64,000 bases of DNA, from positions 288,001-352,000 of the forward strand of contig CAWGAA010000003.1 of assembly GCA_963820525.1 (NCBI GenBank). Reading direction: 5' to 3'. Position numbers and translations under genes: made by a program. Of the stretch, positions 1-64,000 are shown in pieces. Positions within the stretch are counted from its first letter, which is position 1. Each line of letters starts with the position of its first letter. Below the pieces are notes generated by a model. That model searched no databases. It was not told the DNA's origin and saw only the letters and a program-made list of their open reading frames with translations. Origin of the DNA: an uncultured Spirochaetota bacterium. GTDB taxonomy: Bacteria; Spirochaetota; Spirochaetia; SZUA-6; Fen-1364.

Positions 1-1898
1 ACCTCGCGGTCGTTCTCCTCCAGCTTCCCCTCGATGAGGTGACCGCCGAACTTCTTGATGGCTCCCTCGATCTCCGAGAACAGGTTCGCCGTGAGGTGGG
101 CGGTGACCTGGAACCGGCGGGTGGATTTGGGCGAAACGGTCTCCCACTCCACCTCGATGTGCCTCTCCGCGAAGTCCTTGATCGATGACACGTTGGGGCA
201 GTCGAGCTTGTGCACCGTGATCCCGCGGCCGCGGGAGACATAGCCCACGATTGCGTCCCCCGTGGATGGGTTGCAGCACTGGGCCGTCCTGATCATCATG
301 TTGCGCTCCGCCCCGATCCTGATGGCCACCTTGTTGGGGTCCCGGATGCGCGTCTCGGGCTCCCCCTCGACTTCCTTCTTTTTCTGCACAACAAGGGGCT
401 GGTGCGTTTCCCCCGCCTTCTTCTTGGCGACGATGTTCCTGTCGAAGATCAGCTCCGGCTCATTGGCCACGAGCCAGTGGCGGATCTTGGAGCGGGCGCG
501 CGCAGTCTTGACGTAGCGCAGCCAGTCCAGGTGCGGATGGGCCGTGTTGGCCGTGAGAATCTCCACAACCTGGGTGTTCTTCAGCGTCTCCTTCAGCGGG
601 ATGATGGCCCCGTCCGCCTTGGCCCCCATGCAGTGGTCTCCGATGTCGGTGTGGATGCGGTAGGCGAAATCGATGGCCGTGGAGCCGAAGGGAAGCTCGA
701 TGGCGTCACCCTTGGGAGTGAAGACGTAGATCGAGTCTCCCAGGATCTCCCTCTTGATCTCCTCCAGGAAGTCTCCCGAGGCGGAGGTGGCGCTCTGCCA
801 CTCCATCAGCCTGGATATCAGGGAGATGTCCTGGGGCTTCACCGAATCCTTGGGAACGCCGCTCTTGTAGAGCCAATGCGCCGCGATCCCGTTCTCCGCG
901 GTCCTGTGCATGTCCTGGGTGCGGATCTGGATCTCGATGATCTTGCCCTCGTAGCCCATGACCGTCGTGTGCAGGCTCTGGTAGCGGTTGCTCTTGGGCA
1001 TGGCGATGTAGTCCTTGAACCTGCCCTCGATCGGCATCCACAGCTTGTGCACCAGGCCCAGAAGCTCGTAGCACTCGCTCGCGGTCTCGCAGAGGATCCG
1101 CAGGCCCAGAAGGTCGTAGATCTCCTCCAGGGATTTCGCGCGGCGGCGCATCTTCTGATAGATGGAATAGAAGTGCTTGGCGCGCGATTCGATCTGCACA
1201 TGCAGCCCTGCGGCGCCCGCCTCTGCGGTGATCGCCTCGCTCACTCTTGTGAGGTAAGCGGCCCGTTCGTCCTTCTTCTGGGCCACGAAATGCCTGATCT
1301 GATCGAAGACCTGGGGCTGGAGGTGCTTCATGGCCAGGTCCTCCAGCTCGTCCTTGATCCGCGAGATCCCCAGCCTCCCGGCCAGCGGGGCGTAGATGTC
1401 GAGGGTCTCCATGGCGATTCGCTTCCTGTCCTCCTCGGGGAGAAAGCCGAGGGTGCGCATGTTGTGCAGCTTGTCGGCCAGCTTGATCAGGATCACGCGG
1501 ATGTCCTTCACCATGGCGAAGAGCATCTTCCTGATGGTCTCGGCATGCTGCATGGAGCGGGACTTTCCGCGCAGGATGGAGATCTTGGTCACGCCCTGCA
1601 CCAGGCTCTCCACCTCCTTGCCGAACTGCTTTCGAAGCTCCGCCCGGCCGATCCCCGTGTCCTCCAGCACGTCGTGCAGCAGTGCGGCGATGACGGCCTG
1701 GGAATCCATGCGGAGATCCACGAGGATGGAGGCGACGTTCAGGGGGTGGAAGAAAAACGGGTCTCCCGAAGCCCGCTTCTGGTCGCCGTGGAGCTTCTGC
1801 GCCCACAGGGCGGCGGCCAGGATCCGCTCCTTTTCCTCCGGCGGATAGACGGAGAGCTTTTCGCCGAAGAACTCGAGGAGCTCGGAGACCTCATCCAT
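1..1898 (-). CDS. spoT: Bifunctional (p)ppGpp synthetase/hydrolase RelA/SpoT; 3' end runs off the window start
   Basis: Manual translation from ATG at 1898: MDEVSELLEFF...HGDQKRASGDPFFFHPLNVASIL...AALLHDVLEDT (HD domain), IKLADKLHNMRTL, YQSLHTT, TGS-type DFAYRIHTDIG. Not in the ORF track because it has no stop inside the window. Confidence 0.93.
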   Translation of the reverse strand, partial: MDEVSELLEFFGEKLSVYPPEEKERILAAALWAQKLHGDQKRASGDPFFFHPLNVASILVDLRMDSQAVIAALLHDVLEDTGIGRAELRKQFGKEVESLVQGVTKISILRGKSRSMQHAETIRKMLFAMVKDIRVILIKLADKLHNMRTLGFLPEEDRKRIAMETLDIYAPLAGRLGISRIKDELEDLAMKHLQPQVFDQIRHFVAQKKDERAAYLTRVSEAITAEAGAAGLHVQIESRAKHFYSIYQKMRRRAKSLEEIYDLLGLRILCETASECYELLGLVHKLWMPIEGRFKDYIAMPKSNRYQSLHTTVMGYEGKIIEIQIRTQDMHRTAENGIAAHWLYKSGVPKDSVKPQDISLISRLMEWQSATSASGDFLEEIKREILGDSIYVFTPKGDAIELPFGSTAIDFAYRIHTDIGDHCMGAKADGAIIPLKETLKNTQVVEILTANTAHPHLDWLRYVKTARARSKIRHWLVANEPELIFDRNIVAKKKAGETHQPLVVQKKKEVEGEPETRIRDPNKVAIRIGAERNMMIRTAQCCNPSTGDAIVGYVSRGRGITVHKLDCPNVSSIKDFAERHIEVEWETVSPKSTRRFQVTAHLTANLFSEIEGAIKKFGGHLIEGKLEENDRE

Positions 1899-2776
1899 GG
1901 GCCTGGCTCCCTTCCCGGCTGCCGGCGGCTTCCACCGCCTCCAGCATCCCGGATATCACCCTCTGCCGCCCGCCGAGGTCCTTGTCGACCTCGAGGTTTC
2001 GAAAACCGGCCTGGTCCATGAGGGCGAACAGCTTGATGAACTGGTCGGGGGCCGCTTCCAGGATGAGCCACCCCCGGGGTTTCAGCTTCGTCGCGGCGCC
2101 GCGGATGAGACGGGCCGCCACCTGGGTGCCGTCCTTGCCGCCCCGCAGGCTCACCGGGGGCTCCGGCCAGCCGATCCTCACCATGTCGTCCACCTCTCCG
2201 TCGCGGAGGTAGGGGGGGTTGGCGGTGATCACGTCGAAGCCGGAAGGAACGCCGTCCAGGAGGTCCGAGGTGTAAAAGGGGATCTCGCTTCCGAGGAGCC
2301 GCTCGGCGTTGAGCCGGAACACCTCACCGGCCGCGGGAGAGATGTCGGAGGCGCTCACGCGAAGCTCCGGCGCCATGCGCTTGAGGGTGATCCCGATGCA
2401 GCCGGATCCCGTGCACGTGTCGTGCAGGTCGCGGATCCACGGCTCGGCGCGGCGAAGCTCGAGCACCCTTTCGATGAGCGTCTCCGTATCCGGCCGGGGA
2501 ACGAGGCACCCGCTCGTCGACGTAGAACTCCAGCCCGTAGAACTCCTTGGCGCGCCTGATGTAAGAGACCGGTTTTCCCCCCGCCCGCTGGTCGAGAAAC
2601 TCCCGGAAGCGCCTCTCCGCCTCGCCGTCCACCTCCTCGGGGAGGGAGGCGAGGACCTTCTCCTTTCGGAGGCCCATGGCAAAGGCCAGGAGCACCGCCG
2701 CGTCCAGAAAGGGGGTGTCGGCTTCAGCGTAGAAGAGGGTCCGATAACCGCTCGTCAGGAGCTGTCGTACCGTCAT
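1891..2776 (-). pseudogene. prmC: Release factor glutamine methyltransferase PrmC/HemK, split by a +1 frameshift at ~2505 (possible sequencing error)
   Basis: N-half in ORF 2324..2776 (...PVSYIRRAKEFYGLEFYVDERV), C-half in ORF 1891..2682 (LVPRPDTETLIE...DTCTGSGCI...NPPY). It lies directly downstream of prfA, with one extra C in GTG-C-CTC-GTT. Confidence 0.9.
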
Positions 2777-3843
2777 GCGCTCTCCGACGTGAGGAACACC
2801 TCCTGGGCGTTGAGCTTCAGCGCATCCACCAGCTCCCCGATGTCCCCCTTCATCACGGCGTCCAGCCTGTAGAGGGTCAGGTTGATCCGGTGCTCAGTGA
2901 CGCGGTTCTGCGGGAAGTTGTAGGTGCGGATCTTCTCCGAGCGGTCTCCCGAGCCGATCTGGCTCTTCCTCGCCTGCGCCCGTTCCTTGTGCTTGCGCTC
3001 TTCCTCCGCCTCATAGAGGCGCGCGCGAAGGATCCGCAGAGCCTTGGCCTTGTTCTTGTGCTGGCTCTTCTCGTCCTGGCAGTGCACAACGATTCCCGAT
3101 GGAATATGGGTGACGCGCACGGCCGAGTCCGTGGTGTTGACGCTCTGCCCGCCCGGCCCTCCGGAGCGCATCACGTCGATGCGAAGGTCGTTGGGATCGA
3201 TCTCGATCTCGGTTTCCTCCACTTCGGGCAGCACCGCCACCGTCACCGCCGAGGTATGGATCCGACCGCCCGCCTCGGTGGCCGGCACCCTCTGCACGCG
3301 GTGCACCCCGCTCTCGTAGCGCAGGTCCGCGTACACGTTCTTTCCCGTGATGGAGAGAATGATCTCCTTGAAGCCCCCGACCTCCGTGGGGCTGGAGGAC
3401 ATGATCTCAATCTTCCATTTGCGGCTTTCGGCGAAGTAGGAGTACATGCGGTAGAGGTCCGCCGCGAAGAGGCTCGCCTCGTCTCCTCCCGTGCCCGCCC
3501 GGATCTCCATGATCGTGTTCTTCACGTCCATGGGGTCCTTGGGGACGAGGAGGACCTTGAGGCCGGCGAGGAGGGCATCCTTTTTCGCCTCCAGCTCCTT
3601 GAGCTCTTCGCGCGCCAGCTCCCGAAGCTCCCTGTCCTCCGTCCCCTCGGCGAGGGCCTTGTTCGACTCTATCTCGCGCTCGACCTTTCGAAACTTCTCG
3701 AACTCCGCGGCCAGGTCCGCCAGCGCCGCATGCTCCTGGCGAAGCTCCCGGTAGCGCTTCTGATCCCGCGGCGCTTCGGGGTCCGCGATGAGTGCCGTCA
3801 GCTCCTCGTACCTGCGTACGCTCTTTTCGAGTTTTTCTATCAC
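2773..3843 (-). CDS. prfA: Peptide chain release factor 1
   Basis: GGQ motif ([16 protein letters not shown]), PxT motif (VQRVPATE), [11 protein letters not shown]; likely GTG start at 3843. Confidence 0.97.
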
Positions 3844-3856
3844 CGAAGCGGCACCT

Positions 3857-4030
3857 TTAGAACCTCTCCTTGAACAGGGGGCACGTATAGATGACGATTT
3901 CCATTCCCTGGGAGGAAGGGTCTCTGATTTCAGCAACCGAATCCGTTATCCTGCCGCGCACGGGGCAGGCGTCGATCTTGGTGCACAGCGGGCACGCGCC
4001 GTTGTCGCGTGGATTGAGATGAATCTCCAT
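3857..4030 (-). CDS. Small Cys-rich hypothetical protein (57 aa, CxxC-x5-C...C)
   Basis: [28 protein letters not shown]...[10 protein letters not shown], co-oriented with and 13 bp upstream of prfA. Confidence 0.6.
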
Positions 4031-4103
4031 ACGCTCATGGTACCAAAAAAGGCAATGGGGATCAACTTGATAGCCTTCCGCAAATCGCGATATCATCGCT
4101 TCC

Positions 4104-5228
4104 GTGGGAATCGTGGACAAGTCAATCGTGCGGCCCGTCCTCGACGCGATAAACGACCTTCGCTCCTGCCGCCAGGAGCTGGACGTCTACTATCAGATCG
4201 TGGACCTCTTCTGCTGTCAGTGGCTGGACAGGCCCCGCGCCGGGATGAGCCTCGAAGAGGAGGAGACGATCTACCTCGCGCACGAGCTTCTTCGGGAGTA
4301 CCTGCGCTTCGAGGGCAACAACAGGCGCGTGGCCCTGTGGCTGCTCACGATAAACCGCTGCTGCCGCAACGCCACGGTGGACCTCGATCCGATTCGAAGC
4401 GAGTTCTCGGGAAGCCTCCGCGTGGCTGACCTCGACTTCGACAGAACCCTTTTGGCCCCCATCCTGGAAAAGGTCCGGCTCTTCGAATCCACGCATGAGT
4501 TCGCCACTTCCCAGACGCTCGGAAGCCAGGATACGATGGGCTCCTTCTACCAATGGATCGGGATCTATTGCACCTACGTGTATCCGCGCCTGCGGGAGGA
4601 CGCGCAGGCCTGCGACCGGTCAATGGTGAGCACACTGGCCTTTCTCATATCCGAGTTCATCTCGCTGAAGGAGAACGTGAGCAGGGTGGCGGCGCTTCTC
4701 CTTGCCATCAAGGAGGCCTGCGTCTACGGCCGGCCGCAGCCTCCCACCCAGGCCGCGGAAATCGACGGCGCCGTGGCGGCGGGAACCGAAACGGAGCTGG
4801 TGGAGCAGATCCTCGAGAGGCTCGGAGCGGAATCCGCCGGCGGCCGAAGCGAGGAGCCGGCGCCCGCCGGCTCTGTCGAGGAGGCGATCCGCGCGGCGGC
4901 GGCGCGCATCGAGTCCGCCGAGCCGTCCGCCCTCCCCGACGCCATCGCCGCGGCAGAACGCTGGAGCCGGGATGCCGCCGCCCGCGATCCGCAAGGCACG
5001 CGGCTGGAGCTTGAGGCCCTGCTTTCGCGCGAAGCGCGCCGCTCGCGTGAGGCCGCGCTCAGGATGGCGGCCGAGCTTCGCTCCCGGCCCGCCGCGGCGG
5101 GCGTCCAGCTGCAGGAGAGGCTTCGCCGCTCGCAGCCGGGCGGCCGCGGGCTTCTGGCGAGGCTCATCGCTCTTGCAATGTTCGAGGCAGCCGCCAATCC
5201 CGAGGCGCCGCGGCAGCCCTCACTCTGA
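4104..5228 (+). CDS. Hypothetical protein with an internal tandem helical repeat and Ala-rich C-terminus
   Basis: 374-aa ORF with GC3-rich codon pattern filling the gap between divergent/convergent genes; no recognised family. Confidence 0.65.
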   Translation: MGIVDKSIVRPVLDAINDLRSCRQELDVYYQIVDLFCCQWLDRPRAGMSLEEEETIYLAHELLREYLRFEGNNRRVALWLLTINRCCRNATVDLDPIRSEFSGSLRVADLDFDRTLLAPILEKVRLFESTHEFATSQTLGSQDTMGSFYQWIGIYCTYVYPRLREDAQACDRSMVSTLAFLISEFISLKENVSRVAALLLAIKEACVYGRPQPPTQAAEIDGAVAAGTETELVEQILERLGAESAGGRSEEPAPAGSVEEAIRAAAARIESAEPSALPDAIAAAERWSRDAAARDPQGTRLELEALLSREARRSREAALRMAAELRSRPAAAGVQLQERLRRSQPGGRGLLARLIALAMFEAAANPEAPRQPSL

Positions 5229-6557
5229 GACAAGCAGCCGCTTGATCTCCTCGCTTTTTTCCAGCGCGATCCGCTCGGAACGGGCTTCCAGGCGAAGCCG
5301 CAGGAGCGGCTCCGTGTTGCTGGGCCGCACGTTGAACCAGTAGTCCTCCGTCTCGACCGAAACCCCGTCGAGGGTGGATATCTTTGCCGCCGCGTACCCC
5401 TTGCTGACCGCGTCGAGGGCTTTCCCCTTGTCCGCCACCTCGACGTTGATCTCGGGTGACTGGAAGTACCTGCCGCGAAGCGGGTCCACGAGCTGGGAGA
5501 GCTTCTTTCCCCGCCTGGCCAGGAGGCGGAGCAGGAGGACCAGGGCGTAGGCGGCGCTCTCCGTGTAGTAGCTGTCCGTCACCTTGAAGTAAACGTGACC
5601 CGAGGTTTCCCCGCCGAAGAGGGCCCCACTTGCCACCATTTTATCGTAGAGAAACGTGTAGCCGACCTTGGAGATCACCGGCCGGCCTCCAGCCTCGGCG
5701 ATCCGCTCGGGAAGCACGCGGGAGGAGATGAGATCGTAGACGATGGCGCTGCCCGGCTTCCTGCTCAACACCTCCTCCGCGATCAGGCAGCTCAGAAAGT
5801 AGTTCTCGATGCTCTGTCCCTTCTCGTCGACGAAAAGGATCCTGTCCCCGTCCCCGTCGAGGATGACTGCAAAGTCCGCTTTTGCCGAAACCACGGCGGA
5901 TGCGGCCTGCTTCTTCGATTCCGCCTTGAGGGGATTGGGATCGTGGTTGGGGAAGTTTCCGTCGGGGTCCGCGTTCAGGACCGTGGCGCTTATCCCCAGC
6001 CGATCCGTGAGGCGGCTGAAAACCCGGCCCGCCGAGCCGTTCGACGCGTCGATCACGACGCGGCCTGAGAGCTTCTCACCTCCTGCGGCGGAGGCGACGA
6101 ACTCCACGTACTCCTCGAGGCTGTCTGATTCTGAAAATGGCTTTGCAGGGAGCGTCGGGGGCGCTGGAATCTTGGCCACCATGACCTCCACGTCCTTCAA
6201 CCCCTTGTCGTAGCTGAGAGAGCCTCCCTTGGAGTCGAAGACCTTGAAACCGTGGTATTCCTTGGGGTTATGGGAGGCCGTCACCATGATCCCCGCCTCC
6301 ACCTTCCTGTTGATCTGGGTGTAATGGAGCTGGGGCGTACTCACAAGCCCGATCCCGCTCGCCTTCCTGCCCTCTTCGATTATTCCGGCAGCGACGGCCC
6401 GATACAGTGCCGGCGAGTGAATCCGGGCATCGTGGCCCAAGAGGAAGGCTCCCCCCTTCATGTAGCGTGCAAGAGCCCTGCCCAGCCTGTACCCCAGGGA
6501 CTCATCCAGCTCTTTTCCGTAGATTCCGCGAATATCATAAGTCTTGAATACGCTCAT
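5220..6557 (-). CDS. Phosphomannomutase/phosphoglucomutase
   Basis: MSVFKTYDIRGIYG start, catalytic VTASHNP, metal loop DGDGDR, GETSGH, RPSNTEP. Confidence 0.93.
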   Translation of the reverse strand: MSVFKTYDIRGIYGKELDESLGYRLGRALARYMKGGAFLLGHDARIHSPALYRAVAAGIIEEGRKASGIGLVSTPQLHYTQINRKVEAGIMVTASHNPKEYHGFKVFDSKGGSLSYDKGLKDVEVMVAKIPAPPTLPAKPFSESDSLEEYVEFVASAAGGEKLSGRVVIDASNGSAGRVFSRLTDRLGISATVLNADPDGNFPNHDPNPLKAESKKQAASAVVSAKADFAVILDGDGDRILFVDEKGQSIENYFLSCLIAEEVLSRKPGSAIVYDLISSRVLPERIAEAGGRPVISKVGYTFLYDKMVASGALFGGETSGHVYFKVTDSYYTESAAYALVLLLRLLARRGKKLSQLVDPLRGRYFQSPEINVEVADKGKALDAVSKGYAAAKISTLDGVSVETEDYWFNVRPSNTEPLLRLRLEARSERIALEKSEEIKRLLVSE

Positions 6558-6723
6558 AGTGATATATGTATCAAGTCCGGTTGGCTTAGGGAAGCGGCTT
6601 TTCCTCCTTTTCTCCCGGCGGCACATTTTCCTTGACAATGGAGGACGTCTCCGGGTACCTTTTGGACTTGCCCGGAGTTGATTTTCGACCACCAATGCAA
6701 ACAGATAGGGGTTGTAAGTAGGA

Positions 6724-8613
6724 ATGGGGCCAACTCTTATTGGTCTGCTGCAGGAATCCGTCGTCAAGTACGCCTCCCTTGCGGCGCTCAAGACACGCAA
6801 CCCCGACGGAAGCTTCCTGACCTTGACCTTCGCGGAGCTCTATCAGGCTGTCAGGGAGCTGGGCACCGGGCTCATCTCCATCGGATTGCAGCCGAAGAAG
6901 CACGTGGCCATCGTGGCGGAGAACAACCATCGGTGGCTGGTCTCGGATCTGGCGATCCTTGGCTGCGGCGGGGTGGATGTGCCCCTTTCCGCCCATATCT
7001 CGGATCGCGAGCTTTCCTACATCCTGTCCCATTCCGACTGCGAGCTGGCGCTGGTTGAGAGCCAGGCCGTGCTCTCACGCCTGCTTGCCGTCCGCAGGCA
7101 CCTCCCCCGCTTGAGGAAGATCGTCTGCTTCGACCTGTCGGGCCCCAAGCCGAGGGTGGAAACCGAATGGGGCAGAATCCTCATCTACTCGTGGGACGAG
7201 GTCGTCAAGAAGGGCAAGACCAAGATCGGAAGGGGCGAACGGCAGTTCGACCTGCGGGCCGCGGGGGTCGTGCCCGGGGACATCGCCACTCTCCTCTACA
7301 CCTCCGGAACAACGGGAAAGCCCAAGGGAGTGATGCTCTCTCACGGCAACATCATGCACAACGTGATGACCGTCAACTCGAACATCAATCCCGCCCCGGG
7401 GATGATCTGGCTGTCGGTGCTCCCCGTCTGGCATTCTTTCGAGCGGACGGTGGAGTACTGCAGCCTCTACTTCGGAAGCACCATCGCCTACTCCCAGCCT
7501 TCGGAGTGGAAAATCTTCGATGACCTTCGAAGCCTCAAGCCCGAGTACCTGGTCGTGGTGCCCGCAATCCTGGAGAGCATCCAGAAGAGCATCGACAAGC
7601 GCATCGGGTTCGCGCAGCAGATCCTCATCCGCTTCGAGAGGTTCTACCTCGTGTTTTCCGGGTTCGTGATGGGACGGTTCCCCCGCTTCCGCCGGGAGGA
7701 GAGGTTCCTGGAGATTTTCGCCGCGATCCTCCCCCTCATCATCCTCTCGCCCATCAAGCTCATCTCCTACCTGTTCCTGCGGCGCGGGGTCAAATACCTC
7801 ATGGGGGGGAACCTCCGAGCCATCGTCTGCGGAGGCGGCGCGCTGCCGGCGTATGTGGACAGGTTCTTCGCCGCCTTGGGGGTTTCGATCCTCGAAGGCT
7901 ACGGCCTCACGGAGGCGGCTCCCATCGTGAGCGTGCGGGTTGAGAAATCTCCCGTTCTGGGAACCGTGGGAAAGCCCCTCCCCTACACCGAGATCAAGAT
8001 CGCGGGCGAAAACGGAGAAGAGCTCGCGCCGGGGAAAAAGGGCGCCGTGCTCATCAAGGGCCCGCAGGTCATGCAGGGGTACTACAAGGATCCGGAGGCC
8101 ACCAGCGAGGCCGTTTCCCCGGACGGGTGGCTGGCCACGGGGGACGCGGGAATGCTCACCCTGGACGGAAACCTCGTCGTCACGGGGCGCATGAAGCATG
8201 CAATCACGCTGCGCTCCGGTGAGAAGGTGGAGCCGGAGCCCATAGAGCTGGTCCTGCAGGAATCTCCCTACATCCAGGAAGCCGTCGTGGTGGGCGACAA
8301 GCGCGAATCCCTGGGGCTGCTCATCGCGCCCCAGATGGACACCCTCCGCCGTTTCGCGCAGGCCAAGCGGATCCCGTACTCCGACGACAGGGAGCTGGTG
8401 CGCAACCCGGCCGTCTTCCGCCTCTACCAGGAAGAGGTGCAGGCGAGGCTGGTGAACAATGGAATCGGCTTCCCCGGCGGTAGGGCGGCGAAGCTGGCCA
8501 TTCTTCCGGCGGGCTTCGAGGTGGGCAAGGAGCTCACGCGGACCCTCACCAAGAAGCGCGAGGTGATCTCGGAGATCTACGGCGGCGTCATCGAGAGGCT
8601 TTACCGCTCCTGA
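6724..8613 (+). CDS. Long-chain fatty acid-CoA ligase (AMP-binding)
   Basis: YTSGTTGKPKG AMP-binding motif, GYGLTE, GWLATGD. Confidence 0.92.
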   Translation: MGPTLIGLLQESVVKYASLAALKTRNPDGSFLTLTFAELYQAVRELGTGLISIGLQPKKHVAIVAENNHRWLVSDLAILGCGGVDVPLSAHISDRELSYILSHSDCELALVESQAVLSRLLAVRRHLPRLRKIVCFDLSGPKPRVETEWGRILIYSWDEVVKKGKTKIGRGERQFDLRAAGVVPGDIATLLYTSGTTGKPKGVMLSHGNIMHNVMTVNSNINPAPGMIWLSVLPVWHSFERTVEYCSLYFGSTIAYSQPSEWKIFDDLRSLKPEYLVVVPAILESIQKSIDKRIGFAQQILIRFERFYLVFSGFVMGRFPRFRREERFLEIFAAILPLIILSPIKLISYLFLRRGVKYLMGGNLRAIVCGGGALPAYVDRFFAALGVSILEGYGLTEAAPIVSVRVEKSPVLGTVGKPLPYTEIKIAGENGEELAPGKKGAVLIKGPQVMQGYYKDPEATSEAVSPDGWLATGDAGMLTLDGNLVVTGRMKHAITLRSGEKVEPEPIELVLQESPYIQEAVVVGDKRESLGLLIAPQMDTLRRFAQAKRIPYSDDRELVRNPAVFRLYQEEVQARLVNNGIGFPGGRAAKLAILPAGFEVGKELTRTLTKKREVISEIYGGVIERLYRS

Positions 8614-10588
8614 AGCCTTCTCTCCTTTCCTTGGCCTGGGAAATCTCCACGCACAACTTCTCCCAACTCCTCATGAGCCCTTCATGCTCCGATCGGGCCG
8701 CGTGGTGCGCCTTGGTGAGGTCCCGCATGCGAAGCCCATCGGAATAGGATTCGGGGCGCGCCATCTCCTCTTCCAGCGCGCGGCTCCTGGCCTCCAGCGC
8801 CTCCAGGGATGCGAGCACTTCCCCTTCCCGCTTCTCCAGCGAGCGCAGGGCCGCCTTCAGCCGTTTGTCCTCCTGGCGCTCCAGAAGGGACGCGCTCGGG
8901 GATTCCTCCACTGCGGCGGCCCGTTCCCGCGGGCCGCCCGCCTCCCCGCCGGCTGCGGCCTGATCGGAGGCGGCCCGTTCCTGGGAGAGGCGCCGCTGGT
9001 AGTACTCGTAGCCTCCGGGGAAGAAGCGGGACCTCCCGTCCCTGATCTCGAGAACCGCGGTGGCAAGCTTGTCCAGGAAGTGACGGTCGTGAGAGACGAA
9101 GACCACGGCGGCCGGAAAGCTCGACAGGGCCTCCAGGAGCATGTCCTTGGAGGCAAGGTCGAGGTGGTTCGTCGGCTCGTCGAGGAAGAGGAGGTTGGAC
9201 GGCTTGAGGAGCAGAAGCAGGAGGGCAAGCCTGCTCTTTTCCCCGCCGCTCAAGACCGAGACGGGCTTGAACACGTCGTCACCGCGGAAGAGGAACGCGC
9301 CCAGCATGGTGCGAAGCTCCGGGATGAGCGAGGTGGGCGCAACCGCCTCCACCTCCTCGATCACCTGCCGCTCGCTCACCCATGCATCCGCGCTCTCCTG
9401 GGAAAAGGAGGCGGCGACGACCCCGGTCCCCAGGGAAAGCTCCCCGCCGTCCGGGTTTTCCCGCCCGCAGAGGATGCGAAGCAGCGTGGATTTCCCGGCC
9501 CCGTTGTGCCCGACCACGGCAAGCTTCTCTCCCCTCTCCAGCTGCACCTCGACGCCGCCGAACACGCGTTTGCCTCCATAGGACTTCAGTATGTCGTGGG
9601 CCGTGAGGAGCATCCGCCCCGACGGCGGCGGGGGCGGGAAGGAGAAGCGGAGAGTCTTGGCCACGGGCGGCATTTCGATGGGCGTGAGCTTTGCGAGATA
9701 CGTGATCCTGCTCTGCACCAGGCGCGCCTTGGAGGCGTTGTAGCGAAAGCGCCTGATGAACGCCTCCACCCGGGCTATCTCCTCCTGCTGAACGCGGTAG
9801 CGCTCCAGGATCGAGGAAAGCTCCGCCTGGCGCGCGAGCTCGTAGCGGGAGTAGTTGCCCGTGTACAACGACACGCGCGCGCTGTAGATCTCGGCCACGG
9901 AGCGAACCGTGACGTCGAGGAAGTACCGGTCGTGGGAAACGACCAACACCCCGCCGGGGAATCCGCCGAGGAACTCCTCCAGCCAGGTGCGCGCCTCCAG
10001 GTCGAGGTAGTTGGTGGGCTCGTCGAGAAGGAGAATATCGGGGCTCTCCAGAATGGCCTTGGCCAGCGCGATCCTCATCTGCCAGCCCGCCGAGAAATCG
10101 GATGCCGCCTTCCCGAGGTCCTCCCTGCCGAAACCCAGACCGCCGAGCACGCGCGAGATCGCCTCCGCGCGGCCCCAGTAGCCGCTCGCCTGGATGCGCT
10201 CATGAAGGTCATGGTGGCGCCGGAGAAGCTGTTCCGCGTCCGGCGACCCTTGCGTGAGCGCGCCGAGCCGTTCCTCGAGCTCTCTCATCTCGTCGAGGAT
10301 GAGCTTTCCATGAGCGAAGGCCTTTTCAATCTCTTCCGCCAGCGGAACCCCCGCGTGCACCACCCCGGACTGGGGCACGTAGGACACCCGCGTGTCCCTC
10401 TCCCGGACCACGGCTCCCGAATCCGGCCGCATCAGGTCGGCCATGATCCGCATCAGGGTGGTCTTGCCGCTGCCGTTGGGCCCCACGAGGGCGACGCGCG
10501 CCCCCGTTGAGAGCGTGAGGTTGACGGCGTCGAGAAGCGTCCGCGCCCCGAAGGAGACCGAGACGCCTGAAAGGGTTATCTGGGGCAT
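8588..10588 (-). CDS. ABC-F family ATP-binding protein
   Basis: Two ABC domains (GPNGSGKT, GHNGAGKS; SAGWQMR, LSGGEK; DEPTN), no TM segments, C-terminal coiled coil. Confidence 0.93.
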   Translation of the reverse strand: MPQITLSGVSVSFGARTLLDAVNLTLSTGARVALVGPNGSGKTTLMRIMADLMRPDSGAVVRERDTRVSYVPQSGVVHAGVPLAEEIEKAFAHGKLILDEMRELEERLGALTQGSPDAEQLLRRHHDLHERIQASGYWGRAEAISRVLGGLGFGREDLGKAASDFSAGWQMRIALAKAILESPDILLLDEPTNYLDLEARTWLEEFLGGFPGGVLVVSHDRYFLDVTVRSVAEIYSARVSLYTGNYSRYELARQAELSSILERYRVQQEEIARVEAFIRRFRYNASKARLVQSRITYLAKLTPIEMPPVAKTLRFSFPPPPPSGRMLLTAHDILKSYGGKRVFGGVEVQLERGEKLAVVGHNGAGKSTLLRILCGRENPDGGELSLGTGVVAASFSQESADAWVSERQVIEEVEAVAPTSLIPELRTMLGAFLFRGDDVFKPVSVLSGGEKSRLALLLLLLKPSNLLFLDEPTNHLDLASKDMLLEALSSFPAAVVFVSHDRHFLDKLATAVLEIRDGRSRFFPGGYEYYQRRLSQERAASDQAAAGGEAGGPRERAAAVEESPSASLLERQEDKRLKAALRSLEKREGEVLASLEALEARSRALEEEMARPESYSDGLRMRDLTKAHHAARSEHEGLMRSWEKLCVEISQAKERREGFRSGKASR

Positions 10589-10589
10589 C

Positions 10590-11981
10590 TCAGGGGCTCT
10601 GCGATTGTGTGAAGAAGATTATCACGGGAGAGAAGCTCGGCCGCAAGACCATGATGTCGCGGAAGCTGTCGGGAGACAGCGACGTCAGACGCACGCCGCC
10701 GCTCACGGTCTTGTAGAGAAAGCTCACGCCCTGGATGACGGCGGAGGTGCCCGTGATCGATTGCGGCCCCTGACGAGCTTGAGGCTGGTTCGGAGCCCCG
10801 AACGCGCCGCCGGCATCGTCGAAGAGAAACGTGATGACCCCCTCGTAAGAGTCTTGGAGGTCCTTGGACAGGCGGTAGGAGAAATCGATCCTTCCCGTTC
10901 CCTGAGCCCCCGGGCCGATCACGATGGGAACCAGCCTGTCGAAGCCCTCCCACATGAAGCGCATCCCATCCTCCAGCCGTATCGTCCCGTACGCGCTGGA
11001 AGCCAGGGCGCCGCCCCTGGCCTTCAGCGCGTCGAAGATGTCCTGCCTTCTTTTCTGCTCGGCCGCGATGAGAGCGGCCACATCGTCCTTCACGATCACG
11101 AAGGTTCCGTCGACGGCCTGGTTCTTGTAGCGGTAGCGGATCGTGATCCTCTCGTCGTCCAGCATGGCGATCCGGAGGTCGGTTCCGTCCGCCATGTAGT
11201 TGCCCGCCGCGACGCGCTCTAATTGCGAGTAGTGGAAATCCAGCGAATAGAGGGGAAGAACGAGACGGAAGATGTTATCGGAAGGGTTGGGGAAGAACCC
11301 GATGTCCTCGCGGAAGCGGGCAAGGTCTATCGTCGCGGAGGAGATCTCGTCAAGGAAGTACCCCGGCCGCCAGGTGCTTCCGAGGATCTTGTCGAGAGTC
11401 TCGTCCTGGCTCATGAGCTTCTTGGCCTCCTCCGTCGGGTCTCCTGTGGCGGTGAAGACCTTCAGGTAATGGCCGAAGCACCAGCCTGAAAACCCGTCTT
11501 CCGTTGCCACCTCGTACCAGAAATCCTCGAAGGGTTTCACGGCCGCCTTCTGCTCGGAGCGCCCGATGATCTTCACCATCTGTCCCGGTTTCAGCCTGTA
11601 GACTGTCTTCGCCTCCGGCTTTGCTTCTTCGCGGATCGGCAGGGGGGGCGAATCCTCCTTCTGGGAGAACGCCCAGGCGCCGAGGTAGGGGGAAAGAGAC
11701 TGGGCGAACGCGTTTGCGTCCGCCCGCCGGGGGAACAGGCGGATTTTACCGGTGGCGACCTCCCGGGGCTTGGGCTCACCGGGGACCGAAATGAAGTATG
11801 TGTCGTCTATCTGGGAGTGCTTGAGAATGCCGACGACCGTGCCCGTCACGGCGGGACCGGCTGCGTCCCCCCACAGGATCACCCCCCAGCCGGTCGGGCG
11901 GGCACCGCAGGAAAAGAGGAGCACCGAGAAGGGGACGATGGATGCAAGGAAAAGAGAGACTTTTCGGCGACGCGTGCTCAT
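10590..11981 (-). CDS. SH3-domain lipoprotein (spirochaete-type)
   Basis: Lipobox LLFSC; SH3b-like segment LPIREEAKPEAKTVYRLKPGQ...WYEVATEDGFSGWCFG. Confidence 0.72.
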   Translation of the reverse strand: MSTRRRKVSLFLASIVPFSVLLFSCGARPTGWGVILWGDAAGPAVTGTVVGILKHSQIDDTYFISVPGEPKPREVATGKIRLFPRRADANAFAQSLSPYLGAWAFSQKEDSPPLPIREEAKPEAKTVYRLKPGQMVKIIGRSEQKAAVKPFEDFWYEVATEDGFSGWCFGHYLKVFTATGDPTEEAKKLMSQDETLDKILGSTWRPGYFLDEISSATIDLARFREDIGFFPNPSDNIFRLVLPLYSLDFHYSQLERVAAGNYMADGTDLRIAMLDDERITIRYRYKNQAVDGTFVIVKDDVAALIAAEQKRRQDIFDALKARGGALASSAYGTIRLEDGMRFMWEGFDRLVPIVIGPGAQGTGRIDFSYRLSKDLQDSYEGVITFLFDDAGGAFGAPNQPQARQGPQSITGTSAVIQGVSFLYKTVSGGVRLTSLSPDSFRDIMVLRPSFSPVIIFFTQSQSP

Positions 11982-12139
11982 GGTGAGCTATACTTGCGTG
12001 AGCCCGGGTTTTTTTCAAGCCTCGAGATCGACCAGGCAGGCCGGCGGCGGGGCCGGCCCCTTGCTTTCTTGAGCAGGATCGGGCGGCCCCCTTGCCTGGC
12101 GGGGACAAAATCCGTATACATCGAATGAGGAGGCGCATT

Positions 12140-13369
12140 GTGGACGATCTCGGAGGCCTTCAGGCGAAAGCGGCCGAGAAGCGGGACGCGATGATCGGAC
12201 TGCAAAAGCTCCTCACCTCGGTGCCCGCCATCGGCCCGCAGAGCGGCGGCACGGGAGAATGGGACAAGGCCCAGGCGCTCATCTCGCGGCTTTCGGACCT
12301 CGGATTCCCCAGCCACGAGATGTTCGCTTCGCCGGACCCGCGGGTCCCCAGCGGCAAGAGGCCGAACATCGTCGTGACGCTTCCCGGGCGGTCGGCGGAC
12401 CGCGCGTTCTGGATCATGACCCACCTCGATATCGTCCCCCCTGGGGAGCAGAGTCTCTGGCGGTCGGACCCGTACGCGCTGGTTGTGGAAGGCGACAAGC
12501 TCATTGGACGGGGCGTGGAGGACAACCAGCAGAGCCTCGTGGCGTCCCTCTACGCCACGGTGATTCTCCGGGAGCTGGGCCTCACCCCGCGGCGGACCGT
12601 GAAGCTCCTCTTCGTGGCCGACGAGGAGACCGGCTCCGAGCACGGAATCCAGTACATCCTGGGAAACACGGACCTGTTCAGAACGACGGACTACGCCCTG
12701 GTGCCCGACAGCGGCTCCATGGACGGATCAGAGATCGAGATCGCGGAGAAAAGCATCCTCTGGCTCAAGGTGAGGACGCGCGGCAGGCAGTGCCATGCCT
12801 CGGTTCCCGGCAAGGGGATCAATGCGTTTCTGGCGGCTTCCCATCTCGTGGTGAGGCTCGGCGGGCTGGCCGCGGCCTTCGGCGAGCGCGACGCGCTGTT
12901 CGATCCGCCCGTCTCCACCTTCACGCCAACGCGCAAGGAGGCGAACGTTCCGAACATCAACACCATGCCGGGAGACGACGTATTCTACCTCGACTGCCGG
13001 ATCCTTCCTTCCGTGAACCTCGAGGGGGTCCTTTCCAAAATCCGTGAAATATCCCGGACCGTGGAGAAGGACTTCGGCGTCACCGTGGAGATCGAGACCG
13101 TGCAGAGAGCCTCTTCCCCCCCCACGCCCGCCGATGCCCCCCTGGTGGCGGCGCTCAAACGGGCGCTTCGCGCCGTGTATTCAGTGGAAGGGAAGATCGT
13201 GGGGATCGGGGGCGGAACGGTGGGAGCGTTTCTCCGCAAGAAGGGCATCCAGACCGTTGTCTGGTCCCGGCTGGAAGAAACGGCCCACATGCCCAACGAG
13301 TACTGCCGGATTCCGAACATGATCGGGGATTGCGCCGTGATGGCCGCCCTGATGTTGGAGGCTGACTAA
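12140..13369 (+). CDS. M20 family metallopeptidase (DapE/ArgE-like)
   Basis: HLDIVP, GRGVEDN, DEETGS, AHMPNE motifs; GAGGAGG RBS before GTG 12140. Confidence 0.9.
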   Translation: MDDLGGLQAKAAEKRDAMIGLQKLLTSVPAIGPQSGGTGEWDKAQALISRLSDLGFPSHEMFASPDPRVPSGKRPNIVVTLPGRSADRAFWIMTHLDIVPPGEQSLWRSDPYALVVEGDKLIGRGVEDNQQSLVASLYATVILRELGLTPRRTVKLLFVADEETGSEHGIQYILGNTDLFRTTDYALVPDSGSMDGSEIEIAEKSILWLKVRTRGRQCHASVPGKGINAFLAASHLVVRLGGLAAAFGERDALFDPPVSTFTPTRKEANVPNINTMPGDDVFYLDCRILPSVNLEGVLSKIREISRTVEKDFGVTVEIETVQRASSPPTPADAPLVAALKRALRAVYSVEGKIVGIGGGTVGAFLRKKGIQTVVWSRLEETAHMPNEYCRIPNMIGDCAVMAALMLEAD

Positions 13370-13371
13370 CC

Positions 13372-14226
13372 CTACTTCAAGCTCTGATAGATGACGATGA
13401 TCTTCCCCTCCTTGAGGAGCTCTATGTTGTCGGGGAGGGAGAGAATCTGCCGGGCAGCATCCGTCGAAATGACGATGTCGGTGGGGTGAGCGCCGAACAC
13501 GCCGCGCGCGGCGATGCGAAGCGGATGCTGGCCGATCCTCGCGAGGTATTCGTTTTCGTCGAGGCTGTCCGCGTACCCCACCATTCCCCATTTGGAAAGC
13601 GCTGCGGGCCTGCACATGCTCCTGTCGAGGACGAGGTTCATCTCCTCGTCGAAGATGCGCGGAAAAAGGGCGGGCGCCAGGTACTGCTCCTGGTTGAGTC
13701 CCACGGCGGGGAGCTTGTCCATCGCGTAGATGACGATGCCGGAGAACGCGCGCGTGGAAACGTAGCCCAGCCGGCGGCGGATGGGCATGTCCTGTCGTGG
13801 ATAGAGGAAGGTGGCGATGCCATGATCCGAGAAGAGCGGAAAAGCGTATGTTGCCACCACCCGGGTGAAGTCCGGGGAAAGAGAGAGCCCGTTCTTCATC
13901 GTCCTCCGCCCCAGCTCTTCGATCCATGAAAAATAGAGGGGATCCGAGCCGAGGAGATTGCCCACGGTATGGGAAGATTCGACGACGATCGGAAAAACCG
14001 CGTCGAGGAACAGGCCGATGAAAGCGGTGTCGATGGACGCCTCGGCGTCGGCCTCTGCGCGCGGGAGGGCGGGGATTGTCGGGTCCAGGGCGCGCGATAC
14101 CGAAACGCCCTCGGTTCCCCCCTTCCAATCCACAACTGCCTGCACGGAGAACGGGCCCTGCTGGGAGAGGGCGGGAAGCGCGGCCATCATGGCGCACAGC
14201 AGGGCGAGGAGAGCACGTTTTGTCAT
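13372..14226 (-). CDS. Exported hypothetical protein
   Basis: Signal peptide MTKRALLALLCAMMAALPALSQ; overlaps the mltD stop by 4 bp (operon). Confidence 0.7.
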   Translation of the reverse strand: MTKRALLALLCAMMAALPALSQQGPFSVQAVVDWKGGTEGVSVSRALDPTIPALPRAEADAEASIDTAFIGLFLDAVFPIVVESSHTVGNLLGSDPLYFSWIEELGRRTMKNGLSLSPDFTRVVATYAFPLFSDHGIATFLYPRQDMPIRRRLGYVSTRAFSGIVIYAMDKLPAVGLNQEQYLAPALFPRIFDEEMNLVLDRSMCRPAALSKWGMVGYADSLDENEYLARIGQHPLRIAARGVFGAHPTDIVISTDAARQILSLPDNIELLKEGKIIVIYQSLK

Positions 14227-15416
14227 CCGCTTCGTCCTTTCAGAGGCACAAGGATCCTCGCCCCGATCTGGAGCGTCAGGGGCCGAACGGCGGGATTGAA
14301 CTCCTTGAGGAGATCCACCGTGACCCCGCATGCTTGCGCAATGCCGCTGAGCGTATCCCCGGCCTTGACAACGTAGATGCTGAAGTCCAGCAGGGGCATC
14401 GTGCTTCCGCCCAGCGTCGCCTCAACTGCCTGGCGGTACTCGACGGGCACCTTGAGAGAATAGCGGTACGACGGTGGGGGCGTCAGTGCGGTTGCCAGCT
14501 CGGCGTTGGCCCTTGTGAGGGTATCGAAGGGCACGCCCGCTTCGCGGGAGAGGATGCGCAGGTCCACGCAACGCGCCACGGGAACGCGCGTCCAGGAGAC
14601 GGTGCCTTTCCATGAAGGGGCCAGGTCGTAGCGGCCGGGGTAACTGAGGATCTTCGCGATCGCGAGGAACTGGGGAACGAAAGAGGCCGTCTCGGCGGGC
14701 AGGAGCCCCCGCCTGCGCAGGGTCCAATAGTCGGTGACGCCGCTTTGCCTGACGATCCGAGAGAGGCGCGAGGCTCCGCAGTTGTAGGCCGCCAGGGCGA
14801 GGTACCAGTCCCCGAAAGAGCTGAAATCCTGCCGGAGCTTTCGAAGGGATGCGTCGGTGGCCTTGAAGAAGTCGCGCCGCTCGTCCACCCACTGGTCCAT
14901 GGCGAGGCCGAAGGGGGAAGCGGTGTTCGCCATGAGCTGCCAGAGCCCGGCGGCCCCGCGGGGCGACGTCGCCGTGATCTGGAAGCCCGACTCGACCGCG
15001 GGCAGGAAGAGCAGCTCCCGCGGCAGGTCGAGCTCCTCGATGCGGGCCGTGATCACGCCGCGATAGATCGGGATCCTGTCGAGAACCGCCTGCAGCCAGT
15101 CCTTCTTCCGCGCCAGGTAGGTGTCGAGAAACCGATCGATCACGGCCTGATCCGGCATCGCGATGGAATACAGCTCCTCGCCCCGATGACCCTGGACCGG
15201 CCTCAAGGCCGTGACGTCCGGCTCCGCGTCATCTCCCGCGGGTGGGACCGCGGGCAACCGGGCGCCGACCGGAAGCGTGGAGGTGACGGAGGCAAGGCGC
15301 GGGTCCTCCGGCGTCCCTCCCGTCGCGCTCTGGGCGTGCGAGGACCAGCCCACCGCGAGGGCGAAGGCGGCGAGGGTTACAGCTTTTCGCCGAAGTAGAT
15401 TCCAGCCCATTCCCAT
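14223..15416 (-). CDS. mltD: Lytic transglycosylase with LysM domain (MltD-like)
   Basis: VESGF...AAGLWQLM, LAAYNCG, ETASFVP, C-terminal LysM YVVKAGDTLSGIA. Confidence 0.88.
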   Translation of the reverse strand: MGMGWNLLRRKAVTLAAFALAVGWSSHAQSATGGTPEDPRLASVTSTLPVGARLPAVPPAGDDAEPDVTALRPVQGHRGEELYSIAMPDQAVIDRFLDTYLARKKDWLQAVLDRIPIYRGVITARIEELDLPRELLFLPAVESGFQITATSPRGAAGLWQLMANTASPFGLAMDQWVDERRDFFKATDASLRKLRQDFSSFGDWYLALAAYNCGASRLSRIVRQSGVTDYWTLRRRGLLPAETASFVPQFLAIAKILSYPGRYDLAPSWKGTVSWTRVPVARCVDLRILSREAGVPFDTLTRANAELATALTPPPSYRYSLKVPVEYRQAVEATLGGSTMPLLDFSIYVVKAGDTLSGIAQACGVTVDLLKEFNPAVRPLTLQIGARILVPLKGRSG

Positions 15417-16456
15417 TGGCCGTTGGCTTCGGGATCCGCGGGGAAATCGACCTTGCGGAAGTAGAGGTACCAGGTCGGGGGCCTGAAATTCCAGCCCGTC
15501 GTCCTGAGGTACGCCTCCTTGTCGTTGGATGTTATATCGAGCTGCCCTTCTATCTTTGGATTGGAGCTCATGAGGTAGACGCCGATATTGGAATCCGCGG
15601 ACCCGTCGGCCGGCGAGTCGTCCGTCGGGTCACCCGTCGGCGCCTGCTGGTCCCAGCCCTTGACGAAGAAGTTCACCTTGGCCTGGTATTTTCGAAGCTT
15701 TGCGATGTTCTTCGTGAAGATGGCGTCCTTCACGGCATCCACCAGCGTGTTGAGGTCGGGAACCGTCCAGCTCTTGTCCGAGAAATAGAACAGGACCTTT
15801 TCCTGAGCCTTGAGATAGGCGTCGGGCACCCCGGGGACATCGGTATCGGGGGAGTCGAGGTACTTCTGGTAGGCCTGGAGGGCCTGGTCCCACTCTCCCA
15901 CCTCCTCCTCGGCGCGGGCGAGGAAGAAATATGCGGAACCGAGGTGCACGCTCTCCTGGCCTCCGAAGCGCGAGATGAGCTCCTTGTAATACTCGATCTT
16001 GTATTCGGGCCTCGTTTCCAGGTCTATCAGCTCCTGCAGCACGTGCAGGTGGATGGATTGGCCGCCGACGAGCAGGTCCGTGTGGTTCTTGAGAATGCGA
16101 AGGTAATAGTGGATGGCAAGCGGGATCGCCTTCATCTCCTGGTACGCCTCTGCCACCATGAGGAGGTAGTAGGCGTCGAACAGGTCCGTCGGGTCCTTTT
16201 CCACGAAGGAGGTGAGGAAGATGATCTCCTTCTCCGGCTTGCCCGCGTTCGCCAGATCCTGCCCGATCTGCTGGATCAGAACGAAGCGGTTTTTCGGGTC
16301 GGTTTCCCTGTCGAGGAGACTGAAGAGCTGCCGGAGCTCCTGGTTCTGCTCGAAGGCTCCGATATAGTATCGCGTGCCGGACGCGCCGCAGCCTGTGAAC
16401 GTGAGGGCAAGCACCGCGGCGACGGCCGCGCATGAGCGGCTTGTGACAATGTTCAT
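15377..16456 (-). CDS. Tetratricopeptide-repeat lipoprotein
   Basis: Lipobox LTFTGC; TPR-like helices ([26 protein letters not shown]). Confidence 0.72.
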
Positions 16457-16540
16457 CTTCTCCGTACGATAATAGCAGGAAGCTCCGCAGTTGGCAAGGG
16501 CGACGGGTTTCTGGTACTATTTTCATTGAGGAGAATGTCA

Positions 16541-17767
16541 ATGTCTCAAAATATAACCAAGACCCCCACCGGGCTTTCCGTGCCCGATACTCCTCTGATT
16601 CCTTTCATCGAAGGCGACGGCACCGGCCCCGACATCTGGCGGGCAGCGCGGCGGGTGTTCGACGCCGCGGTGCAGAATGCATACGGAGGAAAGCGGAAAA
16701 TAGAATGGATTCAGCTCTTCGCGGGGGAACGGGCGTTCAAGGAGACGGGGGACTGGCTTCCCAAGGAGACCGAGGAAGCCTTCCGCTCGCACCTGGTCGG
16801 CATCAAGGGCCCGCTCACCACACCGGTGGGAGGCGGCATCAGGAGCCTCAACGTCGCCCTCCGCCAGAGGCTGGACCTGTACGTGTGCCTGCGGCCCGTG
16901 CGCTACTTCCCCGGGGTCCCCTCGCCGCTCAAGCATCCCGAAGCGGTGGACATGGTGGTGTTCCGCGAAAACACGGAGGACGTGTACGCGGGCTACGAGG
17001 TGAAGGAAGGATCCCAGGAGGCCCGGACCCTCGCCGCGTTCCTCTCCAAGACCTACGGCTGGCCCATCCGGGAGGATTCCGGAATTGGGATCAAGCCGGT
17101 GAGCAGGTTCGGGTCGGAGAGGCTCGTTCGCGCCGCCCTCCACTACGCCATCTCCCACGGCCGGAAGAGCGTCACCCTGGTGCACAAGGGCAACATCCAG
17201 AAGTTCACCGAGGGGGCGTTCCGCGAATGGGGGTACGAGCTTGCAAAGCGCGAGTTCCCCGACGCGGTTTTTTTCCAGAGCGAGCCTCTCGGAGCGGGAG
17301 CCGCCGCCGAGCTTCCCAAGGGCAAGATCCTCATCAAGGACGCCATCGCGGACAACTTCCTCCAGCAGATCCTCCTTCGCCCGGCGGAATACGACGTGAT
17401 CGCCACCACCAACCTCAACGGGGACTACATCTCCGACGCCCTCGCCGCCCAAGTCGGCGGCATCGGGATCGCCCCCGGGGCGAACATCAACTACGTTTCG
17501 GGACACGCCATCTTCGAAGCCACGCACGGCACGGCGCCGAAGTACGCGGGAAAGGACGTGGCCAACCCCTGCTCCGTCATCTTCTCCGGCCAGATGATGC
17601 TGGACTATATCGGCTGGAGCGAAGCGGCCAAGCTCATCGAGAAGGCCGCCATCCAGACGATCTCCGGCGGGTTCGTGACGTACGACTTCGCGCGGCAGAT
17701 GGAGACGGCCACCCAGCTCTCCACCTCCCAGTTCGCGGAGAAGATCGTGGAGAACATGCCGGCATGA
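16541..17767 (+). CDS. icd: NADP-dependent isocitrate dehydrogenase
   Basis: [49 protein letters not shown]. Confidence 0.97.
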
Positions 17768-18306
17768 AACACGACCGGCCGCTGTATCCGAACAAGCTTC
17801 TCGTGCTCGGAGCGATAGGCATGGTTGCGGGGGGAGTCCTCCTTCTCTGGAACCTCGGCTACCTGCCCCAGCTGGGCAACCTCTGGCCCCTGGTTCTCAT
17901 GCTGGGCGGCATGTTCCTGCTGTACATGGCGTACCTGCGAAGCAGGTCCGCCCGCTACATCATTCCCGGCATGATTCTCTCCTTAGGCGGGCTTTTTTTC
18001 CTCCTCTTCAACACCGTGTTCCAGGGCAAGAGCATGGAGAAAATCTGGCCCGCGTTCATGCTCATCACCGGCTTGTCCCTGATCCCCTACGGATACCGCA
18101 AGAAAGGGGCGGCGCGGACGGCAATCATCGTCCCCGCCATCTTCATTGCCGCCCTGAGCCTCATGTTCTTCCCCTTCAGCTTCGGCACGACGGGGATCAG
18201 CTTTCTCGCCTTCGTCCGGCATTGGTGGCCCCTCATCCTCATCGTCCTGGGAATTGCGCTTGTCATTTCATTTTTCAGCACCCACAAACCGAGTAGTAAG
18301 GTATGA
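17764..18306 (+). CDS. Multi-pass membrane protein (LiaF/DUF5668-like TM repeats)
   Basis: Hydrophobic C-part of ORF 16705..18306 from ATG 17764, with repeated xWP motifs (LWP, IWP, WWP); ATGA overlaps with both neighbours. Confidence 0.75.
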
Positions 18307-20456
18307 GAAAGAGGATAGCCTTCCTCGTCGGACTGCCCCTCATCATCCTGTCTTCGGCGGGGATCGTGACCATTATCGGAGCCCAGGAGAGTCCCAGAGC
18401 AGGTGCGGCAACCGGCGCGTTCACCCCCGGCTACCCGCCCGCGGCGGCCGCCGAATCTGCTTTTCGGGTCCGCCTGGCGAAAGACGGCGAGCGAACGGCC
18501 GAGGCCCAGCTCAACGCCGCCGGAGAGGGACAGGCGGGTCGCTCCGTCCCGGCTTCCGCCGGCGGCACGGGTGCGGCTCCCGAAGTGGCGTACTACCCCG
18601 ATCGCGTCTACCGTGGAGCGGGTACCCTCTACCGGGTATCCGATAGCGAGGGTGTCCTGGCCTCTTCCGACGGCGGCGTCACCTGGGCCGTCAGGATCTC
18701 GGGACTGCCGCTCAGGTCCGTCTACCCGTTCGACCGGCAGTTGCCCCCCCTGATAACCTCCTTCGCCGTCGATCCCATAAACGATCAGCGCGTCGTCCTG
18801 ACCCTGCCGGATTCGGTCTTCCTCTCCGAGAACGGAGGCGAATCCTGGGATAAAATCGGCGTGAAGGAGCCGCTGAAGCCCAACGACCAGCTCACGGCCG
18901 TCGCCCTCAATCCGGCCAATCCCGCGGCACTCATGGTGGGAACTTCCTTCGACGGCATGTTCGAGACCCTGGACAGGGGCAAAACCTGGACCGACCTGTC
19001 CAAGAAGATCGGGTTCATGTACCTGGGCGGAGGCTCCTACGAAGAGATCGATTCCATAGCCTACGATCCGTCCGATCCATCGCTTGCTTATTTCAACCTC
19101 GGGTTCGGCAAGGGGCTGTACTCCCTGAAGAAGGGCGACAAGAGCGCCACGCAGGTGGATTTTCCCGGAGACCAGTCGCATGCCCCCATCGTCGACATCT
19201 CCTTTCACAGGACCGCCGATGCCGCCAGTCCGGCCTGGATCATGGAGGTCCGCACCGACGATGCCCGGTGGGTTTTCGATCCCGGCGCCTCCTCCCCTTC
19301 CGGGACGGGCACCGGCGCGTGGAGGATCGCGGATATCATCCATGCAAGCACGGCGCCGGATCCCGCCAAGGCGGAAAGAGCGGCAAAAGCATCGGGCAAA
19401 TACGGTCTCTACATCTCCTCGATCCACGCCGGCGGCAAGCTTCTCGACGGCCACATCGCGTTCTGCAAGGCCAACGGGCTGAACAGCATGGTGGTGGATT
19501 TCAAGGACGATTTCGGCTTCGTGACCTATGACACCGACCTCGAGACCCCGAAACGGATCGGCGCCGTGAAGAAACGCTTCACCACCGAGGAGGTGGTGGG
19601 CAAGGCGCACGCCAACGGGCTGTACCTGATCGCCCGGATCGTCGTCTTCCGCGACAGGCAGCTGTACAATGCCGACGATTTCGCATACGCGGTCTGGGAC
19701 CGTGCGGCCGGCAAGCCGTGGCGATACTTCAAGACGACCGTGGATTCCCAGACGGGGGAGGAAACCAGCTTCCAGGGCGAGTATTGGGTAGATCCCTATT
19801 CGGAGAAGGTATGGAAGTACAACGTGGACATCGCCCTGGAGTTGGAGGCGCGCGGGGTTGACGAAATCCAGTTCGACTACATCAGGTTCCCCTCGGACGG
19901 CGACCTCTCGCGGATCTCCTACCGCAGCCGCAGGCAGGGCATGGGCAAGATCGAGGCCCTCGAGTCTTTCCTGGCCATGGCGCGGGAAAGCCTCCGGATC
20001 CCCATCTCCACGGACGTCTACGGCTACTGCGGCTGGGCCAGGGTCTCCAACTGGGTCGCCCAGAACATCGAGGTCTTCTCCCGCTACGTGGATGTGATCT
20101 CGCCGATGTACTACCCCTCCCACTTCCCCCGCGACTTCCTCGGCTCCATGCAGTACATCCCCAGGGCCGGCTATATCTATCGTGAGGGCCCCCAGCGGGC
20201 CTCCCGCATCGTCGCCGGCAGGAGCGTCATCCGCCCGTACGTGCAGGCGTTCAGAATCGGAGGAGAGCTGAAGTTCGGCCCTCCGGTCTACACCAGTTAC
20301 CTGATGAGCCAGGTGCAGGGGGTGCTCGCGAGCGCCGCATCCGGGTTCACGCTCTGGAACGCCTCCAATGACTACTACATGGTCACGGCATCCCTCGCCC
20401 CGTACACTGTCAGCTCTGTGGGCTCCGCGGCCGCCCCGGCGGTGGGGGTTCAGTGA
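18303..20456 (+). CDS. Exported putative glycoside hydrolase (DUF4015-like TIM barrel) with N-terminal BNR/Asp-box propeller
   Basis: SxDGGxTW repeats (SSDGGVTW, SENGGESW, TLDRGKTW); VVDFKDDFG, DEIQFDYIRFP, SPMYYPSH. Confidence 0.8.
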   Translation: MRKRIAFLVGLPLIILSSAGIVTIIGAQESPRAGAATGAFTPGYPPAAAAESAFRVRLAKDGERTAEAQLNAAGEGQAGRSVPASAGGTGAAPEVAYYPDRVYRGAGTLYRVSDSEGVLASSDGGVTWAVRISGLPLRSVYPFDRQLPPLITSFAVDPINDQRVVLTLPDSVFLSENGGESWDKIGVKEPLKPNDQLTAVALNPANPAALMVGTSFDGMFETLDRGKTWTDLSKKIGFMYLGGGSYEEIDSIAYDPSDPSLAYFNLGFGKGLYSLKKGDKSATQVDFPGDQSHAPIVDISFHRTADAASPAWIMEVRTDDARWVFDPGASSPSGTGTGAWRIADIIHASTAPDPAKAERAAKASGKYGLYISSIHAGGKLLDGHIAFCKANGLNSMVVDFKDDFGFVTYDTDLETPKRIGAVKKRFTTEEVVGKAHANGLYLIARIVVFRDRQLYNADDFAYAVWDRAAGKPWRYFKTTVDSQTGEETSFQGEYWVDPYSEKVWKYNVDIALELEARGVDEIQFDYIRFPSDGDLSRISYRSRRQGMGKIEALESFLAMARESLRIPISTDVYGYCGWARVSNWVAQNIEVFSRYVDVISPMYYPSHFPRDFLGSMQYIPRAGYIYREGPQRASRIVAGRSVIRPYVQAFRIGGELKFGPPVYTSYLMSQVQGVLASAASGFTLWNASNDYYMVTASLAPYTVSSVGSAAAPAVGVQ

Positions 20457-22150
20457 TGAGAAGGGCCGGGGCTCTGGCGTGTCTGACAGTCCTCGCGCTC
20501 GCCGGCTGCGCATCCATCGGCAGGGGAGCGATTCCGGGAGCCGAAGCCCCGGCGCTCGCGCCGGCCCTCGCCTCTCTTCGCCAGGCCTCTCCCGCTTCGC
20601 TGCGGGAAGCGGCCCGTGTACTCGCATCCGTCCAGCCGGCGCAAGCCAAGGCGGCGCGGGAGATGGCGGGCCTGGGACGGGAGCTTTATTCCTCCCTCTA
20701 TCCCGAGCTGACCGAAAACCCCTTCCCCGCTGAAGCCAGGACAACCGTTTATGGGTCCCTGTTCTCGGCTCTCCGGGCCAGGTCGGTCCAGATCCCCTCG
20801 GGCTCCGAGACCGATTTCTTCCGGCTGACCATCCCGGCGCTGATCCTTAGCGATCAGCGCGTCAGCGTCACCGCCGCCGCTCTCGGCTCCCTGGAGGCCG
20901 GCCTGAAACGCGCCGACACGCAGAGCCATGAAGCATCCGTCCTCCCCCCCTACCTTCTGGGGCTTGCAGGCGAGAGGCGCGCGGCATCGGGCGGGACGGC
21001 GGGAAGCTCCGGCTCGACGGAGGGGACCGTCCTGCTCTTCCAGGAAAGCGTAAAGAGGGACTCATCGTTCTATCCCGGCCAGAGGAAAGCGGCGGAAATA
21101 CTTCTCGCCCAGAAGAAGACCTCAGATGCGATTCCCCTTCTGGAGGGCCTGAGCGCCGCGCTTCCCCAGGACGTCTCCGTGGCCAAGCAGCTGGCCCGCG
21201 CCGCGCTCGACGGCGGAAAGCCGGAGGATGCCCTCGATGCCACGGGCCGCGGGATGCTTGCGGCACCGGACGACACCGACATGCTCATCCTCCGCGCCCA
21301 GGCCTTCGACGCAACCGGGGACTGGTACCAGGCCCTGCGGGTCCTGGAGGCGGGTCTCAAGAGGACTCCCGACGCCAAGGAGGCGATCCTCCTTCGGGCG
21401 CGGATCATGGCGGAAGAGGCGGGGAACGTGGAGGAGGCGATCCATGCGCTGGACTCCGCCGTGGCGCGATTCCCCAAGGACGCGAGCTTTCTCGAGCTGA
21501 AGGGGAGCATCCTCCTGGATACGGGCCGGGGAGACGAGGGGGTGAACGCCCTGAAGCAGGCGCTGGAGCTCCAGCCGGACAGGGTCAGCACCCTTCGCAT
21601 CCTTCTCCAAGACGCGATGAACACGAAGCGGCTCTTGCAGGCAAATGAGTACCTGGCCAAGATCCTGGCCGTCTCGGAAACGGGAGAGGACATCACCCTT
21701 GCCTATCGCGTGGCGTCGAGCCTCGGAGACCACGCCCAGGCGGCCGCGTACGCCCGAAAGCTGGTCGAGAAGGGGTACGGGAGCGCCCCCCGCCTGCTCC
21801 TCGCCCGCGCCCTCCATGCCGAGGGCAACGACGCGGAAGCCCGCACGCAGATAGAGGCGGGGCTCATGGAAACCCAGAGCGCGAGCGAGCGCAGCATGTA
21901 CCGGACCCTGCTCGCCGCCATGGAGCGCGCGTCGAATGCCGATGCCGCCATGAAAGATCTCCGTTCGGCTCTCCTTGACGACCCGAACAATATCGAGGCG
22001 CTGATCGCCATCGCGGACCTCCTGGCCTCCCTGGGGCAGTACCACGGCGCCGTCGGATACCTGAAGCACGCCGCGGAGCTCTCCCCCGAGGACGCGGGGC
22101 TCATGGTCAAGATCGCCGATTACGAAAAGCTGGCGGAGAACGAAAAATAG
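20453..22150 (+). CDS. Tetratricopeptide-repeat lipoprotein
   Basis: Lipobox LALAGC followed by multiple TPR-like helical repeats. Confidence 0.75.
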   Translation: MMRRAGALACLTVLALAGCASIGRGAIPGAEAPALAPALASLRQASPASLREAARVLASVQPAQAKAAREMAGLGRELYSSLYPELTENPFPAEARTTVYGSLFSALRARSVQIPSGSETDFFRLTIPALILSDQRVSVTAAALGSLEAGLKRADTQSHEASVLPPYLLGLAGERRAASGGTAGSSGSTEGTVLLFQESVKRDSSFYPGQRKAAEILLAQKKTSDAIPLLEGLSAALPQDVSVAKQLARAALDGGKPEDALDATGRGMLAAPDDTDMLILRAQAFDATGDWYQALRVLEAGLKRTPDAKEAILLRARIMAEEAGNVEEAIHALDSAVARFPKDASFLELKGSILLDTGRGDEGVNALKQALELQPDRVSTLRILLQDAMNTKRLLQANEYLAKILAVSETGEDITLAYRVASSLGDHAQAAAYARKLVEKGYGSAPRLLLARALHAEGNDAEARTQIEAGLMETQSASERSMYRTLLAAMERASNADAAMKDLRSALLDDPNNIEALIAIADLLASLGQYHGAVGYLKHAAELSPEDAGLMVKIADYEKLAENEK

Positions 22151-22168
22151 GAGCGCCCCGCTCCCGTC

Positions 22169-24475
22169 TCAGCTCGAAAACAGGTACGTAACGCAGTCCC
22201 TCACGACGAGGCGGAAGCGGTTCCTTCCCTGGCGGAGCTTTCGGCGGAAGCTCCGGGGGCAGTCTTCGAGGCACCGGCCTCCGTTGGACACGTGTTTGGC
22301 GAAGCAGCCGAGGCTGATGAAAAGCGGCGGAGAGAACGAGGGGGAGACGCGCACGAGGGGCGGCCCCGAGCGGGGCGGGGCGGCCAGCGCGGCGTAGTCA
22401 TCCGCGGTGCCCTCGATCCAGAAGTACATGAACATGAGCTTTTTCACGTGGCGGGAAAGGAAGAGGGCGGCGGCGCGGTTGGCCACGTAGAGGGGGAAGT
22501 CGACGAAGAATGCGACGTTAACGAGTGCCTCCAGCTCCTGGGCAAAGGCGATATGGGAGACATTGGAGAGCCCGAGGGCGAAACGGGTTTGAGGGCTTCG
22601 GGCCAGGAAGCTCTTCAGGGCGTCGAGGAACCGCCGCTCATCGTCGACGAGCGGCGGGAGGGGGACGAAAATGAGCGAGTCCCGGGATGCCGGAACCACG
22701 CCTGCGGGCGGGCTGCCCCCCTGATCGAGAAGGGCGAAGGGGATGGGCTCGCAGCCCCGCCACGAAAGGTGCTCCCTTCGGGAAACGGCCGATACTTCAG
22801 AGAGATCGAGGGCCTCCCCCTCCCCGCCGGCAGCCGGCTCGCCGCGGGGATGTGACACCCAGAGGACCCGCTCGGCCATCGCCGCGTCGAACAGAGATTC
22901 GAGATGCCTGTAAAAATCGTTTTTCGCCTTTTTTAAGGCGGAGGGGGGAATGAAGATTCCATCCCGCGGCCTTCCGCTTCGATTCACCAGGGTGAGCCTT
23001 CCCAGGGCGAAGAGCGAATCCCCCGACTCCGAGAAGAGCCGCGCGAGGACGACGGTGAAATCCCTGGGCTCGGCCGCCGCGTCCAGGGTCACCTCGCGCG
23101 TGAAGGGGCCCGCAGCCAATGCCGCGTTCACGATGGCAGCCGGCCCTCCGACGAGCTCGATCGAAAGCGAGCAGCCGGAGCTCGAGGCTTTCACGCAGAC
23201 CTCGATGTCCACGGACATCTTGGCCAGGGGGAACGATGCTTCCCGGGGCTGCGGCAAGTCGAGGAAGCGCGAAGATAGCTGGCGGATCTCCCGCCCCTTG
23301 ACCGGCGGAAATCCCGCGGGCATTGGCGGCACGTCGATGCTCACCGTCTCCCCTTTTCGGGCGAACTTCACCTCCCTGCGGGCGCGGCGGATGCGCTGAA
23401 CGGAAAAGATGAAGGGCTCCCCAGGGCCGAAGATCGCCAGGCCGTCGCGAATCGACAGGTCGGATTGAAGAGTCACGCTCACCTCGCCGTTTCGCGCGGA
23501 TTCCACGGTGCCCAGGAGCGCGCCCCTGTGGCCCGGGTAGCGGACGTCGATGAGGAAGCTTCCGGAGGGCGCATGGAGGAACCCGCCCGTCTTTTCCCTC
23601 GAGAAGGTGAGCTCGGTTCTCCTCACGAGCTCTTCGTATTCGTCCTCTGCGAGCTCGTCTCCCCTGTCGATGAGCTCGCGGTAGAGCCGCGCCGTGTTGA
23701 AGACGTACTCGGGAGACTTCATCCTCCCCTCGATCTTGAAGGCATCCACCCCGGCCCTGGAGAGCTCGAGCACCTCCCTGCCGAGGAAAAGATCGCGGCA
23801 GGAGAAATAATGGCCCGAGCCGAGCGGGAGGCGGCTCCGCCGTCCCTCCGGCCCCGCCTCGCTGAAGAGGCTGCGGCAGATCTGGGCGCAGTCGCCCCGG
23901 TTGCCCGAGCGGCCCGTGAGCGCGCTGGAGGCAAGGCAGACCCCGGAGAAGCTGTAGCACATCGCCCCGTGGATGAAGGTTTCCAGCTCCATGTCGGGAT
24001 GAGCCTCGCGCAGGGCGCGGATGCGCGTCAGGGTGAGCTCGCGCGGGAGGATCACGCGGCGCACGCCCAGACGCTTGAGAAACCCAATTCCCGCCGGGTT
24101 GTGGACCGCCATCTGCGTGGAGGCATGGACCGGGAGGCGGGGGAAATCGCGCCTGAGGATCGACAGTACGCCGAGGTCCTGGACGATGATCCCGTCCACG
24201 GCGAGGGCTTCCAGGCGGAAGAGCATCTCGGTGAGCCTTTCGATCTCGCTTTCACGCACGATCGTGTTGACGGTGACGTAGATGCGCTTTCCCTGGTCCG
24301 CCGCGAGCCGCCGGATCCGCCGCAGCTGCTCGAAGGTGAAATTGGATGCCGCCTTTCGCGCGGAGAACTCGGTCATCCCGAGGTACACCCCGTCGGCTCC
24401 GGCCTGGAATGCGTGGTACGCGGAGAGGAAGCTCCCGCCGGGGGCGAGAAGCTCGGGCTTCTTCATCGGCTCCAA
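22169..24475 (-). CDS. Peptidase U32 family protein (RlhA/TrhP-like RNA hydroxylation protein)
   Basis: KPELLAPGG, GADGVYLG, HASTQM, HGAMCYSFSGVC...NRGDCAQICR Fe-S cysteines, KIEGRMK. Confidence 0.88.
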   Translation of the reverse strand: MEPMKKPELLAPGGSFLSAYHAFQAGADGVYLGMTEFSARKAASNFTFEQLRRIRRLAADQGKRIYVTVNTIVRESEIERLTEMLFRLEALAVDGIIVQDLGVLSILRRDFPRLPVHASTQMAVHNPAGIGFLKRLGVRRVILPRELTLTRIRALREAHPDMELETFIHGAMCYSFSGVCLASSALTGRSGNRGDCAQICRSLFSEAGPEGRRSRLPLGSGHYFSCRDLFLGREVLELSRAGVDAFKIEGRMKSPEYVFNTARLYRELIDRGDELAEDEYEELVRRTELTFSREKTGGFLHAPSGSFLIDVRYPGHRGALLGTVESARNGEVSVTLQSDLSIRDGLAIFGPGEPFIFSVQRIRRARREVKFARKGETVSIDVPPMPAGFPPVKGREIRQLSSRFLDLPQPREASFPLAKMSVDIEVCVKASSSGCSLSIELVGGPAAIVNAALAAGPFTREVTLDAAAEPRDFTVVLARLFSESGDSLFALGRLTLVNRSGRPRDGIFIPPSALKKAKNDFYRHLESLFDAAMAERVLWVSHPRGEPAAGGEGEALDLSEVSAVSRREHLSWRGCEPIPFALLDQGGSPPAGVVPASRDSLIFVPLPPLVDDERRFLDALKSFLARSPQTRFALGLSNVSHIAFAQELEALVNVAFFVDFPLYVANRAAALFLSRHVKKLMFMYFWIEGTADDYAALAAPPRSGPPLVRVSPSFSPPLFISLGCFAKHVSNGGRCLEDCPRSFRRKLRQGRNRFRLVVRDCVTYLFSS

Positions 24476-24487
24476 TGTATTCGCTTT

Positions 24488-25696
24488 TTATACGCTCGAC
24501 AACGCGTGAGCCCCCCGGCTGTGGCCGGGTGCCTCTTTTCGCTCCAGCCGCGCTACGGACTCCACGTGAGAAGTCTGCGGGAAAAAGTCGAAAAGCCTGA
24601 GGTCCCGAAGGCGATAGGGGCCGGCCAAGAGAAGGGAGAGGTCGCGCGCCAGGGTCACGGGATTGCACGAGACGTACACGAGCTTCCTCGGGGCCGCGGC
24701 GCTCAGGTACTCGCGCACCGGACGCGAAAGCCCGGCGCGGGGAGGATCCACGATCACGGCTTCGATGGCGGCGCCGGAGGAAGCGGAGGAAATCCATTGT
24801 TCGACGGTGAGGGCGTAAACCTCATTCGCGACGCCCGGCACGTTTCTCCTGGCGTAGGCCGCGCTGCGGGGGTCGCTTTCCACGGCGATGATCCGCTGGA
24901 AGCGATCCGCAAGATGCGCGGCGAACACCCCCACCCCGCAGTAGAGGTCGGCCGCGATACGGGGCCCCGCCCCCTGGTCTGCCCGGTCGCCCCCGGCCAT
25001 TCCTTCGACGGCGAAGGGAAGGAGCTTCTCCAGGGCGGCCAGATTGCTCTGGAAGAAACATCCCACGGAAAAAAGAATCCGCTTCGAGTGCACCGTCACT
25101 TCCAGGTCCTCCTCATCGCCGTCACCCTGAAATGCCAGCCGCTCGCCTTCCCCGAAGACCGCGAATCGCGCGGGCCCCGCGGGCGGAGGATCGTGAAAGA
25201 GGCGGTTCACGGCGGGGACGGCGACGGGACAGCTTTCAACGGGGACCACGCGGTCGCTTCGAAAGCCCATGAACCCGAGGCGCCCTTCTTCATCCCTGTG
25301 GATCTGCGCCCTGTTCCTGTAGCCCAGGGGAGGGCTCGGCTCGATCTCGAGCTCTCCCGCCTCGATGCGGCCCACGCGCCGCAAAGCCTCGGCAACGATG
25401 GCCTTCTTCAGTGAGAGCTGCTCCTCATAGCGGATGTGAAGCCAGTCGCATCCGCCGCACACTCCCGCAAGTGGGCATGGAGGCTCCACTCTCGCTGGGG
25501 AAGGGGACATCACTTCGAGGAGGGCGGCCCGTGCATAATCCCCTCTCTCCTCCACGAGCCTGGCCCGCACCCGCTCTGCCGGAAGCACTCCGGGTACGAA
25601 CACGGCCTTTCCGTCCAGGAAAGCCAGCCCGTCTCCGCCCGCCACGAGCTTTTCTATGGTGAGGTCCACATCGGAGCGCAGTATCTTGCTCTTCAT
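24488..25696 (-). CDS. TRAM-domain RNA (uracil-5)-methyltransferase, RlmD/TrmA family
   Basis: TRAM N-terminus, CxxxxxCGGC, FFQSN, DLYCGVG, VDPPRAGL, YVSCNP, DFFPQTSHVE. Confidence 0.9.
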   Translation of the reverse strand: MKSKILRSDVDLTIEKLVAGGDGLAFLDGKAVFVPGVLPAERVRARLVEERGDYARAALLEVMSPSPARVEPPCPLAGVCGGCDWLHIRYEEQLSLKKAIVAEALRRVGRIEAGELEIEPSPPLGYRNRAQIHRDEEGRLGFMGFRSDRVVPVESCPVAVPAVNRLFHDPPPAGPARFAVFGEGERLAFQGDGDEEDLEVTVHSKRILFSVGCFFQSNLAALEKLLPFAVEGMAGGDRADQGAGPRIAADLYCGVGVFAAHLADRFQRIIAVESDPRSAAYARRNVPGVANEVYALTVEQWISSASSGAAIEAVIVDPPRAGLSRPVREYLSAAAPRKLVYVSCNPVTLARDLSLLLAGPYRLRDLRLFDFFPQTSHVESVARLERKEAPGHSRGAHALSSV

Positions 25697-25748
25697 CGCC
25701 TTTCCCGTGGAATGTAGCATTTTCGCCGGGGGAGAGCCATCAGTAATG

Positions 25749-25795
25749 CCTACAGAAATGTAGTGATTATATCGCTGTTCCTACATTTCCGTAGG
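25749..25795. promoter_or_regulatory. Paired palindromic enhancer-like sites (CTACA-N4-TGTAG) upstream of the glnA sigma54 promoter
   Basis: cctacagaaatgtag (25749-25763) and ctacatttccgtagg (25781-25795) are inverted copies with 1 mismatch; each is self-palindromic. Confidence 0.65.
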
Positions 25796-25852
25796 GAATA
25801 TGATATTTCGAGCATCACCCGGGTACAAGTAAGTTATTGCTATATAAATAAT

Positions 25853-25865
25853 TAAAAGCTTGATT
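25853..25865 (-). promoter_or_regulatory. IHF-consensus site
   Basis: TAAAAGCTTGATT is the reverse complement of WATCAANNNNTTR, in an AT-rich tract between the enhancer and promoter. Confidence 0.5.
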
Positions 25866-25871
25866 GATAAT

Positions 25872-25886
25872 TGGCACGCCCTTTGC
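25872..25886 (+). promoter_or_regulatory. sigma54 (-24/-12) promoter of glnA
   Basis: TGGCAC-GCCCT-TTGC, exact consensus spacing, 57 bp upstream of the glnA ATG. Confidence 0.88.
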
Positions 25887-25943
25887 TTTAATGTCACAAA
25901 GATTTGTGCTGGTTATAAACAGATTTGAGCTTAGGAGGACATA

Positions 25944-27368
25944 ATGAACATCGGAAAAACACCAAAGGAGATCGTTTCCTTCATCGAGAAGGAGAAGGTC
26001 GAGGTGGTGGACCTGCGCTTCATGGATTTCCCCGGCCTTTGGCAGCACTTCTCCGTTCCCGCCAGGGAGCTGAGCGAGGAGGCATTCGAGAGAGGCCTTG
26101 GATTCGATGGATCGAGCATCCGCGGCTGGCAGGCCATCAATGAGAGCGACATGCTGGTCAAGCCCGTGGCCGACACGGCATTCATCGACCCCTTTCTGGC
26201 GGCCAAGACCCTTGTCGTGATCTGCAACATCTGCGACCCGATAACCGGAGAGGACTACACTCGAGACCCCCGCAACATCGCGCGCAAGGCGGAAAACTAC
26301 CTCAAAGGCACGGGCCTCGCAGAAGTCGCCTACTTTGGACCCGAGCTGGAGTTCTTCATCTTCGACGACATCCGCTTCGCACAGAACGAGCACGAGGGTT
26401 ACTACCACATCGATTCGTCGGAAGGAAGCTGGAACACGGGAAGGGTTGAGAACCCGAATCTCGGCTACAAGATCCGCTACAAGGAAGGCTATTTCCCCGT
26501 TCCGCCAATGGATACGCTCCAGGACATCAGGAGCGAGATGATGCTCACCCTCGAGTCCATCGGCATCCCCATCGAGGCCCAACACCACGAGGTTGCCACC
26601 GGCGGGCAGTCTGAAATAGACATGCGGTTCGCCCCCCTGGTGAAGATGGCGGACAACGTTCTGAAGTACAAGTACGTGACCAAGAACACGGCAAAGAAGC
26701 ACAACAAGATCGTCACGTTCATGCCCAAGCCCCTCTTCGGAGACAACGGAAGCGGCATGCACGTGCACTTCTCCCTCTGGAAAGGCGAAAAGAACCTCTT
26801 CGCAGGAGACGGCTACGCGGGGCTTTCCCAGACCGCGCTCTACGCCATCGGCGGCATTCTGAAGCACGCTCCCGCGATCCTGGCGTTCGCCACTCCCACC
26901 ACCAACAGCTTCAAGAGGCTGGTGCCCGGCTTCGAAGCCCCCGTCAATCTTGCCTACTCCCGCAGGAACAGGAGCGCGGCGGTCCGCATCCCCATGTACT
27001 CCACCTCGCCCAAGACCAAGAGGGCCGAGTTCCGCTGTCCCGACCCCAGCTGCAATCCTTACCTCACCTTCTCCGCCATGCTCATGGCAGGCTTGGACGG
27101 AATAATAAACAAGATCGACCCGGGCCAGCCCATGGACAAGGACATCTACGACCTTCCGCCCGAGGAGCTGGCCGCTGTGCCCAAGACCCCGGGCTCGCTG
27201 CGCGATGTGCTGAAGGCCCTGGAGAACGATCACGACTTCCTGCTCAAGGGAGACGTGTTCACTCCCGACGTGATCGAGACCTGGATCTCCTACAAGATGA
27301 AGAACGAGGTCCTCGCGCTGGATCTGCGGCCGCATCCCTGGGAGTTCCACCTGTATTTCGACATTTGA
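25944..27368 (+). CDS. glnA: Glutamine synthetase type I
   Basis: [43 protein letters not shown], adenylylation-site Tyr in [11 protein letters not shown]. Confidence 0.98.
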
Positions 27369-27397
27369 AAGGTCATGGGGCAGGCCCACTCCACTAT

Positions 27398-27428
27398 AAA
27401 AAGCCCCCGCAAGCGGGGGCTTTTTTTT
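27398..27428 (+). terminator. Rho-independent (bidirectional) terminator
   Basis: aaaaagcccccgc-aa-gcgggggc-tttttttt between convergent glnA and the PAP2 gene. Confidence 0.9.
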
Positions 27429-27434
27429 CGGGTC

Positions 27435-28381
27435 TCAGGAGCTCTCTGCCCCGCCCGCTTCAGAAAGACCCAGCTTCCCGAAAACCCAGGGTGCGCCCGC
27501 GGAAACCCAGAAGCCGATCAAAGCGTATTGGACGGAGCGAAGGAGGGAGCCGGAATATCCTTCGGTGGACAGCAGAAGGAGATTGATCCCGAGGGTGAAA
27601 ACCAGCGCGCCCGCAGATCCGATGAGGAAGCGTGCCGCGCGTTTCCAGATCGGCCCCGCAGCGCTGAACCCGCCATGCCTGCCCAGCACGGCCGCGCCGA
27701 GCGCGAAGCCGAAGAACGCCCCGGCGCTCGCCAGGACCAGGTTCAGAGCGAGAAGCCGCGGAGGCGCGCCGATCTTCAATAATATTCCCGGTGAGAGCTC
27801 TCTCGCGATCCGAAAGCCGCTCAACACGGAGGTGAAAAACCCTCTGAGCAGGATCAGCAGGAATGAGACTCCAAGAGAGAGGAGGATCGAAGCCCCCAGG
27901 CCCAGACGCCCGAGCCACGCCTCCACGGGGCCCCTGAAGCGCAGGTAAGCCCAAAGAGTGACGCCTCCGATGAACCAGCCGACCATCACGTCGAGGGGGG
28001 AATGCGCCCGCTGGTACACGCGCGATATTCCGATCAAGACGGCAAGCATCCCTGCGGCCGCCCAGGCCCAGGCCCTCTTCACCCGCTCGGCGCCGATACC
28101 CCAGGCCCCGACGGCGATTTGGGCGTGCCCCGAAGGAATCCCGTAGGGGGTCTCACCGGCCAACAAACCAACGCGCGGACAGAGCCAGTACGGCCATGCC
28201 TCGTGGAAGGCGATTTTGAAGATTTCGCTCAGGCTCCCGCTCCCAGGAGGAATATCGCCAGCCTCACTGCGAGCCGGGAATCCACGCACCAGTAGAGAAT
28301 GGGAAGCGCCATGACGAAGAACAGCTCCGAGCCGAAAAAAGAAAAGAGCCGTGTCGATATGGCAAGCAGATGGGCCGCCAT
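27435..28381 (-). pseudogene. PAP2 family membrane phosphatase, frameshifted near 28243
   Basis: N-part MAAHLL...LPILYWCVDSRLAVRLAIFLL, then the frame changes to GSGSLSEIFKIAFHEAWPYW...PSGHAQ...SRVYQRAH; one base is missing in a G run. Confidence 0.75.
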
Positions 28382-28421
28382 TCGGCTCACCTCCCCTGTC
28401 TGCCTTCGCGGCGGGGCGGGC

Positions 28422-28880
28422 TTACGCGCCCCCCTCGAAAATCCAGCGGTCAAGATTGCGGCCCCATTCCACCAGATCGGCCTGCGCGAACCACAGGGCC
28501 ACCTCCTCCTTGCCGTTATCAACGCTGTCGGATGCGTGGGTCAGGTTGCGACCCACCTCCAGCGCGAAGTCATGGCGAATGGAGCCGGGCGCCGCCTCGG
28601 CGGGCCGCGTAGCGCCCATGGTCTGACGCACGGCGGCCACGGCATTGGGCCCTTCCCAGACCATGGCCATCACCGGGGCCGAAGTGATGTAGGTGATAAG
28701 GCCGTCGTAGAACGGTTTGCCCTTATGAACGGCATAATGAGTCTCGGCCAGGCGGCGATCGACCCGCATGAACCTCGCCGCGACCAGGCGCAGGCCGCGG
28801 CGCTCCAGGCGCGAAACGACCTCGCCGATAAGCCCGCGCTGCACCCCGTCCGGTTTGACCAGCACCAGAGTCCGCTCCAT
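28422..28880 (-). CDS. ndk: Nucleoside diphosphate kinase
   Basis: MERTLVLVKPDGVQRGLIGE...GSIRHDF...NLTHASDS. Confidence 0.97.
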   Translation of the reverse strand: MERTLVLVKPDGVQRGLIGEVVSRLERRGLRLVAARFMRVDRRLAETHYAVHKGKPFYDGLITYITSAPVMAMVWEGPNAVAAVRQTMGATRPAEAAPGSIRHDFALEVGRNLTHASDSVDNGKEEVALWFAQADLVEWGRNLDRWIFEGGA

Positions 28881-28915
28881 TGTCATCTCCTCCTCGCCCT
28901 TTCGTCGGCTCCCTG

Positions 28916-29497
28916 TCAGAAGTGCGACGCGAGGATAAGCTCCTCCATGGTCCGCTTCGGAACGTGGTGGGTACGATCCGCGTCCCTGTAATACTTGATC
29001 GATCCTCCGGAAGGCAGGTCCTCGAGCACAACCTTCTCCACGGGCTTGCCCAGGGCGATCACGAGGGCGACCTTCAGACCCTCCGGCAGGGAGAGGCGCC
29101 GGGCAAGCTCCTCCCTCTGTATCGAGGCGAACATGCATCCGCCCAGCCCTTTTTCCACGGCGCCGAGAAGGATGGTCTGTGCCACGATGCCCACATCGAT
29201 ATCCGCCTCTTTGTGGATTCTTGTATCGAGCAGGATAACGATGTAGCCGGTCGGCCTTTCGGGCGCGTCGGGACCCGGCCAGTCGGGGAGATACCCGGCC
29301 CACGCGAGAGTCTCGAAGATCTTCGCGTTCCACTCCGGCGAGCCGGAGAGCACGTACTTCAACGGCTGCCTGTTCGCCGCCGAGGGGGTGACGCGGGCCA
29401 GAGCCAGAAGCTCGCGCAGGACTTTTTCATCCAGAGCGAACCTCCCGTCGAATCTCCTGTAGCTCCTGTTCCTCTCCACTATTTCTTTCAGGCTCAT
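28916..29497 (-). CDS. Nitroreductase family protein
   Basis: NRSYRRF, PSAANRQP, DVGIVAQTILLGAVEKGLGGC. Confidence 0.9.
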   Translation of the reverse strand: MSLKEIVERNRSYRRFDGRFALDEKVLRELLALARVTPSAANRQPLKYVLSGSPEWNAKIFETLAWAGYLPDWPGPDAPERPTGYIVILLDTRIHKEADIDVGIVAQTILLGAVEKGLGGCMFASIQREELARRLSLPEGLKVALVIALGKPVEKVVLEDLPSGGSIKYYRDADRTHHVPKRTMEELILASHF

Positions 29498-29618
29498 GTA
29501 TGCCTCCGGGAATGCTATCGCATTTTCCCGTTCTCTGATCAAGCCGGCGCCGGCACGGCAATCCCCGGCGTTCTTTTTGCCCCTTGGCATTGGGCCGGCA
29601 ACTCCCTATGGTTAAGCC

Positions 29619-32600
29619 ATGAGCGTCACGGCCGAGCGCCTGCAGGCCCTGCTCCCCGACCTGGCCCCCTCCTTCATAGAGAATCACGTCAGACGGCTTG
29701 ATGAAAGGTACTTCCAGAGGTTCGGCGAGGGGGATATCGCGGATCACGTGAGGCGTCTCTCCCAGCTTTCCCCGCGAGATCCCGTCCGCACGGTTGTCCG
29801 GGAAATCGAGAACGGGAGACTGGAATGCACCGTTCTCGCCTTCGACTACCCTTCCGTGTTCTCCCTTATCACGGGGGTCCTCTCCTCACTGGGCTTCGAC
29901 ACGCTTGCGGGAGACGTGTTCACCTACGCGCCATGGGACGGCCTGGCGCGGCAGACACGGGAGAACCACAGGTCCAGGCGCAGGGCGGGCGCACCCGACC
30001 GCGACAGGCGGCCGCCACGTGATGGGGATACCGGAAAAAGGCGGCTCATCATCGACTGCTTCACGGGGACCACGACGGGCGGGGTCTGGGGAGAAGAATG
30101 GGAGGAGGAGCTTTCCTCGCGGCTCCAGCAGGTCATCATCCTTCTGGAGCGCGGGGGAAACGATTCGCTCTCGCGGGCAAAGCAGAGCGTTTACGAAATG
30201 GCTGCGCGCGCAGTCACGCGAGCGGCGCCTTCCGAATCCGCGGTGCTCTACCCCGTTGCCATAGAGGTTGACGCCTCTCCCCCCGGCTGCACGCGCATGC
30301 GGGTCGTGTCCCAGGATACCCCTTTTTTCCTCTTCACCTTCAGCACGGCCCTCTCCCTCCAAGGTGTCTCGATCGAGCACGTGAGAATCAGAACCGAAGG
30401 CGGCAGGATAGAGGACGAGTTCGAGTTCGTGGACGCCTCGGGAAGGAAGATCGAGGAGCCGGGAAGGATAGACCGAATCAAGCTCTCCGTCCTGGTAACC
30501 AAGCAGTTCACTACGTTCCTGGGAGGGTCCCCGGACCCCCTCTCCGCCCTTCTGCGCTTCGAGAACCTGATGCGCGACATCGTGCCCATGTCCGAGCAGG
30601 GCAGGTGGTCCGAGCTTCTCTCCAACCAGCACGTCTTGAGCGATCTCGCCCAGCTCCTGGGCGCCAGCACCTACCTCTGGGAGGATTTCATACGCCTTCA
30701 GTACGAGACGCTCCTTCCCATGCTGCGGCCGCACGTGGGAGGCAAGAGCTTCTGCGAGCCCATCGAGCTTCTCCCCGAGCGGCTCGAGCTCGCCCTGGCG
30801 GGGGCCACGGAAGAGGAGGAATTCGCCCGAAGGCTCAACGAGTTCAAGGACCGCGAGATCTACCTCTATGACCTCGACCATATCCTCACCCCTGGTTCCG
30901 ACTTTCTCACCTTGAGCAAGCGGCTCACGGCCCTGGCGGAGGTAGTGGTGGATTGTGCCGCCTCCTTCGCGTACGAGGCGCTTTTGCAGCGGTTCGGAGA
31001 GCCGCGAACCGTGGCCGGCATCCCGGTCCGCTACGCGATCGTGGGCCTGGGGAAGATGGGAGGGGCGGCCCTGGGCTATGCCTCCGACATAGAGCTTCTC
31101 TTCGTGTACAGCGACAGCGGAACCACGGGCGCTCCCGACTCTGCGGCCCCCGCTGCCGGCATAGAGAACGCCGAGTTCTTCGGGCGATTGGCCCGGGAGA
31201 CCCAGCGCCTCGTCCACGCAAAACGTGAGGGAATCTTCCACATCGATTTACGCTTGCGCCCCTACGGGGACGCGGGCCCCCTGGCCTGCAGCCTGGAGAG
31301 CTTCTGCACGTACTACCCCCGGGGCGGCCCCGCGCATTCCTACGAGCGGCTCTCCCTCGTGCGCCTTCGCAGCGTGGGAGGGGACCGCCAGCTGGCGGCC
31401 CGCATCGAGCGGCTTCGCGACGAGATGGTGTACGCTGCCCAAAGCATAGAGCTTGAGGAGCTGTGGGAGCTCAGGGAGAGACAGGTCCGGGAAAAGACCA
31501 AGGGGGGCGCGCTGAACGCAAAGTTCAGCCCCGGCGCCCTCGTGGACCTTGAATACGCGGTCCAGATCCTCCAGGTGCTCCACGGGGCGCAGGAGAAGAG
31601 GCTTCGAACCCCGCGGATCCACGAAGCCCTCGACGCCCTGGCGCTCATCGGCGTGCTGGAGCGGCCCGAGGCGAAGGAGCTCGCCGACGCGTACCACTTC
31701 TTCCGCAGGCTCATCAACGGGCTTCGAATGCTGCGCGGCTCGGCGCAGGACCTGTTCCTCCCTTCCCTCGATTCCGACGAATACATGCACCTCGCCCGAA
31801 GGTCCGGCTACAAGCCGGAGCGCGAGATGAGCCCGGCGCGAAAGCTTCACCTCGACTTCGAGACCCACACGGCCGAGGTGAGGGCGTTCATGGAGCGGCA
31901 CTTCGGCCGCGGAAGCCTGCCGGGCATTCCGGCCGCGAACGTGGCGGACCTCATCCTCTCCGACACGGTGCCCGAGGGGGCACGGCGAGATATCCTCTCC
32001 GCGAAAGGGTTCCGCGATCCCGCCCGGGCCTTCGTCAATCTGAGGGAGCTATCGGGGGAGGCCGAGCGGCGCTCCCAGTTCGCCCGCCTGGCGATCCTTG
32101 CCTGCGACATCCTGTCCCAGCGGCCCGATCCCGACATGGCCTTGAACAACTGGGAGAGGTTCCTCCGCTCGCTTGACGATCCCCAGGGGCATTTCAGGGG
32201 GATGCTCTCCCAACCCATGCGCCTGGAGATCCTGCTCAGCATCTTTTCGACGAGCCAGTTCCTCGCGGATGCGCTTGTCAGAAACCCCGAGCTCCTTGAT
32301 TATATCGGGGCCTCCGAAGTCCTGCGCTCCCTCAAGGGGCACGTCGAGATCCAGCGGGAGCTCGCCTCAATTTCGAACCTGACCGCCCAGCGGGAAGGGT
32401 GGCGGGACGAGCTTCGCCGGTTCCGCCGCCGGGAGATCCTGCGCATCGGCGCCCGCGACATCTGCCTGGGAATGCCCACGCGAACCGTCATGGAAGAGCT
32501 TTCCGAGCTGGCAGATGGGGTCGTCTCGGCTTCCCTGGGCCGGCTTCGCGGAGGCACGATCGGCCGCGGAGGCGAACCGGGCGCGCCCCCCTGGCGGTTC

Positions 32601-33452
32601 TGCGTCATCGCCTTCGGCAAGTTGGGCGGCAGGGAGCTCAACTACAGCTCCGACATCGACCTCCTGGGGCTCTACGACGGAGGGACCGAAGGGGCCGATC
32701 CAACCGAGGATGCCGCCGCGCTCATGGAAGCCCTTAGGGCCGATCTCTCGGACCACACGATGGAGGGCTACGCCTACCGCGTGGACCTCCGCCTCCGCCC
32801 CTATGGAAGCTCGGGACAGCTCGTCTTCTCCCTGAAATCCCTCCTGGATTACTACTTCCGCTCGGCTGCGATGTGGGAGCTCCAGGCCCTGCTGAAAGCG
32901 AGGCCGGTGGCAGGGGATCTGGAGCTCGGCCGGGAGTTTCTCGACTCCGTGCGAACGCTGCTCTTGGCCCCCCGGGAGCCTTCCGCGGTGGTCTCTTCGA
33001 TCGACAGGCTGCGAAAGGAAGCCCAGAAGAGCCTCTCGAGAAACTCCATTGTCGCGACGGACATCAAGGTCGGCCTCGGGGGCCTGCGTGACGTGGAGTT
33101 CCTCGTGCAGGGACTCGAGCTCATCCACGCGCACGAGCATCCGGAGCTCCTGATCGGCAACACCCTTGCCGCCCTCGAAGCCCTGGGGACGATGGGAATA
33201 CTGCCTACGGATGAGGCCGACCGCCTCGTCGGAGATTACATCTTCCTGCGGCGTGTGGAGCACTTCCTGCAGATCTACGAGGACCGGCAGACTCACAGCC
33301 TGCCCAGGGATCCCCTTCAGATGCTCGCCCTGGCGCGGCGGATGCTGGGAAGCGGGGCGACAGAAGGGCAGTTCCACTCCAAGCTGGCCAAACGTTTCGA
33401 GCGGGTGCGGGAGGAGTATCGCAAGTTCACCGAGACGGGCTTTCGGCAGTAG
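29619..33452 (+). CDS. glnE: Glutamine synthetase adenylyltransferase/adenylyl-removing enzyme with N-terminal ACT-like domains
   Basis: Two NTase motifs (GLGKMGGAALGYASDIEL; AFGKLGGRELNYSSDIDL), two DLRLRPYG motifs; close to glnA. Confidence 0.9.
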   Translation: MSVTAERLQALLPDLAPSFIENHVRRLDERYFQRFGEGDIADHVRRLSQLSPRDPVRTVVREIENGRLECTVLAFDYPSVFSLITGVLSSLGFDTLAGDVFTYAPWDGLARQTRENHRSRRRAGAPDRDRRPPRDGDTGKRRLIIDCFTGTTTGGVWGEEWEEELSSRLQQVIILLERGGNDSLSRAKQSVYEMAARAVTRAAPSESAVLYPVAIEVDASPPGCTRMRVVSQDTPFFLFTFSTALSLQGVSIEHVRIRTEGGRIEDEFEFVDASGRKIEEPGRIDRIKLSVLVTKQFTTFLGGSPDPLSALLRFENLMRDIVPMSEQGRWSELLSNQHVLSDLAQLLGASTYLWEDFIRLQYETLLPMLRPHVGGKSFCEPIELLPERLELALAGATEEEEFARRLNEFKDREIYLYDLDHILTPGSDFLTLSKRLTALAEVVVDCAASFAYEALLQRFGEPRTVAGIPVRYAIVGLGKMGGAALGYASDIELLFVYSDSGTTGAPDSAAPAAGIENAEFFGRLARETQRLVHAKREGIFHIDLRLRPYGDAGPLACSLESFCTYYPRGGPAHSYERLSLVRLRSVGGDRQLAARIERLRDEMVYAAQSIELEELWELRERQVREKTKGGALNAKFSPGALVDLEYAVQILQVLHGAQEKRLRTPRIHEALDALALIGVLERPEAKELADAYHFFRRLINGLRMLRGSAQDLFLPSLDSDEYMHLARRSGYKPEREMSPARKLHLDFETHTAEVRAFMERHFGRGSLPGIPAANVADLILSDTVPEGARRDILSAKGFRDPARAFVNLRELSGEAERRSQFARLAILACDILSQRPDPDMALNNWERFLRSLDDPQGHFRGMLSQPMRLEILLSIFSTSQFLADALVRNPELLDYIGASEVLRSLKGHVEIQRELASISNLTAQREGWRDELRRFRRREILRIGARDICLGMPTRTVMEELSELADGVVSASLGRLRGGTIGRGGEPGAPPWRFCVIAFGKLGGRELNYSSDIDLLGLYDGGTEGADPTEDAAALMEALRADLSDHTMEGYAYRVDLRLRPYGSSGQLVFSLKSLLDYYFRSAAMWELQALLKARPVAGDLELGREFLDSVRTLLLAPREPSAVVSSIDRLRKEAQKSLSRNSIVATDIKVGLGGLRDVEFLVQGLELIHAHEHPELLIGNTLAALEALGTMGILPTDEADRLVGDYIFLRRVEHFLQIYEDRQTHSLPRDPLQMLALARRMLGSGATEGQFHSKLAKRFERVREEYRKFTETGFRQ

Positions 33453-33496
33453 AATTAACGTACGAGCGTGGTTCGAATGGAAAAGGGAGGTTCGAT

Positions 33497-34783
33497 ATGT
33501 CTCTCACGCCGGGGGATAGGAGGACCGTAAAGGCCGCCGAGAATGTGCTGAGGGGGAAGAGCCGCAAGGGGTTCTTTCTCCGGCTCCTTCCCTTTCTGGG
33601 TCCGGCTTTCATAGCGAGCATAGCCTACGTCGATCCCGGAAACTTCGCCACAAACATCTCCGGCGGCGCCCAATTCGGGTATACGCTCCTGTGGGTGATC
33701 ACGGTCAGCAACCTCATGGCCATGCTCGTGCAATCCCTCTCGGCCAAGCTGGGGATCGCCACGGGAAAGAACCTCGCGGAGATGTGCGCCCAGTCCTACT
33801 CCAAACCCGTCTCTTTCATCCTCTGGATAATAATGGAGCTCGTGGCAATGGCCACGGACCTGGCGGAGTTCCTGGGCGCGGCGGTGGGATTCAACCTCCT
33901 TCTGGGAGTGCCGCTGTGGATAGCGGGGCTCATGACCGCGGTGGCCACTTTTCTCATTCTTGCCCTGGAGCGCTACGGCTTCCGCCCTCTGGAAGTGGTG
34001 ATCACCGCCTTTGTCGGAATCATCTCTCTCTGCTACTTGGTCGAGATTGCAATCGCCAGGCCTGAATGGACGCAGGTGCTGACTCACTCCGTCGTGCCGA
34101 GGTTCGCCGGCCCCCAAAGCGTGGTCCTGGCGGTGGGGATACTCGGCGCCACCGTGATGCCCCATGCAATCTTTCTGCACTCGGCGCTGACTCAGAATCG
34201 GATCGTCGTGCGCAAGGACAGGCTGATGAAGCGGCTCTTCCGCTTCGAGATCATCGACGTGGTCATCGCCATGGGGGTGGCGGGGCTGGTGAACGGGGCC
34301 ATGCTCACGATGGCGGCCACGACCTTCCATCAGAGGGGGTACATGGACGTGGGAAGTCTCGAGCAGGCGCACCGCACGCTGCAGCCGCTCCTCGGGCAGG
34401 CGGCAAGCTGGGTGTTCGCGGTTTCCCTGCTCGCCTCAGGCCTCTCTTCCTCCTCCGTGGGCACGATGGCGGGCCAGATCATCATCAAGGGCTTTCTCAA
34501 GAGGGAGATCCCCATATGGCTGCGGCGCCTCATCACGATGATTCCCTCGCTCGTCGTGATCTTCATAGGACTGGATCCGACACGCACCCTGGTGATCAGC
34601 CAGGTGATCCTGAGCTTCGGCTTGCCGATGGCGATAATCCCTCTTGTCATGTTCACCGGCCGAAAGCACCTCATGGGGGTGCTGGTCAACAGGCCGATCA
34701 CGAAGCTTCTGGCAGCGGTGGTAACCGCGGTGATCGTGGCCTTGAACCTCTACCTGCTTTTCAGCGTATTCAAGGGAGGTTGA
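33497..34783 (+). CDS. mntH: Nramp divalent metal (Mn2+) transporter
   Basis: YVDPGNFATN and GATVMPHAIFLHS motifs. Confidence 0.95.
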   Translation: MSLTPGDRRTVKAAENVLRGKSRKGFFLRLLPFLGPAFIASIAYVDPGNFATNISGGAQFGYTLLWVITVSNLMAMLVQSLSAKLGIATGKNLAEMCAQSYSKPVSFILWIIMELVAMATDLAEFLGAAVGFNLLLGVPLWIAGLMTAVATFLILALERYGFRPLEVVITAFVGIISLCYLVEIAIARPEWTQVLTHSVVPRFAGPQSVVLAVGILGATVMPHAIFLHSALTQNRIVVRKDRLMKRLFRFEIIDVVIAMGVAGLVNGAMLTMAATTFHQRGYMDVGSLEQAHRTLQPLLGQAASWVFAVSLLASGLSSSSVGTMAGQIIIKGFLKREIPIWLRRLITMIPSLVVIFIGLDPTRTLVISQVILSFGLPMAIIPLVMFTGRKHLMGVLVNRPITKLLAAVVTAVIVALNLYLLFSVFKGG

Positions 34784-34784
34784 C

Positions 34785-35693
34785 ATGTTTAGCCGTATCC
34801 TGGTGCCCCTCGACGGCTCCCGAATGGCCGAAGCTGCGCTGCCCGCCGCGGAAGCCCTTCGCAGGGCATTCTCGTCCTCCGTAACGCTGATCCACGTGCT
34901 GGAGAGCGGCCCGCCGCGGGAGGCCCACGGAGAGCGCCACCTCCAGGACAAGCAGGAAGCGGAAGCATACCTCGCCGAAGCGGCCGCGCGCTATTTCCCG
35001 CCCGATGTGAACATCGCGCTGCATGTTCACGCCGAGGGCATATCGACCGTGCCGGAGAGTCTCACGGAGCACTCCCAGGAGCTGGAGCAGGACCTGATCA
35101 TCATGTGCGTGCACGGCAGGGGCGGGTTCGACAGGATGGTCGGGGGAAGCCTCGCCGAGAGGATCATGAGCACGCAGACGGTGCCCGTGCTCCTCGTGCG
35201 CGCAGGCCTGGGCGGACCCATCGCTCCGTCCTTCCGCCTCGTCCTGGTGGCGCTGGACGGGAAAGCGGATCACGAGCAGGGACTTGTCGCCGCCGAGGAG
35301 CTCGCCAGAAAGACGGGCGCCCGGCTTCTCCTTGTGTCCATTGTGCCGACGTGGTTTACTCTCAGGGGAGAGGGAAGGGAAACGGGACGGCTGCTCCCCG
35401 CCGCCACGGCGGAGCTTCTCGCGCAGACCGAATCTTCGGCCGAGCGCTACCTCCAGGAGCACGCCGAGCGGCTTCGCGCCGACGGCATCCAGGTGGAGAC
35501 GGCGATCAGGCATGGAAATCCGCCGAAGCAGATAACGCGCTTCGCCCGGCTGACGGGCTCGGATCTCATCGTGCTGGGGACCCACGGCAGGACAGGAGCG
35601 CGCGCATTCTGGGCCGGCAGCATCGGCTACATGATCGTGGGAAGAACAGCCACCCCCATCCTCCTCATCCCCGCCGCGGAGAAGAGGAAATGA
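34785..35693 (+). CDS. Tandem-domain universal stress protein
   Basis: RILVPLDGS...DLIIMCVHGRGG...GGSLAERI; second domain VLVALDG...DLIVLGTHGRTG...GSIG. Confidence 0.9.
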   Translation: MFSRILVPLDGSRMAEAALPAAEALRRAFSSSVTLIHVLESGPPREAHGERHLQDKQEAEAYLAEAAARYFPPDVNIALHVHAEGISTVPESLTEHSQELEQDLIIMCVHGRGGFDRMVGGSLAERIMSTQTVPVLLVRAGLGGPIAPSFRLVLVALDGKADHEQGLVAAEELARKTGARLLLVSIVPTWFTLRGEGRETGRLLPAATAELLAQTESSAERYLQEHAERLRADGIQVETAIRHGNPPKQITRFARLTGSDLIVLGTHGRTGARAFWAGSIGYMIVGRTATPILLIPAAEKRK

Positions 35694-36022
35694 GCGTCGT
35701 CACGCCCCTGGAAAACAAGGAGCTCCCGGAGACCTGCTGCGTGTACAAGCACTCCACAACCTGCCCTCTTTCAGCGGCGGCGGTCCGGGAAGTGGAGGCG
35801 GCCGCGATAGATATCCCGGTCTTCAAGATCGACGTCCGCGTGCAGCGTGAGCTCTCCGCCTGGGTTGCCCAAAGATACGCTGTGGAACATGAATCTCCCC
35901 AGCTCATCCTGATCCGCGCGGGAAAGGCGGAGAAGGTTTGGAACCATGGGGACATACGCAGGGAGAAAATAGAGGGGATAGGGGGGATCGCGGGCGTCAC
36001 CCCTTCAGGGCGAACGGGTTGA
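35690..36022 (+). CDS. ytxJ: YtxJ/DUF2847 thioredoxin-like monothiol protein
   Basis: KHSTTCPLS and HESPQLILI motifs; ATG 35690 overlaps the USP stop. Confidence 0.85.
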   Translation: MSVVTPLENKELPETCCVYKHSTTCPLSAAAVREVEAAAIDIPVFKIDVRVQRELSAWVAQRYAVEHESPQLILIRAGKAEKVWNHGDIRREKIEGIGGIAGVTPSGRTG

Positions 36023-36716
36023 AATCGGTTTCATAGTCGTAGTAATCCTCACGCTCCACGCGCTTGAGAAACGCCACGATGCGGTAGGTGACCGGGGTCA
36101 TCACGGCTTCCACCGCGCACTTGAAGATGTAGTTGGTGAGCACGAGGGTCACGAATATCTGCCAGGGAAAGACCCCCGTGAGCGTGGAGATGAGCACGAA
36201 TAAGCAGGTATCCACCGCCTCGCCGACCAGGGTGCTCCCGATCGTGCGGGCCCACAGCCAGCGGCCTTTCGTGAGGATCTTCATCTTGGCGAGGACGAAT
36301 GAGTTGGAGAACTCCCCCGCGAAGAATCCGGCGAGGCTGGCCGCCACGATCCCCCCGCTCGACATTCCGCCCAGCACCTTCACGAACGCATCCTGGCCGA
36401 CCGCGGCGTTCCAACCCGCCTCTCCCGGCATGATGCGCACCAGCCACAGCACGAAGGCGCTGGCCGCAAGGCAGGAGAAGCCCGCCCAGATGACGCGCCG
36501 CGAGCGCCGGTAGCCATAGACCTCGGTGAGAACGTCTCCAAAGATGTAGCTTATGGGAAAGAGGATCGTCCCGCCGTCGAACGCCAGCGGCACGCCGAAG
36601 AGCGAGATTGCCCAATCGATGATCTTGGCGGACGAGGCAATGTTGCTGACGATGAGGATAGTCACGAAAGCCGCCATCACGAGGTCGAAATAGCGGTACC
36701 TGCGTTCAGCGCCCAT
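35997..36716 (-). CDS. yhhQ: Queuosine precursor transporter (YhhQ/VUT family)
   Basis: SNIASSAKI, FPISYIFGDVLTEVYG, RTIGSTLVGEAVDT. Confidence 0.88.
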   Translation of the reverse strand: MGAERRYRYFDLVMAAFVTILIVSNIASSAKIIDWAISLFGVPLAFDGGTILFPISYIFGDVLTEVYGYRRSRRVIWAGFSCLAASAFVLWLVRIMPGEAGWNAAVGQDAFVKVLGGMSSGGIVAASLAGFFAGEFSNSFVLAKMKILTKGRWLWARTIGSTLVGEAVDTCLFVLISTLTGVFPWQIFVTLVLTNYIFKCAVEAVMTPVTYRIVAFLKRVEREDYYDYETDFNPFALKG

Positions 36717-37437
36717 CCTTCTCCTTCTTGAACCGTGAGAACAGCCTGCTGAATACTCCGGGAATCCCCTCCCGCGCCGCGGGAAGCTCCACCTTGGCGA
36801 ACTCTGCGATGTTCTCTTCCTTGCCCGCCACCAGGAGGATGTCCTGCTCCTGCAGCCTGTACTCGGGCAGGAAATAGGTGTATTCCTCATCTTCGTTCCT
36901 GCGCAGGGCGATCACGTTCAGCCCGTGCTGCTGGCGGAGGTTCGCTTCGATGAGGGTCTTTCCCAGGTACTTTTTCGGAGACTTTATCTCCGCTATGGCG
37001 AACTCGCGGCTGATGGGGAGGAAGCTGAAGAGAATGGAGGAGAGCAGCAGGGGCGCGATGCGCCGCGCCGCCTCCCTGTTGGGAAGGATGATGTCCGTGG
37101 CCCCCACGAGCTCCAGGATCTCGGCGTGCTGGTTGCTTTCCGCCTTGGCGATGATGCGCCGCACCCCGAGCTTCTTGAGGTAGTTGGTGACAAGGATCGA
37201 CGCCTCCAGGTTGTCCCCCAGGTCCACGATGGCCGCGTCGATGGTGCTGGGCACGATCCGGTTGATCACTTCCTCGCTGATGGCGTCCGCGATGTAGGAG
37301 GCGGCCACCTGCTCCTTGTACTGCTCGATGACGTCGACGTCCTTGTCGATGATAAGGATCTCGCAGCCGGTATCCACCAGCTCCTCGAGCATGCGCTTGC
37401 CGAAAAATCCAAGACCGATGATGGCGAATTGCTTCAT
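36706..37437 (-). CDS. trkA: TrkA/KtrA potassium uptake regulatory subunit (RCK); read in-frame with trkH in this assembly
   Basis: MKQFAIIGLGFFG Rossmann start; TrkA-C domain at the C-terminus. Confidence 0.85.
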   Translation of the reverse strand: MKQFAIIGLGFFGKRMLEELVDTGCEILIIDKDVDVIEQYKEQVAASYIADAISEEVINRIVPSTIDAAIVDLGDNLEASILVTNYLKKLGVRRIIAKAESNQHAEILELVGATDIILPNREAARRIAPLLLSSILFSFLPISREFAIAEIKSPKKYLGKTLIEANLRQQHGLNVIALRRNEDEEYTYFLPEYRLQEQDILLVAGKEENIAEFAKVELPAAREGIPGVFSRLFSRFKKEKDGR

Positions 37438-38772
37438 TAGCCTATGAGTGACCTCCTCCTCAGGAACATCGACGATTCGCTTCGGGAGCCTGCGCGGCAG
37501 CGAAATAGCCAGGGCGCTCATTCCGACCCGGCCCGCGAACATGGTGAGGATAATGATAGCTTTTCCCGGGACGCTGAGTAAGGGGGTGATTCCCAGCGAG
37601 AGGCCCACCGTGCCGAACGCGGAGAATGTCTCGAATACGACGTCGATGAAGAGCTTCTTCTCATGATGGCTCAGGAGAAGCTCGGTCACGGTGAGAGCGA
37701 AGATGGCCAGCGCGAGGATCGCTATCGCCCGCAGGGCGAACATCATGCCCCGGCTTACCGAGCCCTGGGAGACCTTCTTGTGGAACACCCTGATGTCTTC
37801 GCGCGCCTGCGACCCACGGATGATCATGACGAGCACGATGAAGAAGGTGGTGGTCTTGATCCCTCCGCCGGTGGACGCCGGGGAAGCGCCCACATACATG
37901 AGCAAGAGCGTGAAGACCTTGGATGGGAAGGTCAAGCCTGCCTGCGCCACGGTATCGAACCCCGCCGTCCTCGGAGTGACTGACTGGAAAAAGGCCGCCA
38001 TGATCTTCTGCGGGGCGCCCAGCGCCGCGTAGCCGTCGTTCCACTCGAACAGGAGGTACACGGCGGCGGCGCCGAAGATAAGAGCCAGGGTGATCAGGAC
38101 AACGAGCCTGGTGTGCATCGACAGCCTGTGCCTCCTGCCGAGGGCGCGCTCCAGCAGGTCCTCAACAACGACGAAGCCGAGCCCCCCCAGAACGATGAGT
38201 GACATGATCGCGAGGTTGATCGTGGGATCGCCAACGTAGCCTTCGAGGTTGTCGCTGAAGGTGGAGAATCCGGCATTGCAGAAGGCAGAGACCGCGTGAA
38301 AAAGCGATGTGAACAGGGCGCGCGATCCCACCGTGCGGCGGAACACGGTGTACATGAAGAGGGCACCCGCGATTTCTATTGAGATGGTAAGAATCACGAT
38401 GTTTCTGACGATCTTCAGCGGATCCCTCTCCACGGAGGAAATGTAGTAGTCTCCGATGAGCTTCCTGTTGGCAAGCGATATCTTTCCCCGCGGATTGGCG
38501 AGGTAGATCGTCGTGAAGCTGATGATTCCCAAGCCGCCGAACTGGATGAGGAGCATGATGACGATCTTGCCGAAGAGGCTGTATTGCGCCGTATCCACGC
38601 TCACCAGCCCGGTCACGCAAACCGCCGATGTTGCGGTGAACAGGGCGTCTATGTACGGGAGCCTCGCCTCCCCCTTCCAGGCGCTGGGAACCCAGAGGAG
38701 AAAGCTTCCTGCGAGGATGATTGTTATGAAATATGCGAAGAGGAAGAATCTGTCGCGGTTTCTGACTCTCAT
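37437..38772 (-). CDS. trkH: TrkH/KtrB potassium uptake membrane subunit
   Basis: SAVCVTGL, SAFCNAGF, TPRTAGF, SAFGTVGLS pore motifs. The expected end EEEVLIG* is displaced by one extra base. Confidence 0.88.
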
Positions 38773-38842
38773 ATAAGAGGAAAGCTCAACCCCGGAAAGA
38801 TCGGGACTCCGACGTCCACGAGCACAACGCGGTCAAAAAAAA

Positions 38843-39032
<190 letters not shown>

Positions 39033-39157
39033 ATTGATTTCTTGAAAACTGTATAACAGAAATTGCAATCTTAGGGAAGTAGGTGAAGGATATTCTGCTG
39101 CTGCGCGTCTTCAGCGTGCTTGCGGCATATCTGCTCTCGGCGTTTCAACCTCCGGCC

Positions 39158-39706
39158 TTATTGGGCCAATAAAGGTTTCAACATTTTTGCATACTGGTCC
39201 TTTGTCCGGGAACCAATCACATTGTCGGCGATCTCGCCCTTTTTATCTATGAGTATGGTGGTTGGAACAACTCTGACCTTTCCGTATTTTTCCATCAGTT
39301 CATAGGACCCCATGATGACGGGATAATTTATTTCATAATCCTTATAAAACTGCTCTATGGCCGCTGTGCTGGAAAAAACAGCTACTCCAATAATTACCAA
39401 TTTGTCTTTATAAATGTCCTGCAAATCTTCCAGGGCTGGAATCTCCGCCCTGCACGGTGGGCACCATGTCGCCCAAAAATTGAGCACCACGACCTTGCCC
39501 CGATAATTATTCAAAGAAATGGTTTCATTATTCTTAATATCCTTTTCCGTGAAATCAGGAGCGATACCTGAAGCATCGGTCTGCAGGGATTCCGCCTGAT
39601 TGCCGACTTGCCCGGTTGTGTTGCTCACCGGACTTTTTGGCGCACAGCCTTCAGCAGAGAGAAGCAGAAGTAATACAGGAAAAATATAGATGATATTTGA
39701 TTTCAT
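39158..39706 (-). CDS. TlpA-family disulfide reductase lipoprotein
   Basis: LNFWATWCPPCRAEIP, VPTTILID; visibly more AT-rich than the flanking genes. Confidence 0.92.
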   Translation of the reverse strand: MKSNIIYIFPVLLLLLSAEGCAPKSPVSNTTGQVGNQAESLQTDASGIAPDFTEKDIKNNETISLNNYRGKVVVLNFWATWCPPCRAEIPALEDLQDIYKDKLVIIGVAVFSSTAAIEQFYKDYEINYPVIMGSYELMEKYGKVRVVPTTILIDKKGEIADNVIGSRTKDQYAKMLKPLLAQ

Positions 39707-39884
39707 ATTATCCTCCGGGACTCAAGGCTTCGGCGACATTTGATTTATGAATTAAACAATCAACTGTGTATTGTCGCTCCGGTATTCCAGCAGCTTCGCA
39801 GATGCAATCAAGCTTTTTGGCAAGACCCGCAATGATAGTCTCGAGGGACCATAGAGCCCCGCTTCCGGCTCCGCGCAAAAAAAA

Positions 39885-39999
<115 letters not shown>

Positions 40000-40249
40000 A
40001 ATAATCAACTGAAGTGGGTGAAGGATGTTCTTGCGCTGTCGCCCCTGCGGCGCGCTTGGCGGTGTCGCGTTTCGCGGCTCTCGCAACTTGCTTACGAAAG
40101 TTGCTGCCGCCCAATGGCCGACGCCGCCGTTGGCATTTCCGCTGTCGCGGTTGGGATTCCCCATGGCTCTCGCCGTTTCTTCGAAACGGCTGCCGCCCTG
40201 GGGCCCCGTCGCGGCGTGCATAGCACGCCGCTGGAATACTCGAAAATAT

Positions 40250-40817
<568 letters not shown>

Positions 40818-41457
40818 CGGGGGAAGGGGTGAGTGAGAAATGAAGCTCTGGGCGTACCCCGCCCGAGGGGATTCACTCTCAACCGAGGCACCTGTTCCGT
40901 GGCAGCCCTCGGGCGGGTCGCGTGCTCCGCTACAAGTCCTCGGCGCAGTAGGAGATCCAGAGGAATGTCACACCCCGGTCGGCCTCGGTCGCTGTGATTG
41001 CGCGCCTCCGGGCTTTCCGCTGCGCCCGCTCACGCGGAGGTGACTGTACATGCCCTCTGCCTTCGGCTACTCGCGAAATCGAGGCGGAATCTGCTCGGCA
41101 CCCCCTGCCCGCACTGCCATCAAGCAGCCGTATATGCCTCCCGTTTTCTTGATGCATGCAGTCGGCATCAGCGGCAACTACCCTCCCCGCCGCAAAGCTG
41201 GCTTACGCCCAGCGGGGCACCAACACCCTCCAGCTTATCTTCCGCCTCCACTTCCCCGCCTTCGCCGAGCTCTATGAGCAGCGCTATGCAAAGGAGTCCG
41301 GCCAGTTCCGCCTACACCGCATCACCCGGGTGACAGAGAAGTTCCTCCGCTGCGGGGATTACTCCCATGGGGTCGCCCGTATCCAATGCACAAACCCCGA
41401 CTGCCGCCTCGAGCTGTTCCGCCCTTTCAGCTGTAAAGGATTTTACCTTTGCCCCTC

Positions 41458-41645
41458 TTCATATGATAACCAAACGAAAGGGTATGATGGAAAAGGCAGG
41501 GAAAGCTAAGTCCTACTCATGCTCTGCACTGGAGAAGCTGAGAGCACCCGTGCTTCCCTGCCTTCCTTCTGACCGCTTGTAGTGGGGTGGTTGTCCTCAT
41601 ATGAGGGGCGCGGCAGGAGGGCATTGTAATACCGGGAGGATCGTC
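41458..41645 (+). ncRNA. Candidate IS110 bridge/seek RNA (non-coding left end)
   Basis: Stem aaggcagggaaagc/gcttccctgcctt encloses target-like sequences; a second loop contains tagtggg and tcatatga, matching the element's own right and left ends. Confidence 0.65.
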
Positions 41646-42298
41646 ATGAAGCAGTTTGTCGGAATCGACATGGGATCGCAGAAGCATTCTGTTTGCATCC
41701 TCGATGAACAGAGCGAAAAGATCAAAGCCCTTGAGATCGGCAACACCCTCGAGCAATTTCGAATGCTTGAGCAATACCTCGACGGCAAAGAGGATGTGCG
41801 AGTGTGCTGCGAGGGAGTACATGGGCCCCTTCTGGGATATTTGAAAAGCCGCGGAGTACTGCTCTATCCCGTCAACCCTTTGAAGATCAAACGGTTTCGC
41901 GAGATTCGAGCTCTTTCGGGAGACAAGCACGACGCCTTGGATGCCCGCTGCCTGGCAGAGTACCTGCAGACCAATCACCAGCTGATGCGTCCATTCAGCC
42001 ACTACAGTGATGCTGTGGAGGAGTTGAACTTGCTGCGCATCTCCCATGATCGGGTGACCAAAGAGCACGCTCGCTATGCGAACAAGCTGATATTCCTTCT
42101 GCGTGAATACTTTACGCTGTATGAAGGGCTTTTCAGCACCGCAGTGCCGCAAATACTGCTGGATTTGATACTTGCCTACCCCACCTGGGGGAGCATCAAG
42201 GGCCTTCCAGAGCCCATCCTATATAAGAGGCTCTAACATAAAGACTGCTAGACTTTTTCTCAAAAACAAGGAATGATCCTCCCAACTGGGAGGAATAT

Positions 42299-43119
42299 GT
42301 GAAGCTCGAAAGTCTACTTCCCAACGAGCTATGGAAGGTAGTGCAGCCGTTGCTACCCCCGCCAAAACCAAGGCGGTTCAAGTTTCCCGGGAGAAAACCC
42401 ATGGATCCCCGAAAAATCCTCACGGGAATCTTATATGTTCTCAAGAGCGGCATTCCTTGGGAAATGCTGCCCCAAGAGTTAGGATTTGGTACAGGGATGA
42501 GCTGCTGGCGATACCTGCGCGCATGGCAAGAGCAGGGCGTCTGGCAACGCATCCATAAGGTGTTGCTATCCAAGCTGCGAGGAGCTGATAAGATCGATTT
42601 CTCTCGTGCTGTTGTTGATAGCTCATCTGTACGAGCCGTCTTGGGAGGGCCAAAACGGGGCCGAACCCGACAGATCGCAGGAAAAAGGGGACAAAACACC
42701 ATCTCATTACCGAAGCTCAGGGGATTCCCCTTGTGGTCTGTGTCACGGAGGCGAACAGACACGACGTGACTCAACTATTGCCTCTGCTTGATGCGATTCC
42801 CTCGATCGGAGGCAAAAGGGGTCGGCCCCTCAAAAAGCCAAAAACACTTCAAGGTGATTGTGGCTATGATTCTGATCCGCACCGACGTGAAATAAAGAAA
42901 CGCTGCATTGTCCCCCTTATCCGTAGGCGTAGAACTGCTCACGGCAGTGGACTTGGTAAGACACGTTGGGTGATCGAGCGCACCCATTCTTGGTTACATC
43001 AGAACAGGCGCCTGCGTGTTCGCTTCGAGAAACGAGCAGACATTCATGAAGCTTTTCTTGTTTTAGGGTGCATTATGATCTGTTGGTCTGCATTCACAAC
43101 ATGGAGCTCATTATGTTAG
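42299..43119 (+). CDS. IS5-family transposase, two overlapping ORFs (probable programmed frameshift)
   Basis: orfA LWKVVQPLLP...GILYVLKSGIPW...VDSSSVRA; orfB GPNPTDR..GTKHHLITEAQGIPL...GDCGYDS...RWVIERTHSW. Confidence 0.85.
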
Positions 43120-44861
43120 CCCGCATTTCTCACAAATGGATATGAAAAAGCCTTTCGCTCTGGTATAATTGCTTTGCAACAAACAAAATAAACCAGAACA
43201 GAAAGGCTATACGATGCAAACAGACTGTACACCATCCCTGTTTAGCTTTCAAGACCTTGGCAAGAAAAAGGTAGTCGGAAACTTCGACGGAGGCGCGATC
43301 AGTTCCGATGCCGGCGCTCTCATTCTTCGAGAGGTCGAACGCGCCACAGGCATCATCAAAGCATTCGCGGGCTGTTTCACAGACTATCGAGAGAAAGGCT
43401 ATATCGAGCATTCCATCGAGCAATTGATAAGCCAAAGGGTATTCGGCATTTGCCTGGGATACGAAGACCTCAACGATCACGACCAGCTGCGCAAAGATCC
43501 CGTTCTGGCTGCCGTTTGCGGGAAACTCGATGTCAACGGGGAAACGAGGAGGCAGAAACGGGACAGAGGCAAAGCCCTTGCCGGAAAAAGCACGCTGAAT
43601 CGGCTTGAGACCGCCGGCGGGGCAAGCCTCTCTACGCATCGATACAAGAAAATCACGGTGAACGAAACAATGGTTGGGATGTTCCTGGTGAACACATTCC
43701 TGGCCAGTTATGAGCAAGCTCCTGAAGAAATCGTGTTGGATCTGGATGCAACCGACGACCCTCTGCACGGCAATCAAGAGGGCAGGTTCTTTCATGGCTA
43801 TTATGATTGTTATTGCTACCTGCCGTTGTACATCTTCTGCGGGGATCATCTTTTATGTGCGAAGCTACGTCCCTCCAATATAGACGCATGTTCGGGTGCC
43901 GAGAAGGAGTTGGCGAGGATCGTTGCGCAGATCCGTGAGCGATGGCCGCAGGTACGTATTGTTGTGCGGGCCGACAGCGGGTTCTGCCGGGAAGCGATCA
44001 TGGTGTGGTGCGAGTCCAACGACGTGGATTTCCTGTTCGGAATCGCGAAAAACGCACGCCTCTTACGCAAGATCCGCAAGGAGCTTTCAGAAGCCCGTAG
44101 GCAGTATCTGTCCACTGGTGAGCCGTCGCGAAAGTACGCGGAGCTGATCTATCGGACGAAAAAGACATGGTCGAAAAGCAGACGTGTTGTCGCCAAGGCG
44201 GAGTATCTGCGCAAGGGAGAGAACCCTCGGTTTGTGGTGACTTCACTTATGCAGGACCGCTTCCCTGGCCAGCAGCTGTACGAGCAGCTCTATTGTGCTC
44301 GCGGAGACATGGAGAATCGTATCAAAGAACAGCAGCTTTACCTTTTTGCAGATCGAACCAGTTCCGCCACGATGAGGGCGAATCAGCTTCGGTTGTGGTT
44401 CTCCTCTGCGGCCTACGTAATCATGAGTGCCCTCAGAAGGACCGCTTTGAAGGGGACAGAGCTGGCCTCGGCACAGTGCGACACGATTCGTTTGAAGCTA
44501 TTGAAGATTGGCGCACAGGTGCGCGTCAGTGTGCGCCGGATCTATGTGAGCTTCGCAAGCGGTTATCCATATCAAGAGCTTTTCCGTCAGGTGATTCTGA
44601 GTATTCACGAACTCTCCCTTCAATCGGGTTAGCGTGTATTGAGCCTTGTCTTGAGTAGTTTATTGGGAGAAGACTGTCCTGAAGTCGCCGAATCTTCCCT
44701 TATGAGCTGTAAAGTGCGCTCAATCGGGCGATTGGACTGACTCGGGTCACGAAATCGATCTACGTGTAGGGGCTGACAGCAAGGAATAGACCGTTTTTCA
44801 AAGTTGAGCCCCGCCTCATGATGATCAGACTGCGCAGAGTGCCGTTTGTGAGAAATGCGGG
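43120..44861 (+). mobile_element. IS1380-family element
   Basis: Perfect 17-bp TIR cccgcatttctcacaaa / tttgtgagaaatgcggg; 4-bp TSD TTAG (43116-43119, 44862-44865). Confidence 0.93.
43169..44632 (+). CDS. IS1380 transposase
   Basis: FDGGAISSDAG, GYEDLNDH, LDLDATDDPLHG, RADSGF, YCARGDMENRIKE. Confidence 0.93.
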   Translation: MLCNKQNKPEQKGYTMQTDCTPSLFSFQDLGKKKVVGNFDGGAISSDAGALILREVERATGIIKAFAGCFTDYREKGYIEHSIEQLISQRVFGICLGYEDLNDHDQLRKDPVLAAVCGKLDVNGETRRQKRDRGKALAGKSTLNRLETAGGASLSTHRYKKITVNETMVGMFLVNTFLASYEQAPEEIVLDLDATDDPLHGNQEGRFFHGYYDCYCYLPLYIFCGDHLLCAKLRPSNIDACSGAEKELARIVAQIRERWPQVRIVVRADSGFCREAIMVWCESNDVDFLFGIAKNARLLRKIRKELSEARRQYLSTGEPSRKYAELIYRTKKTWSKSRRVVAKAEYLRKGENPRFVVTSLMQDRFPGQQLYEQLYCARGDMENRIKEQQLYLFADRTSSATMRANQLRLWFSSAAYVIMSALRRTALKGTELASAQCDTIRLKLLKIGAQVRVSVRRIYVSFASGYPYQELFRQVILSIHELSLQSG

Positions 44862-45583
44862 TTAGAGCCTATAAGTTTTTTATCTACCACAACTACCGAC
44901 GCACAAGGTCCATCGCCCGGATCCTCACGCGGATTTATTCCTACGATCAGCTGCTGAGCAGCGAGGTGCAGCTGGTGTTGGCAGGGGAAGCGCAGATGGT
45001 CGCCCATATCCTGCAGGTTCTCAACGAGCGGCTGAAGCAGCTGGAGGCACGCATGAAGGAGATCATGCTCACACATCCGTTGGGACCCGTATTCGATTCC
45101 ATTCCCGGAGCGGGTAAGGTACTGGCGGGAAAGCTCATGGCACTTTTTGGGGATGACAAAGATCGGTTTGTCAAGGCAGGGGAGATCCAGGCGTTGTTCG
45201 GCACCGCACCGGTGAACTTCCAGACCGGCAATTACCACAAGGTGCATATGCGCAGAGGATGCAATCGAGAAGCGCGGGCCACGTTGTATTATTTCTCTTT
45301 CTGTTCGATGCGCTACTGCAGCTGGGCGCGAGCCTACTATGACCGACAAAGAGCGCATGGGAAAACACATGCGGTATCTGTTCGGGCACTTTCAAACAAG
45401 TGGATCAAGATCCTGTTCCAGTTGTGGAAACACGAACTGGAGTTCCCCCGATTTCGTGGACACCCTGAATTGCACCTGCGTCTCGGTTTCGGGGGGGGTA
45501 TCCAAACACCACCTGCCTTCCGAAAACGCAACCACGGCCCTCTACGCGCAAGGCTTTTTCCTCACTCTGGCTTGGATCGTCAA

Positions 45584-46453
45584 TCATGCCGTCTTCCGCT
45601 CCTCGAGCTCCTCATATTCGGTCGGTGTGAGGTAGCCGAGGTACGAGTGAAGCCGCTTGCGATTATAGAAGATCTCCACGTATTCGAATATTGCTCTCCT
45701 GGCCTCCTCTCTGCTTCGGTAGATCTTGTCCCGAATCAACTCTGCTCTCAAGGTCTTGAAAAACGTCTCCGCGCACGCGTTGTCCCAACAGTCGCCCTTA
45801 CGGCTCATGCTTTGAATGAATCCGTGCCCTTTGGCAAACTTTTCAAACTGACCGCTGGTATACTGCACACCGCGATCGGAATGAAACATCAGTCCCCGCG
45901 ACGGGCGGCGACGAATCGCGGCCATGACTACCGCCGCCAGCACCAGCTCGGCGCTCAGCTCGCAGCTCAGCGACCAGCCCACCACTCGACGGGAGTACAG
46001 GTCCAGCACGATACAGAGATACATCCACCCTTCGGCTGTCGCAACGTAGGTTATGTCGGACACCCACACGCGATTCGCCGCGGAGGCTTCGAAGTTCCTG
46101 TTCACTATGTTTTCGGCCACTTCCTGGCCGTCTTTCGAGTGCGTGGTCACTACAAACCGCCTCTTCGGCTGCGGCCCAAGGGCATTCTCTCTCATGATTC
46201 GGGCAACTCGGTTCTTCCCCACATGCCGCCCACGCCTCAGCAGTTCTTCCCGCATGCGCGGGCTTCCGTAGCTGTGACGCACCTCGCCCTGGATCTTCCG
46301 GATCTGCTCGACCAGCTCCTTCTCCTCAACTGCTCGTGCACTCTCTCCACCGTCGAGCCAGGCATAGTACCCACTGCGCGCTACTCCCAATACTTCCGCC
46401 ATCTTCTCCACGCCGTGGGTTCCCCGCTGTTTACTCATGATCTGGTACTTCAT
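45584..46453 (-). CDS. IS3 transposase OrfB (DDE integrase core)
   Basis: WVSDITY, HSDRGVQY, GDCWDNACAETFF, YNRKRLHS. Confidence 0.93.
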   Translation of the reverse strand: MKYQIMSKQRGTHGVEKMAEVLGVARSGYYAWLDGGESARAVEEKELVEQIRKIQGEVRHSYGSPRMREELLRRGRHVGKNRVARIMRENALGPQPKRRFVVTTHSKDGQEVAENIVNRNFEASAANRVWVSDITYVATAEGWMYLCIVLDLYSRRVVGWSLSCELSAELVLAAVVMAAIRRRPSRGLMFHSDRGVQYTSGQFEKFAKGHGFIQSMSRKGDCWDNACAETFFKTLRAELIRDKIYRSREEARRAIFEYVEIFYNRKRLHSYLGYLTPTEYEELEERKTA

Positions 46454-46740
46454 CTCGGGGGTCTGGAGAAGATGGCTGTTGCTTTTCTTAGGATGTCCCG
46501 TTCCTCACGCAACTCCTTGACCTCTTTGCGCAAGGCCGCCAATTCCTCGTCACGGGACCTGCCGTTGCCTGGGAAAGCTCGTGTCCCGTCCTCACTGAAT
46601 TGCTTCCTCCAGCGGTAGATCTGTCCGCTGCCGATTCCCAGATCCCGTTCAATCTCATGTCCCGGCTTTGTCCCTGACTCCAGGAGCCGGATAGCATCGA
46701 GCTTGAACTCTTTGGTGTATTTCTTCCTCGTATCTGCCAT
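46450..46740 (-). CDS. IS3 transposase OrfA (HTH)
   Basis: RKKYTKEFKLDAIRL...QIYRWRKQ...LREERDILRKATAIF. Confidence 0.92.
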   Translation of the reverse strand: MADTRKKYTKEFKLDAIRLLESGTKPGHEIERDLGIGSGQIYRWRKQFSEDGTRAFPGNGRSRDEELAALRKEVKELREERDILRKATAIFSRPPR

Positions 46741-48170
46741 TATCTTTCCTTACCCCTCTAAAATACTGCTTAACCATGTGTCTATGAAATCGGGGTAGGT
46801 CCAAACAGCCCTACGATGAAAAGAGGTGCAATGCCGAAATCTCAATGAACGTTGCTTGACATAGTGGGCGTGCTCCCAGAAGCGCACCCTCCTGTTCGCC
46901 GAATACCTCGACCAGCAGCTCCTGCTCACCCTTCCCCATCGACAATTCGTGTTCTCTATCCCAAAGGCGCTCCGCGTTTTCTTCCGCCATGACCAGCGTC
47001 TGTTCTCCGATGTCTCATCTCTCATCTTTGCCCTGATCTCGGAGTTCTACCGGGCATCGGCAAGATCAACCATAAGGAGCGCGGCGGTCGTGGCTTTTCA
47101 ACCCTTCGGGGACATGCTGCGAGCCAACTCCCATTGGCATGCCCTGATTCTGGAAGGAGGGTTCGCCCCTGAGGGGCAGTTCGTATTCCTCCCAATCCAT
47201 AATACACAGAAACTCACCGAGTGCTTCCGCCGACGGGCCATCGCGATGTTCCTCGACAAGGGTCTCATCGCCGAAAGCTTCGCAGAAATGCTTTTACGCT
47301 GGAAACACTCCGGCTTCAGTGTGGACAACACTGTTCGGATTGCAGGCGACGATCACAAAGCACGAGTTTCGCTGGCGCAGTATATCGCCCGTGCCCCTCT
47401 GTCCCTGGAGAAGCTGCGCTATGATCCCCTCGGCGAGAAGGCCGTCTACCACTCCACCTTTAACCCCTACCTCGGAGAGAACTTAAAGGTCTGGGATGCG
47501 CTGGACTTTCTCGCCCTTGCAACCTCTTTCATTCCGCCCCATGGCGTGCGTCTCATCCGCTACTTCGGATTGTATTCCTCGCGCAGTCGCTGGAAATGGC
47601 CCCTCTGGAAACACGTGGCAGCTCATGCTCCACGGGGATGGAAGAAGATTCACGAACGAGACAGCGCGGAGCCAGAACCCAAGGCGCCCACTTGCACCCT
47701 CCGTGAATCTGCCTCACGTTCCGCATGGGCGCGACTGATAGCCAAAGTATACGAGGTCGATCCTCTGGTCTGTGCTTGGTGCGGATCGCAGATGCGGGTA
47801 CTCGCCGTGATCACCCATGCGGCGGAGGTGAAGAAGATCCTGCGCCATTTGATTAAGATTGGCCGCCCTCCGCCCGGCCTGGACCCCTCGGCGTTGAACT
47901 GATTCTTCGCAGCCCAACTCACATCGTCGGCCCTAGTACAAGGAGAGGGAGATCCTTGATCTCGGTCTTCAGTACGAGGCCGATTCGCTACTATCGAGAG
48001 TGTCTTTCACCTCGGGTGCCGCTGGATTTCCTGGGCGGGCTCGCGCTTTGCGCAGCCTACTTCGACTGCCGAATGTATTGCGTGCACCACAAGGGCATCG
48101 CAACCAGCAGGAATTCGACTTACTGGATCTAATGGGGAAAATGGAAAAACGTCGTTTTGCCTATCATCTA

Positions 48171-48425
48171 GAGGTAGGGCCCTTAAGACCTCTCGATGAC
48201 CAGGGGAAAGGGGTAGTTGAACGCGAGATTATGCTGCGCTCCCCCGGGGATGTACTTCTTTGCCTCCTCGGTCTTCTGTCGGGATACGGGACATGTCTCG
48301 TTGAAGTACCTGAGATAGCACTCCATTGCGTCTTTCTTGATCCTCATTGGGGGGAGAGACATGAGCCTGTCGAGCTTTCTATAGATCTCTCGAGCATCCG
48401 GGTATTGAGAAATTCCGTAAGCCAT
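48171..48425 (-). pseudogene. N-terminal remnant of a class-III aminotransferase (GSA-aminomutase-like)
   Basis: ...AKKYIPGGAQHNLAFNYPFPLVIERS*GPYL, then cut by the IS91-like end at 48170. Confidence 0.7.
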
Positions 48426-48626
48426 TAGCCTATCCTCCGTTCCGGCGAGGAAAGAGAGTGAGTAATCACTCACACAAGAGCGCAGCAGAACCCGGAGGAA
48501 GAATCAAGACCCCCCAACGCAGGATTTCCTCGATCGAGGGCAGCGCTTTCTGGTTGCTTAATATCAAATTATCCTTTTTTCACCTTCGAGTCTTATCGAA
48601 TCTTAGCAATTATATAGAAAATGCTA

Positions 48627-48655
48627 TTGACTTTTACTGATTCATAGTCTAATAT
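48627..48655 (+). promoter_or_regulatory. sigma70-type promoter of the sugar operon
   Basis: TTGACT-N17-TAATAT in an AT-rich intergenic region. Confidence 0.65.
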
Positions 48656-48744
48656 CGCGAATTTATGAGGATTCGATAAGAAAAAGTAAGCTCCGGAGAT
48701 CAGTACGCAGGTGCTGATAAAAAACCTATGAAGGAGGTAGAGAG

Positions 48745-49938
48745 ATGAAAAAGAGGATCTGGCTCGCATGCGCCGGCATTCTGCTGGTTTTCACATTCGT
48801 TCCTCTGGTATTTGCCGGAGGAAAGGTTGAGCCGGCACCGGTGACAGCCGAAAAGCGCTGGCAAAAGCCCATCGTGATAGGCTGGACGCCACCGGACATT
48901 ACCGGCGTCTTCAAGACTGCTACCGATTTCTTTGAAGCTTCCGCCAAGAATGGAAACGACCATGGTTTTAAGATCATGGTCATTTCGCAGTCCCCGGCAA
49001 CTCATATCGCCTTTGCCGACCAGGTAGCGATCATAGAAGACTACATCCAGCGGGGCGTCGATGTCATCGCAATTTCACCGATAGAGGTTGAGGTAGTCAA
49101 GCCGGCGATAGCCAAAGCCAATGCCAAGGGCATTCCCGTGATAATCGTCAATCTGCTGGAGCCCATCGCGGGAGTGAATGTTGCTTCGTACATAGGGTTT
49201 GACAATACCGTGGGAGGAGAAGTAAGCGCCTACGCGATGCTCGATTATTTTGGGGGCCCAGGCGTTTTGGGCGCCGGGAGGAAAGTGGATGCAGCCCGCG
49301 ATCAGTACCTGGATCTCGCCTTCTGGGAAAAGCTCTACAAAGACCTTTCCCCGGCGGAAAAGGCTGCCATCAAAGCCAGGGGGGCCATCATTGAGGGGGT
49401 TGCCGGTGGATTCTTCTCTACGGCGCGTCTGAACGGCTTCCATAAAGTGATTGACCAGTTCCCGGGAATCAAAATTGTAGGGGTTCCCTGTGCTGCGGAT
49501 TGGAACCGTGAGAAGGGCATCAAATGCACCGAAGACATACTTCAGGCCAATCCCACCGGTCTCGACTTCATCTGGGCCGCCTCTAATGAGATGGGCTTGG
49601 GAGCCATGTTGGCCAGTGAAGCGGCTGGGCGGCTGGAACTTGCCACGGAAGGTCCAGTTGTCGGGGATACGAAAGTGGCAGTATTCACCAACGATGTGAC
49701 GCCGGAGTCCGTGGCCCGCATTGGCGAGGGCAAGATCGTCGCCGAGACCACCCATGGTTTTGCCGATTGGGGTTGGTTCGGCACGGAGTTCGCCGTCCGG
49801 CTCGCCTGCGGGTTGGACGTCCCGAAGACATTCGATATCCGCCCGCGCACCGCGTACAAGACCAACGCGACGCTGTTCTATCCCAGTCCCGTTTTGCCCG
49901 CCATCGATTGGGACGGTATAAAGCAGAAGAGCAAATAG
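48745..49938 (+). CDS. Sugar ABC transporter substrate-binding protein (RbsB-like)
   Basis: Signal peptide; IEDYIQRGVDVIAISP, ADWNREKG, IWAASNEMGLGA. Confidence 0.9.
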   Translation: MKKRIWLACAGILLVFTFVPLVFAGGKVEPAPVTAEKRWQKPIVIGWTPPDITGVFKTATDFFEASAKNGNDHGFKIMVISQSPATHIAFADQVAIIEDYIQRGVDVIAISPIEVEVVKPAIAKANAKGIPVIIVNLLEPIAGVNVASYIGFDNTVGGEVSAYAMLDYFGGPGVLGAGRKVDAARDQYLDLAFWEKLYKDLSPAEKAAIKARGAIIEGVAGGFFSTARLNGFHKVIDQFPGIKIVGVPCAADWNREKGIKCTEDILQANPTGLDFIWAASNEMGLGAMLASEAAGRLELATEGPVVGDTKVAVFTNDVTPESVARIGEGKIVAETTHGFADWGWFGTEFAVRLACGLDVPKTFDIRPRTAYKTNATLFYPSPVLPAIDWDGIKQKSK

Positions 49939-49963
49939 CGTTCGTTGAACGCGCCTGTGGTGA

Positions 49964-49990
49964 GCTTGGGAGTCCCTGCGGCTCCCAAGC
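49964..49990 (+). terminator. Stem-loop after the SBP gene (partial terminator or mRNA stabiliser)
   Basis: gcttgggag…ctcccaagc inverted repeat followed by ctttcc. Confidence 0.5.
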
Positions 49991-50067
49991 CTTTCCATCC
50001 ATGGTTTTCTTGGGATGATGCTCTCTTTTCTGTTACGATGGAAGATTGAGGCATGAAGGGGACAGCC

Positions 50068-50829
50068 ATGAGGTTCAAGGGGAAGGTGGCCATCATAACG
50101 GGTGCTGCGTCGGGAATCGGACGGGCGACCGCGCTGGGTTTCGCCCGGGAGGGCGCCGCGGTGGGCATTGTCGACAAGGATAGCGCCGCGGGAGAGCAGG
50201 TCGCAAAGGAAATACGACAGCAGGACGGCGACGCCGAAGCGTACGGGACGGACGTTTCCCGGGAGCCGGAGGTGAAGGCTTTCATCGAGGCGGTCCTGAC
50301 CCGCTGGGGACACCTGGACGTGCTCGTGAACAATGCCGGCATCTACTATCAGGCTGATGCAGTCGACACCCCGGAGGCGGCGTGGAGCCGCGTCATGGCG
50401 GTAAACCTGACGGGCCCCTTCCTCTGCATCAAGTATGCCGTACCGGCCATGGAGAGGGGAAAGGGGGGCGCGATCGTGAACGTGTCCTCCGAGGCCGGGC
50501 TCGTGGGGATCAGAAACCAGGTGGCCTACAACGTGTCCAAAGGCGGTTTGATCTCTTTGACCAGGAGCTGCGCCGTGGACCTCGCTCCCCGAGGGATACG
50601 CGTGAATTGCGTCTGTCCGGGCACTACCGACACGCCCCTCGTGCAGGCGGCTGTCGGCAGGGCGCGGGATCCCCAAGCGGCCCGCCGCGCTCTGGAAGAG
50701 GTCCGCCCCGCGAACCGCCTGGGTACACCGGAAGAAATCGCCTCGGCAATACTCTACCTGGCCGGCGAGAGCGCCGGGTACGCCACGGGTGCCGTCTTGA
50801 GCGTGGACGGCGGCTACACCGCGCAATAG
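50068..50829 (+). CDS. Short-chain dehydrogenase/reductase
   Basis: TGAASGIG, NNAG, YNVSK, VDGGY. Confidence 0.93.
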   Translation: MRFKGKVAIITGAASGIGRATALGFAREGAAVGIVDKDSAAGEQVAKEIRQQDGDAEAYGTDVSREPEVKAFIEAVLTRWGHLDVLVNNAGIYYQADAVDTPEAAWSRVMAVNLTGPFLCIKYAVPAMERGKGGAIVNVSSEAGLVGIRNQVAYNVSKGGLISLTRSCAVDLAPRGIRVNCVCPGTTDTPLVQAAVGRARDPQAARRALEEVRPANRLGTPEEIASAILYLAGESAGYATGAVLSVDGGYTAQ

Positions 50830-50864
50830 CGGCCGCGTGGAACACGCCGGAAGGAAGAAGCGCG

Positions 50865-52349
50865 ATGGAAGCCAATCAGCCGATCCTGCGCATGGTACAG
50901 ATCGACAAGAAGTTCCCGGGAGTCCACGCCCTCGATCACGTCGATTTCGATCTGGAGGAGGGGGAGGTGCACGTCCTCCTGGGGGAGAACGGCGCAGGCA
51001 AGTCCACGCTCATGAAGGTGCTGAGCGGCTCGATCCAGAGCGACAGCGGGCAGATCTTCATCCGGGGAAAGGAGGTCCACAACCTCGACCCGGAGCGCGC
51101 CCTAGATCTGGGAATCGGCATGGTGTACCAGGACTTGAGTCTTGTGCCGGCCCTCAGCGTGGCGGAGAACATATTCCTCGGCAAGCCCCATCGTACCGGG
51201 CTCGGGGCCGTCGACTGGCGGCGGATCTACAGGGAGGCCGAGAAGAGCCTGTCGAATCTTGGGGTGAGCATTGATCCGAAGAAAGAAGTCCGCAGGCTTG
51301 ACGTGGCGGAGCAGCAGCTCACCGAAATCGCTCGGGTGCTGACGGCGCAACCGAAAATCGTGCTGCTCGACGAGCCGACCTCGGCTCTCTCCGACGCGGA
51401 ACGGGAGCGGCTCTTTGCCTGCATCCGGCGTCTGCGGGAGCGCGGCGTGGGCATCGTGTACATCTCCCACCGCCTGGCCGAGGTCCCCCTGATCGGCCAG
51501 CGCGTCACTGTCATGCGGGACGGCAGAGTCATCAGGAGCCTGCCCGTGGAGCAGACCGACGAGCCCACCCTTGTTGACATGATGGTGGGGCGCCGTCTCA
51601 CCGAGCAGTACCCCAAGGAAGCACAAGAGCCCGGAAAGTGCGTGCTTCGCGTCGAGGATCTTTCTTTGAAGGGGAGCCTGCGCACTATCTCCTTCGAAGT
51701 GCGCGCGGGGGAGATCCTGGGGATCTTCGGGTTAATGGGTGCCGGTCAACCGGAGCTGACCCGCGCCATTTTTGGATTGGACAGGATCAGTGCGGGGCGC
51801 ATCTGGATAGAGGAGCAGGAAGTGCACATCCACAGCGCGACAGATGCGATTCGCCACGGGATCGGTTTGTTGACGCGGGATAGACGGCAGAGCCTGGTGC
51901 CGGCCCTGCCGATACCCCCCAATGTCACGCTTGCGAACGTCAGCACGCGCGGGATGCACGAATCCCTCAGGCTCAGATCGGAAATGAGGACGGCCTCGGA
52001 ATATGTCAAGAGCCTGCGTATACAGCCCCCTCGTCTGGACCGGGCCGTGATGTTCCTTAGCGGAGGCAACCAGCAGAAAGTCGTCCTGGCACGGTGGTTG
52101 TGCTGCAAGGCGAAGATACTGATTTTCGACGAGCCGACGCGCGGTATCGATGTCGGAGCCAAGGCGGAAGTATTCACTCTCATGAACCAGCTGACGAAGA
52201 GCAAAGTGGCGATCGTGATGATCTCCTCCGAAATGCCCGAGATACTCGCGATGGCCGACAGGATTCTCGTCATGCGCGGGGGCCATTTCACTGCGGAGTT
52301 CAAGGCCGGCGAGGCCACGCAGGAAAAGCTTCTCAGATGCGCAAGCTGA
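50865..52349 (+). CDS. Sugar ABC transporter ATP-binding protein (RbsA-like)
   Basis: KKFPGVHAL, GENGAGKST, LSGGNQQKV, DEPTRGIDVGAK. Confidence 0.94.
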   Translation: MEANQPILRMVQIDKKFPGVHALDHVDFDLEEGEVHVLLGENGAGKSTLMKVLSGSIQSDSGQIFIRGKEVHNLDPERALDLGIGMVYQDLSLVPALSVAENIFLGKPHRTGLGAVDWRRIYREAEKSLSNLGVSIDPKKEVRRLDVAEQQLTEIARVLTAQPKIVLLDEPTSALSDAERERLFACIRRLRERGVGIVYISHRLAEVPLIGQRVTVMRDGRVIRSLPVEQTDEPTLVDMMVGRRLTEQYPKEAQEPGKCVLRVEDLSLKGSLRTISFEVRAGEILGIFGLMGAGQPELTRAIFGLDRISAGRIWIEEQEVHIHSATDAIRHGIGLLTRDRRQSLVPALPIPPNVTLANVSTRGMHESLRLRSEMRTASEYVKSLRIQPPRLDRAVMFLSGGNQQKVVLARWLCCKAKILIFDEPTRGIDVGAKAEVFTLMNQLTKSKVAIVMISSEMPEILAMADRILVMRGGHFTAEFKAGEATQEKLLRCAS

Positions 52350-52363
52350 TGAGGGAGGAGCCC

Positions 52364-53446
52364 ATGAGCCTGAAACCGAAGACGAGCGTTGAAGCCGCAG
52401 AAGGCAAAGAAGCGGGGGCAGCCGGTGGCCGCAGCGTGCTAGGCGTGGTTCGTGAGGTGATCACACGGCTGGGGCCGGTTATCGCCCTGGTTCTCCTGGG
52501 CGCCTATCTCGCTATTGCGAGCCCGCACTTCCTTAAGACCGACAATATGGTGAACATCACGCGTCAATCCGCCATCACCGCCATTCTGGCCGTGGGTCAG
52601 ACGCTGGTCATACTCACCGGTGGAATCGATCTCTCCGTAGGGGCCGTGGCGGCGATCTCCGCCTCGGCGGCGGCAGTTCTGATGACGCAAAGGTTCGTAT
52701 TCCTCGGGATGGTCATCGGGCCGGTGAGCTTTGTGTTCGGCTTTCTCATCGCTTTCGCCATAGGCGGCCTTGCCGGCGCGATAAACGGTCTCATCATCAC
52801 CAAGGGGCGCATTCCCGATTTCATCGCCACCCTGGGCACGCTGACCATCTTTCAGGGCATCGCCCTTCTCATCACCGGGGGATTGCCCGTGCCGTCGCAC
52901 ATCACGGCCACGGAATTGAAGGGCTACCTGCCTCACCAGATGATATGGATGGGAGCGGGCGACGTTCTCGGCATACCGGTGGCCGGCCTGATCGGCCTTG
53001 CGATCGTCGTGCTCGGCTGGCTGTTGCTGCGCTACACGGTACTCGGAAGGTCGGTATTCGCCGTGGGCGGAAACCGGGAGGCCGCGCGCGTATCGGGGAT
53101 CAACATCGACAGGACGAAGATCGCCGTGTACGTCGTGTCGGGCCTGATTGCGGCGATCGCCGGGGTTGTATTGGCCGGCCGCATGAACTCCTCAAATGCC
53201 CTGATGGCCGGCGAGGAGAACCTCCGGTCCATCGCGGCGGTGGTGATCGGCGGCACCAACCTCTTCGGCGGGGAAGGAGGGGTTTTCGGCTCCACGATCG
53301 GCGCCATCATCATGGGGGTGCTCGGAAACGGTCTCAATCTCCTCAGCGTGAGCGCTTTTTGGCAGCGGATCGTTCAAGGCATGGTCATCATCCTGGTGGT
53401 CATGTTCGATCAGTGGCGCCGCAGGAGTTTCCCGACTTCGAAATGA
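52364..53446 (+). CDS. Sugar ABC transporter permease (RbsC-like)
   Basis: GGIDLSVG, FIATLG, GGNREAARVSGI, IAAVVIGG. Confidence 0.94.
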   Translation: MSLKPKTSVEAAEGKEAGAAGGRSVLGVVREVITRLGPVIALVLLGAYLAIASPHFLKTDNMVNITRQSAITAILAVGQTLVILTGGIDLSVGAVAAISASAAAVLMTQRFVFLGMVIGPVSFVFGFLIAFAIGGLAGAINGLIITKGRIPDFIATLGTLTIFQGIALLITGGLPVPSHITATELKGYLPHQMIWMGAGDVLGIPVAGLIGLAIVVLGWLLLRYTVLGRSVFAVGGNREAARVSGINIDRTKIAVYVVSGLIAAIAGVVLAGRMNSSNALMAGEENLRSIAAVVIGGTNLFGGEGGVFGSTIGAIIMGVLGNGLNLLSVSAFWQRIVQGMVIILVVMFDQWRRRSFPTSK

Positions 53447-53467
53447 GGGATGGGGGGTGCATGTGCC

Positions 53468-54499
53468 ATGAACCGCGGTGAAGCGTGCGGGCCCGGGGTC
53501 TGCGTGATCGGGTGCGGAAGGGCCGGGATGATTCACGCGAGGAATTTCGCGAACAGGATCGCGAACGCACGGCTCGTCGCCCTCGCCGACGCGAGAGAGG
53601 AAGCCGTGGAAGAGTCGCGCCGCGAACTGGGCATGGAAACCGCGTACCGGGACTACCGTGACGCGCTCGCCGACCCGAAGGTCGACGCGGCCGTGGTCGC
53701 CAGTCCGACGGCCTTTCACCGGGATATCGTGGTCGCGGCCGCGCGCGCCGGCAAACACGTGTTCTGCGAGAAACCCATGGCCGTGACGGCGCGGGAATGC
53801 GACGACATGATCCGGGCGTGCGACGGGGCGGGCGTGAGGCTGCAGATCGGGTTCATGCGAAGGTTCGACGAGGGCTTTGTCGCGGCGAAGAGCCGTATCG
53901 ACGGCGGGGAGATCGGGGAGGTCGTTCTCGTCAAGTCCCTGACACGAGGCCCGAGCACCCCCCAGGAGTGGATGTACGATGTGCGCGCGAGCAACGGCCC
54001 TCTCGCGGAGGTCAACAGTCACGACATCGACACGCTGAGATGGTTCGCGGGGTGCGAGATAGAGGAGGTGTACGCGCTCGGGGGGAACTTCCGCTGCCCG
54101 GAGGCCGGAGAGCGGTATCCGGATTTCTACGATAATGTCGCGATGGTGTGCAGGTTCGCGGATGGAAAGCAGGGCTTTATCGACGGCGCCGTCTCCGTGG
54201 GGTACGGCTACGATGCCCGCACAGAGATCGTGGGCACGCGCGGCGTGATGTTCGTTGGTCATATGGAGCAGGATTCCGTCGTGGGCTGCTCGATCGACCG
54301 GGGAATTTCCCGGCCGTTCGTGAAGAGTTGGCGCACCCTTTTCGCGGAGGCGTACCTCGCGGAAGACCAGGCCTTCATCGATTGCGTCATCCAGGGCGGG
54401 CAGCCGAGAGCTCGGGGCATCGACGGGAGGATGGCGGTCGCGGTCGTGGAAGCGGGAAACCGCTCGATTGCGGAACGCAGGCCCGTGCGGGTCGGGTGA
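53468..54499 (+). CDS. Gfo/Idh/MocA oxidoreductase (IolG-like)
   Basis: IGCGRAG, CEKPM, GFMRRFD, HDID. Confidence 0.9.
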   Translation: MNRGEACGPGVCVIGCGRAGMIHARNFANRIANARLVALADAREEAVEESRRELGMETAYRDYRDALADPKVDAAVVASPTAFHRDIVVAAARAGKHVFCEKPMAVTARECDDMIRACDGAGVRLQIGFMRRFDEGFVAAKSRIDGGEIGEVVLVKSLTRGPSTPQEWMYDVRASNGPLAEVNSHDIDTLRWFAGCEIEEVYALGGNFRCPEAGERYPDFYDNVAMVCRFADGKQGFIDGAVSVGYGYDARTEIVGTRGVMFVGHMEQDSVVGCSIDRGISRPFVKSWRTLFAEAYLAEDQAFIDCVIQGGQPRARGIDGRMAVAVVEAGNRSIAERRPVRVG

Positions 54500-54517
54500 A
54501 ATGCAGGAGAGACTGGG

Positions 54518-55582
54518 ATGAGCGCGGAACTCATGCGGGCTGCGCGGCTGTACGGCAAGGAGGACCTGAGGGTAGAGGACGTGCCGGTCCCCGAGGTGTC
54601 CGCCGGCGAGGTCCTCCTTCGCGTGAGGGCGGCCGCCGTGTGCGGAACCGACATACGGATGCTCCGCAATGGCTCGCGCGGCGTGACGGCGCTGAATCCC
54701 CTGATCCCCGGCCACGAGATCGCGGGGGTCATCGAGCGTGTGGGGCCGGGGGTGGCGGGTTACGGGGAGGGCATGCGGGTCGCGGTCGCGCCCAACATGG
54801 GCTGTGGGGTCTGCGACAGGTGCGTCGGCGGCAACACGCAGCTATGCGCCGGTTACAGGGCGCTGGGGATAAGCCTCGATGGTGGATTCGCCGAGTACGT
54901 GAAGGTCCCGCGGGCCGCAGTGCAGCAGGGCAATCTTATCCAGGTCCCCGCCGGCGTGGATTTCGCGGAAGCCGCTCTCGTCGAGCCCCTCTCCTGCGTC
55001 TACAACGCCTTCCTGCGCTGCGCGATATCCCCCGGCGATACGGTGCTCGTCATCGGAGCGGGCCCGATCGGCCTCATGCACGCCAAGCTGGCGCGGATGG
55101 CGGGCGCCGCGTCGGTATTCATGAACGACACGCGGGCGGAGCGGCTCGCCCTGTGTCGGGAAGTGGAACCCTCGATCGTCGCCATCGCGAGCGCCGGCCT
55201 CGCGGAAGAGATCGGGGACAGGACGCAGGGCAGAGGGGTCGACGTATGCATCACCGCGTGCGCGGCGCCCGAAGCGCAGGCGGCGGCCCTCGAGCTCGTC
55301 GCGCTGAACGGAAGGGTCATGTTGTTCGGCGGGCTTCCCGAGGGGAAGAGCGGTGTGACGCTCGACACGAACATCGTGCATTACAGACAGATTTCGATTA
55401 CCGCGACGACGCGCTCCAACCTTGCCCAGTTCCGCAAGGCTCTCGCCCTGGTCGCTTCGGGCCTCGTGAGGGTGCGAGACCTGATCACGGGGAGCTCGAC
55501 GATCGACGGAATCCACTCGTCCTTCGAGCAGGCGATGCAGGGCAGGGGGCTGAAGAACGTCATTCTTTTCCCGGGGCCGTGA
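54518..55582 (+). CDS. Zn-dependent polyol/alcohol dehydrogenase
   Basis: CGTD, GHE, CGVCDRC...C, GAGPIG. Confidence 0.92.
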   Translation: MSAELMRAARLYGKEDLRVEDVPVPEVSAGEVLLRVRAAAVCGTDIRMLRNGSRGVTALNPLIPGHEIAGVIERVGPGVAGYGEGMRVAVAPNMGCGVCDRCVGGNTQLCAGYRALGISLDGGFAEYVKVPRAAVQQGNLIQVPAGVDFAEAALVEPLSCVYNAFLRCAISPGDTVLVIGAGPIGLMHAKLARMAGAASVFMNDTRAERLALCREVEPSIVAIASAGLAEEIGDRTQGRGVDVCITACAAPEAQAAALELVALNGRVMLFGGLPEGKSGVTLDTNIVHYRQISITATTRSNLAQFRKALALVASGLVRVRDLITGSSTIDGIHSSFEQAMQGRGLKNVILFPGP

Positions 55583-55609
55583 AACAGGCCGCCGCGTCGC
55601 GAGGAAGCC

Positions 55610-57154
55610 GTGGGTGAGAAGCTGCTGATCGGTGTCGACATCGGGACCCAGGGAGTGAAGGCCGCCGTCTTCGACCTTCGAGGGCGGGGCATTCATGAGG
55701 CGCACCGCGCGTCCGACCTTCGCCGCCCCTGCCCCGGCGCGGTCGAGGAGGATCCCGAGCTCCAGGTGAGGTCCGCCTGCGAGGTCATCGCCGAATGCGC
55801 CGCTGCCGTGGCCGCGGGAACCGGCGGGAGCGGGATCTCGGCCGTCGCGATAGACGGCCAGATGGCGGGCGTCATCGGCGTAGGCGAGGACGGGAGAAAT
55901 GTAACCCCCTACGACTCGTGGCTGGACACGCGGTGCGCCCCGTACATCGAGGTAATGAACCGCGAGGCCGGGGCCGCGGTCACGAGAAGGACCGGCGGTC
56001 CTCCGAGCTTCAATCATGGCCCGAAGATCCTGTGGTGGAAGCACGAACGGCCGGAAGTCTTCAAAAGGATTCGGGCTTTCGTTCCGCCGGGCGCGTATGC
56101 AGCGATGCGGCTCTGCGGACTGGACGGGTCCCGGGCGTTCATCGACGGAAGCTACCTGCACTTCTCCGGCTTCGCGGACAACCGCGCCGGCCTCTGGGAT
56201 GGGGACCTCTGCCGGCGCTTCGGCATCGAAGCGGCGGTGCTCCCCCGAATCGTCAGGTCGCATGACGTGGTCGGCGAGCTGTCACCCGCCATGGCCGGCC
56301 GATGCAACCTGCCGTCCGGCGTGCCGGTCGTGGCGGGGTGCGGCGACACCGCCGCGAGCTTCCTTTCCTGCGGCGCCACCCGGCCCGGCATTTGCGTCGA
56401 CGTTTCGGGCACCGCCTCGGTCTTCGCGGGTACGGAAACGGATTTCAGGGTCGACGAAGAAGCCATGGTTCTCAGTTGCGGCCGCTCCGCCGCGCCCGGG
56501 CTCTGGCACCCGTACGCGTATATCAACGGCGGCGGCCTGAACCTGGAGTGGTTCAGGACCGAGATTTCCGCCGGTTTCCGTCCCCCGGATTTCCCGCCGG
56601 TGCCCCTGGACAGGTTGAACGAGATGGCCGCGCAGATCGAGCCGCGGGACGATGACCCGCTTTTCATCCCCCACCTCGGCGGCCGCGTGAGCCCGAGCCG
56701 GCCTGATCTGCGCGGCGCGTGGGTCGGGCTCACCTGGAGCCACGGCCTTGCCCACCTGTATCGTGGAGTTCTCGAGGGCGTCGCCCTCGAATACGGCCTC
56801 TACCTCCGCCGACTGGAGAAGCTCTATGGAGCGGGAAGGATATCGGAAGTGCGCGTGACGGGGGGAGGCGAGAAGAACGCCCTTTGGAACCGCATCAAAG
56901 CGGATGTGCTCGGCGTCCCGATGGTGCAAATTCGCGGGGGAGGGGGTGCTCCGCTCGGGGCGGCCCTTCTGGCGGGCTACGGAGTGGGGCTTCTCCGGGA
57001 TCTCGACGCTGAGGCGCGCCAGTGGATAGAGACCGGCACCGTCACGGAGCCCGATGCCGGGCGCGCTTCCGCGTGTCTGCGCAGGCTCGCGCGCTACGAA
57101 GAGCTCCTGGGATGTCTGGAAAGGCTGAGCGGGAAGGGGTGGGAACAGGGATGA
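55610..57154 (+). CDS. FGGY-family carbohydrate kinase (xylulokinase-like)
   Basis: GVDIGTQG, WLDTR, GCGDT, SGTAS, VLEGVA, TGGG. Confidence 0.9.
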   Translation: MGEKLLIGVDIGTQGVKAAVFDLRGRGIHEAHRASDLRRPCPGAVEEDPELQVRSACEVIAECAAAVAAGTGGSGISAVAIDGQMAGVIGVGEDGRNVTPYDSWLDTRCAPYIEVMNREAGAAVTRRTGGPPSFNHGPKILWWKHERPEVFKRIRAFVPPGAYAAMRLCGLDGSRAFIDGSYLHFSGFADNRAGLWDGDLCRRFGIEAAVLPRIVRSHDVVGELSPAMAGRCNLPSGVPVVAGCGDTAASFLSCGATRPGICVDVSGTASVFAGTETDFRVDEEAMVLSCGRSAAPGLWHPYAYINGGGLNLEWFRTEISAGFRPPDFPPVPLDRLNEMAAQIEPRDDDPLFIPHLGGRVSPSRPDLRGAWVGLTWSHGLAHLYRGVLEGVALEYGLYLRRLEKLYGAGRISEVRVTGGGEKNALWNRIKADVLGVPMVQIRGGGGAPLGAALLAGYGVGLLRDLDAEARQWIETGTVTEPDAGRASACLRRLARYEELLGCLERLSGKGWEQG

Positions 57155-58107
57155 GCGGGCTCAGGCTTCACCCAGCTCGCAAGCCGACGATGCTCTTCAT
57201 CGGGGTGAGCACGGCGAAGTCGACGATCATGCGGGTCTTTCCCGCGTGGGCCCGCTACCTGGGCTTCGGCGACTGCGAGATCAGGGGGATCGACCTTGCT
57301 CTCCACGACCGTCCCGAGCGTTACCGGGAGGTCGTTCGCTTCATCAGGGACGATCCCCTTACCCTCGGAGCCCTGGTGACGAGCCACAAGATCGATCTCC
57401 TCCACGCGAGCCGCGACATGTTCGACGGCCTCGATGATTTCGCCGTTCTCATGGGGGAGGTCAGCTCGATTGCCAAAAGGGACAGCGCCCTCCTGGGGGC
57501 CGCGAAGGACGCGGTCACCAGCGGACTGGCCCTCGAGGCTTTCCTGCCGAAGGGGCATTGGCAGCGGACGAGGGCCGATGCGTTCCTCATGGGGGCGGGA
57601 GGCTCCAGCGTGGCCCTGAGCTGTTACATCTGCCGTCCCGCGCACGGGTCGAACCGGCCCTGCCGCGTTTTCGTCTCCAACCGAAGCAAACCCCGTCTCG
57701 ACGAGATGAGGGAGATCCACCGCCGGCAGAAGGTCGATGTCCCCATCGAGTACCTGCTGACACCGCTGCCCGAGGATAACGACGAGGCGATGCGGAGACT
57801 CGCGCCGGTCTCCCTCGTCGTGAATGCCACGGGGCTGGGGAAGGACGCTCCGGGATCGCCGATCACCGGCGCCGCGGTCTTTCCCGACGGCGGCCTCGCA
57901 TGGGATTTCAATTACCGGGGCGAGCTGGAATTCCTGCGGCAGGCGGAAATCCAGGCGCAGGCTCGGAGGCTGCACGTCGAGGATGGGTGGCTGTATTTCA
58001 TCCACGGATGGCTCGCCGTCATCGCCGAGGTTTTCGGCCGTGACATACCCTCACAGGGCACGGTCTTCGACGAGCTGTGCCGCATCGCGGAGAGGGAAAG
58101 GAAGTGA
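57151..58107 (+). CDS. Shikimate-dehydrogenase-like oxidoreductase
   Basis: GALVTSHK, MGAGGS, VSNRS, VVNATGLG, WDFNY, DGW: shikimate DH fold with divergent substrate motifs. Confidence 0.75.
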   Translation: MSGLRLHPARKPTMLFIGVSTAKSTIMRVFPAWARYLGFGDCEIRGIDLALHDRPERYREVVRFIRDDPLTLGALVTSHKIDLLHASRDMFDGLDDFAVLMGEVSSIAKRDSALLGAAKDAVTSGLALEAFLPKGHWQRTRADAFLMGAGGSSVALSCYICRPAHGSNRPCRVFVSNRSKPRLDEMREIHRRQKVDVPIEYLLTPLPEDNDEAMRRLAPVSLVVNATGLGKDAPGSPITGAAVFPDGGLAWDFNYRGELEFLRQAEIQAQARRLHVEDGWLYFIHGWLAVIAEVFGRDIPSQGTVFDELCRIAERERK

Positions 58108-58709
58108 AGGAGAAGGAAGCGGGGGAAATGGGGGAGGCCTCGGGGGCAATGATGCCGTTTGCGACGGATCTGGACCTTCTTCACGGGATCATGAAGGATC
58201 CCGAGAGGCACGTGGTGAGGCTTGCTTCGAGCATGCGCGGCTGCTATGCGGACGCCGATGCCCTGGAGGAGTTGATTGCGAAGGGAGATCCCGTGCACTA
58301 CGAGGTTTTCGAAAGGAGAATCCCGGAGGCACGCGGGCATCTCATGTTCTGCATCAGTAAGATTCATGTCGGCGCGGTGGGCGGCGAATGCTTCATGACC
58401 AAGGGCCACTACCACGGAGCGGCGGAAACTGCCGAGATCTATCTCTGCATCAGCGGCGAAGGATACATGATAATGCGGCTGCCGACCGGGGAGTGCGCGT
58501 GGGAACGTTTTCTGCCCGGCAGGCTGGTCTACGTGCCGCCGTTTTGGGGGCACCGGTCGGTGAATACGGGATCGGATCCCCTGGTATCCTTTTGCGTGTA
58601 TCCCGCGGAGGCGGGGCACAACTACGGGGACATCGAAAAGGCGGGATTCCCCGTCCGGGTGTTCAAGCGTGCCGGGCAGATCGAGCTCGTCCGCCTTGGG
58701 GAGGGGTGA
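58104..58709 (+). CDS. Cupin-type (archaeal-like) glucose-6-phosphate isomerase family protein
   Basis: FMTKGHYH...AEIYLCISGEG...YVPPFWGHRSVNTG...AGHNYG. Confidence 0.87.
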   Translation: MKEKEAGEMGEASGAMMPFATDLDLLHGIMKDPERHVVRLASSMRGCYADADALEELIAKGDPVHYEVFERRIPEARGHLMFCISKIHVGAVGGECFMTKGHYHGAAETAEIYLCISGEGYMIMRLPTGECAWERFLPGRLVYVPPFWGHRSVNTGSDPLVSFCVYPAEAGHNYGDIEKAGFPVRVFKRAGQIELVRLGEG

Positions 58710-58713
58710 CGTC

Positions 58714-59643
58714 ATGAGCAAGATCCTGGTCACGCCGCGCTCCCTGACTAAGGGAGGAGATCCCTCTCTGGGCCTCCTTTGCGCGGCCGGGCACGAGCTG
58801 GTTTTCTGCGCTCCCGGGAAGCAACCCGATGAAGAGGAGCTCATCCGGCTCGTCGGCGGATGCATTGGCTGGATCGCGGGCGTGGAGAGGATCAGCGCGC
58901 GGGTCCTCGATGCGGCAGAGGAGCTGCGGGTGATCAGCCGCAATGGGACGGGAGTGGATGCCATCGATCTCGAGGCGTGCCGCAGGCGCGGCGTGGCGGT
59001 TCTCCGGGCGGAAGGTACGAATTCGCGCGGGGTTGCCGAGCTCACCCTGGGCCTTCTCCTGGCCCTGGCGCGGTCGCTCCCCTTCGGGGATGGGTGCCTG
59101 AAGGCGGGAAGCTGGCAAAGGAGGCTCGGGACCGAGCTCGAGGGGAAGACCCTCGGGATCATCGGCTGCGGCAGGATCGGAAGGATCGTCGCGCGGTTCG
59201 CCCTGGCAATGGAAATGGCGGTGATCGCCCATGATCCTTTTCCGGACACGGCCTTTGTCCCGTCGTCCTCCTTCCGTTTCGCCCCTCTGGATGATCTGTT
59301 CGGCTCGGCCGATTTCATCAGCCTCCACTGTCCGCTGCGGGAAGGGGAGATGCCGCTTATCGGCCGGGAAGCCCTGGCCAGAATGAAGCGAGGCGCGTAT
59401 CTGGTCAATACGGCGCGCGCGGGGCTGGTCGATTCCGACGCCGTCCTCGAAGCGCTTAGAAACGGTCATCTGGCGGGATACGCCGTGGACGTATTCGACT
59501 GCGAGCCGCCGCCGGCGTCCCCCTTGCTCGCGCACGACAGGGTGATCGCCTCACCCCATATCGGGGCCTACACGTTGGAGAGCGTGGCGCGCGCCAGCCG
59601 GCTCGCAGTCGAGAATCTCCTCTCGGCCCTCGGGAGGTTGTGA
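58714..59643 (+). CDS. D-isomer 2-hydroxyacid/phosphoglycerate dehydrogenase family protein
   Basis: GVAELT, GCGRIG, SLHCP, VNTARAGLVD, DVFDCEP, SPHIGA. Confidence 0.92.
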   Translation: MSKILVTPRSLTKGGDPSLGLLCAAGHELVFCAPGKQPDEEELIRLVGGCIGWIAGVERISARVLDAAEELRVISRNGTGVDAIDLEACRRRGVAVLRAEGTNSRGVAELTLGLLLALARSLPFGDGCLKAGSWQRRLGTELEGKTLGIIGCGRIGRIVARFALAMEMAVIAHDPFPDTAFVPSSSFRFAPLDDLFGSADFISLHCPLREGEMPLIGREALARMKRGAYLVNTARAGLVDSDAVLEALRNGHLAGYAVDVFDCEPPPASPLLAHDRVIASPHIGAYTLESVARASRLAVENLLSALGRL

Positions 59644-59649
59644 GGGCGA

Positions 59650-60543
59650 ATGATGGAGATCTGTGAGACGAGGGAAGACTTTTCCCTGGAGGAGGCTTTC
59701 AGGGTTTGGACGCCCCGCCGCGGCCGGCTTTTTCTTTGGTGGCTCGGGCAGGCGGGGTTCTTGGTACGCACCGCAGACAGGCGCCTGATCATTGATCCCT
59801 ACCTCTCTGACTTTCTGGCCAGGAAGTATGCGGGGAGCAGATTCCCTCACGCGCGCATGATGCGTGCCCCCGTGGATGCGGCGATGCTCCTCCGCGTGGA
59901 TGCCGTACTCTGCACGCATGCCCACTCGGACCACATGGACCCCGAGACACTGCCCGTGATCGCGCGGCGAAATCCGCAATGCCTGTTCGTCGTGCCGAGG
60001 GCGGAGAGGGATCGGGCGCTCGCCCTCGGGCTGCGCGCAGACCGCCTGGTCGAGCTCTCCGATGGGGAGGCGGTCACGCTGTGGGACGGCCTCGGCGTGG
60101 AGGCGGTCGCGGCGGCGCACGAAGGGCGCTCCCTCGACGCACGGGGCGACGATCGCTACTTCGGGTACATCTTGGACACCGGTCGGCTGCGGCTCTACCA
60201 CTCCGGAGACTGCGTTCCTTACAAGGGTCTCGCCGGCCGCCTGGCGCGCCCGGGGATAGACGCCGCGTTTCTTCCGATCAACGGGAGGGACGAGAGCAGA
60301 CGCCGCGCGGGGATCATGGGGAACTTCGACCTTGCGGAGGCGATGGAGCTGTGCGGGCGCGCGGGCATCCGGGCGCTTCTTTGCCATCATTTCGGGATGT
60401 TCGAGTTCAACACCATCGATGCGGAAGAAGCCCGTCGCCGCCTCGGAGGGACGGAGAGGGAGGTCACGACCTTGTTCGCCCGGATCGGTGTACGGTATAC
60501 AATAGGAGAGAGGCCGGCGCTTGCAACGGGAAAGGAGACGTGA
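59650..60543 (+). CDS. Metallo-beta-lactamase-fold hydrolase (UlaG-like lactonase)
   Basis: WWLGQAGF, IDPYLS, THAHSDHMD, YHSGD, LPING. Confidence 0.85.
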   Translation: MMEICETREDFSLEEAFRVWTPRRGRLFLWWLGQAGFLVRTADRRLIIDPYLSDFLARKYAGSRFPHARMMRAPVDAAMLLRVDAVLCTHAHSDHMDPETLPVIARRNPQCLFVVPRAERDRALALGLRADRLVELSDGEAVTLWDGLGVEAVAAAHEGRSLDARGDDRYFGYILDTGRLRLYHSGDCVPYKGLAGRLARPGIDAAFLPINGRDESRRRAGIMGNFDLAEAMELCGRAGIRALLCHHFGMFEFNTIDAEEARRRLGGTEREVTTLFARIGVRYTIGERPALATGKET

Positions 60544-60549
60544 TCGACT

Positions 60550-61344
60550 ATGGCCATGACCGATGGGGCGATATTCGTCGAGGAAAGGAAGATGATGATC
60601 CTCGCGTACATCGAGGAGCATCGCAAGGCGACCGTCGCGGAGCTGTGCGAGCACTTCAGGGTATCCAGCGCGACCATCAGGAACGACCTGCGCGACCTGG
60701 AGAGCGCGGGACGACTCATCAGGACCCACGGCGGGGCCATGGTAAAGTCGAAGACCGGCCTCGAGCAGGACATGAACCAGCGCAAGGTGCAGAACCTTCG
60801 GGATAAAGAGATAAGGAGGATCGCGGAGGCCGCGATCCTCCTTATCGAGGATGGAGACACGATCATACTGGACACCGGTACGACGACCTTCGAGCTTGCC
60901 CGCCTGCTTGGCCAGAAGCAGGACATCACGGTGGTCACCAATGATTTGGCAATCGCGCTCTTTCTTGAGGACTTCGAGTCGGTGAAGGTCCTGTTCATGG
61001 GCGGTATTGTGCGAAAGAAGTTTCACTGCACCGTCACCTACGGGCCATCGTATGGGGAGACCCTGTCGGGCCTTACGGTGGACAAGGCGTTCATGGGCCT
61101 GAACAGCTTCTCACTGGAGAAGGGGGCGAGCACGCCCGACGTGAACCACGCGGAAACCAAGAAACTCATGATGTCGATCGCGGCCAAGGTGATCCTTCTC
61201 TTCGACTCGATCAAGATGGGCCGTAACTCCTTCGCCGTGTTTGCGCCCCTCGACAAGGTCGATGCGATCGTCACCGACTCCATCGGGGATGAGGATCGAC
61301 GGAAGCTGGAGGAAAGCGGCATCGAGGTCGTGACCGCCGGCTGA
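60550..61344 (+). CDS. DeoR/GlpR family transcriptional regulator
   Basis: VSSATIRNDLRDLE...RTHGGA HTH; ILDTGTT sugar-phosphate binding domain. Confidence 0.94.
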   Translation: MAMTDGAIFVEERKMMILAYIEEHRKATVAELCEHFRVSSATIRNDLRDLESAGRLIRTHGGAMVKSKTGLEQDMNQRKVQNLRDKEIRRIAEAAILLIEDGDTIILDTGTTTFELARLLGQKQDITVVTNDLAIALFLEDFESVKVLFMGGIVRKKFHCTVTYGPSYGETLSGLTVDKAFMGLNSFSLEKGASTPDVNHAETKKLMMSIAAKVILLFDSIKMGRNSFAVFAPLDKVDAIVTDSIGDEDRRKLEESGIEVVTAG

Positions 61345-61446
61345 GATCTCTTGCTAGCCGTGCTGCAGGGCAAGACCGTGGGTATCGATGATCGCGAGGG
61401 CCTCTTGTGGAGAGGCCGCAGCGAACAGGGTCCCGCCGAGGCTTCT

Positions 61447-61722
61447 CACCTGTTCCGTGGCAACCCTCGGGCGGGTCGCGTGCTCCGCTACAAGGAGAGG
61501 GAGATCCTTGATCTCGGTCTTCAGTACGAGGCCGATTCGCTACTATCGAGAGTGTCTTTCACCTCGGGTGCCGCTGGATTTCCTGGGCGGGCTCGCGCTT
61601 TGCGCAGACTACTTCGACTGCCGAATGTATTGCGTGCACCACAATGGCATCGCAACCAGCAGGAATTCGACTTACTGGATCTAATGGGGAAAATGGAAAA
61701 ACGTCGTTTTGCCTATCATCTA
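61447..61722 (+). mobile_element. Transposase-less mini-copy of the IS91-like element (left end fused to right end)
   Basis: 61447-61494 matches 40889-40936, and 61489-61722 matches 47937-48170 (234 bp, ~2 mismatches); the two parts join at a shared TACAAG. Confidence 0.8.
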
Positions 61723-61732
61723 TCATCTCATC

Positions 61733-61793
61733 TACGGACTCGTACGCACGGTGGTGTTACAGGGAAAGCCCGTGAGGGCTCACCTCTGTCGAT
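61733..61793 (+). other. Group II (class C-like) intron 3' remnant: partial domain V plus domain VI
   Basis: TACGGACTCGTACGCACGGTGGTG…hairpin…CTGTCGAT resembles the IIC DV/DVI consensus ending in AY. Confidence 0.65.
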
Positions 61794-62057
61794 TGCTTTG
61801 GGCATGTTTGACAGCGGGTATGCAAGCCCCCGCGGTAACCGTCAAATTAACCGCACCCTCTGCTACTGCGGCCGGGAAGGCGGCTGTCGTTCGCGAGTTC
61901 AGGCCAGCCGCCCCGTTTCGAAGTCCAGCAGTGAGCCTTTGGCGATGCTCCAAGGCAAGAGGAATCGATAGTTTTCTGGATCGTCACTGTCGGGTTACAG
62001 AAGAATCATCGCCTCATCAAATGGGCGGCTCTCGCCCGTCGCGGTGGGACAAAAAAA

Positions 62058-62172
<115 letters not shown>

Positions 62173-62318
62173 AATAATAGACAGAGATGGGTGAAGGATT
62201 GTTTTGCGCTGTCGCGCTGAAAGCGCGCAGCTGGCATGACCCTCTCGGCGTTTGCTCGCGCAAACGCATTGCCCGTGTCGCGCTTCGCGCCGACGCGGGC
62301 GGGAATACTCAAAAATAT

Positions 62319-64000
<1,682 letters not shown>

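Follow-up and report, generated by a model that had tools for sequence, protein, structure and literature searches.

Elements of the IS1111 group encode their RNA downstream of the transposase gene and, as Siddiquee et al. reportedly described in 2024, this seekRNA carries both target and donor guides. In Escherichia coli, IS621 consists of a recombinase and a 177-nt bridge RNA, two further bases of which are described as taking the part of handshake guides once the strands have been exchanged (Durrant et al., 2024, PMC11208160; Hiraizumi et al., 2024, PMC11208158).

A preliminary description of the DNA analysed here, a stretch of 64 kb referred to as the window, had proposed that the leader of an IS110-family transposase gene is a bridge RNA, located at the left end of the element, in which one loop binds the target and another the donor. 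This proposal was supported by a match to an RNA family, by covariation of the helices, and by covariation of the loops with flanks and element ends; every motif listed in that description was found again at its position. Positions from about 41475 to 41625 very probably encode the bridge RNA, of IS621 type, of an IS110-group insertion sequence that targets IS91 genes.

Layout of the element and its nested insertions

The view that an IS110 element had been inserted in another transposase gene was borne out by domain matches: pieces with PF01548 and PF02371 domains were found between the two halves of an IS91-family gene (Table 1). In the 5' part of that gene the reading frame is broken after ...CKGFYLCPS, where uninterrupted paralogues read CPSCSQKR. 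The element starts with TTCATATGATAACC at 41458 and the start codon ATG of its transposase is at 41646, giving a leader of 188 nt, as had been reported. The first core base is not fixed, and 41458 T>C was found in metagenome contigs X3, X4, and X8.

The IS5-like element nested in the transposase gene is bounded by a 5-bp duplication (ATAAG, at 42223-27 and 44871-75). The remaining parts of the IS110 element (41460-42227, 44876-45437, and 46807-46869) add up to 1393 bp, and with one 2-nt core to the 1395 bp given in the preliminary description; once the nested elements are taken out, the ORF has 399 codons. One wetland metagenome contig containing an uninterrupted element joins 42221 to 44870 and 45434 to 46804, and a predicted protein, P0151 (89% identical), is continuous across both insertion points. 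The reconstruction of the 1395-bp element was therefore borne out. The window copy is inactive and cannot move by itself, its transposase gene having been split by two later IS insertions; its RNA gene is intact.

The region 42228-46803 is part of a pile of five elements: an IS91 gene that holds the IS110 element, which holds the IS5-like element, which in turn holds a PF13701 element, plus the IS3 element. At least four further copies of the PF13701 element (>99% identical) and at least three of the IS3 element were found in the genome. At the left end of the PF13701 element, Rfam gave a weak match to Ms_IGR-7 (43129-43214, minus strand; 25.7 bits against a gathering score of 45, E 0.057), which was taken as chance.

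Table 1. Features of the IS110-family element, its leader RNA, its nested insertions, and the interrupted IS91-family gene (window coordinates).
Feature	Position	Strand	Basis or remark
IS91-family transposase gene, 5' part (zinc-binding domain)	41156..41457	+	Pfam PF14319 (Zn_Tnp_IS91), E 4.5e-06
Left target (LT) GCCCCTC	41451-41457	+	Last 7 nt of IS91-family 5' part
IS110-family element	41458-46871	+	Leader 41458-41645 is its left end
Left core copy, 2 nt	41458..41459	+	TT here; CT in second genomic copy and three metagenome contigs
Left end (right donor, RD)	41460..41492	+	Candidate -10 boxes TATGAT 41462-41467 and TAACCA 41467-41472
Target-binding domain	41493..41564	+	Alignment, covariation, covariance model
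Outer stem, target-binding domain	41493-41506 / 41552-41564	+	Complementary, one bulged A
Loop 1, 5' side	41507-41520	+	Contains left target guide, candidates 41510-41518 or 41512-41520
Left-guide register 1, GUCCUACUC	41510-18		Family alignment; against GCCCCTC-YT 5/8 (positions 1-8), 7/8 with rU-dG wobble
Left-guide register 2, CCUACUCAU	41512-20		Adjoins inner hairpin; against GCCCCTC-YT 5/9 plus one wobble
Left-guide register 3, GUCCU^UCAU	41510-14 + 41517-20		Covariance model, AC 41515-16 as insertion; 8/9 including two wobbles
Inner hairpin	41521-41538	+	
Right target guide UGAGAGC	41539-41545	+	Followed by core-binding AC 41546-41547
CCGU	41548-41551	+	At the place of a handshake guide
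Donor-binding domain	41565..41620	+	Stem 41565-41576 / 41610-41620
Left donor guide UAGUGGG	41580-41586	+	
Right donor guide UCAUAUGA	41597-41604	+	
GGGG	41605-41608	+	Pairing extends into target side of left junction
Transposase ORF piece 1, 194 codons, DEDD/RuvC-like domain	41646..42227	+	PF01548, E 1.1e-27
IS5-like element (DUF4096 + DDE_Tnp_1), nested	42228..44870	+	Inverted repeats AGGCTCTAAC/GTTAGAGCCT
Multicopy PF13701 (DDE_Tnp_1_4) element inside IS5-like element	43117 to about 44861		Domain match
Transposase ORF piece 2, Transposase_20 domain	44876..45437	+	PF02371, E 5.4e-14
IS3-family element (HTH_Tnp_1 + rve), nested	45438..46803	-	3-bp duplication AAC at 45435-37 and 46804-06
Transposase ORF piece 3 and right end	46807..46869	+	Stop TGA 46857-46859 inside TTGACA
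-35 candidates	TTGCTT 46852-46857; TTGACA 46856-46861	+	Right end
Left donor (LD) TAGTGGGC	46862-46869	+	Element right end
Right core copy GT	46870..46871	+	Compared with empty and filled sites
Right target (RT) GCTCCCAG	46872-46879	+	First bases of IS91-family 3' part
IS91-family transposase gene, 3' part (Y2_Tnp)	about 46872..47902	+	PF04986, E 1.1e-12

The leader RNA family and its donor-binding loop

Relatives of the element were collected by an alignment-based scan, to which genome bins, most of them Spirochaetota, contributed 24 loci and metagenomes 80. The loop-2 frame (CTTCTGACTGC...GCAGCAGAAG) recurs in the leaders of 57 of these 104 loci, 56 of which had enough upstream sequence to be parsed. 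With 56 related leaders in public genome bins and metagenomes, and the mechanism already published, the earlier designation of the lineage as unexplored was an overstatement. A leader alignment was made of 36 distinct relatives and the window sequence; the relatives were drawn from 41 distinct leaders, leaving out L011, L044, and L087 (long inner-hairpin insertions) and L016, L032, and L072 (near-duplicates) and adding L009. In these 37 sequences three helices covary according to RNAalifold and a helix count: 94.5% of the cells are paired, and both-side changes occur in 13 of the 24 pairs (93 cells), a figure that none of 500 shuffles reached. Controls in which the helices were slid were 36-65% paired.

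Modelling the leader across homologues, a check proposed in the preliminary description, yielded one RNA family with covarying helices and shared loops. The covariance model, built from the 36 relatives with the window sequence excluded, gave a single match in the 64 kb, at 41491-41621 on the plus strand (61 bits, E 2.7e-12), which spans the full model. Run on the whole genome to which the window belongs, it gave two matches, the window copy and a second, partial copy. Single-sequence folding of the leader was no better than that of shuffles (z -1.16 and -1.12), and an Rfam scan of 41000-47400 (E <= 1) gave no match in the leader (41458-41645) and only two weak ones, both in nested elements.

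Loop 2 had been said to contain copies of both ends of the element, and this was confirmed. The donor guide tagtggg is identical over 7 nt to the right end (46862-46868), and the donor guide tcatatga matches the left end (41459-41466) over 8 nt, also exactly. TAGTGGG and TCATATGA each occur at only two places in the window, the element end and loop 2, the expected counts being 2.9 and 0.39, respectively. The count of TAGTGGG itself is not unusual; its placement is, at the terminus of the element and at a column that holds the same motif in at least 50 related leaders. In nearly all relatives one copy of TAGTGGG precedes the start codon by about 67 nt and a second is in the right end, behind TTGACA. 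The run GGGG that follows the right donor guide pairs into the target side of the left junction, with C, C, and, by wobble, T.

Among the relatives, loop 2 covaries with the element ends in the sense that it is mostly conserved and that its rare changes have their mirror in the ends. In L059, guide and right end both read TAGGGAG, and TCATAT goes with AUAUGA, like in the window element; L018 has TAGTAGG, and L024 TAGTGGT, in both guide and end. The mirroring is broken in two relatives, L042, with guide GAG against end GGG, and L065, with the reverse; the mismatch of L065 could be tolerable through a G-T wobble. The near-invariance of the donor motifs in the family, which makes the signal mostly one of conservation and not of covariation, together with the unremarkable folding of the single sequence, would suit a leader that is an ordinary 5' untranslated region with end repeats serving as protein-binding sites of the transposase instead of RNA guides. 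We regard this explanation as very unlikely, since the helices covary, the rare end changes of L059, L018, and L024 reappear in loop 2, and loop 1 varies freely and tracks the flanks of each insertion, as DNA-binding sites inside an element would not do.

In the RNAalifold structure (41577-41609; columns 99-129 of alignment A4) the two donor guides are paired with each other, UUAUA with UAUAA, and the window sequence CCUCAUAUGAGG is a 12-nt palindrome in the loop 2 region. This guide-to-guide pairing might reflect a loop 2 closed on itself, or might follow from ends that are nearly palindromic.

Target-binding loop and insertion sites

The preliminary description had proposed that guide-target covariation be examined over other insertion sites. 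Guides were scored at fixed alignment columns against the flanks of their own element and against those of other elements, 53 of the 57 loci being mappable to a row of the alignment; this procedure replaced a free-offset scoring, whose background was inflated. In the relatives, the left guide had a cognate mean of 6.52/8 against 4.61 for non-cognate pairs (n = 27 distinct pairs), and the right guide one of 4.14/7 against 2.46 (n = 29 distinct pairs). These cognate means were reached in 0 of 5000 permutations on either side, and loop 1 of the bridge RNA thus covaries with the flanks. Wobble pairs are common: counting them raised the left-guide cognate mean of the relatives from 6.52 to 7.15.

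At the family columns, the right target guide of the window element pairs at 6/7 positions with GCTCCCA, a score equalled by 1 of 788 non-cognate pairs, and 9/10 positions are paired when the core GT and one further base are counted. The motif gagcac (41542-41547), previously read as the reverse complement of the right target flank, belongs to this guide (UGAGAGC-AC, 41539-41547) in the register homologous to that of the relatives. The left target guide pairs at 5/8 positions, or 7/8 with wobble, values reached by 55% and 24% of non-cognate pairs, respectively. None of its three registers (Table 1) exceeds the non-cognate background; the true left guide is within 41510-41520, matches the target only moderately, and is ambiguous.

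As to the motif ctcatgctc (41516-41524), which had been put forward as a match to the rebuilt target ctc|gtgctc, its presence and its 8/9 identity stand. It straddles the crossover, however, and is not the canonical left target guide, because half of it forms the 5' strand of the inner hairpin (41521-38). The motif was probably mis-registered, and its match is taken to be largely fortuitous. The rebuilt target also needs a correction that leaves the 8/9 figure unchanged: by comparison with paralogues, its g is the element-side core base and not an original base of the target.

The 8/9 match was picked from many possible alignments, and TAGTGGG is no commoner in the window than in shuffles, two points that would agree with loop, end, and target matches that are mere coincidence in the window element. 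We consider such coincidence extremely improbable: the motifs fall at the guide columns of 36 relatives, TCATATGA has two occurrences (the end and loop 2) against its low expectation, and the score of the right guide is so rarely equalled by non-cognate pairs.

A bridge RNA could also choose its target mainly through the right guide, the core, and a few proximal bases of the left target, in a half-match-like or mismatch-tolerant manner, in which case some sequence other than the IS91 site would be the one best spelled by loop 1. This variant seems possible to us, though on the unlikely side. It would fit the contrast between the right guide (6/7, or 9/10 with the core) and a left guide at background level, and also the flank of a further copy (L083-86), which fits the left guide worse still (only 4-5/8 paired) even though that copy has the same left guide; half-match insertion by IS621 has moreover been published (10.64898/2026.08.31.748434). 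It is opposed by the 8/9 pairing of the left guide once rU-dG wobble and a 2-nt bulge (41515-16, placed by the covariance model) are allowed, by the frequency of wobble in cognate pairs of the relatives, and by the finding of all the insertions at one site.

That site is known from further copies of the element. The second genomic copy is rearranged: its left end plus 369 bp (C1:1286547-1286915, minus strand) is 99% identical to the window copy, and its right end is at C1:1111557-1111623 (plus strand). Metagenome loci L083-L086 represent one further copy, 92-96% identical. In the window, C1, and L083-86 copies, the same Cys-Pro-Ser-Cys codons of IS91-family genes are interrupted. The IS91 flanks of the other copies are diverged paralogues, with 63% and 49% amino-acid identity to the gene in the window, against 99% nucleotide identity between elements; these are therefore separate insertions, at least three in number. 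Loose contig ends in runs X7 and X8 also have IS91-type flanks, X7 providing a further flank. No empty CPxC site in the same genome came up under a strict pattern, and tblastn detected five uninterrupted IS91 paralogues in it, with CCCTC[C/T]TG[C/T]TC[C/G]CAG coding for Cys-Pro-Ser-Cys-Ser-Gln.

Some details of these copies were also recorded. The left part of the second genomic copy ends at window-equivalent 41826, against an IS3 end, and its right-end remnant comprises 64 nt, lies 175 kb away on the other strand, has unique DNA before it, and starts within one base of the position of IS3 in the window copy; this suggests an IS3-mediated rearrangement or descent from an IS3-bearing form. The L083-L086 copy (e.g., L085:1827-2188) has a 172-nt internal deletion (window-equivalent 41602-41773) that took away the start codon and the last part of loop 2; its leader has a single change, 41540 G>A, which falls in the right target guide. 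A degraded IS91 paralogue at C2:24120-24764 reads CPSSQKR, the Cys codon missing exactly at the IS110 insertion point, which could be chance decay or an excision scar.

The core dinucleotide is TT or CT at the left junction, GT at the right junction, and CT or TT in the empty paralogues. Only one core base is shared, T if the register is read as in IS621 or C if it is moved by one, and the crossover can be placed only to +/-1 nt. The GT of the element is fitted by the core bases AC of the right target guide, and the C of the target by the G after the right donor guide. A multicopy relative (TCCCCCATGAATGGGAG; L020-L023, L033-L041), in which nine empty sites fix the flank ends, likewise has AT at the left against GT at the right. 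A 2-nt target duplication was considered and rejected, there being no room for it in the IS91 reading frame or in the empty paralogues.

Relatives L010-L104 show two classes of left junction, even among identical RNAs: the guide-matching flank adjoins TTATAT either directly or with one extra base (G, A, T, or C) in between. The best left register splits 13 to 14 among the 27 cognate pairs. A further observation concerns the two target guides of the relatives, which share sequence in the same sense, at a mean of 4.1/7 columns against 1.4-2.2 at other offsets (columns 29-35 against 61-67 of alignment A4). Since guides share sequence and the flanks of the relatives are hairpin repeats, the sites at which the relatives aim are palindromic and REP-like. 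On these columns the guides of the window element share 3/7, and no palindrome was seen in the IS91 target.

Proposed mechanism, recombinase, and comparison with known systems

Since UAGUGGG (41580-86) has the sequence of the right end, it would base-pair to the bottom strand at that end, and UCAUAUGA (41597-604) would pair with the left end TCATATGA. The RNA would bring the element, in circularised form, together with the target for the DEDD/Tnp recombinase, with crossover at the 2-nt core and insertion into the Cys-Pro-Ser-Cys codons of IS91-family transposase genes; the GGGG after the right donor guide may act like the handshake bases of IS621. Transcription, the circle, catalysis, and the strand logic are what we infer from IS621 (PMC11208160, PMC11208158).

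A junction promoter was scored in silico by joining the right end, one core, and the left end. The preliminary description had placed candidate boxes in the two ends, and these are present, with 16 bp between TTGCTT and TATGAT across a junction with one core copy; the candidate promoter itself is weak here. The window element has 8/12 consensus positions, by way of either TTGACA-17-TAACCA or TTGCTT-16-TATGAT, TAACCA (41467-41472) being at the position homologous to the -10 box of the relatives. In the relatives, at least 9/12 positions agree with the consensus in 25 of 26 cases, and 11/12 in 17 of 26 (TTGACA-17-TATACT or TATTAT). A junction promoter weaker than those of the relatives is thus plausible for the window element. 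None of the 20 runs listed for the sequence is an RNA run.

The PF01548 match of the transposase spans positions 1-154 of the 155 of the profile, and D8, E56, D96, and D99 are invariant among seven aligned sequences. The C-terminal piece aligns with IS621 chain 8wt6_A (E 9.5e-10). The codon ACC at 45224-45226 (Thr), in the motif FQTGNY, is opposite the Ser of the IS621 motif Y-E-S-G, a residue (number 243 in 8wt6_A) that is taken to be the catalytic Ser241 of IS621. Among closer relatives, Ser was found in all 44 in which the motif could be located (it was not found in 12 of 56), and among distant IS110-family representatives Thr was found in 9 of 72 (7 by pattern and 2 mis-split by the pattern). 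Decay of a dead copy was considered as the origin of the Thr and rejected, since P0151, which is uninterrupted, has the same Thr, as do those 9 distant representatives. Thr at the nucleophile position is thus a trait of the lineage, and one that is probably tolerated. A literature search on IS110 and the catalytic serine, confined to one library, found no mention of threonine. A protein search of 40 related genomes gave no close kin, only distant IS110 proteins at 26-28% identity, and a single-protein scan of genome contigs gave 123 pattern matches and no relatives; the nearest representative in a library of 1.8 billion proteins is 45% identical.

Beyond the bridge RNA itself, the sublineage of this element may be an active natural bridge variant that combines a Thr nucleophile, retargeting from REP-like hairpins to IS91 zinc-finger codons, and guides tuned to unequal cores, a combination that we put forward tentatively and hold to be doubtful. 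If it were true, the retargeted element would be a guided disabler of a rival mobile element, and guides for unequal cores (target YT, donor GT), the right target guide suiting the donor core and the right donor guide the target core, would correspond to the state after exchange and bias the reaction towards insertion. If borne out, Thr at the nucleophile position and guides fitting unequal donor and target cores could be of use in engineering. No new mechanism is involved; this is one more example of the system described in 2024. What the locus adds to the known IS110 systems is a well-delimited family of bridge RNAs, comprising 56 related leaders, the ends that go with them, and numerous natural target sites, together with a worked natural example of retargeting within this family, where a coding motif of another transposase has taken the place of hairpin repeats. 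For genome annotation, a pile of five IS elements and two disrupted IS91 genes are explained.

The relatives (loci L009-L105, from Spirochaetota bins and metagenomes) are close to the window element, with transposases 35-49% identical to its own, the same three helices, the same loop-2 layout, and one covariance model for all. They also have the right end TTGACATAGTGGG with the stop codon inside TTGACA. They differ from it in aiming at palindromic REP-like sites, whereas the window element is at a non-palindromic coding site; in their left end, TTATAT against TCATAT in the window element, which has the matching guide change, as L059 does; and in having Ser, not Thr, at the nucleophile position.

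With IS621 the window element shares an RNA encoded in the left end, upstream of a DEDD and Tnp recombinase, and two internal loops in which the 5' side reads in the same sense as the left half of the DNA together with the core and the 3' side is complementary to the core and right half. Both have additional bases that follow the right guides on the 3' side, where the handshake guides lie, a -35 box in the right end and a -10 box in the left end (candidate boxes in the window element), and no target duplication beyond the core. The likeness of the two RNAs is one of architecture. The core of IS621 is a shared CT, whereas the window element has YT at the left and GT at the right with one base in common; IS621 has a catalytic Ser where the window element has Thr; and IS621 targets a REP sequence, the window element a coding motif of another IS. 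Two further departures are the fit of the right target guide to the donor core and the weakness of the candidate junction promoter. The N-terminal piece of the transposase did not match IS621 at E 0.01 and matched only ISCro4 (E 6.7e-4). With the ISCro4 transposase (PDB 9t56), compared on the protein alone, both ORF pieces match (E 2.2e-09 and 6.7e-04). Elements of the IS1111 group have the same transposase family and an RNA with target and donor guides, encoded downstream of the transposase gene; the RNA in the window is upstream of it, as in the IS110 group.
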